This document shows positions 1 to 46,418 of a stretch of DNA of 46,418 nucleotides, piece after piece. This DNA comes from Myxococcales bacterium (GTDB lineage: Bacteria > Myxococcota_A > Polyangia > DRWM01 > JAAZOP01), in assembly GCA_012797735.1 (NCBI GenBank), contig JAAZOP010000066.1, positions 1 to 46,418 on the forward strand, in the 5' to 3' direction. How positions within the stretch are numbered: the first letter of the stretch is position 1; each line of letters begins with the position of its first letter. The translations under genes and the position numbers were made by a program. Under the pieces are notes generated by a model. That model worked only from the letters and a program-made list of their open reading frames with translations. It did not search any database and was not told the DNA's origin.

Positions 1-738
1 CCAGCCGGCGAGCCGCTCGCCGGCCAGCTCCGCGGCCGTCCCCGCCGCGCGGTACGCCTCGACCCGGGCCCACGACGTGCCGCCCGCGCCCGCCGTCTCG
101 ACGCCGGCCAGCGGCAGTCGGGCGAGCTGGCGGGCGGTGACCCGCGAGATGCCGGCGCCCGTCTCCTTGACCAGGCACGGCGCGCCGACCCGGGGGATCG
201 CGGTCCGCAGCGCGTCGAAGACGCCGCGGAAGCAGGTGTCCCCCTCCGGCTGCAACGCTTCCTGGAGCGGATTGAGGTGGAACGCCAGCGCGTCGGCCCC
301 GACCGCGCGGACCGCTCGGGCGAGCTGAGCGCCGGTGACGCCGCGCCGGAGCTGCACCGCCCCGATGTTCCCGATCAACAGCGGCAGGTCCGGAGCCTCG
401 TCGCGCACCGCGTACCCGGCGGCGAGGCGTGGATCCTCGAGCATGGCGCGTTGCGAGCCGAGCGCGAGGCCGAGGCCGAGGCGGGCGGCGGCCCGGGCCA
501 GGCGTGCGTTGAGCCGCGCCGCCCGCGGCGTCCCCCCCGTCATCGCGCCGACCAGCAGCGGGGCGCGCAGGCGCTTCCCCAGCACCGTCGTCGAAAGGTC
601 GACCTCATCGAGGTCGATCTCCGGCAGCGCCCCGTGCCCGAAGCGCACCGCCTCGAGCCCCGTCGCGACGGTGGAGCGGACGTCCCGGCGCAGGCAGATC
701 TCGATGTGCTCGTCCTTTCGGCGACGCGTCTGGCGCAT
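1..738 (-). CDS. fni: type 2 (FMN-dependent) isopentenyl-diphosphate delta-isomerase; C-terminal part lies beyond the window start
   Basis: Absent from the ORF track because it is open at the window edge. Reverse-strand translation from the ATG at 738-736 reads MRQTRRRKDEHIEICL...APLLVGAMTGG...LGSQRAML...FHLNPLQEALQPEGD...CLVKETGAGIS...TAGAGGTSWA, the IDI-2 motif series. The frame stays open to base 1. Confidence 0.85.
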   Translation of the reverse strand, partial: MRQTRRRKDEHIEICLRRDVRSTVATGLEAVRFGHGALPEIDLDEVDLSTTVLGKRLRAPLLVGAMTGGTPRAARLNARLARAAARLGLGLALGSQRAMLEDPRLAAGYAVRDEAPDLPLLIGNIGAVQLRRGVTGAQLARAVRAVGADALAFHLNPLQEALQPEGDTCFRGVFDALRTAIPRVGAPCLVKETGAGISRVTARQLARLPLAGVETAGAGGTSWARVEAYRAAGTAAELAGERLAGW

Positions 739-890
739 CCGTCCATCCTCCCGTCCGCGGCGATCGGCCGCTTGCCGCCGGTCCGCGGGCGGGTAGACTA
801 GCGCACGCCCCGGGGAGCGGGGAAGGGCGGGCCGCCGCCGCGCGTGCGGGTTCGTGCGGTCGCGCACGCGAACCCGGGGCCGGGAGGAGC

Positions 891-1670
891 GTGGAGATGC
901 CGCGTCCCGGCGAGAACGGCCTGCGCGTCGAGCGTCGCGGGGGGGTGTTGCGCCTGACGTTGGCGCGTCCCGAGCGCCGCAACGCCTTCGACGGCGCGCT
1001 GCTCGACGCGCTGGAAGACGCCCTGCGGACGCTCGAGCCGGGCGAGCGCGCGGTGCTGCTGGCCGGGGAGGGCGACGCCTTCTGCGCGGGCGCCGACCTG
1101 CGGTGGTTCGCCGGGGCGGACGACGACCGCGCCGAGCGGCGCGGGGAGGCGCTGCGGGTTTCCCGCGCCTTCGCCGCCCTCGACGCCCTGCCCGTGCCGC
1201 TCGTCGTCCGGATCCACGGCGCCGCCGTCGGCGGCGGCGTCGGTCTGGCGGCCCTGGCGGACGTCGCGATCGCCGCCGAGGACGCGACGTTCCAGCTCGC
1301 CGAGGTGCGCGTGGGGCTCGTGCCCGCGATGGTCGCGCCCTACGTCGTCCGGCGGATCGGCCCGGCGCGCACGCGCGCGTGGGCGATGTCGGGCGAGCGG
1401 ATCGGGGCGGCGCGCGCGGCCGACTGGGGCCTGGTCGATCTCGTCGTCTCGCCCGCGCGACTGGACGCCGTCGTGGAGGAGCGGCTGGAGGCGCTGCGGG
1501 CGGGCGAGCCGGGCGCGGTGCGCGCGATCAAGGCGTTCCTGCGCGGCGTCGAGGGGCGCCCGGCGGCGGACGCCGCGGACGCGGCGGTGCGGGCGATCTC
1601 CGCGCGGCTGGCCGACCCGGAAGCGCGCCGCCGCATCCGGGCGTTCCTGGACCGCGACGGCCGCGGCTGA
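891..1670 (+). CDS. enoyl-CoA hydratase/isomerase (crotonase) family protein
   Basis: Track ORF starts at GTG 891. The ATG at 897 sits about 8 nt after GGGAGGAG and may be the real start. Crotonase hallmarks: RPERRNAF, LLAGEGDAFCAGADL (oxyanion-hole segment), HGAAVGGGVGLA. Confidence 0.85.
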   Translation: MEMPRPGENGLRVERRGGVLRLTLARPERRNAFDGALLDALEDALRTLEPGERAVLLAGEGDAFCAGADLRWFAGADDDRAERRGEALRVSRAFAALDALPVPLVVRIHGAAVGGGVGLAALADVAIAAEDATFQLAEVRVGLVPAMVAPYVVRRIGPARTRAWAMSGERIGAARAADWGLVDLVVSPARLDAVVEERLEALRAGEPGAVRAIKAFLRGVEGRPAADAADAAVRAISARLADPEARRRIRAFLDRDGRG

Positions 1671-1706
1671 CGACGACCTCCCGCCGCCACGCCTCTTCCG
1701 CACGGC

Positions 1707-3140
<1,434 letters not shown>

Positions 3141-3150
3141 CGGACGCCGC

Positions 3151-3900
3151 TCAGTGCGCGTGCGGGACGAGCACGCGCAGCGCGAGCAGCACCCCTGCCC
3201 CGAGCAGGAACGCCCCGAAGTGGATCACGTTCCGCCGGGCGTCCCGGTTCCGGTTGACCTCCGGCACCAGGTCCGAGGCGGCGATGTAGACGAAGTTGCC
3301 CGCCGCGAACGCGACGATCGCCGACGTGTCCAGCCCTCGCGCGCCGAACCACGTCGCCAGGCCGCCGGCCAGGAAGGTCGACTGCGAGGCGACGGTCCAC
3401 AGCAGCGCCTTGCGACGGCTCCACCCGGAGTGGATCAGCACGGCGAAGTTCCCCAGCTCCTGCGGCAGCTCGTGGGCCGCCGCCGCCAGCCACGTCACGA
3501 CCCCCAGCCGCACATCGATCAGGAACGTCCCGGCGATCGCCAGTCCGCCGAGGAAGTTGTGGATGGCGTCGCCGAGCAGGATCAGCGGGGGCAGCGTCGC
3601 GTGACAGTCCGCCGTCTCGTGGTGGCAGTGGTGCCAGTGCAGGAACTGCTCGACCCCCAGGAACACCGTGAACCCGGCGACCATCCAGACGAACGGACCG
3701 GCGCCGTGCCCCGTCTCGTGCAGCGCCGCCGGCAGCATGTGGAAGAAGGCGCCGCCCAGCAGCGAACCCGCCGAGAACGCCACCAGCGGCAGCGCGACCC
3801 GCCGCAGCGTCTCGTCCGGCACCAGGAACGAGACCGCGCCGACGAGCGCGACGGCGGTCATCAGCACGCCGCCGCCGAGGATCCACAGCAACTGCTCCAC
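3151..3900 (-). CDS. ZIP family divalent metal (zinc-type) transporter
   Basis: Polytopic hydrophobic profile. ZIP/GufA-type motifs HNFLGGLAIAG and AAAHELPQELGNFAVL. His/Cys-rich loop HWHHCHHETADCH. Confidence 0.85.
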   Translation of the reverse strand: MEQLLWILGGGVLMTAVALVGAVSFLVPDETLRRVALPLVAFSAGSLLGGAFFHMLPAALHETGHGAGPFVWMVAGFTVFLGVEQFLHWHHCHHETADCHATLPPLILLGDAIHNFLGGLAIAGTFLIDVRLGVVTWLAAAAHELPQELGNFAVLIHSGWSRRKALLWTVASQSTFLAGGLATWFGARGLDTSAIVAFAAGNFVYIAASDLVPEVNRNRDARRNVIHFGAFLLGAGVLLALRVLVPHAH

Positions 3901-4337
3901 GCCCTCCGCCTCCCGTTCGCGGCGCCGCGCAACCTAACGCATCCGCCCCGCCGCGCCAAGTCGGCCCGCGTCCCTCCCCAGGGTGTCGCCGAAGTCCGCA
4001 TCGCCGGCCGGCGCGAGGCTTCCGGCCCCAGACTTCAGGCTCCAGGAGCGACATGGCGATCGTGATTCCGCCGGCCTGCGGCCCCGAGCCCGGAGACTGG
4101 AGCCGGTCAGGCATTGGCGGCGGCGACTTTGGCGAGGCCCCGCGCCCCTCCCGGCCGCGGCGAGCCGTTCGCGGACGCCTCGGCGGCCGTGCGCCCGCAC
4201 GGGTGGGGCTTCCGCGAGGTTCTTCGGCTCCTCGGCCGACCGTCCCGTGTTGCTTCCCCGCCGATGGCCCGGCGCCGGCGCCTCGGTGCCAGGGCATCCG
4301 CCTTGACACCCGGGTTCCGGGGGACCACCCTTCGACC

Positions 4338-5570
4338 GTGACGTTGCGGGGCCATCGGCGCGGGTTCCGCCGGCTCGTTGCGCGGTTCGTGCTGTTCGGC
4401 GCGATCGTCCCGGCCGTCGTGCCGTTCGCCTCCGGCTGCCGGGGCGGCGAGCGCGGCGGGGCGGCGCCGGCCCGGTCGCCGGCGGCGCGGGAGGTGATCG
4501 ATTCCCACGTCCACATCACCCCGTCGATGGTCGCGCTGGCGACGGCGCTCCAGGTCTTCGAGCGGGCGGGGATCGGGCGATTCGTGGTGAAGAGCGCCGG
4601 GGCCGTCGGCAGTCCCCGCTACCGGGCGACCCTCGCCCTCCAGCGCGTGCTGGGCGACCGGATGCGCGCCTTCGCCCAGCTCGACTGGGACGGGATCGAT
4701 GACCCCGACTTCGCGCGCAAGCAGGTGCCGAACCTCGAGCGGATGCGGCGCGACGGGATCGTCGGCATCAAGATCTTCAAGAACCTGGGGCTCGGCCTGC
4801 GCACCGCCGACGGCAAGCTGGTGCCGCCCGACGACCCGCGGCTCGACGAGATCTTCGAGGCGTGCGGCCGGCTCGGCCTGATCGTCGCCTGGCACGTCGC
4901 CGACCCGGTGAAGTTCTTCGACCCGCCGACCCCGGACAACGAACGGTGGGACGAGTTGCAGCTCGCGCCGGGCTGGAGCTTCCACGGCGGCGACTTCCCC
5001 TCGCACGCCGAGCTGATGGCGGCGCAGGAGCGGCGGATCGCCCGGCATCCGAAGACCACCTTCCTCCTGATCCACTTCGCGAACTACGCCGAGAACCTCG
5101 ACTACGTCGAGCACATCCTCGACACCTACCCCAACGTCTACACCGACACCTCGGCCCGCGTGCCGGAGATCGGCCGGCACCCGCCGGAGCGGGTGCGCGC
5201 GCTGTTCGTCCGGCACCAGGACCGCATCCTGTTCGGCTCCGACTTCATCGTCGAAGGCGACGGATCGATGCAGCTCGGCTCGGCCTGGCACGTCCCCGAC
5301 GCCCTCCCGGGGCTCGACGACGCGGTCGAGTTCTACGCCCGCCACTGGCGTTTCTTCGAAACGACGGAGAAGCAGATCGAGCACCCGACCCCGATCCAGG
5401 GACGGTGGAAGGTCGATGCGATCGGCCTGCCGCCCGAGGTGCTGCGCAAGTTCTACGTCACGAACGCCGAGCGGCTGCTGTTCCGCGAGCCGCTCCCCGC
5501 CGTGTTCGACCCGCTGGAGGGGATGGTCGTGCGGCGCCGGCCGCCCTCGCAGGGTCCCGCGGAGCCGTAG
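4338..5570 (+). CDS. amidohydrolase-family (TIM-barrel metal-dependent hydrolase) protein, probably exported or a lipoprotein
   Basis: Track ORF is 4053..5570, but its first ~95 codons are Arg/Pro/Gly filler. The in-frame GTG at 4338 gives MTLRGHRRGFRRLVARFVLFGAIVPAVVPFASGC (signal peptide with lipobox-like ASGC). Body has VIDSHVHI (HxH metal site), IVAWHVADP and ILFGSDF. Start codon choice is uncertain. Confidence 0.75.
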   Translation: MTLRGHRRGFRRLVARFVLFGAIVPAVVPFASGCRGGERGGAAPARSPAAREVIDSHVHITPSMVALATALQVFERAGIGRFVVKSAGAVGSPRYRATLALQRVLGDRMRAFAQLDWDGIDDPDFARKQVPNLERMRRDGIVGIKIFKNLGLGLRTADGKLVPPDDPRLDEIFEACGRLGLIVAWHVADPVKFFDPPTPDNERWDELQLAPGWSFHGGDFPSHAELMAAQERRIARHPKTTFLLIHFANYAENLDYVEHILDTYPNVYTDTSARVPEIGRHPPERVRALFVRHQDRILFGSDFIVEGDGSMQLGSAWHVPDALPGLDDAVEFYARHWRFFETTEKQIEHPTPIQGRWKVDAIGLPPEVLRKFYVTNAERLLFREPLPAVFDPLEGMVVRRRPPSQGPAEP

Positions 5571-5621
5571 CGTCGTCCCGGCGCCGGGCGTTCGTTCCGC
5601 GCCCGGCGCCGCGGCGGATGG

Positions 5622-6977
5622 TCAGCGCCGCCGCCCGGCGGGCTTCCGCCCGGGGCGGGTCTTCGGCTTGCGGGCGGGTCCGGCGGCGCGGCGTGGGCCG
5701 CGCTTCGCTGCGGTGCGGGTCTTCGGTTTCGTCCCCGGGACGGGTGCGAGCGAAGGCCGGGGTCGCGCGGCGAGGTCGCGCAGCGCCGCTCCCAGGTCCG
5801 CGACCGCCGCATCGATCGATGCGTCGTCGGACTGCGAGAACGAGAGCCGGATCGTGTTCCGTCCCGACCCGTCGCAGTGGAACGGGCGGCCCGGCACGAA
5901 CGCGACCTTGCGCCGCAGCGCCTCCTGGAGGAGGGCCTCGCCGTCGAGGTCGTCGGGGAGGGTGATCCAGACGAAGAAGCCGCCGGTCGCGCGGTTCCAC
6001 CGCGCGGTCCGCGGAAAGTGGCGATCGAGCGCCTCGAGCATCCGGTCGCGCTTGGCGCGGTAGTGCACGCGGAGCCGCTCGAGGTACGGTTCGAACAGGC
6101 CCCGCCGGAAGAACCCGAGCACGACCTGTTGCGCCAGGTTGCCCGAACAGGAGTCGCGGTACTGCTTGATCACGCCCAGTTGGCGGATGACCGGCGGCGC
6201 GGCGGCGACCCAGGCCATCCGCAGCCCCGGGGAGATCGTCTTGGAGAACGAGCGGGCCAGAATGACGCGGCCGGCGGTGTCGAGCGCGGCGAGCGACGGA
6301 AGCGGCGCACCATCGTAGCGCAACGCGCCGTACGGGTCGTCCTCGAGGATGACGAAGCCGTAGCGGTCCGCCAACTCGACCAGCGCGCGCCGCCGCTCGA
6401 GCGGCAGCACCGAGCCGTCGGGGTTCTGGAAGTTGGGAATCACGTACACCACGCGCGCCGGACGCCGGCGGGCGGCGAGCGTCCTGAGGCGCCGGTGCAG
6501 AGCGTCCGGATCGATCCCCTCGGCATCGACGGGTACGCCGACCACCTCGGCGCCCACCGTGGCGAAGGCCCCGGTGCCTCCCATGTACGTCGGGCAGCCG
6601 ACGATCGCCACGTCGCCGGGATCGAGGAACGCTGCCGCGGTGAGGTCCATCGCCTGCTGGGACCCGTGCGTCAGCATCAGGTGGTCCACCGTCAGCCGGA
6701 GACCTTCGCGCGCCGCCTCGCGGGCCAGGATCTCCCGGAGCTCGATCAGACCCTCGGTGACGCCGTACTGGAGGGCCTGGTGCCCGTGGCGCGGAAGGTC
6801 CTCGTCCAGGATCCGCCGCACGTCATCGGTCGGAAACACCGCCGGGTCGGGCCAGCCGCCGGCGAGCGACCGGAGGTCCGGCTGCGCGACGAGCCGGCAG
6901 ATCTCCCGGATCGCCGACGGCGGCAGCCGTTCGAGGTGTGGAGCGAAACGCAACGGCCTCGTCTCCGTGTCGCTCAT
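5622..6977 (-). CDS. PLP-dependent aminotransferase, class I/II (2-aminoadipate/MocR-like) with Lys/Arg/Pro-rich C-terminal tail
   Basis: YVIPNFQNPDG, SFSKTISPGLRMAW (PLP-lysine motif) and GGFFVWITLP are typical of fold-type I aminotransferases. The last ~47 residues are a basic low-complexity tail. Confidence 0.85.
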   Translation of the reverse strand: MSDTETRPLRFAPHLERLPPSAIREICRLVAQPDLRSLAGGWPDPAVFPTDDVRRILDEDLPRHGHQALQYGVTEGLIELREILAREAAREGLRLTVDHLMLTHGSQQAMDLTAAAFLDPGDVAIVGCPTYMGGTGAFATVGAEVVGVPVDAEGIDPDALHRRLRTLAARRRPARVVYVIPNFQNPDGSVLPLERRRALVELADRYGFVILEDDPYGALRYDGAPLPSLAALDTAGRVILARSFSKTISPGLRMAWVAAAPPVIRQLGVIKQYRDSCSGNLAQQVVLGFFRRGLFEPYLERLRVHYRAKRDRMLEALDRHFPRTARWNRATGGFFVWITLPDDLDGEALLQEALRRKVAFVPGRPFHCDGSGRNTIRLSFSQSDDASIDAAVADLGAALRDLAARPRPSLAPVPGTKPKTRTAAKRGPRRAAGPARKPKTRPGRKPAGRRR

Positions 6978-6978
6978 C

Positions 6979-7494
6979 TCATCCGTCCTCCAGCGTGAAC
7001 TCCCACGCGCAATACCAGTCGTCCGGGTGCGGGTCCGGGGGACAGCCGAGACACCGCGTGCGGATGCGCGGATCGACCGCGCGGGCGAACTCGGTGTACT
7101 CGGCGAGGCCGGCCTCCTTGCACGGGTAGTCGGGCAGCCCCTTGCGCTTGCGCGTCGTCTGCACCCGGCACTCGTTCATGCGGAAGATCAGGCGGCGCTC
7201 GCCCTCGCGCACCGTCTGCTGCTTGTTGATCGCGGCGTAGAGGCGGAACCCGAGCGCCTCTTCGAGGGCGTCGAGTCCCTGGCCCGGCTTGCGCCCCAGG
7301 AACTCCAGCACCCGGCGCGCCTCGGCCGGCGAGAACCGTTCCCAGGCGCGGTTGTTGTACTTGCGCGCCGTCGGCTGGCCGAGATCCTCCTCGATGCCGA
7401 GGAACCAGCAGCCGTCGTGGGCGAGCCAGTTCTGCGCGTAGACGCGGAGCAGTTGCAGGAGCCGTTCGCGGTCGAGGTCTTCGATCCGGCGCAC
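6979..7494 (-). CDS. DUF6125-like protein of unknown function
   Basis: GTG start preceded by GAAGGAGAGG. Its stop lies 1 nt upstream of the aminotransferase ATG, suggesting an operon. NWLAHDGCWF...RLIFRMNECRVQ...RCLGCPPDPHPDDWYCAWEFTLE matches my recollection of the DUF6125 family. Confidence 0.7.
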   Translation of the reverse strand: MRRIEDLDRERLLQLLRVYAQNWLAHDGCWFLGIEEDLGQPTARKYNNRAWERFSPAEARRVLEFLGRKPGQGLDALEEALGFRLYAAINKQQTVREGERRLIFRMNECRVQTTRKRKGLPDYPCKEAGLAEYTEFARAVDPRIRTRCLGCPPDPHPDDWYCAWEFTLEDG

Positions 7495-7649
7495 CCCTCA
7501 CCTCTCCTTCGAGGAAGCCGCGGCGCCCGGCCGCACCGCGAGACTTCCGACCATGCTACACAACCCGCACCGGCGCGTCCAGGCGGCGTCCTTGCCGGCC
7601 CCGGGTTTCCCGCCGCCGGTCTCCGATTGGCGGACGTCGTCGCCGGGCC

Positions 7650-8954
7650 TCATCGGTCGGCCGTCGCCGTCGCCCCCGGCGCGACGAACCGCCGGGTCAC
7701 TTCCGGCGGCAGTTGGCCGGGGTACACCTTCCCCTCGAAGAGGAAGGTCGGGGTGCCGCGAATCTGCAACGCCCGGGCCGCCTCGATGTCCGCCGCCACG
7801 ACCTGCCGCCCGCGGCCCGCTTCGAGACACTCCGCGAAGCGCCGTTCGTCCAGATCGGCGGCCGCGGCCACGTCCCGCGGCTCGATCGGTTCGCGACGAC
7901 GTCCCTGCTGGAACAGGAAGTCGTTGGCCGCCCAGAACTTCCCCTGCTCGTCGGCGCACGCCGCGAACTCCGCGTAGCGGCACGACCAGCGGTGGAACGG
8001 GCGGTCCACGTCGGGATGGCAGGCCTGGTCGAGCGGCAGGTGGCGGTGCACGACCTGGAGCCGCCCCGCGGCCTGCTGGACGAGCCGGCGCAACTCCTCG
8101 TGGCGACGGCCGCAGTACGGGCACTGGTAGTCGCTGAACTCCACCAGCACGAGGTCCGGATCGGCGGCACCGATCCAGGGATGGCCGTCCGCGGTGTGTC
8201 CGGTCGGCAGGCCGGCGTACGGAAGATCGAGCTTCGACTCCCAGTAGGCCGGCACCGCGGCGCGGACCGCGACGACCGTGCCCAGCGCGACCAGCGCCGC
8301 CGTCGCGGTCGCCGCCGGTCGCGCCGCCAATCCGCGGAGGTCGGCCGCCAGCGGCCGGTGCCCGGCGGCGCGCGCCCGGCGGCACGCCCCCAGCCCGACC
8401 CCCAGAATCGCGAAGTTCAGGACGTAGCTGCACAGGCACAGGATGCACAGGGACTCGATGTACAGGACGGAGATCGTACCCAGGACCGCGCTGACCACCG
8501 ACATCGCGGCGCCCAGGACGAGGAGCAGGCCGCAGGGCCAGGCCGGGTGGGGACGGCGGCGCACGAGGCCCCACCCGGCGAGCCCCGCCACCAGCGCGTA
8601 GCCGAACAGGCCCCAGACCGAAACCGGCAGACCGAGGAACACGGACCAGGGGCTGGCCGCCACCGTCTCGCAGTTCACCTGCTTGCTCAGCGCGCAGAAC
8701 GAGTGGAACGCGGGGTTGGTGTGGGTCTGCACATGGATCCGGGTCAACTCGACCGAGACGCCGAGCCCGGCCAGCGCCAGCACCAGCAGCGCGAGAAACG
8801 ACCAGCGCAGGGGCTTCGCCGGCGCCGCCGTCGCCCCCGCCGCGGGGATCGCCGGCTCGACCGTCCCGGTCGTGACGCCCGTCTCGGGGGTCGCCGGCGC
8901 CGTCGCGACGGGACGGTCGCCTCCTTCGCAGTCCTTCGCCTTCGCCTCGCCCAT
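7650..8954 (-). CDS. vitamin K epoxide reductase (VKOR) domain fused to DsbA-like thioredoxin-fold oxidoreductase
   Basis: N-terminal membrane domain with loop Cys pair (FCALSKQVNC) and membrane CxxC (CILC). C-terminal soluble domain with the DsbA-type active site FSDYQCPYC and ...IRGTPTFLF. Confidence 0.85.
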   Translation of the reverse strand: MGEAKAKDCEGGDRPVATAPATPETGVTTGTVEPAIPAAGATAAPAKPLRWSFLALLVLALAGLGVSVELTRIHVQTHTNPAFHSFCALSKQVNCETVAASPWSVFLGLPVSVWGLFGYALVAGLAGWGLVRRRPHPAWPCGLLLVLGAAMSVVSAVLGTISVLYIESLCILCLCSYVLNFAILGVGLGACRRARAAGHRPLAADLRGLAARPAATATAALVALGTVVAVRAAVPAYWESKLDLPYAGLPTGHTADGHPWIGAADPDLVLVEFSDYQCPYCGRRHEELRRLVQQAAGRLQVVHRHLPLDQACHPDVDRPFHRWSCRYAEFAACADEQGKFWAANDFLFQQGRRREPIEPRDVAAAADLDERRFAECLEAGRGRQVVAADIEAARALQIRGTPTFLFEGKVYPGQLPPEVTRRFVAPGATATADR

Positions 8955-9104
8955 CTCTCGTCCTTCCGCCCGCCGCCCGGCGGTGTTTCGCCCGCCCCGG
9001 CGTCCCCGGCGGGAACCGCCGGAGCAACGAGCGTGCCAGTGCGCGGTTCGCGCTGCAACCCGCCGGCGGGCGCCTTTCGCGCCGCGCGAGGGGACCGCAG
9101 CCTC

Positions 9105-9148
9105 GTTCCATGTGGAGCATCATGTTCCATTCGTTCCATGGATGGAAC
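9105..9148. promoter_or_regulatory. candidate operator/UAS: three direct GTTCCAT heptamers plus one inverted copy (GTTCCAT-GG-ATGGAAC)
   Basis: GTTCCAT at 9105-9111, 9124-9130 and 9133-9139; inverted ATGGAAC at 9142-9148. This is a locally AT-richer island in the divergent intergenic region between the VKOR-DsbA gene and the NifX-like operon. The track ORF start at 9110 reads through it and is probably spurious. Confidence 0.4.
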
Positions 9149-9213
9149 ACTCGGCTCTTTCGGGGTCGAGCGCGTTTCCACGGAAATCGTCGCGGCGGCT
9201 CGGGCTGCGGCGA

Positions 9214-9229
9214 TGGCACGCTTCTGGCT
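9214..9229 (+). promoter_or_regulatory. candidate sigma-54 (-24/-12) promoter element
   Basis: TGGCAC-GCTTC-TGGCT versus consensus TGGCAC-N5-TTGCW; GG and GC have correct spacing. Caveat: the predicted transcript start (~9240) is only ~5 nt before the ATG at 9245, leaving no room for a Shine-Dalgarno site. Confidence 0.3.
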
Positions 9230-9244
9230 CGGGTCACCGACCCG

Positions 9245-9643
9245 ATGCGCGTGGCCCTGCCGTTGTTCGGAACGGATCTCTCTCCGCGCTTCTGTTTTGC
9301 GGCCGAGGTGCTGATCGTGACGCAGGACCGGCCGGACGGGGTCGAGACGCGGCCGCGGGAGACGTTGGTGCTGGAGGGGTTGGGGTGGCCCGATCGGCTG
9401 CGCCGGCTGGCCGAGCGGCGGGTCGACATCCTGCTGTGCGGCGGTTTTCCGCGCATCTTCCGGGCGCAGGCGGAGGCGTTGGGGATCCGGGTCGAGGTGG
9501 GGTTGGGGGGGGAGGTGGAGCGGGTGCTGGACGCGTTCCGCCGGAACGCGCTGCACGAGGTGAGGATCGGCGGTCGGCCGCGCGGGTGCCGGCGAACCGC
9601 GCGCCGCGGCCGGGCCGGCACGGGCCGGTCCGCCGCGTCTTGA
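9245..9643 (+). CDS. NifX/NifB-C-terminal-type (dinitrogenase FeMo-cofactor-binding fold) family protein
   Basis: In-frame ATG at 9245 gives MRVALPLFGTDLSPRFCFAAEVLIVTQ...DILLCGGFPRIFRAQAEALGIRV, the layout of small NifX/NifB-like proteins. The HFG motif is degenerate (PRFCFA). Arg-rich tail. Confidence 0.65.
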   Translation: MRVALPLFGTDLSPRFCFAAEVLIVTQDRPDGVETRPRETLVLEGLGWPDRLRRLAERRVDILLCGGFPRIFRAQAEALGIRVEVGLGGEVERVLDAFRRNALHEVRIGGRPRGCRRTARRGRAGTGRSAAS

Positions 9644-9681
9644 GCCGCCGCGGTGGGGCGGGGGTTGGAAGAGAGGGAATC

Positions 9682-11019
9682 GTGCGCGAGCCGAACCGAG
9701 ACCAGACCGACGGGGTGGAACAGCGTCATCGCGCCGCCCGCGAGGCGATGGATCGCATCCCCCACAAGCTGCTCGTGATGAGCGGCAAGGGCGGGGTGGG
9801 CAAGACCACCATTGCCGTCAACCTCGGCTTCGCGCTGGCTCGCCAGGGGCTTCGCGTCGGGATCCTCGACACCGACCTCCACGGTCCCGACGTGGCGTTC
9901 ATGGCCGGCGTCGAGGGGCATCCGGCCTCCGCCGAGGAGGGGCGGCTGCAGCCGATCGACGCCGGCGTCGAGGGCCTCGCTGTGCGGGTGCTGTCGATCT
10001 CGGCCTTTCTGCCCAGCCGGGACGCTCCGGTGATCTGGCGCGGTCCCCGCAAGGCAGGCGCCATCGCCCAGCTGCTCGGCGAGGCCGACTGGGCCGGCAC
10101 CGACGTGTTGATCCTCGATTGTCCGCCGGGCACGGGCGACGAGCCGCTGTCGGTGGCGCAGCTCGTCCCCGGCGCCGACGCCGTCGTCGTCACCTCGCCC
10201 CAGGACGTCGCCCTGCTCGACTCGCGCAAGTGCGTCAACTTCGCCCGCGAGCTCGACCTGCGCCTGCTCGGCATCGTCGAGAACCTCGCCGGGTTCGTCT
10301 GCCCCGGCTGCGGCCGACGCGTGGATCTCTTCAAGGTCGGCGGCGGCGAGCGGGCCGCGGCCGAGATGGGGGTGCCGTTCCTCGGACGGATCCCGATCAC
10401 CGAGGCGATGGTCCGGTCGGGGGACGAGGGCCGACCGTTGGTCATCGGGCGGCCCGACGACCCGGCCGCCGTCGCGTTGCTCGCTCTGGCCGCCGCGGTG
10501 CGGCGGCGCTGGAACTCGCCGGACGCTCCGGGTCGGGCGCCGGGTGGTTCCGAGGAGGAATCCGTGCAGGAATCCGTGCAGGGAACCGGAAAGGGCATCC
10601 GGAGGATCGCGGTCGCCTGCGAGGACGACCGGGGACTCGACGGGCAGGTCAGCGGCCACTTCGGCCGTTGTCCGGCCTACACCGTCGTCGAGGTCCAGGA
10701 CGGCCGGATCAAGGGCGCGCGCGTCGAGGCGAACCCGCACTTCCACAACCACCAGCCCGGCGCGATGCCCGTCTTCGTCCGTGGCCTGGGCGCGGACGTG
10801 GTCATCGCCGGCGGTATGGGCCCGCGCGCGATCGACATGTTCGGCGAATACGGCATCGAGGTCGTGACCGGCGCGGTCGGCAACGTGCGTCGCGTGGTGG
10901 AAGCCTACTTGCGCGGTGAACAGAAGGGCATCGTGCCCTGCGCGCACGACCACCCCGACTCGTGCGGCGGGGACCACGGGCACGCCGGCACGGGGGGCGG
11001 GCCCGGGAGGCACCGGTGA
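9682..11019 (+). CDS. Mrp/NBP35 (ApbC-like) Fe-S cluster carrier ATPase fused to a C-terminal NifX/NifB-like domain
   Basis: GTG 9682 follows GGAAGAGAGGGAAT (ATG 9748 is an alternative). Deviant Walker A SGKGGVGKT, DCPPGTGD and the cluster-ligand motif FVCPGCG. After a low-complexity linker: GHFGRCPAYTVVEV...VVIAGGMGPRAIDMF (NifX-like). His/Cys-rich tail CAHDHPDSCGGDHGH. Confidence 0.85.
   Translation: MREPNRDQTDGVEQRHRAAREAMDRIPHKLLVMSGKGGVGKTTIAVNLGFALARQGLRVGILDTDLHGPDVAFMAGVEGHPASAEEGRLQPIDAGVEGLAVRVLSISAFLPSRDAPVIWRGPRKAGAIAQLLGEADWAGTDVLILDCPPGTGDEPLSVAQLVPGADAVVVTSPQDVALLDSRKCVNFARELDLRLLGIVENLAGFVCPGCGRRVDLFKVGGGERAAAEMGVPFLGRIPITEAMVRSGDEGRPLVIGRPDDPAAVALLALAAAVRRRWNSPDAPGRAPGGSEEESVQESVQGTGKGIRRIAVACEDDRGLDGQVSGHFGRCPAYTVVEVQDGRIKGARVEANPHFHNHQPGAMPVFVRGLGADVVIAGGMGPRAIDMFGEYGIEVVTGAVGNVRRVVEAYLRGEQKGIVPCAHDHPDSCGGDHGHAGTGGGPGRHR
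10558..10581 (+). repeat. perfect 2 x 12-nt tandem duplication (GAATCCGTGCAG) in the interdomain linker
   Basis: Read directly: gaatccgtgcag gaatccgtgcag, encoding ESVQESVQ between the Mrp and NifX-like domains. Confidence 0.9.
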
Positions 11020-11375
11020 GCGGCCGTCTGGCGTTGCCCGTGCGCGACGGCGAAGGGCTCCAGGCGCGGCTCGATGCCCACTTCGGACGCGCGCCGGCCT
11101 TCGTCGTCGTCGACCCGGACGGCACGGAGCCGCCGCGGCGGCTGGTCAACGACGGCGCGCAGGCGGAGCACGGCGCGGGGATCGGGGCGGCGGCCCTGCT
11201 GCTCCGCCACGGCGTCACGGCCGTCGCCGCCGAGCGTTTCGGTCCCAAGGCCGAGCAGGCGTTGCGGGCCGGCGGCGTCGCGTTGTTCCTCGCCCCCGGC
11301 GGCTTGACGGTGGCCGAGGTCCTGGAACGCTTCCGCGCCGGAACGTTGGCGCGCCACGAACGCAAGGTCTACTGA
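11016..11375 (+). CDS. NifX/NifB-C-terminal-type family protein
   Basis: GTG at 11016 overlaps the upstream stop (GTGA). LALPVRDGEGLQARLDAHFGRAPAFVVVD...GIGAAALLLRHGVTAVAAERFGPKA is the typical HFG-containing NifX-like layout. Confidence 0.75.
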   Translation: MSGRLALPVRDGEGLQARLDAHFGRAPAFVVVDPDGTEPPRRLVNDGAQAEHGAGIGAAALLLRHGVTAVAAERFGPKAEQALRAGGVALFLAPGGLTVAEVLERFRAGTLARHERKVY

Positions 11376-12235
11376 TGCACCTGGTCGTCGCCAGCGGCAA
11401 GGGGGGCACCGGGAAGACCCTCGTCTCGACCCACCTCGCCTGGCTGGCCGCCGGGCGGGGGCTCGAGACGGTCTACGTCGACGCCGATGTCGAGGCGCCC
11501 AACGGCCATCTCTTCCTGGCGCCCGCGGTGGAGCGCGAGGAGCGGCACGCCCTGCCGCTGCCCGTGCTCCCCGCGGGCCGGTGCGTCGCCTGCGGCGCCT
11601 GCCAGGACTTCTGCCCGTACCACGCGATCCTCGTCCTGCCGGGCACGGTGCTGGTCTTCCCCGAGCTGTGCCACAGCTGCGGCGGCTGCGTGCGCGTCTG
11701 CCCTTCGGCCGCGCTCTCGGAGGCGCCGCACGAGGACGGCACGCTGCGGGCGGGACGGGCGGGGCCGCTCCGTTTCCTCGACGGTCGCCTGGACGTCGGC
11801 GAGCCGCGAGCGGCGCCGCTGATCCGCGAGGTGCTGCGTCGAATCCCCTCGGGCGTCTTCGCCGTCGTCGACGCCCCTCCCGGAGCGTCGTGCGCCACGG
11901 CCGCGGCCCTGTCCGGGGCGGACCGCGCGTTGCTGGTGACCGAGCCGACGCCGTTCGGCCTGCACGACCTGCGGTCCGCGCTCCGGCTCTGCCGATCCGC
12001 CGAGGTGCCCGCCGCGGTCGTGCTCAACCGCGCCGACCTCGGCGACGACCGGCCCCTGCGGGAGTTCCTCGATGCCGAGCGGGTGCCGCTCCTGGCCGCC
12101 TGGCGCTACGACCCGGACGTGGCGGCGGCGGTCGCCCGGGGCGAGCTGGCGGCGCGGCGCGTGTCGTGGCTGCGCGAGGCCGCGGAGCGTCTGCTCGACG
12201 TCTGCCTCGCGCCGGCGGAGGTCGCCCGGCCATGA
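11375..12235 (+). CDS. MinD/ParA-superfamily P-loop ATPase with inserted 2x[4Fe-4S] ferredoxin domain
   Basis: ATG overlaps the upstream stop (TGATG). ASGKGGTGKT P-loop. CVACGACQDFCP and CHSCGGCVRVCP (two CxxCxxCxxxCP motifs). DAPPGASC switch region. Confidence 0.85.
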   Translation: MHLVVASGKGGTGKTLVSTHLAWLAAGRGLETVYVDADVEAPNGHLFLAPAVEREERHALPLPVLPAGRCVACGACQDFCPYHAILVLPGTVLVFPELCHSCGGCVRVCPSAALSEAPHEDGTLRAGRAGPLRFLDGRLDVGEPRAAPLIREVLRRIPSGVFAVVDAPPGASCATAAALSGADRALLVTEPTPFGLHDLRSALRLCRSAEVPAAVVLNRADLGDDRPLREFLDAERVPLLAAWRYDPDVAAAVARGELAARRVSWLREAAERLLDVCLAPAEVARP

Positions 12236-13140
12236 AACAGGTCGTCGTCGCCAGCGGCAAGGGCGGCACCGGCAAGACCTCGTTGGTCGCCGCCTTCGCC
12301 GAGCTCGCCGGCCGGCCCGTCGTGCTGGTCGACGCGGACGTCGATGCCGCGAACCTCGCGTTGCTGCTCCCCGGGGAGGACGCGCCGGCGCGCGAATTCG
12401 AAGCCGGTCGCCTCGCCAGGATCGATGCCGTGCGGTGCACGTTGTGCAAGCGGTGCGTCGAGGCGTGCCGTTTCGACGCGCTCCGCCTCGTCGAGCGGCG
12501 GCTCGTGTTGCGGGAGATCGCCTGCGAGGGATGCGGCGTGTGCGCCGTCGTCTGTCCCGAGGACGCCGTGTCGTTCGAGCCGCAGCGGGCGGGCGAGTGG
12601 ACCGTGCGCGAGACCCGGTTCGGCCCGCTGGTCCATGCCGCGCTGACTCCCGGGGCCGGCAACTCCGGCAAGCTGGTGGCTCGCCTGCGGGAGGCGGCCC
12701 GCGGGCTGGCCGAGCGGCTGGCGGCGCGATGGCTGGTGATCGATGGGCCGCCCGGCATCGGCTGTCCGGTTCATGCGTCGGTCGCCGGCGCCGACCTGCT
12801 CGTCGCCGTCACCGAGCCGACGCCTTCGGCGCTGCACGACCTGGGGCGACTCCTCGAGTTGGCCGGGCACTTTCGGTTGCCCGCCGCCGTCGTCCTCAAC
12901 AAGGCCGACCTCGATCCCGCCGGCACCGAGCTCGTGGCGGCGGCGGCGGCGGCCCGCGGCGCCGAACTGCTGGGCCGCGTGCCGTTCGATCCCGACGTGC
13001 CGCGCCGTCTCGCCGCCGGTCAGGGCCTGCTCGCGGTTCCCGGCGTTCGCGACGCCGTCGTTGCCTGCTGGCGTGCCGTGGTCCGGCGCCTGGACGCGCC
13101 AGGGGACGGAGCGGAGGAACGACAGGATGCCATTGTATGA
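12232..13140 (+). CDS. MinD/ParA-superfamily P-loop ATPase with inserted 2x[4Fe-4S] ferredoxin domain (paralogue)
   Basis: ATG overlaps the upstream stop (ATGA). ASGKGGTGKT, CTLCKRCVEACRF, CEGCGVCAVVCP, DGPPGIGCP. Confidence 0.85.
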   Translation: MKQVVVASGKGGTGKTSLVAAFAELAGRPVVLVDADVDAANLALLLPGEDAPAREFEAGRLARIDAVRCTLCKRCVEACRFDALRLVERRLVLREIACEGCGVCAVVCPEDAVSFEPQRAGEWTVRETRFGPLVHAALTPGAGNSGKLVARLREAARGLAERLAARWLVIDGPPGIGCPVHASVAGADLLVAVTEPTPSALHDLGRLLELAGHFRLPAAVVLNKADLDPAGTELVAAAAAARGAELLGRVPFDPDVPRRLAAGQGLLAVPGVRDAVVACWRAVVRRLDAPGDGAEERQDAIV

Positions 13141-13372
13141 TTTCGCCTGCACGCGCTGTGGACGAACGATGGAGGACCTGCGCAAGCCGGACGAGGCCGG
13201 GACGCCGGCCTGCCCGCACTGCGGCGCGCCGACGGTTCGGCTGCCGAGCGTCCCCGCGCCGCCGTCCTGCGGCACGGCGCGCCGCGCGGCAAGCCGCACG
13301 TGTTGCGGCCGCGAGGAGCGTTGTGACCGGCCTCCCTGCGGGGAGGGCGGCGCGTGCGGGTCGCGGCGTTGA
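13127..13372 (+). CDS. FmdB-family CxxC/CxxC zinc-ribbon protein with Cys-rich tail
   Basis: ATG 13127 overlaps the end of the preceding gene by 14 nt. MPLYDFACTRCG...CPHCG is the FmdB-type zinc-ribbon signature. Tail: TCCGREERCDRPPCGEGGAC. Confidence 0.7.
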   Translation: MPLYDFACTRCGRTMEDLRKPDEAGTPACPHCGAPTVRLPSVPAPPSCGTARRAASRTCCGREERCDRPPCGEGGACGSRR

Positions 13373-13380
13373 ACCGGGCG

Positions 13381-13402
13381 CCCGACGCCGGTGGCCGTCG
13401 GG
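13381..13402 (+). terminator. possible stem-loop after the operon (CCCGACG-N8-CGTCGGG-TT)
   Basis: 7-bp GC-rich inverted repeat starting 9 nt after the stop at 13372, followed only by TT. No real U-tract, and GC-rich palindromes are common in this DNA. Confidence 0.25.
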
Positions 13403-13514
13403 TTCCGGCGGCGGCGCCTCGTCGTTCGCCGCGCGGTCCCGTCGGAGTCGAGCCCGCCCGCCCCGCGGCTTGCGCCGTTGACAGCCTTCCCCGTCGCGAC
13501 CGACACTCCCCGCC

Positions 13515-16500
13515 ATGCCGAACACCGCATGGAGCCGCACCCTGTCGCCGTTGGTGGTCGCATCGTTGGTCGCGCTCGCCGCCGCCGCGGCCGCCGACCC
13601 GGTGCTGGTCGAGTTCCGCTCGCCGGACGGCACGCCGCTCGTCGCCGCCGGGGACGCCGCCGTCCCGTGGGGCCGCTCGGCGCACGAGGCGACGCGCAAG
13701 CAGGTGGAGGCCCGGGCGGAGGCGATCGCGACCGCCCGCGCGGCGCTGCTCGACTCGCTGGACGCCGATCTGCGGGCGCGCGCCCGCGGCGGCTACCGCC
13801 ACATCCCGCTCGTCCGGATGGACCTGACGGCGGAGCAGCAGGCGGCGGTGGCGCTCCACCCGCTGGTCGCCGGGGTCTACCCGGACCGGCTGCGCCGCCC
13901 GCGGCTCGAATCGTCGCTCGCCTACCTCGGCGCCGAACGCTGGCACGCGGCCGGCGACGACGGCTCCGGCACCGCGGTCGCGGTGCTCGACACCGGCATC
14001 CGCTACTGGAACGGCTACTTCGGCGCGTGCGATGCGCCGGGCGACGAAGGGTGCCGGGTGAAGGTGTTCGAGGGGTTCGCGACGTTGACCTTCGGCTCGG
14101 GCACCACCGATCCGTACGAGGTGGCGGAAGCCGAGCCGCACGGGACGAACGTCGGCGGGATTGTCGGCGGGGTGGCGCCCGGCACCGACCTGCTCAGCCT
14201 CGGCGTGTTCGCGGTCTATGACCCCGACCCCGAAACCGGATTCAGCGGCGGCGCGGCGTCGTCCGACGGGGACGTGGTCGAGGCGCTGGACTGGTGCATC
14301 GAGCACCAGGTCGAGTACCGGATCGTCGCCGCGAACATGTCGCTCGGGTCGGAGCCGGACCCGGACCTGCACGGGTACTGCACCGGCTGGATGGCGGGCT
14401 CGTACCTGTCGGCCTTCGCCAACACCCGCGCCGCCGGCATCCTTCCCGTCGTCGCCTCGGGGAACGAGTACGTGAAGACGGCGGTGGCGGCGCCGTCCTG
14501 CGTCGCGGCCGCCGTGCGGGTGGGCGCCGGCTACGACGATCCGGCCTTCGGCTACACGTGCGGCACCGGCCCCGTGGTGCCCGGCGCCGTCCTCTGCTTC
14601 TCGAACTCCAGCGCGCTGATCGATTTCATCGCCCCCGGCAACGACATCGATGCCGCGGGCCTGCTGGGCTACTCCGGCACCTCGATGGCCGCACCCCACG
14701 TCGCCGGTCTCGCCGCCGCCTACCAGGCCCGATACGGCACCGACCCGCTGTGGACGCTCGAACGGATGCGGGTCGACGCCGTGCCGGTCCCGGAGGCGTT
14801 CGTCGACCAGCCGTACATCCATCGCTACATCCGGATGGGCGACCACGACGCGGTGCTGCGGTTCGACACCGGCGCCGTGCTCGCCTCGGACTTCGACGGC
14901 CTGCCGATCCCCGACGGCGACCCGGCCGGGTTGTCCGTCTCGACCGAGGTGACGTGCGCGTCCGACGACTGCGTCTCGGGGGTCGTCGGCGCCGTGTACC
15001 TCGACCTGAACGTCGAGCACACCGCGACGGGGGAACTGGCCTTCGAGCTCGAGGCGCCCGACGGCACCACGGTACGGCACGAGGTGGTCGACGACGCGGA
15101 GCTGGGCCGGTACAACGTCAACTCGATCCTCGGCAGCCAGCACCTGCCGAACGCGTTCGACGCGCTGCGCGGCGTGCCGCTCGAGGGCACCTGGACGCTG
15201 CGCGTGATCGACGACACCGCGGGCACGGAGGACGGCGCGTTGTACCGCGCGGCGCTGCTGATCGATTCCGCGCGCGTCCGGCTGGAGGGCGCGATCGAGG
15301 GCCCGCGCATCGCGCGGCCGGGTGAACCGTTCTCCGTGGCGCTGGCGTTCGAGAATACCGGCAACCTCGAGATCACGGACGCGCCCGTCGAGGCGCGGCT
15401 CGTGCGGGCCGACACCGGCGCGGTGGTCGATGCCGCGCCGCTGGCCCTGCCCGTGCCGCTCGCCCCCGGCGCGACGTGGTCCGGAAGCGCCGAGCTGGCC
15501 GGGGACGACGAGGGGCGGTACGAGGTGCGGCTGGTCACGGGCGGTCTCACGCCCGACCTGCGGCCCGGCCTGGTCGCCGAGCCGTTCGAGTTGGCGGTGA
15601 CGCAGCGCACCTTCGCCTCGTTCGGGACCGATCCGCGGGTGCCCGAGCCGGAGCAGAACGCGCAACTCGTCAACTGGAGCGTGGGCCTGATCGACAGCTA
15701 TGCCTGGGACTTCGGCGACGGCACGACGTCCACGGAGGCCCGGCCGACGCATGCCTGGGCGGCCGAGGGGGAGTACGAGGTCCGGCTGACGGTGACCGGC
15801 CCCGACGGGACATCGACCGCCGCCCGGACCGTCCACGTCCGGGAGATCCTCGACCCGCTGCTGCTCGCCGAGGGCGGCGGGTGCGGCTGCGCGGTGCCCG
15901 GGTCGTCCGCCCGGGGGACGACCGCGGGTCTGCTGCTGCTCCTGGCGGGCGCGCTGGCGCTGCGCCGCCGGCGCCGCGCCTCCCTGTGGTCGCCGCTCGT
16001 CGCGGTCGCCGTCGGTCTCCTGGCCGCGGGCTGCGACGAGATCCGGCCGCGCGACTTCGACGCGGGCGTCGACGACAGCGGCCTCTACCCGTCGGGCCCC
16101 TGGATCTCGCTGCTCGGACCGGCCGATCCGACCCAGGGCGACGTGACGCTCCACCTGCGGCTGGGGCACGAGGGTTCGCGGCCGTGCGACCTGACGGTCG
16201 AGTACCGGGTCGGGGAGGGGGCCTGGCGACCCGCGACGCTCGACCCGTCGTCCGTCACGACAGGGTTGGCGTCCTCGCCCGAGGCGGGGACGGAGCACGC
16301 GCTCCTGTGGCGCTCCACGACCGACCTGCCCGGCGACACGCCCGGCGTCCGCGTGCGGGTGTCGGCCACGGACGGCGAGCGGGAGGCGGTCCCGGCGGTC
16401 ACCGAGCCGTTCCTGCTGCTCAACTTCTTCGTCACGCACCCGAAGCCCGTGCGGATCACCGAGGTGTCGGTCGCCGACAAGGACGCCGATTCGGGCGAGG

Positions 16501-17978
16501 TGATCGTGCCGGGGCGGACGCGCGACGACTACGTCGAGTTGGTCAACGTCACGACCGAGGACCTCGACCTGACCGGCTGGACGCTGCGCATCTCCAGCTC
16601 CAGCGGCGCGCGCGACGAGTTCCCCCTCGACGGCGTGGTGCTGCCCGCCGGCGGCCGGAAATCGATCGTCGAGGACGGGGCGGAGTACGGCGGCGGCTGG
16701 CCGTTGCCGCGCACGCTGCCCTGGACCCCCGGCGGCTACGGCAGCGCGGCCCTGGTGGCGACCTACGAACGCGGGGTCGATTTCGTGCGTTGGGGCGGTT
16801 CTCCGGAGCGCCCGCCGGCGGGTCTCGAGTGGACCGACGACCGGCCGCTCCCCGCTCCCCAGACGCTCACGGTGCTCAACCGCATCGAGGAATCGTCCGA
16901 CGGCGATCGGGCGAGCGATTTCTGCGTGGCGCACCCGTCGCCCGACGAGGCGTCGGCGGGCTGCCTGCCGCGCCTGCCGCGCGGCGCGGTGCTCGTCACC
17001 GAACTCGATTCGCAGGGCACCAACGACCAGATCGAGGTGCTCAACCGTTCCGGCGGCCCGGTCGATCTCGCCGGCTGGGTCGTGCTGTGGGACGGCGACG
17101 ACCTCGGCGCCGGCGCGATCCCTCTGGCGTCGTACGAGCTGGCCGACGGCCAGCGTCTCGGGCTCCGGGACAACGGCACCGCCGGGCGGATCGTCTCGGG
17201 CGTCATGCAGCTCGGCGCCAACCTCAACATCGATGGCCTGATCACCACCGCCGTCGGCCTCCAGGACCCCTACGGCGACGTGATCGATTTCCTCGCCGCC
17301 GGTGGCTCGACCGTCCGCTGGCTCGACTGGAACGACACCCATCCCACACCGATGCCGGGCCCGGATACCTCGCTGTCCCGCCGCCCCGGCGACCCGGACA
17401 CCGACAGTTCGGACGACTTCTGCCTGACCGTGCCGAACATCGGCGCCGCGCCCACCGAGTGCCTCGAACCGCTCGGCATCCGGCTGGTGATCGCCGAGAT
17501 GATGACCGGGCGTCCCGACTGGATCGAGATCTACAACCCCGGCCCCGAGGCGGTGGACCTGTCGCAGGTCTACGTCTCGTACACCGCGCCGTTCTACGGC
17601 GGCGCCGTCGGCGACTTCCTGTTGCGGGGTACGCTGGCGCCCGGCGCGCGGCAGGTCGTCGCCGACCGGGATCTTCCGGACGTCGAGGGCGAACTGCTGT
17701 TCAGCGAGAACGTCCAGCTCGCCTCGAACGGTGACGGCTCGGTCGCGTTGCGCGACGTGTACGGCTTCGGCATCGACTTCGTGATGTGGGGCGAGCCCGC
17801 CGGCGTTCCGCTGTGGCCCGACGTGTGGTTCGGGCTCGGCGCCGACAAGTATCCGACGGACGAAGATTCGATCTCGATCCAGCGCCGTCCGCCCGGCGAG
17901 ACCGACACCGACCGCCGCGACGACTGGTGCTGGGCGCTCCCGACCCCGCTGGCGCCCAACGGGCCCTGCCTGGAATAG
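13515..17978 (+). CDS. giant exported ORF: subtilisin-like S8 peptidase, P-domain, CARDB-like, PKD, MYXO-CTERM-like tag, then in frame a lipoprotein signal, Ig-like domain and 3 lamin-tail-like (LTD) repeats
   Basis: Signal peptide LVVASLVALAAAAAADP. S8 triad contexts: VAVLDTG (Asp, 13989-13991), HGTNVGG (His, 14139-14141), GTSMAAPHVAG (Ser, 14682-14684). Proprotein-convertase-type P-domain ending GTWTLRVIDDTAGTEDG. PKD signature WDFGDGTTS...YEVRLTVTG. Three LTD-like repeats (VRITEV...YVELVN...LTGW; VLVTEL...QIEVLN...LAGW; LVIAEM...WIEIYN). No in-frame stop anywhere. Confidence 0.85.
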   Translation: MPNTAWSRTLSPLVVASLVALAAAAAADPVLVEFRSPDGTPLVAAGDAAVPWGRSAHEATRKQVEARAEAIATARAALLDSLDADLRARARGGYRHIPLVRMDLTAEQQAAVALHPLVAGVYPDRLRRPRLESSLAYLGAERWHAAGDDGSGTAVAVLDTGIRYWNGYFGACDAPGDEGCRVKVFEGFATLTFGSGTTDPYEVAEAEPHGTNVGGIVGGVAPGTDLLSLGVFAVYDPDPETGFSGGAASSDGDVVEALDWCIEHQVEYRIVAANMSLGSEPDPDLHGYCTGWMAGSYLSAFANTRAAGILPVVASGNEYVKTAVAAPSCVAAAVRVGAGYDDPAFGYTCGTGPVVPGAVLCFSNSSALIDFIAPGNDIDAAGLLGYSGTSMAAPHVAGLAAAYQARYGTDPLWTLERMRVDAVPVPEAFVDQPYIHRYIRMGDHDAVLRFDTGAVLASDFDGLPIPDGDPAGLSVSTEVTCASDDCVSGVVGAVYLDLNVEHTATGELAFELEAPDGTTVRHEVVDDAELGRYNVNSILGSQHLPNAFDALRGVPLEGTWTLRVIDDTAGTEDGALYRAALLIDSARVRLEGAIEGPRIARPGEPFSVALAFENTGNLEITDAPVEARLVRADTGAVVDAAPLALPVPLAPGATWSGSAELAGDDEGRYEVRLVTGGLTPDLRPGLVAEPFELAVTQRTFASFGTDPRVPEPEQNAQLVNWSVGLIDSYAWDFGDGTTSTEARPTHAWAAEGEYEVRLTVTGPDGTSTAARTVHVREILDPLLLAEGGGCGCAVPGSSARGTTAGLLLLLAGALALRRRRRASLWSPLVAVAVGLLAAGCDEIRPRDFDAGVDDSGLYPSGPWISLLGPADPTQGDVTLHLRLGHEGSRPCDLTVEYRVGEGAWRPATLDPSSVTTGLASSPEAGTEHALLWRSTTDLPGDTPGVRVRVSATDGEREAVPAVTEPFLLLNFFVTHPKPVRITEVSVADKDADSGEVIVPGRTRDDYVELVNVTTEDLDLTGWTLRISSSSGARDEFPLDGVVLPAGGRKSIVEDGAEYGGGWPLPRTLPWTPGGYGSAALVATYERGVDFVRWGGSPERPPAGLEWTDDRPLPAPQTLTVLNRIEESSDGDRASDFCVAHPSPDEASAGCLPRLPRGAVLVTELDSQGTNDQIEVLNRSGGPVDLAGWVVLWDGDDLGAGAIPLASYELADGQRLGLRDNGTAGRIVSGVMQLGANLNIDGLITTAVGLQDPYGDVIDFLAAGGSTVRWLDWNDTHPTPMPGPDTSLSRRPGDPDTDSSDDFCLTVPNIGAAPTECLEPLGIRLVIAEMMTGRPDWIEIYNPGPEAVDLSQVYVSYTAPFYGGAVGDFLLRGTLAPGARQVVADRDLPDVEGELLFSENVQLASNGDGSVALRDVYGFGIDFVMWGEPAGVPLWPDVWFGLGADKYPTDEDSISIQRRPPGETDTDRRDDWCWALPTPLAPNGPCLE
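15873..16034 (+). other. internal MYXO-CTERM-like sorting tag directly abutting a lipoprotein signal peptide (junction 1)
   Basis: GGGCGCAVPGSSARGTTAGLLLLLAGALALRRRRR, then ASLWSPLVAVAVGLLAAG-C. Lipobox Cys codon at 16032-16034. CTG at 15960 precedes the Arg run. Confidence 0.7.
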
Positions 17979-18006
17979 GCAAGAAATCGGCGCGCCGTCG
18001 CGCAGG

Positions 18007-18025
18007 CCGGCGGACCTTTCCGCCG
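18007..18025 (+). terminator. possible stem-loop downstream of the 1487-aa ORF
   Basis: CGGCGGA-CCTT-TCCGCCG (7-bp stem, 4-nt loop), with an overlapping alternative CTTTCC-N6-GGAAAG. No U-tract. Confidence 0.25.
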
Positions 18026-18033
18026 CCGGAAAG

Positions 18034-18063
18034 TTGCCCCGTGCGGATCGGCCCTTCTAGAAT
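18034..18063 (+). promoter_or_regulatory. candidate sigma-70-type promoter (TTGCCC-N18-TAGAAT)
   Basis: -35-like TTGCCC at 18034-18039 and -10-like TAGAAT at 18058-18063, in an AT-richer patch just upstream of the ATGs at 18075 and 18099. Confidence 0.35.
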
Positions 18064-18074
18064 GGCCGGCGGAC

Positions 18075-20561
18075 ATGAGGTTCCCGGGCGACTCCGTCAT
18101 GAGCGGCATTCAGATCATCCTGGGCGAGCGTTGGGCGACGGATCGCGCCGTCGTGGAGCGCCTGCGATCCCATGATCGGAACCAGGGCGCATTCGATTTC
18201 GCCAATGTTCTCGACGTGGTGGACATCTTCGTGGACGGCGCGAACATCGGCGCCGCCGCCAGCGCCGACGCGATCGCCTGCCTCACCCGCGACCTGCTCG
18301 CGGCCCTGGGCCGCCTCCAGTCGGGCGAGGAGCAGAAGGTCGCGGTGCCGTTCTACGAGTCGTCGTTCGAGCTGGTGATCCAGCGGGTCGCGCGTCCTGC
18401 TCCGGCCCTGCCGCCGCCCGGTCGCCGGCGGCGCGTCCGCCGGCCTGCGGTCGAGGAGCCGAGGGTCCTGCTGACGTTCTTCCGCGGGGGGCCCTCGCCG
18501 GAGATCCTGCTGCGCCATCACGAGGTGCGGCTGCGCGAACTGGCCCGCGCGGTGGCCGGCGCCGGCAAGCGGCTGGCGAACCAGATCGTGAAACTCAACC
18601 GGGCGATGGCCGAGGACGCCTTCGTCCGCGACCTGCGGCAGCTCGCCGAGCGGGTCGGGCAGGCCGGTCCGCCACCGGGCGCGATCGTGGAGCCCGAGCG
18701 GGCGAGGCTGGAGGGGCGGGGCTGGGACCGCATCCCGGTGCGCCACGTGCCGACGTTCGTGTTCCGCGGCGACGCCACCTGGAGCGATCTGCTCGGTCCC
18801 GCGCTTCCCGACCGCGCGGACCTGTCCGCCCTGCTGTTCCGCGGGGACCTTGCGGTGTGGGACGGGCCGCGGCGTCGTCTCGTCGGCCGGGGACACCTGT
18901 TCCTCGTCGCGGAGCGGCTGCTCGCCGTCGCCCGCCACCTGCTCGAGGCCCGCGACAACGGCCGCCCGCCCGCCTCGCTGCGCCTGCAGTGCAACGGCCT
19001 GCTGGTCGGCGTGCGGCCGGGGGAGGGCGACGAGGTGATCCTGTCGTTCGCCGATCGGGTCGACGACCAGGAGCCGGTCACCGTGGCGTTCCGCGACCCG
19101 GAGGCGCTGGTCGGCGTCCTGTTGACGTTCGGCGGCGACCTCCGCCGCGCGATCCTCGAGACGGCGCCCGCCCAGCGGCGCAACCTGCGGTTGCAGGCCT
19201 TCACCGCCGAGCTGCGCCAGCTCGGCGCCTGGCGCGCCGACCTGATGAGCAAGGCGGTGGTCAACCGCGACCCGGCGTCCTACCGCGTCGAGCCATTCGG
19301 CGAGAGCGAGCCGCCGGAGCCGCCGGTGCTGCCGGTGCTGCTCCACGGCGAGCCGCGCCGCATGCGCTACCTCGAGCGCTGGCACCTCGAGGCGGCCGGA
19401 CTGGAGCTGGGCTCGACGTACCTCTGCGGCGACCGGTTGCTCGTGCCCACGGCCGACGCGCTGCTGGCCATCGACCGCGACTCGGGCGAGGTGCTGTGGC
19501 GGTTGGCGGAGCCGAGCCCCGCGGGGCCGCCCGCCGCCGTCGCCTCGGTGATGGTCGGCAACCGCGGCGTGGCCCGCGTCTCGCCCGGGGGCCGCGTCGG
19601 CCTGCTCGAACTGGACACCGGCGCCGAGGTCTGGTCGACCCGCATCCGCCCCACCGTCGGCCGCCCGACCGGCACGACGCTCGGCAGCGCCCGCGCGCCG
19701 CGACTGATCGTGGTGGCCGAGGGCGCTGCGGCCGACCGCGGCCTCGTCGCGCTCGACGCGATCACCGGCGAGGCGCGCTGGCGTTTTGCGGCGCGGCGGG
19801 CCGCCGAGGACGCGACGTTCGAGTTCCAGCGCGCCGGCCGGATCCTGGTCGTCGTCTGCGGCGACTCGGCGATCTACGGCCTGGACGCCGACACCGGTGC
19901 CACCGTCTGGCGCTTCGCCGACCGGGTGCGCTTCGTGCTGCGCCCGCGCCTGGCGCGCGACATGGTCGTCGCCGTCGCCGGCCAGCCGGGGCGTCCCGGC
20001 GCCGCGCTCTACGCCCTCGATGCCTACTCCGGCCGCCCGATCTGGAAGCGCTCCATCCCCGGCGCGCCGCTCGCCGCCCCGACCGTCAGCCAGACCGTGG
20101 CGGTCGTCGCCACCGCCGACCCCGGCGGCGTCGGGCGCCCCGGCTTCACCGCCGTCGAAACGCTCACCGGAACCCCGCTGTGGCGCCGCAGCCTGCCGGG
20201 CCTCGAGCACGGATTCTCCGCGCTGCCGGTCGAGGAGCGGGTCGTGGTCAACGTCGCGGGCGGCTACGTCGCCGCCCTCGAGGCCCCCTCGGGCGACATC
20301 GCCTGGGAGCACCGCGCGGGCGGCGACACCTCCGACATCCCGCAACGCCTCGAGCCGATCCTCCGCGGGACGACGCTGTTCGTGCCGATGGACACGGTGC
20401 AGGTGCTGCGGGCCGACGACGGCGAGGTCGTCCACCGCCTCGACGACGGGCTGGTTCCCGACTGGGTCCGCGTCGACGAGCGCGCCCACCTGTACGTCGG
20501 CGAGCAGTCCGGCCATCTGGCCGCCTACGGCGTCGCCGCCCGGCTCGCCGTCGTGAAATAG
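18075..20561 (+). CDS. cytoplasmic protein: unknown ~430-aa N-terminal region plus C-terminal PQQ-like/BamB-like beta-propeller repeats
   Basis: No signal peptide. Repeats: LLAIDRDSGEVLWR, LLELDTGAEVWS, LVALDAITGEARWR, IYGLDADTGATVWR, LYALDAYSGRPIWK, AVETLTGTPLWR, VAALEAPSGDIAWE. ATG 18099 is an alternative start. Confidence 0.8.
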   Translation: MRFPGDSVMSGIQIILGERWATDRAVVERLRSHDRNQGAFDFANVLDVVDIFVDGANIGAAASADAIACLTRDLLAALGRLQSGEEQKVAVPFYESSFELVIQRVARPAPALPPPGRRRRVRRPAVEEPRVLLTFFRGGPSPEILLRHHEVRLRELARAVAGAGKRLANQIVKLNRAMAEDAFVRDLRQLAERVGQAGPPPGAIVEPERARLEGRGWDRIPVRHVPTFVFRGDATWSDLLGPALPDRADLSALLFRGDLAVWDGPRRRLVGRGHLFLVAERLLAVARHLLEARDNGRPPASLRLQCNGLLVGVRPGEGDEVILSFADRVDDQEPVTVAFRDPEALVGVLLTFGGDLRRAILETAPAQRRNLRLQAFTAELRQLGAWRADLMSKAVVNRDPASYRVEPFGESEPPEPPVLPVLLHGEPRRMRYLERWHLEAAGLELGSTYLCGDRLLVPTADALLAIDRDSGEVLWRLAEPSPAGPPAAVASVMVGNRGVARVSPGGRVGLLELDTGAEVWSTRIRPTVGRPTGTTLGSARAPRLIVVAEGAAADRGLVALDAITGEARWRFAARRAAEDATFEFQRAGRILVVVCGDSAIYGLDADTGATVWRFADRVRFVLRPRLARDMVVAVAGQPGRPGAALYALDAYSGRPIWKRSIPGAPLAAPTVSQTVAVVATADPGGVGRPGFTAVETLTGTPLWRRSLPGLEHGFSALPVEERVVVNVAGGYVAALEAPSGDIAWEHRAGGDTSDIPQRLEPILRGTTLFVPMDTVQVLRADDGEVVHRLDDGLVPDWVRVDERAHLYVGEQSGHLAAYGVAARLAVVK

Positions 20562-20788
20562 CGCGGGCCGGAGTCGCCCGGAAGCCGCTGGGCGGCGAGG
20601 AATCGGCCCGTCCGCCAGGGTGGAGCGTCGCCGGCGCCGCCCGGCGGTTCGGCCGCCGCCCGAATTCGCGGCGGAAATCCGGGCCGCCGCTGTTGCTGGC
20701 CCCCCCTTCGTACGCTACACTTCCTCCGTTCGTCGCGCGGCGCGGGAGGACGGCTTCCGGCGCCGGTGCGACGCGCGGAGGACTCGCG

Positions 20789-23700
20789 ATGATGCAGCGC
20801 GCACGGTGGCTGGCCCTGTTCCTGCTCTGGTTCGCCTTCCAGGCCTGCGACGGGGGCGGCTGCGGCGGCTGCATGGAGCCGATCCCGGGCGGCTTCCCGC
20901 TCGCCCGCCGGGTCGAGAACGCGCTCCAGTTCCGCTTCACCCCCTCCGGCATCACCTTCCTGGAGACGCACGCCCGCGAACTGGTCGCCTCGCTGATGCC
21001 GGGCGGTCTGACCTTCGACATCCCCGAGTCCCGATCCAGCGTCGCCGTCGTCGGCGACGTCACGATCTGCCCGGGCGGCGGCTGCACCGCCACCGTCTCG
21101 ATCCGCGGCGTCGACATCCAGCCGACGCCTCCCTCCTCGCTGGTCATCGTGGCGCAGCTCGAGGTGGTGACGTCGAACATCCGGCTCTCGACCGAGCGGA
21201 ACGCGACGTGCCTGTGGCTGTCGGGCTTCGAGTGCGACGTGGATGTCGACACCCGCCGCGCCTCGCCGACCTACAACACGATCCGCGCCACCTTGACGTT
21301 CCGGATCGACACGACGACGGGCTACACGGCCCTGGACGTGACCGACGCGGGCCTCGCCGACGACCTGCAGAACGAGGACATCCGGATCGAGTCCGCGAAC
21401 ACCTGCGGCGCCATCTGGTGTTCGATCGCCAACATCGGCTTCGTCAAGGACTACATCATCGGCACGCTCGAGGACCAGCTGATGAGCACGCTCGACGACT
21501 CGCTGGCCTCGATCCGCTGCATGGCCTGCCCCGACAGCGGCTGCCCGGCCGGCAGCACCTGCAACGGCGACGGCTTCTGCCAGCGTTCCGACGGGACGTG
21601 CGTGCCGACGCTGCTCGGCGTCGAGGGGCAGATGGACCTCGGCGACGTGATGGGTTCGTTCTCCCCCGGCCTGTCCGCCCCGATCCAGCTCCTCGCGGCG
21701 GCCGGCGGCTACGCCAACGTCGACGGCAACGGCCTGAATCTCGGCCTGTTCGGCGGCCTCGAGGCGCCGTCGCCGAGCGCGTGCATTCCGGCCGCCTCCA
21801 CCGGCGACTACTCGCCGGTCGCCCGCGCCCCCGAGTTCGCCACGGGCGACACGTTCACGCACTGCCGGCGCTGCCCGACCGGCTCCGAGTGTTCCGCCGG
21901 GTACACCTGCTCGCCGGCCGGCGAGTGCCGGGACGATGCCGGGGCCTGCGAGATGCGGACCGAGCCGGTGATGGTGAAGCTCGGCGTCTCCGAACAGTTC
22001 CTCAACCGCGCGCTGGGCGGCGTGTTCGACTCCGGCGCCCTCTGCCTCGGCGTCAGCACCGCCGCGGTCCCGCAGCTCAACTCCTCGATGCTCGGCCTGC
22101 TGATGCCCGCCATCTCCATCCTCACCTGGGATCGGACGGTGCCGGTCGCGATCGAGGTCCGCCCGCAGCGGCCGCCGCGGATCGAGGTCGGCGAGACGCT
22201 CACGCTGCCCGACGGCACGGACCTGCCGGCCGACACGCTGCTCGTCGTGCACCTCGACGAGGCGCAACTCGATTTCTACCTCTGGATGTTCGAGCGTTAC
22301 GTGCGGATCCTGACGGTGCAGATGGACCTGATCGTGGGCCTGCGCCTGGGAGTGGAGGACGGCGCGATCGTCCCGTCGATCAGCGCGCTGGCGGCCGACA
22401 ACGTCCTGGTCACCGACGCGGAGATCATCGGTCCGCCGAACAACATCAACGACCTGTTCCGCGACCTGCTCGGGCTGGTGGCGGGGATGATCCCGCCGTT
22501 CGACCCGATCGCGCTGCCGGAGTTCTCCGGTTTCCTGCTCCAGGTCCCCGACGGCGGCATCACGCACGTCGCCGTCGGCGAGGAGGATTTCCTGGCGATC
22601 CACGCCAACCTCGCCGTCGCCGCGGCGCCGGCGCCCCACACCGAGACCTTCGCCCGCGTCACGTCGCTCGACGTGCCCGCCGCGGCGCCCCGGCCGGGCC
22701 GCGAACCGGCGCGGCTGGCCGACCTCCTGCCGACGCTGACGATCGATGCCGCCGCCCGCGCTCCGGCGCCGACCGATCGCGCCTTCGACTACCGCTGGCG
22801 GCTGGACGGCGGGTCCTGGTCGCCCTGGACGCGCGATGCCCGGCTGGTGATCCGCGACCCGCGGCTGGTCTTCGCCGGCGACCACGTCGTCGAGGTCCAG
22901 TCAAGGCTGGCCGACGACGACCGGACGATCGACCGCGACCCGGTGCGGATCGAGCTGCCGGTCGAGGGCGCGGCGCCGCTGGTCGGCACGACGCACCGCC
23001 GCGATCCCTCCCGCGTCCCCTCCACCGGCCTGCGCGGCCGGCCCGACGCCGGCTCGACCTCGTCGTCGGGCTGCGGGTGCGCCGTGCCGGCCGGCCGGTC
23101 CCGGCCGCTCCCCCTGCTGCTCGGCCTGGCGCTCGGCGCCGTCCTCGTTTTGCGACGACGCTGCCGCGCCCTCCTGGCGCTCGCCGGCCTCGTCGCCGTC
23201 GCCGCGGCCGGCACGGCGGTCCTCGGCTGCGGCGACTCGAACAATCCCCCCGCGGACACGGTTTCGGGCTGCACCGCGGACGACCAGTGCAGCGACGGCC
23301 GCTGTTGCCCGGGCACGGGCGAGTGCGTTCCGCTCCCGCCGGCCGACGGGTTCTGTCCGCCCGGCTACGGCTGTCTGGACGGCTCGGGCAGCTTCGATCC
23401 GAGCTGGAATGCGGAGACCTGCGAGTACACGACGGACTGCTGCGCCGAACTGCCGCCGCTGCCGCAGGGCTTCGTCGGGTCGCACTCCGAGGTCGCCGCG
23501 GCGCCGGACGGCACGATCTGGGTCAGCGCCTACTCCGCCGGCCCCAGCTCCCGCTCGCCCTACGGCGACCTGGTCGCCGGCACCTGGGACGCCTCGACCG
23601 CCGCGGTGGACTGGGAGCACGTCGACGGAGTCCCCGCCGGCGTCACCCCGACCGGTTCGGTCACCGGGTGGCGCGGCGGGATCTCGCAGCCCGGCGACGA

Positions 23701-24829
23701 CGTCGGGCAGTACTCCGCCATCGCCGTCGGTCCCGACGGCCGCCCGCGCATCGCGTACTACGACGCCACGCACGGCGCGCTGAAGTACGCCGTCCGCGGT
23801 GCCTCCGGCTGGGTCGTCGGCGCCCCGGTCGATGACGAGGGCGACGCGGGACGCTACGCGGACCTGGCGATCGGTCCCGACGGCCGCCCGGTCATCTCCT
23901 ACAACGCCCTGGTCGAATCGACCGAGTACCCCGGCGCGTGGGTTTCGCAGATCAAGGTCGCGCGGGCCAACGACGAGGCGGGGACGAGCTGGCACGTGAC
24001 CGAGGTCGAGTCGGTCGACATCCCGTGCTGGAAGGAGCTGTGCGGCGAGGGCCGCGTCTGCGTCGCCTCGACCCGCGAGTGCGTCGTGCCCGACCCGGAG
24101 TCGGCCTGCGGCTCGAGCGGTTGCGCCTCGGGCGAGGAGTGCGTCGACGGGTCGTGCGTCGAGGTTTTCGAGACCGCGATCGATTTCCCGGAAGGGGTCG
24201 GCATCGTGACGGGGATCGACTTCCTGCCCTCGGGCGAGCCGCTGGTGGTGTACTACGACCGCGGCGCCTGGAACCGCCTCTCCGGCGAACTCCAGCCCCA
24301 CGGCGACCTGAAGCAGGCGGTGTGGTCCGGCTCCGCCTGGTCCGTCACCGTGCTCGACGGCTCCGGCACCGACGCCGGCTGGTACCCGTCGGTCGATGTC
24401 GACGGCGCCGGGACCCGCCACATCGCCTACGTCGACGGCATCGCCGAGGCGCTGATCTACCTGAACCCGGACGCCGGCGTGCGTGAGGTCGTCGACGGCC
24501 GCTCGATGCCGGGCCGTGCGCGCAGCATCGTCGGCGACGACTCCTCGATCCGCGCCACCGCCGCGGGCGACGTCTGGATCGCCTACCAGGACGCCACCGC
24601 CCGCACGCTGATGCTGGCCCACCGTGCCCCCGGCGGCGGCTGGACCACCGCGAGCTACGACACCGGCACCGACTCCGCCGGCTTCTTCGCCACCCTGGTG
24701 CTCGCGCCCGACGCCGTCACGCCGGTCGTCTCGACGTACTGGCACCGCACGACGACCAGCGGCACCTCGACGACGCGGTACGCCTACGAGGTGGGTGTGA
24801 CGGTGTTCGAGGGGCCGCCGTCGCCGTAG
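20789..24829 (+). CDS. giant exported ORF: lipoprotein signal, BPI/LBP-like two-barrel module with Cys-rich insert, MYXO-CTERM-like tag, then in frame a second lipoprotein signal, Cys-rich region and beta-propeller-like repeats
   Basis: Track ORF 18857..24829 has a junk N-terminal extension overlapping the PQQ-repeat gene. The in-frame ATG at 20789 gives MMQRARWLALFLLWFAFQAC (lipobox). Second module repeats: AIAVGPDGRPRIAYYD, DLAIGPDGRPVISYN, IDFLPSGEPLVVYYD, SVDVDGAGTRHIAYVD, AAGDVWIAYQD. Confidence 0.8.
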   Translation: MMQRARWLALFLLWFAFQACDGGGCGGCMEPIPGGFPLARRVENALQFRFTPSGITFLETHARELVASLMPGGLTFDIPESRSSVAVVGDVTICPGGGCTATVSIRGVDIQPTPPSSLVIVAQLEVVTSNIRLSTERNATCLWLSGFECDVDVDTRRASPTYNTIRATLTFRIDTTTGYTALDVTDAGLADDLQNEDIRIESANTCGAIWCSIANIGFVKDYIIGTLEDQLMSTLDDSLASIRCMACPDSGCPAGSTCNGDGFCQRSDGTCVPTLLGVEGQMDLGDVMGSFSPGLSAPIQLLAAAGGYANVDGNGLNLGLFGGLEAPSPSACIPAASTGDYSPVARAPEFATGDTFTHCRRCPTGSECSAGYTCSPAGECRDDAGACEMRTEPVMVKLGVSEQFLNRALGGVFDSGALCLGVSTAAVPQLNSSMLGLLMPAISILTWDRTVPVAIEVRPQRPPRIEVGETLTLPDGTDLPADTLLVVHLDEAQLDFYLWMFERYVRILTVQMDLIVGLRLGVEDGAIVPSISALAADNVLVTDAEIIGPPNNINDLFRDLLGLVAGMIPPFDPIALPEFSGFLLQVPDGGITHVAVGEEDFLAIHANLAVAAAPAPHTETFARVTSLDVPAAAPRPGREPARLADLLPTLTIDAAARAPAPTDRAFDYRWRLDGGSWSPWTRDARLVIRDPRLVFAGDHVVEVQSRLADDDRTIDRDPVRIELPVEGAAPLVGTTHRRDPSRVPSTGLRGRPDAGSTSSSGCGCAVPAGRSRPLPLLLGLALGAVLVLRRRCRALLALAGLVAVAAAGTAVLGCGDSNNPPADTVSGCTADDQCSDGRCCPGTGECVPLPPADGFCPPGYGCLDGSGSFDPSWNAETCEYTTDCCAELPPLPQGFVGSHSEVAAAPDGTIWVSAYSAGPSSRSPYGDLVAGTWDASTAAVDWEHVDGVPAGVTPTGSVTGWRGGISQPGDDVGQYSAIAVGPDGRPRIAYYDATHGALKYAVRGASGWVVGAPVDDEGDAGRYADLAIGPDGRPVISYNALVESTEYPGAWVSQIKVARANDEAGTSWHVTEVESVDIPCWKELCGEGRVCVASTRECVVPDPESACGSSGCASGEECVDGSCVEVFETAIDFPEGVGIVTGIDFLPSGEPLVVYYDRGAWNRLSGELQPHGDLKQAVWSGSAWSVTVLDGSGTDAGWYPSVDVDGAGTRHIAYVDGIAEALIYLNPDAGVREVVDGRSMPGRARSIVGDDSSIRATAAGDVWIAYQDATARTLMLAHRAPGGGWTTASYDTGTDSAGFFATLVLAPDAVTPVVSTYWHRTTTSGTSTTRYAYEVGVTVFEGPPSP
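23069..23230 (+). other. internal MYXO-CTERM-like sorting tag directly abutting a lipoprotein signal peptide (junction 2)
   Basis: GCGCAVPAGRSRPLPLLLGLALGAVLVLRRR, then CRALLALAGLVAVAAAGTAVLG-C. Lipobox Cys codon at 23228-23230. TTG at 23150 precedes the Arg run. Confidence 0.7.
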
Positions 24830-24839
24830 CGGGCGTCGC

Positions 24840-25934
24840 TCAACCGTCGAACAGCCGCACGGAAGCGGCCTTCCAGACCAGCCAGGCGCGCTGGCCGGGC
24901 GCCAGGCCCATCGCCTGCACCGTCGCCCGGGTCACCGCCGCCGTGAGCCGCGGCGCCGGCGCATCTTCCCGGTCCGGCGGGGCCAGCACGACCAGCACCG
25001 TCGGCCCCCGTTCCTCGACCCGTTCGATCGTCCCCTCCACCGCGTTCATCGCGCTGGAGGCGGGGCGGTCCCGGGCCACCAGCACGTCGCGGGCCGGGAG
25101 GGCGGCCCAGCACGGCCCGGGGCGTTCGGCGATCACCGCCCAATCGATCCCCGGGGCGATGAACCGCTGGTGGTCCCCCCGGTCCTCGACGACGCCGCGG
25201 AACAGGTTCTCGACGCCGAGGAACGCGGCGAGGGCGGTCGAGCGCGGGGCGTCGAGCATCGCGGCGGCGTCGCCTCCCTGCGCGATGCGTCCGCCGGCCA
25301 GGAAGTGGACCTGCCCGGCCAGCCGTCGCGCCTGGGCCAGGTCGTGCGTCGCCAGCACCACCGTCGTCTCGCGCCGCGCGCACAGCTCGGCCACCGCCCC
25401 CTCCACCAGGCCGGCCGACAGCGGGTCGAGGTTCGCGGTCGGCTCGTCGAGCAGCAGCAGTTCGGTCCCGAGCGCCAGGCCGCGGGCCAGCGCCGCCCGC
25501 CGCGCCTCGCCCGCGGAGATCCGGTCGACGCGCGCGTCGAGGATCTTCCCGAGGCCCAGCGGCTCGATCCACGGCGCCAGCCGCGCCGGCCGTTCCGCCG
25601 CCGGCACACCGCGCGCCCGCAGGGCGAACTCCACGTTCCAGCGGACCGTGCCCCGCAGCAGCGCCGGCCGGTCGAAGACCAGCGTCGCGCGCCGGCGCGC
25701 GCCCCGCGCCACGCCCCGGGGTCCGGCCACCCGCTCGCCGTCGAAGCGCAACTCGCCCGCGTCGGGCGCGTCGAGCAGCGCCAGCAGGCGCAGGAGGGTG
25801 GTCTTGCCCGAGCCGTTCGCGCCGAGGACGGCGTGCACGCCGGGTCCCGGCAGCTCCAGCGACAGCCCGTCGAGCACCCGACGGGGCGGCGGGCCGGCGA
25901 GCGTTCGGCCGAGACCGTCAGCGTGCACGCGCAT
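24840..25934 (-). CDS. ABC transporter ATP-binding protein with C-terminal TOBE/Mop-like domain (molybdate/tungstate type)
   Basis: Walker A GANGSGKTT, signature ISAGEARR, Walker B LLLLDEPT, H-loop ATHD. About 110 extra C-terminal residues end ...VQAMGLAPGQRAWLVWKAASVRL (TOBE-like). Confidence 0.85.
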   Translation of the reverse strand: MRVHADGLGRTLAGPPPRRVLDGLSLELPGPGVHAVLGANGSGKTTLLRLLALLDAPDAGELRFDGERVAGPRGVARGARRRATLVFDRPALLRGTVRWNVEFALRARGVPAAERPARLAPWIEPLGLGKILDARVDRISAGEARRAALARGLALGTELLLLDEPTANLDPLSAGLVEGAVAELCARRETTVVLATHDLAQARRLAGQVHFLAGGRIAQGGDAAAMLDAPRSTALAAFLGVENLFRGVVEDRGDHQRFIAPGIDWAVIAERPGPCWAALPARDVLVARDRPASSAMNAVEGTIERVEERGPTVLVVLAPPDREDAPAPRLTAAVTRATVQAMGLAPGQRAWLVWKAASVRLFDG

Positions 25935-26610
25935 CGTTTCCCGGCTCCAGGAACAGCAGCGCGACGTTGACCGCCAACGACAGCAGCAGCAGCAGGATCC
26001 CCAGCGCCAGCGCCAGTTCGAACGCGCCGCGCATCGTCTCGGCGGCGATCGCCGTCGTCATCGTCCGCGTCTCGCCGGTGATGTTGCCGCCGACCATCAT
26101 CGTCATGCCGGTCTCGCCCAGCACGCGGGCGAAGCCGGTCAGTCCGGCGGCGAACAGCGCCGGGGCCGCCTGGCGCACCGCCGCGCGCGCGACCCACCGC
26201 CGCCCGCCGCCGGTCGTCCGGGTCGCGTCCAGCAGCAGCGGATCCACCTGTTCGAACGCCGCCAGGAACAACGCCGTCTCCAGCGGGTAGGCCAGCACGG
26301 CCTGGGCCAGGACGATCGCGGTCGGGGTGTACAGCAGCCCGAGCGCCCCCAGCGGTCCGCCGCGACCCAGCATCAGGTAGGCCAGCAGCCCGATCAGCAC
26401 CGCGGGCACCATCATCAGGGCGCGGACCACGGCCCGCAGCGCGCGGCGGCCCGGGAAGCGGCCCAGCCCGAGCGCCAGGGCCGTCGGCAGGGCGAACAGG
26501 GCGGCCAGCGACGCCGCCGCGACGGACACCGCGAGCGACAAGCCCACCACCTCGAGCACGCGGGAATCCAGCGTGCCGATCAACTCCAGCGCTCGTCCGA
26601 AGGGTCCCAT
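25918..26610 (-). CDS. ABC transporter permease, tungstate (TupB-like) type
   Basis: Real start is the ATG at 26610-26608 (MGPFGRALELIG...) inside a much longer junk ORF. Multi-TM. MMVGGNITGETRTMTTAI is the motif I associate with tungstate-type permeases. Overlaps the ATPase start by 17 nt. Confidence 0.8.
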   Translation of the reverse strand: MGPFGRALELIGTLDSRVLEVVGLSLAVSVAAASLAALFALPTALALGLGRFPGRRALRAVVRALMMVPAVLIGLLAYLMLGRGGPLGALGLLYTPTAIVLAQAVLAYPLETALFLAAFEQVDPLLLDATRTTGGGRRWVARAAVRQAAPALFAAGLTGFARVLGETGMTMMVGGNITGETRTMTTAIAAETMRGAFELALALGILLLLLSLAVNVALLFLEPGNDARAR

Positions 26611-26736
26611 CGTCCGTTCGTCCCCCGTCCGGGGCGACCGCTCCCGGCGTCTATCCCATCGGCCGCGTTGCGGCAAGTCGCGCGCGTTCCCCGCCGCGCC
26701 GGCTCGTGCTAGCCTGACCCGCAAGGAGTCTTCCCG

Positions 26737-27207
26737 ATGCGACCCGCGTCCGCCGTTCCCGTCGCCGCGGTCCTTGCCGCCGTCCTCTCGGCCGGTTGCG
26801 GAGGGACCAGGATGTCCCCGTCCCACGTCGGTCCCTCGGGCGACGACCGGGGCGGGGGTGCCGTCGCCGAGCTCGTCTCTCCCGCCGCCGTCGCCCCGGA
26901 GGGCGCTGCGCCGCCCGCGGTCGAGGACGCCCTGCGGCGGCAGCACGACCGCCTGCGTCCGTGCTGGGAGCGCCTCGCCCTCGATCACCCCGACGTGGCC
27001 GGCGGCCGGGCGATCGTCCGGTTCCAGATCGATCCCTCGGGTCGGGTCCTCTCGGCCGATCTGCTGTCGGGTCCGGTCGAAGATCCATCCTTCCGCACGT
27101 GCGTAGAACAGCGGGCGCGGGAGATGAACTTCCCGCAGGGCGACGCGCCGAGCCTGTTCCGTCATGCGTTCGAGTTCGGCGTGTCGGCGCGGGACGGCGT
27201 GGAGTAG
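26737..27207 (+). CDS. lipoprotein with AgmX/PglI-type C-terminal (two-Cys, TonB-C-like) domain
   Basis: AAGGAG RBS. Signal VAAVLAAVLSAGC. C-terminal LRPCWERL...GRAIVRFQIDPSGRV...FRTCVEQRAREMNFP...FRHAFEF. Confidence 0.75.
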   Translation: MRPASAVPVAAVLAAVLSAGCGGTRMSPSHVGPSGDDRGGGAVAELVSPAAVAPEGAAPPAVEDALRRQHDRLRPCWERLALDHPDVAGGRAIVRFQIDPSGRVLSADLLSGPVEDPSFRTCVEQRAREMNFPQGDAPSLFRHAFEFGVSARDGVE

Positions 27208-27232
27208 CGGTCGCCGAGGGGAGGGCGGGACC

Positions 27233-28231
27233 ATGGTGCGACGGGAACGGGAACAGGTCGGTTCGCTGCTCGCCGTCGCGCTCGTCGCGCTCGTCGCCGG
27301 CTGTCGCGAGCCGGTCGCGCGGCCGGGGGACGGGCAGGCCGGTCCGCCCGGGGCCTCCGGCGGCGGCATGCGGATCGCGCTGTCGGAACAGGCCCCGCAG
27401 GCCGCCGCGCCGGGGGCCGAGGGCACCGGGGAACGGGTCGAGGAGCCGGTGTCGGGTGTACCCCCCGCGGCGCCGCCTCCCGCGCCCGTCGGGCTGCCCC
27501 CCGGAGCCGTGGACCTGCCGCCGCCCGCCGAGTCGCCGGAGGAGAAGGCGGCCGAGTGGAAGCAGGACGAGGACGGTGCGGCACTCGCGCCCACCAGGGG
27601 CGGCGCCGGCCGTCTGCCGCCACGGACGGCGCCTGCCCCGGAGCAGACGCGCGAGACGCGTGCGGGCGACGACGAGGACTGGACGGTGTCGCGGCAGGGG
27701 GGCGGGGCCGAACTCGCCGGCGGTGGGGCATCCACGACGACCGTGGTCGGCTCGCGACGGGCGACCACCGACGCGCCGCTTCCGCCGCCGCCCCCTCCCC
27801 CTCCCGCCGTCTCTCCGGGGACGCTCGCGGCGCCGACCGTTCCGGCGCCGGCGGCGTTGCCGTCGGCCGGAACGGCGCCGGACGGCGCGGAGCGGACCGT
27901 GGCGGTCCGGAGCGGCGGCGGCCTGCCGGCCTCCACGGTCCGCGCGCTCTTGCGCCGGCGGGAAGCCGCCCTGCAGCGCTGCTACGACGGCCTGTTGCTG
28001 CGGGCGCCGGGTACCGGCAGCGGCAGCTTCAGCGTCCTCCTGCGCATCCGGACCACGGGCGAGGTGGAGCGGGTGGAGCGGGTCGGCGGGACGCTGGAGG
28101 ACGCGGATTTCGAGCGATGCGTGCTGGACCAGCTGCGCCGGGTCGACTTCCCCGCGGCGGACACCCCCACCGTCTTCACGCACTCGTTCCAGTTCGCCCC
28201 GTCCGGGGCCGCCGCGCCGCTCACCGAGTGA
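27233..28231 (+). CDS. proline-rich lipoprotein with AgmX/PglI-type C-terminal domain
   Basis: ATG 27233 follows GAGGGGAGGG. Signal LLAVALVALVAGC. Long Pro/Ala/Gly linker (PPPPPPPPAVSPG). C-terminal LQRCYDGL...FSVLLRIRTTGEV...FERCVLDQLRRVDFP...FTHSFQF. Confidence 0.75.
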   Translation: MVRREREQVGSLLAVALVALVAGCREPVARPGDGQAGPPGASGGGMRIALSEQAPQAAAPGAEGTGERVEEPVSGVPPAAPPPAPVGLPPGAVDLPPPAESPEEKAAEWKQDEDGAALAPTRGGAGRLPPRTAPAPEQTRETRAGDDEDWTVSRQGGGAELAGGGASTTTVVGSRRATTDAPLPPPPPPPPAVSPGTLAAPTVPAPAALPSAGTAPDGAERTVAVRSGGGLPASTVRALLRRREAALQRCYDGLLLRAPGTGSGSFSVLLRIRTTGEVERVERVGGTLEDADFERCVLDQLRRVDFPAADTPTVFTHSFQFAPSGAAAPLTE

Positions 28232-28234
28232 CCG

Positions 28235-29692
28235 CTAGGTTTCCTCGCCGAGGCGCCGGCGGACGACGCGCACCGCCTCGTCCAGGGAGATCCGCTCCTG
28301 TCGCATCGTATCGCGGTCGCGGATCGTGACGGTGCCGTCCTCCTTGGTCTGGCCGTCGATCGTCAGGCAGTACGGTGTCCCCGCCTCGTCGTGGCGGCGG
28401 TAGCGCTTCCCGATCGAGTGTTGTTCGTCGTAGCGCGCGTTGATCCCCGCCCGGTAGAACCGCTTCACGACGTCACGCGCCAACTCGGGCAGCCCGTCCT
28501 TCTTCACCAGGGGGAAGACGCCGACCTTGTAGGGCGCCAGCCGGGGGTGGAGGCGCAGCACGACGCGCGGTTCTCCGCCGGGCTCGGTCGCCGGTTCCTC
28601 GTCGTAGGCGTCGCACAGCAGCATCAGCACGGAGCGGGTGGCGCCGGCGGACGGTTCGACGACGTAGGGCACGTAGCGCCAGCCCGGCTTGCCGGTGACC
28701 GGGTCGGGTTTGTTCTGGTCGAAGTACGACAGCTTCTTCCCGGAGTACTCGGCGTGCTTGCGCAGGTCGTAGTCGGTGCGCGAGGCGATCCCCTCCAGCT
28801 CGTCCCAGCCCCACGGGAAGCGGTACTCCACGTCGTAGCAGTCGTCGGCGTAGTGGGCCAGCTCGTCCTTGGCGTGGCGGCGCAACCGCACGTCGTCCGG
28901 GTGGTTGAGGTAGCGCCGGTACCAGGCGAGCCGCTCCTTCGTCCAGTGGTCCATCCATTCGGCCTGCGTCCCCGGCTCGACGAAGAACTCGATCTCCATC
29001 TGCTCGAACTCGACCGAGCGGAAGATGAAGTGCTCGACCGTGACCTCGTTGCGGAACGACTTCCCCGCCTGGGCGATGCCGAACGGGACCTTCATCGACA
29101 TCGTGGACTGGACGTTCTCGAACTGCACGAACATCGCCTGCGCGGTTTCGGGACGCAGATAGATTGTGTTCTCGACCGACTCGACGGGTCCGAGGTTCGT
29201 CCGGAACATCAGGTTGAACATCCGCTCCTCGGACAGGTCCGGCGAGCCGCACGTCGGACAGACGTATCCGCGCTCGACGACCCGGCGCAGCTTCCGGCCG
29301 CCCTTCTTCCCGCCTTCGAGGTACTCGACCTCGGTCCCCGTCTCGACCCGCGGCGCCTTGTCCGCGCGGAACCGCTCCTTGCAGTTGCGGCAGTCGACCA
29401 GCGGGTCCTGGAAGCCCGCGACGTGTCCCGAGGCTTCCCAGACGCGGGGGTGCATCATGATCGAGGCATCGATCCCGACGACGTCCTCGCGTTCGTAGAC
29501 CACCGCCCGCCACCACTCGGCGATCACGTTCCGTTTCAACTCCACGCCCAGCGGGCCGTAGTCGTAGCAGCTCCGGAGTCCGCCGTAGATCTCGCTCGAG
29601 GGGAAGATGAAGCCGCGGCGCTTGCACAGCGACACGATCTTCCCCATCTTCTCCTCGCCCGCCCGCCGGTCCGCGCCTCGTTCGTCCGACAT
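28235..29692 (-). CDS. glyQS: glycine--tRNA ligase (homodimeric class II type)
   Basis: LCKRRGFIFPSSEIYGGLRSCYDYGPLGVELKRN..., RPETAQAMF, ...GIAQAGKSFRNE..., FEQMEIEFF. ATG 29692 is preceded by GAAGAGGTG with 7-nt spacing (alternative ATG at 29647). Confidence 0.95.
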   Translation of the reverse strand: MSDERGADRRAGEEKMGKIVSLCKRRGFIFPSSEIYGGLRSCYDYGPLGVELKRNVIAEWWRAVVYEREDVVGIDASIMMHPRVWEASGHVAGFQDPLVDCRNCKERFRADKAPRVETGTEVEYLEGGKKGGRKLRRVVERGYVCPTCGSPDLSEERMFNLMFRTNLGPVESVENTIYLRPETAQAMFVQFENVQSTMSMKVPFGIAQAGKSFRNEVTVEHFIFRSVEFEQMEIEFFVEPGTQAEWMDHWTKERLAWYRRYLNHPDDVRLRRHAKDELAHYADDCYDVEYRFPWGWDELEGIASRTDYDLRKHAEYSGKKLSYFDQNKPDPVTGKPGWRYVPYVVEPSAGATRSVLMLLCDAYDEEPATEPGGEPRVVLRLHPRLAPYKVGVFPLVKKDGLPELARDVVKRFYRAGINARYDEQHSIGKRYRRHDEAGTPYCLTIDGQTKEDGTVTIRDRDTMRQERISLDEAVRVVRRRLGEET

Positions 29693-29841
29693 CGTTCCGC
29701 ACCTCTTCCGCGCCGCCGCCCTCGGTCCGGGACCCCTGGCCAGCGCGGTGCGAAAGCTATACCATCCGCCCCGGCGGGGGGAAGCTCCGAGCGCGCCGCG
29801 GCGTGCGGCCGCGGGCGTCGCCCCACCGGGGAGGAAGCGCG

Positions 29842-30696
29842 ATGGACGTCCGCAAGATCGCCGTTCTCGGCGCCGGCGCCATGGGTTCCGGCATCGCCCA
29901 GGTGGCCGCCTGCTCCGGTTTCGCGGTCGAGCTGATGGACCTCGAACGGGAGATGCTCGAGCGGAGCCTGGCCAAGGTCCGTCACGATTTCGAGCGCGGG
30001 GTCTGTTCGGGCAAGCTGAGCGAAAGGGCCGCGGCCGAGGCGCTGTCGCGGATTTCCACCACGACGTCGATCGCCGAGGCCTGTCGCCAGGCCGATCTCG
30101 TGATCGAATCGGTCCCCGAGAACCTCGACCTCAAGAAGAGCGTGTTCGGGGCCGCCGACGCCGCGGCCCCGCCGCACGCCGTGCTCGCCTCCAACACCGC
30201 CCAGCTCTCCGTCACCGCGATGGGCGCCGCCACCGGGCGGCCCGACCGCGTGGTCGGCATGCACTGGTTCAACCCGCCGGCGACGATGCGGCTGATCGAG
30301 GTCGCCCGCGGGGTGTTCACCTCCGACGAGACCGTCGCCGTCGTCCGCGCCGTCGCCGAGCGGATGGGCAAGACGGTGATCGTCTGCCGCGACGCCCAGG
30401 GTTTCGTCACCTCCCGCGCCCTGGGCGCGCACCTGCTCGAGTGCATCCGTCTGTTCGAGGAGGGGGTCGCCTCCGCCCAGGAGATCGACACCGCGATCAA
30501 GCTCGGCCTCGGCTACCCGATGGGACCGCTCGAACTGGCCGACCACGTCGGCCTCGACGTGATCTACCAGTCGGCCCTCGGTCTGGCCGAGGCGTTCGGC
30601 GATCGGTTCCGTCCCCCGCAAACCCTCGTCAAGCTGGTCGAGGCCGGACACCTCGGGGTCAAGACCGGCCGCGGCTTCCACGCCCACGGAACGTGA
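29842..30696 (+). CDS. 3-hydroxyacyl-CoA (3-hydroxybutyryl-CoA-type) dehydrogenase
   Basis: ATG 29842 follows GGGGAGGAAG. Rossmann KIAVLGAGAMGSGIAQV, VIESVPENLDLKK, HWFNPP, GFVTSRAL, GYPMGPLELAD. Confidence 0.9.
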   Translation: MDVRKIAVLGAGAMGSGIAQVAACSGFAVELMDLEREMLERSLAKVRHDFERGVCSGKLSERAAAEALSRISTTTSIAEACRQADLVIESVPENLDLKKSVFGAADAAAPPHAVLASNTAQLSVTAMGAATGRPDRVVGMHWFNPPATMRLIEVARGVFTSDETVAVVRAVAERMGKTVIVCRDAQGFVTSRALGAHLLECIRLFEEGVASAQEIDTAIKLGLGYPMGPLELADHVGLDVIYQSALGLAEAFGDRFRPPQTLVKLVEAGHLGVKTGRGFHAHGT

Positions 30697-30700
30697 CGCG

Positions 30701-31846
30701 ATGCCCGACCACCCGCCGCACGGCCCGCTCGCCGGCTTGCGCGTGCTCGAAACCGCCACGCTGCTGCCCGGCCCCTGGGCGGGCCTGATGCTCGCCGAGC
30801 TCGGGGCCGAGGTGATCAAGGTCGAGCCGCCCGGGGGAGACCCGACCCGGCACTACCCGCCGCACCGCGGCGGCGTCGGCTACCTGTTCCTGCTGGCCAA
30901 CCGCGGCAAGCGCTCGGTCGTCCTCGACCTCAAGCAGCCCGCGCAGCGCGACCGCTTCCTGGCCCTGGCCCGCACCGCCGACGTGACGCTCGACTCGTGG
31001 CGTCCCGAGGCCGCCGCGCGCCTCGGCCTGACCCCCGACGTGCTCGCCGCGGCCAACCCGCGCCTCGTCACCTGCTCGATCACCGGCTACGGGAGCGCCG
31101 GCCCCCGCCGGCAACGCGCCGGCCACGACATCAACTACGAGGCGTGGGCCGGCGTGCTGGCGCTTTCCGGCCACCCCGTCACGGGCCCCGCGGTCCCGGC
31201 CGTCCAGGCCGCCGACTTCGGCGGCGGCACCCTGCCCGCCGTGATCGGCATCCTCGCCGCGCTGCTCGAACGCTCGCGTACCGGCCGCGGCCGGCACCTC
31301 GACGTCGCGATGGCCGTCGGCTGCGTCCCCCTCAACGTCATGGCGCTCGGCCTGAGCGACGCCGGACTCGACGACCCGGCCCCGGGCGACGGACCGCTCA
31401 CCGGCGGCCTCCCCTGCTTCCGCGTCTACCGCGCCCGCACCGGCTGGCTCGCCGTCGGAGCGCTCGAGCCGAAATTCTGGCGCGAGTTCTGCCGCGTGCT
31501 GGGCCTTCCGGAACTGGTCCCGGACGCCTTCGCCCTCGGCGAGCGGCGCGACGAGGTCGTTCACCTCGTCGAACGCCGCCTGGCGGAGGCCGACGCCGAG
31601 GAGTGGGAGCGCCGGTTCCGCGGCGTCGACACCTGCGTCGAGCGGGTCCGGACGCCGCGCGAGGTGCTGGCCGACCCGTGGCTGCGCGAGCTCGGCGTCA
31701 TCGGCACAACGCCCGACCCCGAAGGTCGGCCGCTCGCCACGCTGCGCGCCCTGCCGTCCTGGCCCGACACTCCCGCGCTCGGCCCCGCCCCCGCGCTCGG
31801 CGAACACACCGCCGCGGTGCTCGGCGCGATTCCGGAGGGTACTTGA
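30701..31846 (+). CDS. family III CoA-transferase (CaiB/BaiF-type)
   Basis: LAGLRVLETATLLPGPWAGLMLAELGAEVIKVEPPGGDPTR..., GYGSAGP...AGHDINY: typical family III signature order. Confidence 0.85.
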   Translation: MPDHPPHGPLAGLRVLETATLLPGPWAGLMLAELGAEVIKVEPPGGDPTRHYPPHRGGVGYLFLLANRGKRSVVLDLKQPAQRDRFLALARTADVTLDSWRPEAAARLGLTPDVLAAANPRLVTCSITGYGSAGPRRQRAGHDINYEAWAGVLALSGHPVTGPAVPAVQAADFGGGTLPAVIGILAALLERSRTGRGRHLDVAMAVGCVPLNVMALGLSDAGLDDPAPGDGPLTGGLPCFRVYRARTGWLAVGALEPKFWREFCRVLGLPELVPDAFALGERRDEVVHLVERRLAEADAEEWERRFRGVDTCVERVRTPREVLADPWLRELGVIGTTPDPEGRPLATLRALPSWPDTPALGPAPALGEHTAAVLGAIPEGT

Positions 31847-32064
31847 GAGTCCGCGTCGAGTGCTACGCCGGGTCGCGGGGCGACGAGCGCCCGACGGCGG
31901 TCGTGCTCGGCGGGACGCGGCTTTCCGTCGCCGAGGTGCTCGACACCTGGTACGGCACCGACCACCTCTACTTCCGCCTGCGGCTGGAGCGGGGCGACGA
32001 GCTGCTCGTGCGGCGCGACGAAGACGGCGCGTGGACGCTCGAGCAGCTCGTCGCACGACGGTGA
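31843..32064 (+). CDS. small conserved hypothetical protein (about 73 aa)
   Basis: TTG at 31843 overlaps the CoA-transferase stop (TTGA). The coding-looking sequence RVECYAGSRGDERPTAVVLGG...VLDTWYGTDHLYFRLRLERGDELLVRRDEDGAWTL contrasts with the junk upstream part of track ORF 30997..32064. Confidence 0.5.
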   Translation: MRVRVECYAGSRGDERPTAVVLGGTRLSVAEVLDTWYGTDHLYFRLRLERGDELLVRRDEDGAWTLEQLVARR

Positions 32065-32111
32065 CCCGCCGTCCGGCCGGCGCCCGGCTTGTTCGGGCCG
32101 CGCGGCCAGCA

Positions 32112-32270
32112 TTGGGCAGCAATCGTTTGGCAGCGATCGAGGTCAGAAGCAGCCGCCCGCGGGACACGGCGCCGGGGCTGGACGCGTTCCTCGCGCGGTT
32201 CCGTCCCTCCCGCGTGCTGCTCGTCGGCAGCGACGGGATCCCCTGGAGGAGTTCCTCGGCCGCTCCGGCG
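32112..32270 (+). pseudogene. 3'-terminal remnant of a DUF4143/COG1373-type AAA ATPase gene, with a 1-nt frameshift
   Basis: LGSNRLAAIEVRSSRPRDTAPGLDAFLARFRPSRVLLVGSDGIP, then after a -1 slip in the C-run at 32240-32243 ...LEEFLGRS. This matches the usual C-terminus of these ATPases (..IEVKSG....GL.AF...F.P.R.LLVG.DGI.LEEFL). No upstream body of the gene is present. Confidence 0.5.
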
Positions 32271-32348
32271 ACGGATGGGCTCCTTGCGCCGTTCGGCGTC
32301 CGGCCGCCGGTTGGACATCGGCCCCCGGGTCGTGCGAGGGTACGGCCG

Positions 32349-33704
32349 ATGGACCGGCTGGTGGAACGGCTGGACGGCGCCCTGCGAGCCCTCGGCGTGG
32401 AGGCCGAGACGGCGACCGCCGAGTCCTGGGGCGCGCTGATCCGCGAGGCGATGCAGGGCAAGGCGCGCACCTTCCACACGGTCGAGCACCTCGAGGAGAT
32501 CTGGCAGGACGCCGGTCCGATCGAGACGCTGGCGATCCTGTTCCACGACCTGGTGTACGTCCAGGTCGACCGTGGCGTGCACGAGGCCGTTCGCCCCATG
32601 GTCGTCTCGGCGGCCGACCACTGCGGCGGCCGTTTCACGGCCCGCGGCTTCGACCCGGTCCAGGATCGGCCGGGCGCGCTGGCGGCCCTGCTGTTCGGGA
32701 TCGAGCCGGGGACGGAGTTGACGCCGGCGACGGGCCTCAACGAGTACTTCAGCGCGCTCGTCGCCGCCCGACTCACCGCCACCGTCCTGTGGGACCGCGA
32801 TGTGGCCCGCGTGGTCGCCTGCATCGAGGCCACGATCCCGTTCCGGCCGGCCGACGAACAGGGCCGCTCCCCGCTCGACCGGCTCGCCGTCCGGCTCGCG
32901 CGCGCCAACCGCGAGCTGGCGCTGGGATTGACCGACGACCAGGTTGCGGAGGCGATCGAGACCGCCGCCGAGGTCTCCCATCGCGACCTCGCCAATTTCG
33001 CCGACCCTGACCCTGCCAGTTTCCTCGATCACACCTGGCGCCTGCTCCCGGAGAGCCACGAGGAACTGCGCCGGTCCCGCAGCTACACGATCCGCCAGTA
33101 CCGCGCCTCGCTCGAGCAGGCCGAGACGTTCCTGGCGCGGCTGGATGCCGAACGGATCTTCCCCGCCGTGGGTGGCCGGGACCGGGACCCGCGGCTGGTC
33201 GAGCGGCGCGAGCGCGCCGCGAGGAACCTCGACGTCGGCGTGCGCTATCTGCGCTGCAAGCTGTTCGCCACCGGCCTGCTCGAGGCGTTGGCCGAGGCCA
33301 CGGGCGGCGACACCGAGATGGGGCTGTTCATGGGCGACCTGCCGAATCCGGAGCGGCCCACGCCGCGGCTCGAAGAGCACCTCCCGGCGGTTCCCGAGGA
33401 ACGGCGGGCGGTTCACGACCCGGTGGTCCGCGACCTGCTGCTCCACGGCCGCACCGGCGAGACGCAGTTCGACATCCGGACCTCGCCGCTCTCCGCGCAC
33501 CTGTACCTGCGCCTCGGCGAGCCCGCCGTCCTGGCCGGCGCGCACCGGGCGCGCGAGCTGTTCGCCGGACGGCTCGAGCCGACGGCGTTCCTCGCCGCGA
33601 TCGAACCGGCCTGCGTCGCCGACGTCGCCGAGGCGGCGGCGCGCACGGCCCATCCCCGCGAACGCCCGCTCCGCGAGCTGGCGGCCCGCTTCCGCCCCGG
33701 CTGA
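32349..33704 (+). CDS. hypothetical protein with HD-phosphohydrolase-like N-terminal motifs
   Basis: ATG 32349 (MDRLVERLDGAL...). TFHTVEHLEE and LAILFHDLVYVQVD resemble the H...HD signature of COG4339-like HD proteins. The rest is unrecognised. The upstream part of track ORF 31860.. is junk plus the pseudogene remnant. Confidence 0.6.
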   Translation: MDRLVERLDGALRALGVEAETATAESWGALIREAMQGKARTFHTVEHLEEIWQDAGPIETLAILFHDLVYVQVDRGVHEAVRPMVVSAADHCGGRFTARGFDPVQDRPGALAALLFGIEPGTELTPATGLNEYFSALVAARLTATVLWDRDVARVVACIEATIPFRPADEQGRSPLDRLAVRLARANRELALGLTDDQVAEAIETAAEVSHRDLANFADPDPASFLDHTWRLLPESHEELRRSRSYTIRQYRASLEQAETFLARLDAERIFPAVGGRDRDPRLVERRERAARNLDVGVRYLRCKLFATGLLEALAEATGGDTEMGLFMGDLPNPERPTPRLEEHLPAVPEERRAVHDPVVRDLLLHGRTGETQFDIRTSPLSAHLYLRLGEPAVLAGAHRARELFAGRLEPTAFLAAIEPACVADVAEAAARTAHPRERPLRELAARFRPG

Positions 33705-33827
33705 GCGCTGCCGTCGGTCCGCCGGTCTCGGAGCAGCCCGACAATTCCACTTGCGTCCCTCGCCCCGCTCTGGTTAGAACCCCCCGTCGCCGCGAGCCAT
33801 TCAGGCGGCGGGCCAAGGAGGGTTGTC

Positions 33828-34148
33828 ATGAAGTGGATGATGGTCGTCGGACTGTTGGGCGTGTTCTCGTTCGGTTGCGCCGAGAAGGTCGACTGCGGCC
33901 AGATGGAGAAGAAGCTCAGCGAGTGCGGTGTGCAGCTCGTGCGCGCCGTCGCCAAGGCCCAGGGAAAGGAACTGCCCGCCAGTGCGGATTCCCTGATCCA
34001 GGGGATGATGGACAGCATGACCAAGCCGCTGGTCCAGCAGTGCAAGGACGAGGGCGGCAAGTTCTCCGACGCCAAGGAGTTCAACGCCTGCCTCGGCAAG
34101 GCGAGCTGCGACGAGTTCGCCGCCTGCATGCAGCCGCTGATGAAGTAG
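33828..34148 (+). CDS. small Lys- and Cys-rich lipoprotein
   Basis: AAGGAGG RBS 6 nt upstream. Signal MKWMMVVGLLGVFSFGC. Six further Cys residues. Visibly lower GC and more Lys codons than its neighbours. Confidence 0.8.
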   Translation: MKWMMVVGLLGVFSFGCAEKVDCGQMEKKLSECGVQLVRAVAKAQGKELPASADSLIQGMMDSMTKPLVQQCKDEGGKFSDAKEFNACLGKASCDEFAACMQPLMK

Positions 34149-34228
34149 CGCGCGGGATTTGCCCGCCGCGCGGGACGGAGTATCCTTGCGCCGGAGGTCG
34201 TCGTTGCGACCCCGGGGAGGCTTCGTCC

Positions 34229-35212
34229 ATGCCGCGCAATCCGCTCCTCGCGTTGCCGCTCGCCGCCGTCCTCGTCGCCGGCTGCGGCCGCTCGTCGTCG
34301 GAACCCTGCGATCCGGCCTGTCGCGCCGGATTCGAATGCTACTACGGCATCTGTCTGCCTTCCGGATTCGACGCCGGAACCGACGGCGACACCGTGCATC
34401 CCGACGACGCCGCCGACCGTCCCGAGACGCCGGACGATGCGCCGTACGATACCGGCTGCGCCGACCCCGCCATCTGCGACGACGGTGACCCGTGCACCCT
34501 CGACCTGTGCGAGCCGGCGGGCGGTTGCAGCCACCCGCCGGTACCGGACGGCACCGGCTGTCCGGACGACGGCGATCCGTGTTCCCAGGACGTGTGCATG
34601 GCCGGCGCCTGCGTCCACCCTGCGGCCGAGGAGTGCTGCCTCGCCCCCGAGGAGTGCGACGACGGCGATCCGTGCACGACGGACGATTGCGGCCCGGACC
34701 ATCTGTGCCGGAACGAACCGATCCCCGACTGCTGCGCCCGGGACGCCGACTGTCTGTGGGAGGGGCATCTGTGGGAGTGCGACCCGGAGAGCCACGTCTG
34801 CTACGACCCGCCCGGCGGCGAGTTCTGCGCGAGCTGCACGACCCGCCGCGACTGCGGCGACGGGGGCGAGTCGTCCGACGACTGGTGCGTCCGGTACGCC
34901 TGGAACGACGCCGGGTGCACGAAGGACTGCCGCGACGACGCCGACTGCCCCGGCGCGTCGTACTGTCGAAGCCTCGAGCGGGAATCCGCGTGCACGGCGG
35001 CGGACGCCGCCTGCATCTGCGTCTCGCGGTTCGGCAGTTGCGCGGCCTACAACACCTACGGCGCCCCGTGCCTGGTCGACGCGAGCTGCCGCTCCTGCGA
35101 TGCCTGCGACGACCTGGTCTGCCGCGGTGGCGCCTGCACCTGGCCCTGCGAGGGGCCGGAGGAATGCCCGCTGGGGGCCGTCTGCGCGGACGGGGTCTGC
35201 GGGCCGGGCTAG
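34229..35212 (+). CDS. Cys-rich repeat lipoprotein (myxobacterial-type DDGDPCT repeats)
   Basis: ATG 34229. Signal LPLAAVLVAGC. About 40 Cys. Repeats CDDGDPCTLDLC, CPDDGDPCSQDVC, CDDGDPCTTDDC. Confidence 0.8.
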   Translation: MPRNPLLALPLAAVLVAGCGRSSSEPCDPACRAGFECYYGICLPSGFDAGTDGDTVHPDDAADRPETPDDAPYDTGCADPAICDDGDPCTLDLCEPAGGCSHPPVPDGTGCPDDGDPCSQDVCMAGACVHPAAEECCLAPEECDDGDPCTTDDCGPDHLCRNEPIPDCCARDADCLWEGHLWECDPESHVCYDPPGGEFCASCTTRRDCGDGGESSDDWCVRYAWNDAGCTKDCRDDADCPGASYCRSLERESACTAADAACICVSRFGSCAAYNTYGAPCLVDASCRSCDACDDLVCRGGACTWPCEGPEECPLGAVCADGVCGPG

Positions 35213-35272
35213 CCGCGCGCCGGTGTCGATCCGCTGGGCGAACGGACGAGTTCCAGGTGGGCGGGATCGCCG

Positions 35273-36859
35273 CTAGTCGCCCCACAGGCCCTCGAAGGCG
35301 CCCGAGTGCTCCTCGAGGATCATCTCGCTTTCCTGGTCGGTCCACTCGTACGGAGCCGCCGGCATCGCGGCCGGCGCCGCCTGTCCTTCGGTGTAGTACG
35401 CGCCCGTGGCGCTGCCGGTCGACACGACGTCGCCGGCGCCGAGGAGGCCGGCCGTCGCCGTCGTCGTGCCTACCGGCTGGCCCGGCGCCGCCAGCGCGCC
35501 CACGCCGTCGCGATCCAGCGCCGCCTGCGCCTCTTCCCGCGCCCGCACCGCCAGCTCGGCGTCCGCGCGTTCCACCGCCTGGCGCAGCCGGTCGAGCCGC
35601 CCGTATTCCTCGCGCCCGAGCAACACCTCGTCGCTGGCCTCGACGACCTGCCGGTACGCCGCCATCCCCTCGGACAGCACCTGTCCCGCCGCCGCGATGT
35701 CGCCGCGCCGCATCTCCTCCGCGGCGCGGATCGCGGCCAGGTGGGCGTGCACCGTGGCCATCCGCTCCCGGACCGCCTGGTTCTGCGTCGCCTCGGCCGC
35801 CGCGGCGTCCTCCGTGGCGCGGAGGCCGACGTAGTAGGTCCGCTCCTGGAACCCGGAGCCGCCATAGGCATCGAGGTACCGGATCTTGACGTCCGCCAAC
35901 TCCACCCGCGCCTCGTGGCTCCGTTCGCCGTACCCGAGTCGCAGCAGCACCTCGCGCTCCTTGCCGCCCACCAGATCGCCCAGCGCGATCACCGCCTCGC
36001 GCCCCGGCGACAGATCGTCCCACCCGGGCACCTCGAGGATTTCGATCCCCGGGCCCGGCACCACCTCGACGCTCACGCTGCGCGCCACCAGCGTCTCCAG
36101 TTTCAGGATTTCCGTCTGGAACCGCTCGGCGATCTGGTCGGCGCCCGACAGGTACTTGTAGTTGCCGCCCGAGGCCCGGGCCATGTCGGTGAGCAGCGCC
36201 TCGTCGAATTCGATCCCGAGTCCGAAGGCGACGATCGCCATGCCCTGGCTGCCGGCCAGCGTCGCCAGGTCGACGAGACCCAGCGGGTCGTTCGGCTTGC
36301 CGTCGGAGAGCAGGATGATCCGCGACAGGTGGTCCTGGTCGCGCCAGGCGGCGGTCGCTTCGAGCGCCGAGGCGAGGCCGGCGCGCATGTCGGTGGTCCC
36401 GGCGGCTTCGATCTTTCCCACCGCCTCGACCAGTTCCGGCGGCGGCGCGTCGGTGTCCCAGGTGCCTGCGCCGAGCACCCGGGCCACCGAGCCGAAGCTG
36501 ACGATCGCGGCCCGGTCTCCGCCGTGCAACCGGCCCAGCACGTCGCGGACCGCCTCCTTGGCCGATTCGATCGGCGGACCTTCCATCGAGCCCGACGTAT
36601 CGATCACGATCGCCAGGTTGAGCGGCGGGCGCTGGGCGCGCGCCGGCTGCCGCGCCGTCACCTTCACCTGCAACACCACCTCGCCCGGCTTCCCCGCCAG
36701 GATCTCCGACCGATCCACCGCCGTCGCCACCTCGACCAGCCCGGGGTCGACCTTCGGCGCCTGTGGACACCCGGTCGCCACGGTCGCCGCGACCAACGCT
36801 GCCGCGGCCGCCCCCCGACGGCCCCCGCCCCTGCCTGCACGCACCTGGTGCAAACGCAT
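35273..36859 (-). CDS. von Willebrand factor type A (VWA) domain lipoprotein
   Basis: Signal AAALVAATVATGC. MIDAS motif LAIVIDTSGSM, ...GTTDMRAGL..., IILLSDGKPND. Coiled-coil-like Ala/Glu/Arg-rich C-terminal half. Confidence 0.85.
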   Translation of the reverse strand: MRLHQVRAGRGGGRRGAAAAALVAATVATGCPQAPKVDPGLVEVATAVDRSEILAGKPGEVVLQVKVTARQPARAQRPPLNLAIVIDTSGSMEGPPIESAKEAVRDVLGRLHGGDRAAIVSFGSVARVLGAGTWDTDAPPPELVEAVGKIEAAGTTDMRAGLASALEATAAWRDQDHLSRIILLSDGKPNDPLGLVDLATLAGSQGMAIVAFGLGIEFDEALLTDMARASGGNYKYLSGADQIAERFQTEILKLETLVARSVSVEVVPGPGIEILEVPGWDDLSPGREAVIALGDLVGGKEREVLLRLGYGERSHEARVELADVKIRYLDAYGGSGFQERTYYVGLRATEDAAAAEATQNQAVRERMATVHAHLAAIRAAEEMRRGDIAAAGQVLSEGMAAYRQVVEASDEVLLGREEYGRLDRLRQAVERADAELAVRAREEAQAALDRDGVGALAAPGQPVGTTTATAGLLGAGDVVSTGSATGAYYTEGQAAPAAMPAAPYEWTDQESEMILEEHSGAFEGLWGD

Positions 36860-37089
36860 CGAGTTCCTCCCTGCCGGCCGGCGGCCGGCGAGCGTTCATC
36901 CTACGGGCCACCGGGCACTCGGGATCTGCCCGCCACGCGGTCCGGGCGCCTTCTTACCCTCGGGCGGACCGGGGGCACAAGCGATCCCTCGGCCACCCGC
37001 GGAGTCGTTTCGCCCGAAGGGGCTTTCCGTGCTACCCTTTCTCCACGACGAGCCGGAGCCAGGCAGACCCCGGCCGAGGAGCAGGCGTC

Positions 37090-38955
37090 ATGACGCACCG
37101 GATCCTGTGTTCCCTGGGTGTGATCGCGTCCCTGTCGCTGCCGGCGTGTTCGCCGTCCGACGACGACACCATCGGGCCCGACGACGGCCGCACGTACGAC
37201 GACGGTCTCGACATCCCGGAGACCGTCTCCTGCACGCCCGGACAGATCAACTGCGCCGGCAACACCCTCCTGATCTGCAACGCGACCGGCAACGGCTGGG
37301 ACTCGACGCCCTGCGGCGACCCCACCCCCGTCTGCACCCCGGGGCTCGGCTGCGTCGTCTGCCAGCCCGGTGTGGGCGGCTGCGAGGGTGCCACCGCCCG
37401 TCGTTGTCGGGATGACGGTTCGGGGTGGGACGTCGTCGACGAATGCGATGCGGGCGCGGGCGAGCGCTGCAACCTCGGCTTCTGCACCGACCTGTCCGAC
37501 GCCTGCGAGGCGGCGCGGACGGCGAACTCCTACGAGGGGTGCGACTACTGGCCCGTCCAGCTCGCCAACGCCGGCCTCGAGGACACGACCACGTTCCGCT
37601 ACGCGCTGGTGATCGGCAACCGTCAGGGAACGACGGCCAACATCCAGGTGCTGAACCGCGGCGGGGTGGTCGCCACGACCAGCGTTCCCCCGGATTCGAT
37701 CCGGACGCTCGAGCTGAACTGGAACGAGTCGCTCCGCTCCGCGACCGGCTCCGAGTTCGTCCCCAACGGCGCCTGGCGCCTCAAGTCGGACGTCCCGGTC
37801 ACCGTCTACCAGTTCAACCCGCTCAAGTACTGGGGCGGCTCCGGCATGATGGGCCAGGGTTCGTACTCCAACGACGCCTCCCTCCTGCTGCCCCGGCACG
37901 TCCTGACCGGCGACTACATCGTCGCCTCGCGGCCCACGTTCATGCTGTCGTTCAGCGACTGGCTCTCCGAGGAGTTCAGCGGCAACTCGGGGGTGTTCTC
38001 GATCGTCGCCGTCGAGGACGGCACCGAGGTCGAGATCACGTTCCACGGCAACACGCAGGCCGGCGGCTCGGTCGCCGCCTATCGGCGCGGCAGCTCCGAC
38101 CGCTTCTACCTCGACAAGTACGACGTGTTGCAGATCCTGAGCGAGGTTCCGGAACGATGCACCATCGCCCGCAGCGAGCCGCATCCGGCAGACCCCAGCG
38201 TCACGATCGGCTATTGCAACATGGGGGTCGAATACGACCTGACCGGGACGGAGATCCGCGCCAACAAGCCGGTGGCCGTGTACGGCGGGCACGACTGCAC
38301 CTTCGTTCCGTTCGATCGCTGGGCCTGCGACCACCTGGAGGAGCAGATCTTCCCGCTCCAGGCCTGGGGCACGCGGTACCTCGCCGCGCGGACCCAGCCG
38401 GTGGCGGACGAGGGCAACTACTGGCGCGTGATCTCGGGCCGGGACGGCAACCACATCCGGTTCAATCCCCCCATCCACGGCGAGGAGACGCTCAACCGCA
38501 CCGACTGGTTCGAGTTCGAGTCGCGGGACGATTTCGAGGTGACCGGCGACGGCGCCTTCCTGCTCGTCGGCTTCCTCGTCGGCCAGGGCAGCAACCTCGA
38601 CTCGATCGGCGACCCCGCCATGGCCCTCGCCGTCCCCGTCGAACAGTACCGCCTGTCGTACAACTTCCTCGCCCCCGAGGACTACCGCAACGATCCGGCG
38701 ACGGGTGCCACCGGCCGGAACTACGTCAACGTCATCGCCCCGGACGGCGTCGTCGTCACCCTCGACGGCACCCCCGTCGGCGGCTTCACCCCCATCGGCG
38801 GCACCGGGTTCGGGGTCGCACGGGTCGAGATCGGCGGAGGCTCGCACGCGATCGGTTCGGCGAACGAGTTCGGCATCACCTGCTACGGCTACGGCAACTA
38901 CACCTCGTACATGTACCCCGGGGGTCTCGACGTCGACGTGATCAACATCATCTGA
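37090..38955 (+). CDS. lipoprotein with Cys-rich N-terminus and IgGFc-binding-protein-N-terminal-like domain
   Basis: ATG 37090. Signal CSLGVIASLSLPAC. FRYALVIGN...VPVTVYQFNP...SNDASLLLP...FSIVAVEDGTEVEI...DLTGTEIRANKPVAVYGGHDC...DHLEEQIFPLQAWG...GDPAMALAVPVEQY...YGYGNYTSYMYPGG follows the order I recall for the IgGFc_binding family. Confidence 0.75.
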   Translation: MTHRILCSLGVIASLSLPACSPSDDDTIGPDDGRTYDDGLDIPETVSCTPGQINCAGNTLLICNATGNGWDSTPCGDPTPVCTPGLGCVVCQPGVGGCEGATARRCRDDGSGWDVVDECDAGAGERCNLGFCTDLSDACEAARTANSYEGCDYWPVQLANAGLEDTTTFRYALVIGNRQGTTANIQVLNRGGVVATTSVPPDSIRTLELNWNESLRSATGSEFVPNGAWRLKSDVPVTVYQFNPLKYWGGSGMMGQGSYSNDASLLLPRHVLTGDYIVASRPTFMLSFSDWLSEEFSGNSGVFSIVAVEDGTEVEITFHGNTQAGGSVAAYRRGSSDRFYLDKYDVLQILSEVPERCTIARSEPHPADPSVTIGYCNMGVEYDLTGTEIRANKPVAVYGGHDCTFVPFDRWACDHLEEQIFPLQAWGTRYLAARTQPVADEGNYWRVISGRDGNHIRFNPPIHGEETLNRTDWFEFESRDDFEVTGDGAFLLVGFLVGQGSNLDSIGDPAMALAVPVEQYRLSYNFLAPEDYRNDPATGATGRNYVNVIAPDGVVVTLDGTPVGGFTPIGGTGFGVARVEIGGGSHAIGSANEFGITCYGYGNYTSYMYPGGLDVDVINII

Positions 38956-39031
38956 GGATGAATCGCGAGGAAGGCCGGCGGGACGGGGTCCGCAAGTCGG
39001 TCCTCCGGGTGGGACAGAGGGGACAGGTGTA

Positions 39032-41380
39032 ATGGAACGGGTTGCGCGATGTCCGGACCAGCCAGCGAGGGCCGGAAAGCGGAGTCCGGCGACTTCGATA
39101 CCGCGTCTCGCCGTTCTCGGCGGCGTCCTCGCCGCCCTGCTCGGCGTCGCCCGCTGCGACTGCGGCGGCGGGGACGACGGCACGACCTGCCGGACCGCCG
39201 CGGAGTGCCCCGACGGCTGGCAGTGCGTCGCCAACGTCTGCGTCCGGCCGGACGCCGGGACCGACGGCGATGCGGACGCCGAGGCCGATGCGGGGGACGA
39301 TGCCGACGCGCCTCCCGAGAGCGATGTCGATGGCGCGGCCGAGGACGGCGGCTGCCCCTCCGGACTGTTCTGCGGCTCGCCGCCCGCCTGCTGCGCCGCC
39401 GGCGACGAGTGCATCGAGGGGCTGTGCGTTCCGCCCTGCGCGTCCGGTGTCCGCTGCGGCGTGACGCTCGACCGGTGCTGCGCGGCGACGGAGGTCTGTC
39501 TGGGGGAGGCGTGCACCGCGCCGGGCGACCCGTGCACCGACTCGTTCGACTGTCCCGAGGACTTCTTCTGCGAACCGACCCTCGGCCGCTGCCTCCCCCA
39601 ACTCGACCCGTTGACCTGCGAGGTCCGGCGCACCCCGGAGCCGTTCGAGGTGCTCCTCGAATGGTCCTGGACCGCTTCGACGACGGCGCCGGCCTACGAT
39701 CAGCCGATCGCGGCCCCGGTGGTGATCGACCTCGACGGCGACCTCGACCCCGAGGTGCTCGTCTCGTGCGCCCGGCAGGGGGACTGGCAGGACGCCGTCC
39801 TGCGGGCCCTGGACGGCGACGACGGTACGGAACGCTGGGCGGTGGCCGAGACCGCCCTGCACCTCAACGGCCGGGCCAGCATCGCCGCCGGCGATATCGA
39901 TGGCGACGGGCACCCGGAGATCCTGGGGACCGCGGCGTCGACGCCGAGCGCGATCCTGGCTTTCGAGCACGACGGCACGCTCCAGTGGCGCTCGACCGAC
40001 GCCCTCGGCAACCCGACGACCTACACCGGGGTGAGCAAGGGGATCGCCCTGGCGGACCTGAACGGCGACGGCCGGCCCGAAATCGTCGCGGGCGGCGTGG
40101 TGCTCGACGCCAACGGCCACGAGCTGTGGAGCCGGGGCGGGATGGAGGGCGACAACAGCTACGGCGGCGGCCAGCCCACCGTCGCGGACCTCGACCTCGA
40201 CACCGTCCCCGAGGTGGTCACCGGGGCGCGTGCCTGGCGCGCCGACGGCACCCTGCTGTGGGACGGCGGCGCTCCCGACGGCTACCCCGCCGTGGCGGAC
40301 TTCGCGGGGCTCGGTCTGCCGTTCGTGGCCGTGGTCGGCGTCGGCACCGTGCGCATCCTGCGCGGCGGCGACGGCTCGCTGTTCTGGGGCCCGGTCTCGA
40401 TTCCCGGGGGCGGCCGCGGCGGTCCCCCGACCGTCGCCGACTTCGACGGCGACGGCCGTCCCGAGATCGGCGTCGCCGGCGGCGCCTCGTACTCGGTCTA
40501 CGACCCCGACGGCGCCGAGCCGATCCGCTGGAGCCGCGCGACCCAGGACGCCTCGTCCAACGCTACCGGGTCCTCCGTCTTCGACTTCGAGGGCGACGGG
40601 GTCGCGGAGGTGGTGTACTGCGACGAGTGTTTCATGCGGGTCTACCGCGGCACCGACGGCGAGGTGCTGCTCGAGATCCCGAACACCTCGGCCACGATCA
40701 ACGAGTACCCGCTGGTGGTCGACGTGGACGCCGACGGCAACTCGGAGATCGTGGTGGTGGCCAACGACTACGGCGCGTACTCGCCGCCGTGGGACCAGTG
40801 TCTGAGCCGGCCGGGGTTCACGACGCCGCGGCACGGCGTGTTCGTCTACGGCGACGCCCACGATCGCTGGGTGCGCACGCGCCGCATCTGGAACCAGCAC
40901 GCATACCACGTCACCAACGTCGCCGCCGACGGTTCGATCCCGCGGGTCGAGGAGAACAACTGGACCACCGCCGGCCTGAACAACTTCCGCCAGAACGCCC
41001 AGGGCTCCGGGGTGTACAACGCTCCGGACCTGACCGTGATCGGCCTCAGCGCCGACCTGACGAACTGCCCCGTTTCGGCGACGCTGGCGGCGCGCGTCGC
41101 CAACCGCGGCAGCCTGGGCGTGGCCGCCGGCGTCCCCGTGGCCTTCTACGAGGGTACCCCGGCCGCGCCCGGCCCGCTGCTCGGCGTCGCCCGGACCGCG
41201 GTTCCGCTGCTCCCGGGCGCCAGCACCCTCGTGACTCTCGACGTCCCGCTCGACGCCGGTCCGACCTACGACTTCTTCGTCGTGGTCGACGACGACGGCG
41301 CGGGCGCCGGCGCGACGGTCGAATGCGACGAGACGAACAACCGCGCCGCGATCGCCGATCTCGACTGCCTGCTGCTGTGA
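39032..41380 (+). CDS. exported FG-GAP/VCBS-repeat (integrin-alpha-like beta-propeller) protein with Cys-rich N-terminus and CARDB-like C-terminus
   Basis: Hydrophobic N-terminus LAVLGGVLAALLGVARC. Ca-loop repeats: AAGDIDGDGHPEIL, ALADLNGDGRPEIV, TVADLDLDTVPEVV, TVADFDGDGRPEIG, SVFDFEGDGVAEVV, LVVDVDADGNSEIV. Confidence 0.85.
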   Translation: MERVARCPDQPARAGKRSPATSIPRLAVLGGVLAALLGVARCDCGGGDDGTTCRTAAECPDGWQCVANVCVRPDAGTDGDADAEADAGDDADAPPESDVDGAAEDGGCPSGLFCGSPPACCAAGDECIEGLCVPPCASGVRCGVTLDRCCAATEVCLGEACTAPGDPCTDSFDCPEDFFCEPTLGRCLPQLDPLTCEVRRTPEPFEVLLEWSWTASTTAPAYDQPIAAPVVIDLDGDLDPEVLVSCARQGDWQDAVLRALDGDDGTERWAVAETALHLNGRASIAAGDIDGDGHPEILGTAASTPSAILAFEHDGTLQWRSTDALGNPTTYTGVSKGIALADLNGDGRPEIVAGGVVLDANGHELWSRGGMEGDNSYGGGQPTVADLDLDTVPEVVTGARAWRADGTLLWDGGAPDGYPAVADFAGLGLPFVAVVGVGTVRILRGGDGSLFWGPVSIPGGGRGGPPTVADFDGDGRPEIGVAGGASYSVYDPDGAEPIRWSRATQDASSNATGSSVFDFEGDGVAEVVYCDECFMRVYRGTDGEVLLEIPNTSATINEYPLVVDVDADGNSEIVVVANDYGAYSPPWDQCLSRPGFTTPRHGVFVYGDAHDRWVRTRRIWNQHAYHVTNVAADGSIPRVEENNWTTAGLNNFRQNAQGSGVYNAPDLTVIGLSADLTNCPVSATLAARVANRGSLGVAAGVPVAFYEGTPAAPGPLLGVARTAVPLLPGASTLVTLDVPLDAGPTYDFFVVVDDDGAGAGATVECDETNNRAAIADLDCLLL

Positions 41381-41483
41381 TCCTCTGGACCGGTCGCACG
41401 GGCCGGTGGTAGCTTGGCCGGCGGGAGGCCGTGTCGTGTCCGGCCGTGCGGCCGGGCGGCGGCGCCTGCAAGGAGGGTCCCCG

Positions 41484-44411
41484 ATGAGCCAAGCCGTCGG
41501 CGCCCGGATCGTCCGCTCGGACGCGGTGGCCAAGGTCACCGGGGCCGCCAAGTTCCTCGACGACCTGGCGTTCCCCGGGATGCTGCACGGCGCCGTGCTG
41601 CGCTGTCCGTTTCCCCACGCCGGCATCCTCGGACTCGACCCCGATCCGGCCTTCGCCGTCGCCGGTGTCGTCGCCGTCGCCACGTACCGGGACATCCCCG
41701 GCCGCAACGTCGTCCACATCGTGCTGGACGACCAGCCGCTGCTGGCCGAGAAGGTCGCGCGGTATGCCGGCGAGCCGGTGGCGCTGGTGGCCGCCGAGAC
41801 GCGCGCCGCCGCCCGCGCCGGCGCCGCCGCGATTCTCGTCCGCTGGGAAGAGCGCGCCGCGCTCCTCGACCTGCGCGCGTCCCGCCACAGCCCGATCCGC
41901 ATCTTCGGCGACGACAACGTCTTCGCCCACCACGGCATCCGCCGGGGCGACGTCGAGGCGGGCCTGGCCGAGGCCGACGTGGTCGTCGAGGGCGAGTACC
42001 GCACCGGATACCAGGAGCATGCCTATCTCGAACCCCAGGCGATGCTCGCTGTCCCCGAACCCGACGGTTCGATGACCGTCTACGGCTCGATGCAGTGCCC
42101 GTTCTACGTCCAGGACGCGTTGTCCACGCTGCTGGCCCTGCCGAAGAGTCGCGTCCGCGTCGTCCAGACCACCACCGGCGGCGGCTTCGGCGGCAAGGAA
42201 GACGTCCCGTCGCTCGTCGCGGGTCAGGCCGCGATCCTCGCCCGCAAGACCGGCCGGCCGGTCAAGCTGGTCTACGGCCGCGACGAGGACTTGGCCGTCA
42301 CCAGCAAGCGTCACCCGACCTGGATCCGCTGCCGCACCGGCGCGAAGAAGGACGGAACGCTCGTCGCCGCCGACGTCGAGATGCTCTACGACGCCGGCGC
42401 CTACGCGACGCTCAGCCCCGTCGTGCTCTGGCGCGGCGTCGTCCACGCCGTCGGCCCCTACCGCTGCCCGAACGTGCGGGTCGATGGTCGGGCGGTGGCC
42501 ACGCACCGGGTCCCGTGCGGCGCCTTCCGCGGCTTCGGCTCGCCCCAGTCGCTGTTCGCCGCCGAGTCGCAGATCGATCGGCTGGCCGCCGCGCTGCGCC
42601 TCGACCCCGCCGAGATCCGGCGCCGCAACCTGCTCCGCCCCGGCGACGCCACCGTCACCGGCCAGGTGCTCCGCGACTCGGTCGGGGCGCACGAGGTGCT
42701 CGATCGCGCCCTGGCGGCGGCCGAATGGGGTGTTCCGCCGAGCCTTCCGCCGGACCCGGACGACGAGAGCACGACGCTGCCGGGCACGCAGCGCGGGCCC
42801 GTCGCCGGGAACCGGCGCGCCGGTCGCGGCCTCGCCGTCGTCTACTACGGCTCCGGGCTCGGCGCCGGCGGCAAGCGCCTGGACCGCGGCGACGCCTTCG
42901 TGCAGCTCCACGAGGACGCCTCGGTTTCCGTCGCCGTCGGCACCACCGAGATGGGCCAGGGGATGCTCACCGTTCTGGCCCAGATCGCCGCCGAGGACCT
43001 CGGCGTCCTGCCGCGCGACGTGCGCCTGCTGCCCACCGACACGAGCCGGGTTCCCGACAGCGGCCCGACGGTCGCCTCGCGCGCCACGACCGTTTCCGGC
43101 AACGCCATCCGCCACGCCTGCCGGCCTCTGCGCGAGATGCTCCGCCGCGTCGCCGCCGAGAAGCTCGGCGTGCCGCCGGAGGACGTCCGGCTGGCCGGCG
43201 GCTTCGCCGCCACGGGAGAGCGCCGGGTGACGATCGGCGAGGTGGTGGCCGAGTGCGCCGCGCGCCGGCTGCCGCTGGCCCACATGGGCCACCACGTCGG
43301 CCCCGACAACACCTGGGACCCCGCCACCGGCCAGGGCGACGCCTACGAGGTCTACGCCTATGCCGCCGTGGTCGCCGACGTCGAGGTCGACACCGCGACC
43401 GGCCAGATCGATGTCCGCCGGATCGTGGCCGCCCACGACGTCGGTCGCGCGATCTCGCCGTCCGGCGTCGAGGCGCAGATCGAAGGCGGGACGTTGCAGG
43501 GCATGGGTTACGCCATCTGCGAGGAGGTTCTCGCCCCCCATGGCGTCGTCCTCAACCCGAACTTCGGCACCTACATCATCCCCACCGCCCTCGATGCCCC
43601 GCGCCTCGTGCCGATCGTCGTCGAGGTCCCTTATCCGGGCGGTCCCTTCGGCGCCAAGGGGTTCGCCGAACAACCGCTGATGGGCGTCGCGCCCGCCGTG
43701 ATCAACGCCGTCGCGAACGCCATCGGCGTCCGCCCGATGGAGATTCCGGCGACGCCGGAGCGCGTGCTGGCGCTGCTCGGAAACCAGGCCGCCGCGACGA
43801 GCGGCGGCGGCGCCGCCGCTCCCGGGGCCCAACCCGCACCTCCCGCGGCCTCGACGCCACCCCAGGGGATCGAGGACACGGCCTTGCCGGCCGGCACGCC
43901 CGTCACCTCCGGCTCGATCGTCCTGCCGCCCCACCCGGACGAGTCGGTCGAGCTCGTCCTCAAGGTCAACGGCGTCGAGCGGAGGGTCCGGGCGTCGCCC
44001 GGCGAGACGTTGTTGTTCGTGCTGCGCGAGCGCTTGCGCCTCACCGGGACGAAGGAGGGATGCGGCAAGGGGGAGTGCGGCGCGTGCACCGTGCTGATGG
44101 ACGGCCGGCCGGTCAACGCCTGCCTCGTGCTGGCCGGAGCCGCCGCGGGCAGCGAGATCACGACGATCGAAGGGCTGGCCCGCGACGGCCGGTTGCACCC
44201 GCTCCAGCAGGCGTTCGTCGAACACGGGGCGATCCAGTGCGGGTTCTGCACGCCGGGGCTCGTGTTGACCGCCAAGGCGCTGCTCGACGAGAACGCCGAC
44301 CCGGACGAGGCGTCGATCCGGCGCGCGATCGCCGGGAATCTGTGCCGCTGCACGGGCTACGTGCGGATCGTCGAGGCGATCCGGGCGGCGGCCCGGGCGC
44401 GCAAGGGCTAG
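41484..44411 (+). CDS. xanthine dehydrogenase/aldehyde oxidase-family molybdopterin subunit fused C-terminally to a [2Fe-2S] small-subunit domain
   Basis: ATG 41484 follows AAGGAGG. KVTGAAKFLDD, TGYQEHAYLEPQ, TTTGGGFGGKED, GAFRGFGSPQ, TEMGQGM, GPFGAKGFAEQP (Mo-hydroxylase large subunit). After an Ala/Pro/Gly linker: LTGTKEGCGKGECGACTV, IQCGFCTPG, NLCRCTGY (two [2Fe-2S] sites). Confidence 0.9.
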   Translation: MSQAVGARIVRSDAVAKVTGAAKFLDDLAFPGMLHGAVLRCPFPHAGILGLDPDPAFAVAGVVAVATYRDIPGRNVVHIVLDDQPLLAEKVARYAGEPVALVAAETRAAARAGAAAILVRWEERAALLDLRASRHSPIRIFGDDNVFAHHGIRRGDVEAGLAEADVVVEGEYRTGYQEHAYLEPQAMLAVPEPDGSMTVYGSMQCPFYVQDALSTLLALPKSRVRVVQTTTGGGFGGKEDVPSLVAGQAAILARKTGRPVKLVYGRDEDLAVTSKRHPTWIRCRTGAKKDGTLVAADVEMLYDAGAYATLSPVVLWRGVVHAVGPYRCPNVRVDGRAVATHRVPCGAFRGFGSPQSLFAAESQIDRLAAALRLDPAEIRRRNLLRPGDATVTGQVLRDSVGAHEVLDRALAAAEWGVPPSLPPDPDDESTTLPGTQRGPVAGNRRAGRGLAVVYYGSGLGAGGKRLDRGDAFVQLHEDASVSVAVGTTEMGQGMLTVLAQIAAEDLGVLPRDVRLLPTDTSRVPDSGPTVASRATTVSGNAIRHACRPLREMLRRVAAEKLGVPPEDVRLAGGFAATGERRVTIGEVVAECAARRLPLAHMGHHVGPDNTWDPATGQGDAYEVYAYAAVVADVEVDTATGQIDVRRIVAAHDVGRAISPSGVEAQIEGGTLQGMGYAICEEVLAPHGVVLNPNFGTYIIPTALDAPRLVPIVVEVPYPGGPFGAKGFAEQPLMGVAPAVINAVANAIGVRPMEIPATPERVLALLGNQAAATSGGGAAAPGAQPAPPAASTPPQGIEDTALPAGTPVTSGSIVLPPHPDESVELVLKVNGVERRVRASPGETLLFVLRERLRLTGTKEGCGKGECGACTVLMDGRPVNACLVLAGAAAGSEITTIEGLARDGRLHPLQQAFVEHGAIQCGFCTPGLVLTAKALLDENADPDEASIRRAIAGNLCRCTGYVRIVEAIRAAARARKG

Positions 44412-44438
44412 GCGCCCGACGCATCGAGGAGGCGACGC

Positions 44439-45278
44439 ATGGAGTTCCTCAGGCCCACCTCGGTCCAGGAAGCCGTCGAGGCGCTGGCCGTGCGCCAGGG
44501 GCGCTCGCGCGTCCTCGCCGGCGGCACCGACCTGGTCGTCCGGATGAAGGACGGCCTCGAGACGACCCGTTCGCTGATCAGCCTCGGCCGCTGCGTCGAA
44601 CTCCGCGGCGTGCGCGAGGAGTCGGACCAGATCGTGATCGGCGCGATGACGACCCACGAGGAACTGGCGCGGTCGATGTTCCTGCGGCGCGTCGCGCCGG
44701 TGTTGGCCGAGGCGGCGGCGGAGGTCGGTTCGGTGCAGATCCGCCAGCGCGGGACGATCGGCGGCAACGTCGTCAACGCCTCCCCCTCCGCCGACCTCGT
44801 GCCCCCGCTCCACGTCCTCGGCGCCACGGTCGTGCTCGTCTCCCGCGCCGGCGTGCGACCGCTGGGGATCGACGAGTTCGCGACCGGGCCGAAACAGACC
44901 CGCATCCGGCCCGAGGAGCTGCTGGTCGAGCTGCGCTTCGCGCGGCCGCGTGCGGACGAGCTGCAACGCTACCTCAAGCTGGGCCAGCGCCGCGCCCTGG
45001 CCTGCGCCAAGGTCTCGCTTGCCTTCCGCGCCCGCTCCACCGCGGGCGTCCTGCGCGACGTCCGGATCGCCTGCGGGGCGGTGGCGCCGACGGTGATCCG
45101 CGCCCGCGAGGCCGAGAGGGCGCTCGAAGGGACGTTGCCCACCGCCGACGCGATCGGCCGCGCCTGCGCCGCCCTGGCGCGGGACATCCGGCCGATCGAC
45201 GACGTGCGCTCGACCGCCGCCTGGCGCCTCGCCGCGTGCGCCGAACTGCTCCGGCGCGCCGTCCCCGGCCCCGTGTGA
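44439..45278 (+). CDS. FAD-binding (CoxM/XdhB-like medium) subunit of the molybdenum hydroxylase
   Basis: GAGGAGG RBS. RVLAGGTDLVVRMK, QIRQRGTIGGNVVNASPSADL, and the C-terminal CO-dehydrogenase-flavoprotein-like domain (DDVRSTAAWR). Confidence 0.9.
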   Translation: MEFLRPTSVQEAVEALAVRQGRSRVLAGGTDLVVRMKDGLETTRSLISLGRCVELRGVREESDQIVIGAMTTHEELARSMFLRRVAPVLAEAAAEVGSVQIRQRGTIGGNVVNASPSADLVPPLHVLGATVVLVSRAGVRPLGIDEFATGPKQTRIRPEELLVELRFARPRADELQRYLKLGQRRALACAKVSLAFRARSTAGVLRDVRIACGAVAPTVIRAREAERALEGTLPTADAIGRACAALARDIRPIDDVRSTAAWRLAACAELLRRAVPGPV

Positions 45279-46337
45279 CTACAGCGCCCGCAGGAACTCG
45301 GGCCGCAGCAGCCGCGGGTCGCGCAGCGCCGCGTCGATCTGCCGGAGCAGCCGCTCCCGGTCGTCCCGCAGTCGTCCCTTGAGCGCCAGCCAGTTGGAGG
45401 CGTGGTTCGACCGGAACTCGATGCCGTCGGCCTCGATCACCGAGAGCAGCCAGTGGATCTCCCGCAACGCCTCGACCGGCGTCAGCTCCCGCCACTCCGG
45501 ATCGCCCACCTGCTCGGCGAACGACGGCACCCGCTCCTCGAGCATCAGCGTCAGCGCGGCGGCGTACTCCGGCGCGATCGCGTCGAGCACCCGGCCGGTC
45601 GCCTCGGCGTGCCGCCGCGATCGTTCCGGGTCGGGGCCCGCCAGGCCCAGGATCACCGTCAGCGACTGCGCGAGCCCCGCCGCCTTCGCCCGGCCGCACG
45701 CCTCGACCATCTGCGCCGCGGTCGCCCCCTTGTCGATCCGCCGCAGCACCTCGTCGTCCCCCGACTCGATGCCGACGTAGATCATCGTCAGCCCCGCCTC
45801 GCGCAGGCGCCGCAACTCCTCCACGGTCTTGCCGAGCAGGTTCTGCGGCGAGGCGTAGGAGGTGACGCGCTGCAGGCGCGGGAAGCGCGCGTACAGCCGC
45901 TCGAGGATCCGCAGGAGCCGGTTCGTCGACAGCACCAGCGCGTCGCCGTCCGCCAGGAAGACACGCTCGACCCGCCCGCCGAGCGCCGCGCCGGCCGCGT
46001 CGATTTCCGCTAGCACCTCCGCCTCGGGCCGCGCCCGGAACGGCTTGGTCTGGTACGCCACGCAGAAAGCGCAACCGCCCTGCACGCGGTAGCCGGTCGG
46101 CGAGGCGGGGTCGCGCTTCGTCTTGAGGTTGGAACAGCCGAGCGTCACCTGGAAGATCAGCGACCAGGCCTCGCTCGGGGGCCGGTAGACGGGCTCGACG
46201 TAGCGGATCGGCAGGGCGCGCATCACGCCGGCCAGGATAGGGAAGTCGAGCGGGTCGGGCAAGTCGCGGTCGTCGTGCGGTGATGTACGGACGTTTGTGT
46301 CAGGGCAAGGGAAGGGGGTATCTCCTCTCATGACCAT
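45279..46337 (-). CDS. radical SAM protein (family not resolved) with an extended first-Cys spacing
   Basis: YVEPVYRPPSEAWSLIFQVTLGC...GGCAFC, VFLADGDAL, IYVGIESGDDEVL. The first ~38 codons have low third-position GC, so ATG 46223 (MRALPIRY...) may be the true start. The stop abuts the FAD-subunit stop with a 0-nt gap. Confidence 0.8.
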   Translation of the reverse strand: MVMRGDTPFPCPDTNVRTSPHDDRDLPDPLDFPILAGVMRALPIRYVEPVYRPPSEAWSLIFQVTLGCSNLKTKRDPASPTGYRVQGGCAFCVAYQTKPFRARPEAEVLAEIDAAGAALGGRVERVFLADGDALVLSTNRLLRILERLYARFPRLQRVTSYASPQNLLGKTVEELRRLREAGLTMIYVGIESGDDEVLRRIDKGATAAQMVEACGRAKAAGLAQSLTVILGLAGPDPERSRRHAEATGRVLDAIAPEYAAALTLMLEERVPSFAEQVGDPEWRELTPVEALREIHWLLSVIEADGIEFRSNHASNWLALKGRLRDDRERLLRQIDAALRDPRLLRPEFLRAL

Positions 46338-46363
46338 GAAAAACAGAAAGGAGAAACCCCCAG

Positions 46364-46418
46364 ATGAAGTGCGCGCTAGCGATCCAGACCCTACGTCGAG
46401 CGGACCGGGTGATCAAGG
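46364..46418 (+). CDS. 5' end of an unidentified gene running off the window
   Basis: AAAGGAGAAA sits 7 nt before the ATG at 46364. MKCALAIQTLRRADRVIK... is open to the window end. Only 18 codons are visible, so no family call is possible. Confidence 0.3.
   Translation, partial: MKCALAIQTLRRADRVIK

Follow-up and report, generated by a model that had tools for sequence, protein, structure and literature searches.

Does one uninterrupted reading frame in this DNA encode a single exported protein or the precursor of two? The window, meaning the whole stretch of 46,418 nucleotides that was analysed, comes from an uncultured myxobacterium and contains a single 1487-aa ORF (13515..17978; this and all features below lie on the + strand) that combines an S8-PKD surface protease precursor with the precursor of an LTD (lamin-tail-domain) lipoprotein. 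A sequence-only reading had noticed that the two parts meet at 15873-16034 in a C-terminal type of sorting tag running directly into a lipoprotein signal, and had proposed that the polypeptide could be exported as a helical hairpin and cut on both sides. We here examine this junction, its conservation and the ways in which it could be explained.

The junction in the 1487-aa reading frame

The frame opens with a putative SPI-type Sec signal peptide (13515..13595), read by eye from the translation, with a predicted cleavage site MPNTAWSRTLSPLVVASLVALAAAAAA|DP. The catalytic domain Peptidase_S8 (subtilase) follows at aa 150-414 (13962..14756; Pfam E = 2.6e-18), and its residues D159, H209, N317 and S390 occupy invariant columns of the orthologue alignment. 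P_proprotein, the proprotein-convertase P-domain (aa 493-577, 14991..15245; Pfam PF01483, E = 1.4e-6), and a PKD domain (aa 711-775, 15645..15839; Pfam PF18911/PF00801, AF2 pLDDT >90) complete the N-terminal module. Downstream of the junction, the AF2 model shows an Ig-like beta-sandwich (aa 863-970, 16101..16424; pLDDT >90) as the earliest folded domain in the lipoprotein module. The LTD repeat region behind it (16437..17975; Pfam PF00932, E = 1.5e-23) falls into three Pfam stretches, the best at aa 1323-1426 and the first two repeats with approximate boundaries, in agreement with the Ig-like domain and three lamin-tail repeats that had been read from the letters. Third-position GC in this frame is 0.93-0.98 and is unbroken across the junction. 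No identical entry for the 1487-aa protein was on record in an exact-sequence look-up.

Codons 15873-15977 translate directly as GGGCGCAVPGSSARGTTAGLLLLLAGALALRRRRR (aa 787-821), an internal MYXO-CTERM sorting tag with the full tripartite layout of a GGGCGC motif, ~16-18 hydrophobic residues and RRRRR. The NCBIfam MYXO-CTERM model TIGR03901 matches it end to end (model positions 1-34 of 34) and scores 22.8 bits when the whole protein is searched and 30.1 bits with a fragment of 77 aa, above the curated cutoff of 20 bits, which bears out the earlier identification of the tag. The tag cysteine, Cys792 (15888..15890), is the presumed lipidation and myxosortase site. Helix 1 (~aa 801-816, 15915..15962) is a hydrophobic stretch predicted to act as a stop-transfer segment running from periplasm to cytoplasm, and the Arg cluster behind it (aa 817-821, 15963..15977) is a predicted cytoplasmic loop.

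The tag is not C-terminal. The frame reads on as ASLWSPLVAVAVGLLAAGC and, as had been described, meets no stop codon on its way to Cys840 (16032-16034), with 666 residues lying beyond R821 and 647 beyond Cys840. An internal lipoprotein-type signal (15978..16034) is made up of the h-region ASLWSPLVAVAVG and the lipobox LAAG-C840, and the RRRRR and the 18 uncharged residues that precede Cys840 supply its basic n-region and h-region. The stretch AVAVGLLAAGC satisfies the core pattern of PROSITE PS51257, {DERK}(6)-[LIVMFWSTAG](2)-[LIVMFYSTAGCQ]-[AGS]-C; with Cys840 also invariant among orthologues, the proposed signal with lipobox LAAGC holds. Its position is atypical, the cysteine being residue 840 and not within the first ~15-35.

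The Arg cluster appears to serve both as tag tail and as n-region of the internal signal, as the sequence-only reading had suggested, and this fits a cytoplasmic loop: over 95 junctions the median net charge of the loop is +5, with 94/95 loops at +2 or more, and the median for the 15-residue stretch behind the lipobox Cys is -3. AF2 places two helices here (aa 801-818 and 826-836) with a 7-aa loop between them, at a pLDDT of just 50-72 on the helices, and sets this hairpin between two confident beta domains to which it is joined by disordered linkers.

Conservation, split homologues and spread

Twenty-two full-length orthologues (1469-1538 aa, 53-87% identity) were found in independent NCBI, JGI, ENA and Logan assemblies, and all of them are fused and carry S8, PKD and LTD domains. 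The closest relatives are Myxococcota/'Deltaproteobacteria' MAGs, and the fused ORF is visible in the DNA of MAG contigs L001, L003, L006, L007, L008 and L009. The sequence-only reading had named a missed stop or indel in the assembly, and orthologues divided into two genes, as findings that would refute it; the independent assemblies keep the fusion, and no orthologue of the S8-LTD gene is divided. Across the 23 sequences (window protein plus orthologues) C792, R817 and C840 never change; the length of the basic linker ranges from 0 to ~45 aa, with the reading frame kept every time. Position -1 of the aligned lipobox Cys is G, A or S in 23/23, and the PS51257 core pattern is satisfied there in 17/23, the other 6/23 departing from the strict PROSITE lipobox through a Pro in position -2 or an Asn in position -3. 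Counted from the last R/K up to and including the Cys, the spacing is 12-27 residues among the orthologues and 19 in the window protein. Because 22 further orthologues preserve this layout, with its three key residues invariant, we judge it, from alignment, to be beyond chance, and we regard the junction as a genuine MYXO-CTERM tag plus lipoprotein-type signal inside one conserved ORF.

A homology search for a lone LTD half found no split version of the S8-LTD gene; the relatives are fused. Distant S8 relatives (P0024-P0026 and the homologue in L010) have their MYXO-CTERM at the C-terminal end, and one LTD protein, P0187, stands alone and carries a lipobox signal at its N terminus. Other candidates for a stand-alone LTD protein were rejected: P0179 resembled a lipoprotein, but its frame stays open upstream as far as the contig edge, with CGC...TM...RR in it, and its start is therefore mis-called; P0184 begins at a contig edge (position 10); P0180 and P0185 start inside the LTD module and look like partial calls.

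The window holds a second, unrelated ORF of the same design, 1346 aa long (20789..24829), with the N-terminal lipoprotein signal MMQRARWLALFLLWFAFQAC. Its junction (23069..23230), GCGCAVPAGRSRPLPLLLGLALGAVLVLRRRCR-ALLALAGLVAVAAAGTAVLGC, was located by a regex scan and scores 21.7 bits with TIGR03901 (cutoff 20). A match of NF058595 ('lipo-invert invert_tail') over this second junction was not significant (E = 0.28, 11.5 bits against a cutoff of 37), and a literature search on NF058595 returned nothing. In a synteny check this second junction gene was absent beside the first in L008 and L009. A BamB-like gene is conserved downstream in both contigs.

The family of the second gene exists both fused and as two genes. 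In L081 the last codons of the tag gene read ...VFRRRTR-stop, and this stop shares an ATGA with the first codon of MKRTIGHASLLAVLATVGC|D; L086 has an ATGA overlap too, there between the tail RRRGGGR-stop and the beginning of MRPALSWAAAGALAIAVLPGC|G. GGAGG-type Shine-Dalgarno motifs lie within the Arg-tail codons of both, and the protein encoded downstream is in each case a homologue of the C-terminal half of the 1346-aa window protein. Adjacent separate genes for the two modules also occur on the P0148 contig. Since homologues are split into a tag protein and a lipoprotein, the halves are presumably meant as separate mature proteins. As no split S8-LTD gene was found, this Rosetta-stone argument is borrowed for S8-LTD from the neighbouring family. 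Downstream partner genes of distant terminal-tag homologues were absent in L082 and L010, and the pairing of tag and lipoprotein is therefore likely to be lineage-specific.

A profile of the junction gave 259 matches at E <= 1e-3. Among the best 150 of these 259, 77 representative proteins have internal junctions and form ~30 sequence clusters, so that the design is not unique to this locus; the junction is present in at least ~29 unrelated protein families. Among these proteins are some built of 3-10 modules and some with SPI-type signals or PEP-CTERM tags. In the repeat polyproteins every internal signal ends like a true N-terminal signal (P0189, ...RAEAC|S; P0195/P0201, A|Q..Y), and internal tags from eight different clusters all score above the TIGR03901 cutoff. 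A loose regex scan of the fetched loci returned just two known families, the rest being mostly out-of-frame GC-rich noise. Recurrence in at least ~29 unrelated families suggests largely undescribed multi-product export from one precursor. We put at about even the chance that such stop-less tag-to-signal hairpins are a general, essentially undescribed Gram-negative route, in which Sec-threaded precursors of 2-10 modules would be cut at every hairpin by myxosortase/exosortase and signal peptidase II/I, would yield stoichiometric surface-anchored proteins and lipoproteins, and would be interconvertible with ATGA operons by single indels.

Proposed export and processing, and alternative explanations

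The 1487-aa ORF probably encodes an exported two-module precursor, a membrane-hairpin polyprotein that would be cut by myxosortase and LspA. The subtilase-P-PKD module would enter the Sec pathway through the N-terminal signal peptide, transfer would halt at helix 1 of the tag, and the Arg-rich loop would stay in the cytoplasm. Helix 2 could then restart translocation (N-in, C-out), such that the Ig-LTD module is exported too. Lgt, LspA and Lnt would attach lipid to Cys840 and cleave just before it, which would set the lipoprotein free, and Cys792 would be modified and cut by myxosortase (MrtX, a CPBP-family protease), freeing a lipid-anchored protease that could then be delivered to the cell surface. 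The leftover hairpin peptide of ~45 aa would be degraded. MrtX is reported to cleave MYXO-CTERM in a Cys-dependent manner and to be active in E. coli, and it removes a FLAG placed after the TraA tag, that is, it tolerates a short C-terminal extension (PMC11980579). No myxosortase (CPBP) or T2SS genes were seen among the 20 flanking ORFs scanned in the window, and a literature search found no precedent for Lgt/LspA acting on a signal behind an 800-aa exported domain and a transmembrane helix. Fusions of this kind may arise from tag/lipoprotein gene pairs with a stop-start overlap (ATGA) through a small frameshifting indel, and they could be tolerated or favoured because processing restores two products, 1:1, at the same membrane site.

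The same architecture is, taken alone, compatible with a bitopic hairpin, that is, with a stable two-pass inner-membrane protein, uncleaved or half-cleaved, that anchors two periplasmic domains and in which the tag and lipobox are fusion relics or a single cut occurs. The imperfect lipobox of a few orthologues would suit such a protein. We nevertheless consider it unlikely. At 53-87% identity both cysteines and the Arg remain unchanged while neighbouring residues and linker length drift, a pattern that points to selection on processing sites and not on a mere anchor. The same two-site grammar also recurs in the ~30 sequence clusters found among the best 150 matches, and the split forms encode an ordinary tag protein and an ordinary lipoprotein.

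Separate initiation of the LTD lipoprotein at a non-canonical codon inside the frame, for example CTG 15960, is improbable to a much greater degree. Split homologues of the second family do use translational coupling at exactly this position, and in-frame GTG or ATG codons as well as Shine-Dalgarno-like strings occur in the linkers of L001, L006 and L008. However, from helix 1 to the lipobox the window DNA has no in-frame ATG, GTG or TTG and no Shine-Dalgarno-like motif; the L007 junction likewise has neither a start codon nor such a motif, and the L009 junction has no start codon. It is on these three junctions that an internal start, already disfavoured in the sequence-only reading, appears unlikely. 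In addition, neither Met nor Val is conserved at the n-region, and the frame survives all linker indels in 23/23 sequences, which would be needless if translation began anew.

That an indel erased the stop between two genes, or that the locus is decaying, is barely credible: one single-base indel would suffice to fuse ATGA-overlapping genes and the other families include singleton metagenomic matches, but 22 independent orthologues, obtained from various samples with different assemblers, are all fused, the strong GC3 coding signal runs on unbroken across the junction, and catalytic residues and domain cores are invariant.

If the two-module precursor is indeed processed twice, Lgt/LspA and myxosortase would act on internal sites of very large precursors, which would widen the substrate rules of both pathways. 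Such proteins would also offer a natural test bed for lipidation of the MYXO-CTERM cysteine, for which Lgt is the leading candidate. Junction ORFs are at present labelled as single 'MYXO-CTERM domain-containing' or 'lamin tail domain-containing' proteins; hence, under double processing, product number, localisation and lipoprotein count would be mis-stated. The split and fused pairs further predict functional partnerships (surface protease with LTD lipoprotein, VanY with amidase) and offer a clean example of interconversion between operon and polyprotein.

Comparison with known systems

Precursors of SPII lipoproteins share with the window protein a basic n-region, an h-region of 12-27 residues, an invariant lipobox Cys and acidic residues after it, but the signal here is internal, starting from residue 817 behind another transmembrane helix. 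Two systems come close in topology. Bradyrhizobium japonicum FbcH (cytochrome b/c1) is a polyprotein cut at an internal signal peptide, and the structural polyproteins of flaviviruses and HCV contain anchor-plus-signal hairpins. As in the arrangement proposed here, one ORF gives several membrane or exported products through a hairpin of stop-transfer helix and signal that is cut by signal peptidase on the far side. They differ in relying on signal peptidase I or ER signal peptidase only, with no C-terminal sorting enzyme, and in having no lipidation on both new termini. A literature search on bacterial lipoprotein polyproteins, fbcH and internal PEP-CTERM returned nothing directly relevant.

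Canonical MYXO-CTERM/MrtX substrates (TIGR03901; Haft 2023/24; PMC11980579) share the tripartite tag, the invariant Cys and the N-terminal signal peptide, and S8 protease and PKD domains are typical cargo. The tag in the window differs in being internal, with ~666 residues after it. The traA and traB genes of M. xanthus overlap by 4 bases (PMC3325183), and this pair, a gene for a MYXO-CTERM surface protein followed by a partner in 4-base overlap, resembles the splits in L081 and L086; it differs in consisting of two separate ORFs, and the available part of that paper does not call TraB a lipoprotein.

A close counterpart is MXAN_5598 of Myxococcus xanthus, for which an internal MYXO-CTERM has been noted once (Wall laboratory, mBio 2025, PMC11980579). 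The sequence-only reading knew of no described design of this kind, and in view of this mention that statement goes too far. The authors propose gene fusion with processing of the N-terminal part and call such cases 'rare', and in the available text of the paper we found no discussion of a signal peptide or lipobox that follows the tag immediately (PMC11980579). Compared by description and not by sequence, MXAN_5598 and the window protein both place, in one ORF, an internal MYXO-CTERM between a large exported module on its N-terminal side and another envelope module behind it; this downstream module is an OM beta-barrel/OmpA in MXAN_5598, whereas here it is a lipoprotein.

The S8-LTD frame and its orthologues

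Within the window (46,418 bp, G+C 73.5%), the S8-LTD gene (13515-17978, forward strand) is a single frame of 1487 aa. Its MYXO-CTERM-like tag, GGGCGCAVPGSSARGTTAGLLLLLAGALALRRRRR (translated from 15873-15977), continues in frame and without a stop into ASLWSPLVAVAVGLLAAGC, with Cys840 at 16032-16034. By Pfam, this junction is preceded by Peptidase_S8 (aa 150-414), a P-domain of the proprotein-convertase type (aa 493-577) and PKD (aa 711-775), and followed by three lamin-tail stretches. The NCBIfam MYXO-CTERM model TIGR03901 covers aa 787-821 over its full length, at 22.8 bits in the whole protein and 30.1 bits in a fragment (cutoff 20). The tag has every sequence feature of MYXO-CTERM save a C-terminal position, and the internal signal every sequence feature of an SPII signal save an N-terminal one. 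GC3 is 0.93-0.98, unbroken across the junction, and from helix 1 to the lipobox there is neither a Shine-Dalgarno motif nor an in-frame ATG, GTG or TTG. The sequence-only reading had described this stop-less passage from tag to lipoprotein signal accurately in every detail checked, including the missing Shine-Dalgarno motif, and the TIGR03901 scores bear out its assignment of the tag.

Homology searching added 22 full-length proteins (1469-1538 aa, 53-87% identity) from NCBI, JGI, ENA and Logan assemblies, all with the S8+PKD+LTD architecture and the stop-less junction. Six MAG contigs (L001, L003 and L006-L009), assigned by their labels to Myxococcota, Myxococcales or 'Deltaproteobacteria', contain the fused ORF at the DNA level. 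The alignment shows no variation at the second tag cysteine (C792), at R817 or at the lipobox cysteine (C840), and the inter-helix segment ranges from 0 to ~45 residues with the frame always kept. Position -1 to Cys840 is G, A or S in 23/23 sequences, and the PROSITE PS51257 core is satisfied in 17/23; of the rest, one has Asn at -3 and the others Pro at -2, in four cases after a Leu at -3 (L-P-[GS]-C). L-P-G-C is also present in a genuine N-terminal lipoprotein signal of the same lineage (locus L086). In many orthologues (P0004, P0007, P0008, P0017, P0021 and others) the GGGC motif of the tag (~aa 786-796) itself fits the PROSITE lipobox core, which is compatible with the idea, put forward in the available text of PMC11980579, that Lgt lipidates the tag cysteine. 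The L006 orthologue (MAG contig JAFDER010000141, ~7874-7929) gives two tblastn alignments that overlap near aa 385, which points to a frameshift within the S8 domain, through misassembly or in a pseudogene, and not at the junction.

Distant S8 relatives (P0024, P0025, P0026 and the L010 homologue) carry a canonical MYXO-CTERM at the very C terminus, and P0187 is a stand-alone LTD protein with the N-terminal lipobox signal MRTVRMGSLLLFVGLVAAC-G; the two halves of the S8-LTD protein thus look like independent precursors. No split version of the gene was found among the homology-search relatives. Apparent stand-alone halves were rejected, one as a mis-called start and the others as truncated at contig edges.

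The S8-LTD gene is immediately preceded by two MinD/ParA-type P-loop ATPases in tandem, each with 4Fe-4S ferredoxin motifs inserted (~11375-12235 and ~12229-13140, forward strand), and the second has an 82% identical counterpart upstream of the orthologue in L004. Between the two junction genes is a BamB-like PQQ beta-propeller protein of 828 aa (18075-20561, forward strand); its placement directly downstream of the S8-LTD orthologue is conserved in L008 and L009 (~76% identity), suggesting a functional link. A VKOR-DsbA/thioredoxin fusion, a disulfide-bond formation enzyme (7650-8954, reverse strand), is encoded near these Cys-rich exported proteins.

Fused and split forms of a second family

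Scanning the window with a regular expression for the tag-to-signal grammar gave one further match, at 23069-23230 in an ORF unrelated to S8-LTD (protein 2; 20789-24829, forward strand, 1346 aa; TIGR03901 21.7 bits, cutoff 20). Neither half of this family has a Pfam match. Besides the tag, protein 2 has an N-terminal lipoprotein signal ending ...FAFQAC, so its first module would have a lipid-modifiable Cys at both ends. Some 38 fused members (1215-1571 aa, identity down to 27%) all show Cys tag, helix, RRR, helix and lipobox Cys, and in ~22 short members (741-1009 aa) the tag is terminal.

In three short forms the downstream gene begins on top of the stop codon. The L081 tail reads ...CGG AGG ACG CGA TGA, its TGA overlapped by the ATG of MKRTIGHASLLAVLATVGC-DCSDD; L086 reads ...AGG CGG AGA GGA GGC GGG CGA TGA, overlapping MRPALSWAAAGALAIAVLPGC-GCGE; and on the P0148 contig the two genes share 1 nt. 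The downstream proteins (538 aa in L081, 591 aa in L086) are homologues of protein 2's C-terminal half, and the fused and split forms stand in a Rosetta-stone relation. The 4-base overlap reported for traA/traB in the available text of PMC3325183 is the same as in the L081 and L086 pairs. Arg/Gly codons of the split tails (AGG, AGA, GGA) spell a GGAGG-type Shine-Dalgarno sequence 5-8 nt before the ATG (L081 7575-7592; L086 7855-7874); the fused window genes use CGC, CGG or CGA for the tail arginines and have no such motif. One base inserted in the tail suffices to fuse a split pair.

Spread across families

A 65-position junction profile (A2), built from 29 junctions of these two families, had 259 matches at E <= 1e-3 among 1.84 billion representative proteins. 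The best 150 of these included 77 proteins (>=300 aa) with at least one internal junction, which, together with the two window proteins, formed 30 clusters by single-linkage blastp with junctions masked. The P0269 cluster looks like a spurious repeat, leaving at least ~29 plausible families. Sequencing indels could be behind some metagenomic singletons; they cannot explain the multi-member clusters. Internal tags from eight clusters all exceed the TIGR03901 cutoff (20.8-35.3 bits). As judged from sequence, the tag-to-signal junction is a real, conserved and widespread architecture.

Domains in these families include Kelch propellers, GDSL lipase, VanY + Amidase_2, BNR, cytochrome c, peptidase C25 and cadherin-like domains. 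P0244 (1226 aa) combines two cell-wall hydrolases, a VanY D,D-carboxypeptidase and an Amidase_2 N-acetylmuramoyl-L-alanine amidase, in one precursor. P0189 is a repeat polyprotein of four modules whose internal signals end ...RAEAC-S, as does its true N-terminal signal. P0195, P0196, P0201 and their relatives (2000-4000 aa; 14 representatives sharing less than 50% identity with one another) have SPI-type internal signals ending in A, after which modules restart with Q..Y, matching the N terminus; five members of ~2,200 aa share junction positions. The profile also detected the design with PEP-CTERM tags: P0190 (2500 aa) ends in such a tag and has nine junctions inside, and P0199, P0286 and P0333 follow a similar plan. 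In these proteins of 3-10 modules each internal PEP-CTERM tag is followed by a new in-frame signal peptide, and two of the tags reach 26.4 and 20.4 bits with TIGR02595 (cutoff 16). They are exosortase-system counterparts of the junction.

Topology, processing and known systems

Across 95 lipobox-type junctions the inter-helix segment is 3-66 aa long (median 9) and carries a median net charge of +5 (>= +2 in 94/95), and the 15 residues past the lipobox Cys have a median of -3. Under the positive-inside rule, this is the pattern expected of a cytoplasmic loop between periplasmic domains. The AlphaFold2 model computed from 18 orthologous fragments for aa 705-975 (mean pLDDT 82) gives a confident PKD, then a disordered tag motif, two helices (aa 801-818 and aa 826-836) with a seven-residue loop between them, disorder around Cys840 and a confident Ig-like sandwich (aa 863-969), with moderate confidence on the two junction helices.

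The analysis shows one conserved frame, two recognisable processing signals whose cysteines do not vary, a basic loop, the absence of internal initiation signals at several loci and split homologues in the sister family. The S8-LTD product is very probably a single translated hairpin precursor. Export followed by a double cut, as the sequence-only reading had proposed, is the best-supported, still unproven, account. The N-terminal signal would drive Sec export of module 1, helix 1 would act as a stop-transfer element and helix 2 would restart translocation. Lgt, LspA and Lnt would process the precursor at Cys840, Cys792 would be modified and followed by a myxosortase cut, and the leftover hairpin peptide would be degraded. 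In general terms, published work supports such enzymology: according to the available text of PMC11980579, MrtX cleaves MYXO-CTERM in a Cys-dependent manner and is active in E. coli, a FLAG placed after the tag is removed by MrtX, and sorting tags of other systems work internally.

That both cuts occur, on the myxosortase and LspA sides, we infer to be the likelier outcome. An uncleaved or half-cleaved two-pass anchor is unlikely, given that invariance falls selectively on just the two cysteines. Production of the second module by internal translation initiation is very doubtful, as the junction has no start codon or Shine-Dalgarno motif and orthologues keep the frame. The 22 full-length fused orthologues from four assembly sources leave an artefact or pseudogene hardly credible.

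In function, the double-cut precursor would resemble polyproteins cut at anchor-plus-signal hairpins, such as B. japonicum FbcH and flavivirus structural polyproteins. The available texts of PMC11980579, Haft's preprint and the founding PEP-CTERM paper contain no mention that we found of a lipoprotein or other signal peptide right after the tag, or of split/fused pairs, multi-module chains or PEP-CTERM equivalents. Contrary to the suggestion of the sequence-only reading, the design is not unique: it recurs in the families described here, and an internal MYXO-CTERM, called rare in the available text of PMC11980579, has been published in MXAN_5598 (adhesin, tag, OM barrel/OmpA), which that text reads as a fusion analogous to TraA/TraB.

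Follow-up and report, generated by a model that had tools for sequence, protein, structure and literature searches.

How can a sorting tag of the kind expected at the end of a protein and a signal peptide of the kind expected at the beginning of one come to lie side by side within a single reading frame, and what would become of the protein so encoded? The question is raised by ORF2 (20789–24829, forward strand; 1346 amino acids plus stop), one of two such genes in the 46,418-nucleotide stretch of DNA analysed here (the window). ORF2 encodes a precursor in which two exported modules are fused, in the order lipoprotein signal, BPI-like module, MYXO-CTERM tag, h-region of a lipoprotein signal and β-propeller module. 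This fusion is no artefact: it is conserved, it recurs, and it retains both processing motifs. We infer, with a probability of roughly 0.65, that the joint between the modules forms a membrane helical hairpin that is cut on both sides, by a myxosortase and by Lgt/LspA, and that two proteins result.

ORF2, its modules and its joint

The start of ORF2 is the ATG at 20789, which has the sequence GGAGGA 7 nt upstream and opens the MMQRARW start common to ORF2 homologues, the full-length proteins P0001–P0007 all beginning at the same Met. The first-pass annotation of this DNA had assigned the joint to a ‘giant ORF’ of 1990 codons (18857–24829), but about 644 of these codons, rich in Arg and Pro, are spurious. 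Such a spurious extension is normal for DNA of 74% GC. A missing stop codon alone would be weak evidence for the junction in DNA so rich in GC; we regard the junction as real because the frame is continuous and because the fusion is conserved in homologues from independent assemblies. The joint (23069–23230) is read without a stop and without a change of frame, the first stop being at 24827–24829, and third-position GC lies between 0.86 and 1.00 in one frame from 22400 to 24000, that is, across the joint. Since it is high in the same frame on both sides, there is no hidden frameshift.

Module 1 is preceded by a lipoprotein-type signal peptide, MMQRARWLALFLLWFAFQA followed by Cys20 (20789–20848, forward strand, as are all features described here), so that the N-terminal signal expected of MYXO-CTERM proteins is present. 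Alignment A1 of the homologues shows Cys20 to be nearly invariant, and the N-termini of the family carry L-A-(A/G)-C lipoboxes, the consensus being a lipoprotein signal. The module itself (20849–23068) was modelled with AF2 (pLDDT 79, pTM 0.75) as a BPI/LBP/CETP-like (TULIP) fold followed by β-sandwich domains, and a Foldseek search of the PDB returned BPI (1ewf, E 8.7e-19) along with LBP and CETP (4m4d, 2obd) at a probability of 1.00. According to the model, then, module 1 is a two-barrel BPI fold, an assignment made at the level of fold only. A Pfam scan of the ORF2 protein of the window gave no match for module 1, while PF02886 is present in one distant homologue of the module, P0055.

Module 2 (23228–24826; 533 amino acids, 55 kDa) comprises a Cys-rich linker and a β-propeller, and has the form of a lipoprotein. 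Its AF2 model was of higher confidence (pLDDT 89.5, pTM 0.85) and matched propeller lectins and pseudaminidase in Foldseek (E ~1e-11); residues 1–34 of this model have a pLDDT below 50, and AF2 gives no information on the hairpin. Directly upstream of ORF2 lies a gene for a BamB-like PQQ β-propeller (18075–20561; Pfam PQQ_2, 4.4e-30). An 805-amino-acid PQQ_2 gene is likewise found directly upstream of the fused homologue P0007 (locus L009), and the neighbour of ORF2 is thus conserved there.

The joint reads as it had first been described, with the motif, the TTG codon, the Arg run and the lipobox Cys all in the positions originally assigned to them. The tag, which had gone unrecognised, is on sequence grounds the known MYXO-CTERM sorting signal (TIGR03901). 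In ORF2 it occupies 23069–23167 and consists of the motif GCGCAVP (23069–23089, residues 761–767), the TM helix PLPLLLGLALGAVLVL (23105–23152, hydropathy segment of residues 773–789) and the basic cluster RRRCR (23153–23167), directly before which stands the TTG codon (23150–23152). An internal lipoprotein signal peptide (23153–23230; hydropathy segment of residues 792–814, ending in a conserved Cys) follows, with the 20-residue h-region ALLALAGLVAVAAAGTAVLG (23168–23227) and the lipobox V-L-G-C, in which Cys814 is encoded by TGC at 23228–23230. The cluster RRRCR therefore serves both as the basic cluster of the tag and as the n-region of the signal. The features of a MYXO-CTERM, a Cys in the signature motif and a TM helix followed by 2–5 basic residues, are all present, except that 553 residues come after the Arg cluster where a C-terminal location is expected. 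Similarly, the positive n-region, uncharged h-region and lipobox of an SPase II substrate are found, in a signal that starts at residue 789 and not at the N-terminus. TIGR03901 matched the excised joint peptide at 21.4 and 20.8 bits, which is marginal against a cut-off of 20, and no match was reported when the whole 1346-residue protein was scanned. A second model, NF058595 (‘invert_tail / lipo-invert C-terminal anchoring domain’), aligned across the hairpin below its threshold (19 bits; cut-off 37) and reached E≤0.01 in six of 30 joints; a literature search for NF058595 returned no paper mentioning the domain.

The same joint occurs in ORF1 (13515–17978), in which a region with S8 protease, P-domain and PKD domains precedes the tag (motif 15879–15899, TM helix 15918–15962, RRRRR 15963–15977) and the tag is followed by a lipoprotein signal (15978–16031), a lipobox Cys (16032–16034) and, after the joint, three LTD domains. 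Here TIGR03901 scored 22.8 bits (residues 787–821), with a range across runs of 22.8–28 bits. GCGCAVP is indeed identical at the two junctions, as originally pointed out, and the pairings proposed at that time, of a BPI-like protein with a propeller in ORF2 (Foldseek) and of an S8 protease/PKD protein with LTD domains in ORF1, were also right. Six-frame translation of the window revealed no MYXO-CTERM-like tag besides these two joints, both of them internal. The idea that a mobile junction cassette had been copied from one ORF to the other was considered and discarded: DNA alignment showed compositional similarity only, with the motif out of register, and as the two joints are no more alike in DNA than their GC-rich composition makes them, neither is a copied cassette.

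Conservation, fusion and fission

The ORF2 fusion is kept in about 34 clusters of homologues, at 27–87% identity, from independent assemblies (JGI, NCBI, ENA and Logan); all are metagenome-derived and labelled as Myxococcales, Polyangiales or Deltaproteobacteria MAGs. Module 2 was homologous in every fused ORF2 homologue tested, and the ORF1 fusion of S8 protease and LTD domains is kept in 22 clusters. The earlier argument that a sequencing error was unlikely, made from the two junctions of the window, is thus strengthened by conservation of the same in-frame fusion in both families. Among the fused proteins of the two families, the tag Cys, the first TM helix and the lipobox Cys are kept in 57 of 57, and the lipobox Cys is invariant among the 31 fused homologues of alignment A2. 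Position −1 of the lipobox is G, A or S in 56 of 57 automatically trimmed joints, three of which were mis-trimmed and later corrected manually. The h-region varies from 11 to 25 amino acids across the 57 joints, and the loop between the helices from 3 to 44, the latter always with a net positive charge (+2 to +12); together with the hydropathy segments, these loop charges bear out the two-helix hairpin with a positive loop that had been suggested for the joint. TIGR03901 was matched in 24 of 30 joints. A scan of genome contigs yielded three near-identical MAG loci only, too few for a view across taxa, and in the flanking DNA of the relatives (~110 kb, a sample too small to give a rate) internal joints were confined to the seeded genes.

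Some relatives of ORF2, about 22, have module 1 as a stand-alone protein, ending 0–9 residues after the basic cluster with the one exception of P0039, where 23 residues follow. Two of these loci, those of P0017 (L002/L003) and P0030 (L004), are split with module 2 as the next gene. Module 1 ends there in ...RRRGGGR* or ...RRRTR*, the next gene is a homologue of module 2 (phmmer E 7e-74 and 4e-68), the two genes are joined by an ATGA overlap, and a Shine–Dalgarno (SD) sequence, GGAGAGGAGG or GGAGGA, lies inside the Arg codons. Module 2 is thus encoded in the split relatives by a separate lipoprotein gene, whose product begins with an N-terminal lipoprotein signal (L002, L004), and these loci have the adjacent pair of genes, with the tag at the end of the first, that is looked for in fusions of the type of the archaeal protein HVO_0405 (L002/L003, L004). 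On the family tree (neighbour-joining, 54 sequences, full module 1) the state changes between fused and split about nine times (8–9 in 50 bootstrap replicates). This alternation speaks against the view, first put forward for this locus, that the arrangement is ‘obligatory’ or ‘designed’; being fused is optional for these genes and readily gained or lost in evolution. A Met is retained in the loop by five of the 57 fused forms, and in sequence these residues are consistent with relic start codons.

Proposed processing and its alternatives

We propose that ORF2 originated when two neighbouring genes, until then coupled in translation, fused naturally, the first of them encoding a MYXO-CTERM-tagged BPI-like surface protein and the one downstream a β-propeller lipoprotein. 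In the precursor, the N-terminal signal peptide would export module 1, after which the MYXO-CTERM helix would halt transfer so that the Arg cluster stays in the cytoplasm. The second hydrophobic segment would then re-insert N-in/C-out as a signal peptide and export module 2, so that a hairpin of two helices would form, its short loop positively charged and lying in the cytoplasm. Lgt and LspA would lipidate and cut at Cys814, freeing module 2 as an ordinary lipoprotein, while myxosortase (MrtX) would cut at the GCGC motif and free module 1 for surface delivery, the hairpin peptide of ~5 kDa being thrown away. A single precursor thus probably yields two lipid-anchored proteins. As both ends of the joint would be cleavage sites, fusing or splitting the genes by a 1-nt change of frame at the ATGA overlap would be nearly harmless, which would explain why both states recur. 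MrtX is an intramembrane protease of the CPBP family. No genes for MrtX (CPBP family), Lgt, LspA or the T2SS were found among those scanned in the 46-kb window, and their presence in the host genome is assumed from the taxon.

A less favoured explanation, which we consider unlikely, is that the ORF2 protein stays whole or is cut only once and resides in the inner membrane, where a two-helix anchor would hold together its two ectodomains in the periplasm, the BPI-like module and the propeller. A pair of hydrophobic helices joined by a positive loop is indeed nothing unusual as a membrane hairpin. However, a plain anchor requires neither the GC.C motif nor the lipobox Cys, and all 57 fused proteins keep both; moreover, in close relatives the modules are two distinct proteins, each with an anchor of its own, and the archaeal analogue HVO_0405 is cleaved. 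The split relatives and the roughly nine changes of state are hard to reconcile with a function that needs the covalent link. More improbable still is dual use of the gene, with module 2 made also, or mainly, by internal initiation, for which TTG 23150 in ORF2 and CTG 15960 in ORF1 had been put forward as starts. The position of the TTG directly before the Arg run would suit such initiation, as would the loop Met of the five fused homologues, but no SD sequence is found 4–12 nt upstream of an in-frame ATG, GTG or TTG at the joints of the window genes or of L005, L008 and L009, in contrast to the strong GGAGG-type SD sequences at the true start (20789) and in the split relatives. The TTG is also replaced by CTG in L005, which is 82% identical, and in L009. 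With neither an SD sequence nor a conserved start in the fused genes, we do not uphold the proposal of internal initiation.

It might also be argued that two genes were merged by a sequencing or assembly frameshift, or by a recent inactivating mutation. Gain or loss of one nucleotide at an ATGA overlap would suffice, metagenome assemblies do contain such errors, and in one MAG a contig break falls exactly at the joint (L006/L007). Nevertheless, dozens of divergent homologues from independent assemblies, the most distant at 27% identity, have the fusion; module 2 is fully conserved, third-position GC is at least 0.9 before and after the joint, and the ORF1 family has the same kind of fusion in the same window, so that an artefact or pseudogene is effectively refuted. 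Processing of the hairpin from both sides is the reading that we favour.

Wider occurrence and known systems

Joints in which a tag leads into a signal peptide in this way were also detected by an exhaustive profile search in unrelated proteins, one of them a PEP-CTERM concatemer of 10 units. It had been said at the outset that an absence of internal joints from all other genomes would count against the arrangement; many genomes have them. The arrangement is thus not only conserved and recurrent but extends to unrelated proteins and to the PEP-CTERM tag system, and we suggest, tentatively, that joints of the form ‘sorting tag – Arg cluster – signal peptide’ may represent a general and so far undescribed class of bacterial self-resolving polyproteins. 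If so, the product of one ORF would pass back and forth through the membrane, and cuts by the sorting protease and by a signal peptidase would divide it into between 2 and 10 surface proteins, each with its own anchor. The basic cluster of each tag would at the same time be the n-region of the signal that follows, and partners would be delivered stoichiometrically and co-localized. The class would cover MYXO-CTERM with lipoprotein signals, MYXO-CTERM with SPase I signals and PEP-CTERM concatemers. To our knowledge, hardly any bacterial polyproteins resolve themselves by way of the export machinery, and literature searches on internal lipoprotein signals, polyproteins and tandem or internal PEP-CTERM found nothing relevant. 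Annotation pipelines expect tags at the C-terminus and signals at the N-terminus, and will therefore miss or mislabel fused genes. Such genes are also ready reporter substrates, as HVO_0405 is for archaeosortase, since a defect in myxosortase or LspA should be visible as 140 kDa versus 78 + 55 kDa. They are ‘Rosetta stone’ links too, predicting a joint function for the BPI-like surface protein and propeller lipoprotein of ORF2, and for the S8 protease and LTD lipoprotein of ORF1.

The structural polyproteins of flaviviruses and hepaciviruses and the FbcH cytochrome b/c1 precursor of Bradyrhizobium are cut by signal peptidase; in these, alternating stop-transfer and internal signals thread one chain, and resident signal peptidases cut it. 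Only signal peptidase I is involved there, whereas the cuts predicted for ORF2 are those of MrtX and Lgt/LspA, so that both products would be lipid-anchored. An LPXTG signal has been reported to be functional when placed mid-protein (Navarre & Schneewind, 1994). In TraA/TraB of Myxococcus xanthus and other MYXO-CTERM operons, the gene for the tagged protein lies directly upstream of an overlapping partner gene (PMC11980579). This overlap resembles the ATGA overlap of the split ORF2 relatives, but TraA/TraB are still two ORFs, while in ORF2 a single reading frame has taken the place of the overlap. Also in M. xanthus, MXAN_5598 has an internal MYXO-CTERM for which processing has been proposed (PMC11980579); it shares with ORF2 the type of tag and the phylum, but its modules, compared here by their published description, are an adhesin and an OmpA-type β-barrel, and it was a single discussion example, presented without analysis downstream of the tag, fusion/fission comparison or experiment. 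A comparable fusion, with processing shown and not only proposed as in MXAN_5598, is already known from an archaeon: HVO_0405 of Haloferax volcanii is the product of a gene fusion, in which a PGF tripartite signal lies centrally and cleavage depends on ArtA (PMC7157517). Its processing is also treated by Abdul Halim et al. (2017, J Bacteriol 199:e00802-16). Like ORF2, it owes to the fusion of two genes a mid-protein sorting signal of motif, TM helix and basic residues, and the sorting enzyme frees its N-terminal part, as we propose for ORF2. It differs in being archaeal, in using PGF/ArtA in place of MYXO-CTERM/MrtX and in being a Tat substrate, and its fusion is, as described, strain-specific, whereas that of ORF2 is conserved over a broad family and recurs many times. 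In ORF2, unlike HVO_0405, the tag leads directly into the signal peptide of a lipoprotein, and the two have the Arg cluster in common.

Reading frame and composition of the joint

The window has a GC content of approximately 74 %, so that long stop-free ORFs are found in every frame. The giant ORF at 18857–24829 (1990 codons) singled out by the first-pass annotation is partly spurious for this reason: 644 codons at its 5' end spell out only meaningless Arg/Pro-rich sequence, and the true start of ORF2 is ATG 20789, with GGAGGA 7 nt upstream and a product of 1346 aa. The stop-less joint within it is real, as GC at the third position is 0.86–1.00 in a single frame across 22400–24000 and no frame change was found in ORF2 through the joint, the first stop lying at 24827. 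The elements of this joint (junction 2, + strand) had been placed exactly: GCGCAVP motif (23069–23089), hydrophobic helix (23105–23152), RRRCR (23153–23167), second hydrophobic segment (23168–23227) and lipobox Cys codon (23228–23230), with a TTG codon at 23150. The claim that ORF1 has the same architecture also holds, its joint (junction 1) carrying an identical GCGCAVP core. Six-frame translation revealed MYXO-CTERM-like tags in the window at these two junctions only, and comparison of their DNA showed that neither is a copy of the other.

Profile scores identify the tag at both junctions as MYXO-CTERM, a known sorting signal (TIGR03901; 22.8–28 bits at junction 1 and 20.8–21.4 bits at junction 2, cut-off 20). 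The segment 3' of the junction 2 tag shows all the hallmarks of a lipoprotein signal peptide, with a basic n-region, an h-region of 20 residues and V-L-G-C as the lipobox. A sub-threshold match to NCBIfam NF058595, ‘lipo-invert putative C-terminal anchoring domain’ (19 bits, cut-off 37), spans both helices (aa 20–74 of the 79-aa junction peptide, window ~23084–23248); this model is matched at E<=0.01 by 6 of 30 joints, and no mention of the term ‘lipo-invert’ was found in the literature searched.

The annotated pairings of protease with LTD protein and of BPI-like protein with propeller lipoprotein were correct. In ORF1 (13515–17978), an S8 protease, a P-domain and PKD precede the joint, and three LTD domains follow it. 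Module 1 of ORF2 (aa 20–760) has no Pfam match, and its AF2 model (pLDDT 79, pTM 0.75) matches BPI, LBP and CETP with E values between 1e-19 and 1e-15; module 2 is modelled (pLDDT 89.5, pTM 0.85) as a beta-propeller resembling bacterial lectins and sialidases. Module 1 begins with a lipoprotein-type signal (20789–20848) whose Cys20 is nearly invariant in the family, which suggests that the BPI-like protein may be lipid-anchored at both ends. Cys20 is followed by a GGC.GC motif, and the C-x-C found after both lipobox Cys residues (e.g. GCDCG) is similar to the tag's GCGC motif.

The surroundings are ordinary chromosomal sequence, in which no genes for the sorting machinery were found. A BamB-like PQQ beta-propeller gene (18075–20561, +) lies directly upstream of ORF2, in the same order as in a relative (58 % identical; L009:7359–9776), and may be a third partner. 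A VKOR-DsbA/thioredoxin fusion protein for disulfide-bond formation (7653–8912, −) is encoded near these Cys-rich exported proteins, and in another relative a 1214-aa amidohydrolase and LTD gene (L008:14811–18455) adjoins the fused ORF2 homologue P0016.

Fused and split homologues

Protein searching identified 58 clusters of ORF2 homologues, approximately 34 of which are fusions (1215–1571 aa, 27–87 % identity) sharing the internal Cys tag, TM helix, Arg cluster and second hydrophobic segment that ends in the lipobox Cys; their module 2 is homologous as well (phmmer E 1e-25 to 1e-243). ORF1 is conserved as a fusion in 22 clusters (53–87 % identity). This conservation excludes an assembly artefact as the source of the fusion, bearing out the earlier view that it is no sequencing error and that two exported partners are co-translated. 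In an uncultured Myxococcales MAG (binchicken_co60_5; L006/L007) a contig break falls precisely at the joint of the ortholog, leaving query residues 1–773 on one contig and 813–1346 on another; the GC-rich, low-complexity stretch may be troublesome for assemblers.

Contrary to one of the earlier proposals, the arrangement is not obligatory, since parsimony on an NJ tree built from 54 module 1 sequences gives nine changes between the fused and split states (8–9 in 50 bootstrap replicates). Stand-alone module 1 proteins (approximately 22 clusters) end 0–9 residues past the Arg cluster, except for P0039 (23 residues). At two split loci the next gene is a module 2 homologue with an N-terminal lipoprotein signal (MRPALSWAAAGALAIAVLPGC..., MKRTIGHASLLAVLATVGC...); its start and the module 1 stop share an ATGA, and the Arg codons ahead of it contain GGAGAGGAGG or GGAGGA. 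Shifting the frame by a single nucleotide would turn either form into the other, and five fused proteins keep a Met in the loop between the two helices.

All 57 fused proteins of the two families retain both Cys residues, that of the tag and that of the lipobox, the latter being invariant throughout the alignment of fused homologues, and lipobox position −1 is G, A or S in 56/57 automatically trimmed joints (three were mis-trimmed and later hand-corrected). The loop varies from 3 to 44 residues with a net charge that is always positive (+2 to +12); some loops contain acidic runs and one an internal duplication. The duplication is a tandem one in P0009 (PALSERSESKGAL-RRRR-PALSERSESKGAL), and DDDDD runs occur in other loops. 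The cytoplasmic loop appears to evolve freely, and such conserved ends around a variable, positive loop are what would be expected if functional processing sites flank a disposable segment.

The same joint in unrelated proteins

A 59-position profile of the joint, run exhaustively as an HMM against 1.84 billion representative proteins, gave 38 matches at E<=1e-3, a number that gives no frequency estimate because the search is biased towards internal joints. On inspection, the matches include unrelated proteins whose internal joints are built in the same way. A MYXO-CTERM tag precedes a lipoprotein signal in P0187, P0189, P0190, P0200, P0209, P0212 and P0213, and, in concatemers made up of two to four paralogous units, a signal of AxA type (P0179, P0183, P0193 and P0195, of 2822–4697 aa; P0191, P0194, P0202 and P0206). 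Each unit of these concatemers has its own AxA-type signal peptide and tag, the final tag lying at the true C-terminus, as though entire genes had been duplicated in tandem and in frame. PEP-CTERM concatemers were also found. P0180 (NCBI MCA9247495.1, Planctomycetales MAG) was checked at the DNA level and is one 7.5 kb, 2500-aa ORF with a terminal stop only (L010:96–7598); most of the nine internal copies among its ten VPEPS...RRRR tags directly precede a signal-peptide-like segment, indicating a concatemer of complete secreted-protein units. P0188 comprises six such units, with six tags.

Proposed processing and comparison with known systems

Our working hypothesis is that ORF2 is processed into two proteins by two cuts. 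Sec would carry module 1 out, the MYXO-CTERM helix would halt transfer and keep the Arg cluster inside, and the next signal peptide would re-insert and export module 2. Cleavage at Cys814 by Lgt/LspA and at the GCGC motif by myxosortase would then yield products of ~78 and ~55 kDa, a 5 kDa hairpin being discarded.

The product may instead stay uncut as a hairpin-anchored protein, but this would explain neither why the Cys motifs are conserved nor why fused genes alternate so often with gene pairs. Internal initiation at TTG 23150, the dual use suggested earlier, finds no support: in the window and in three relatives (L005, L008, L009) every in-frame start at the joint lacks an SD, and the TTG is replaced by CTG in L005 (82 % identical) and L009, whereas strong SDs are present at the true ORF2 start and in split relatives.

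The plausibility of two-cut processing is supported by precedent. The enzyme acting on MYXO-CTERM is MrtX, and tagged proteins are delivered to the surface via the T2SS (PMC11980579). Internal MYXO-CTERM tags have been called rare, the single example being MXAN_5598, which has been proposed to arise by gene fusion and to be processed (PMC11980579). In archaea, the fusion protein HVO_0405, with a central PGF signal, undergoes ArtA-dependent cleavage (PMC7157517); there, too, gene fusion has made a sorting tag internal, although processing has been shown for HVO_0405 and is inferred for ORF2. An internal sorting tag arising by gene fusion is of a kind already known from isolated cases, with processing shown in one archaeal protein. 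What is new is the direct joining of tag and lipoprotein signal, which share an Arg cluster, how broadly the joint is conserved, how repeatedly fusion and fission have occurred, and the existence of concatemers of many units.
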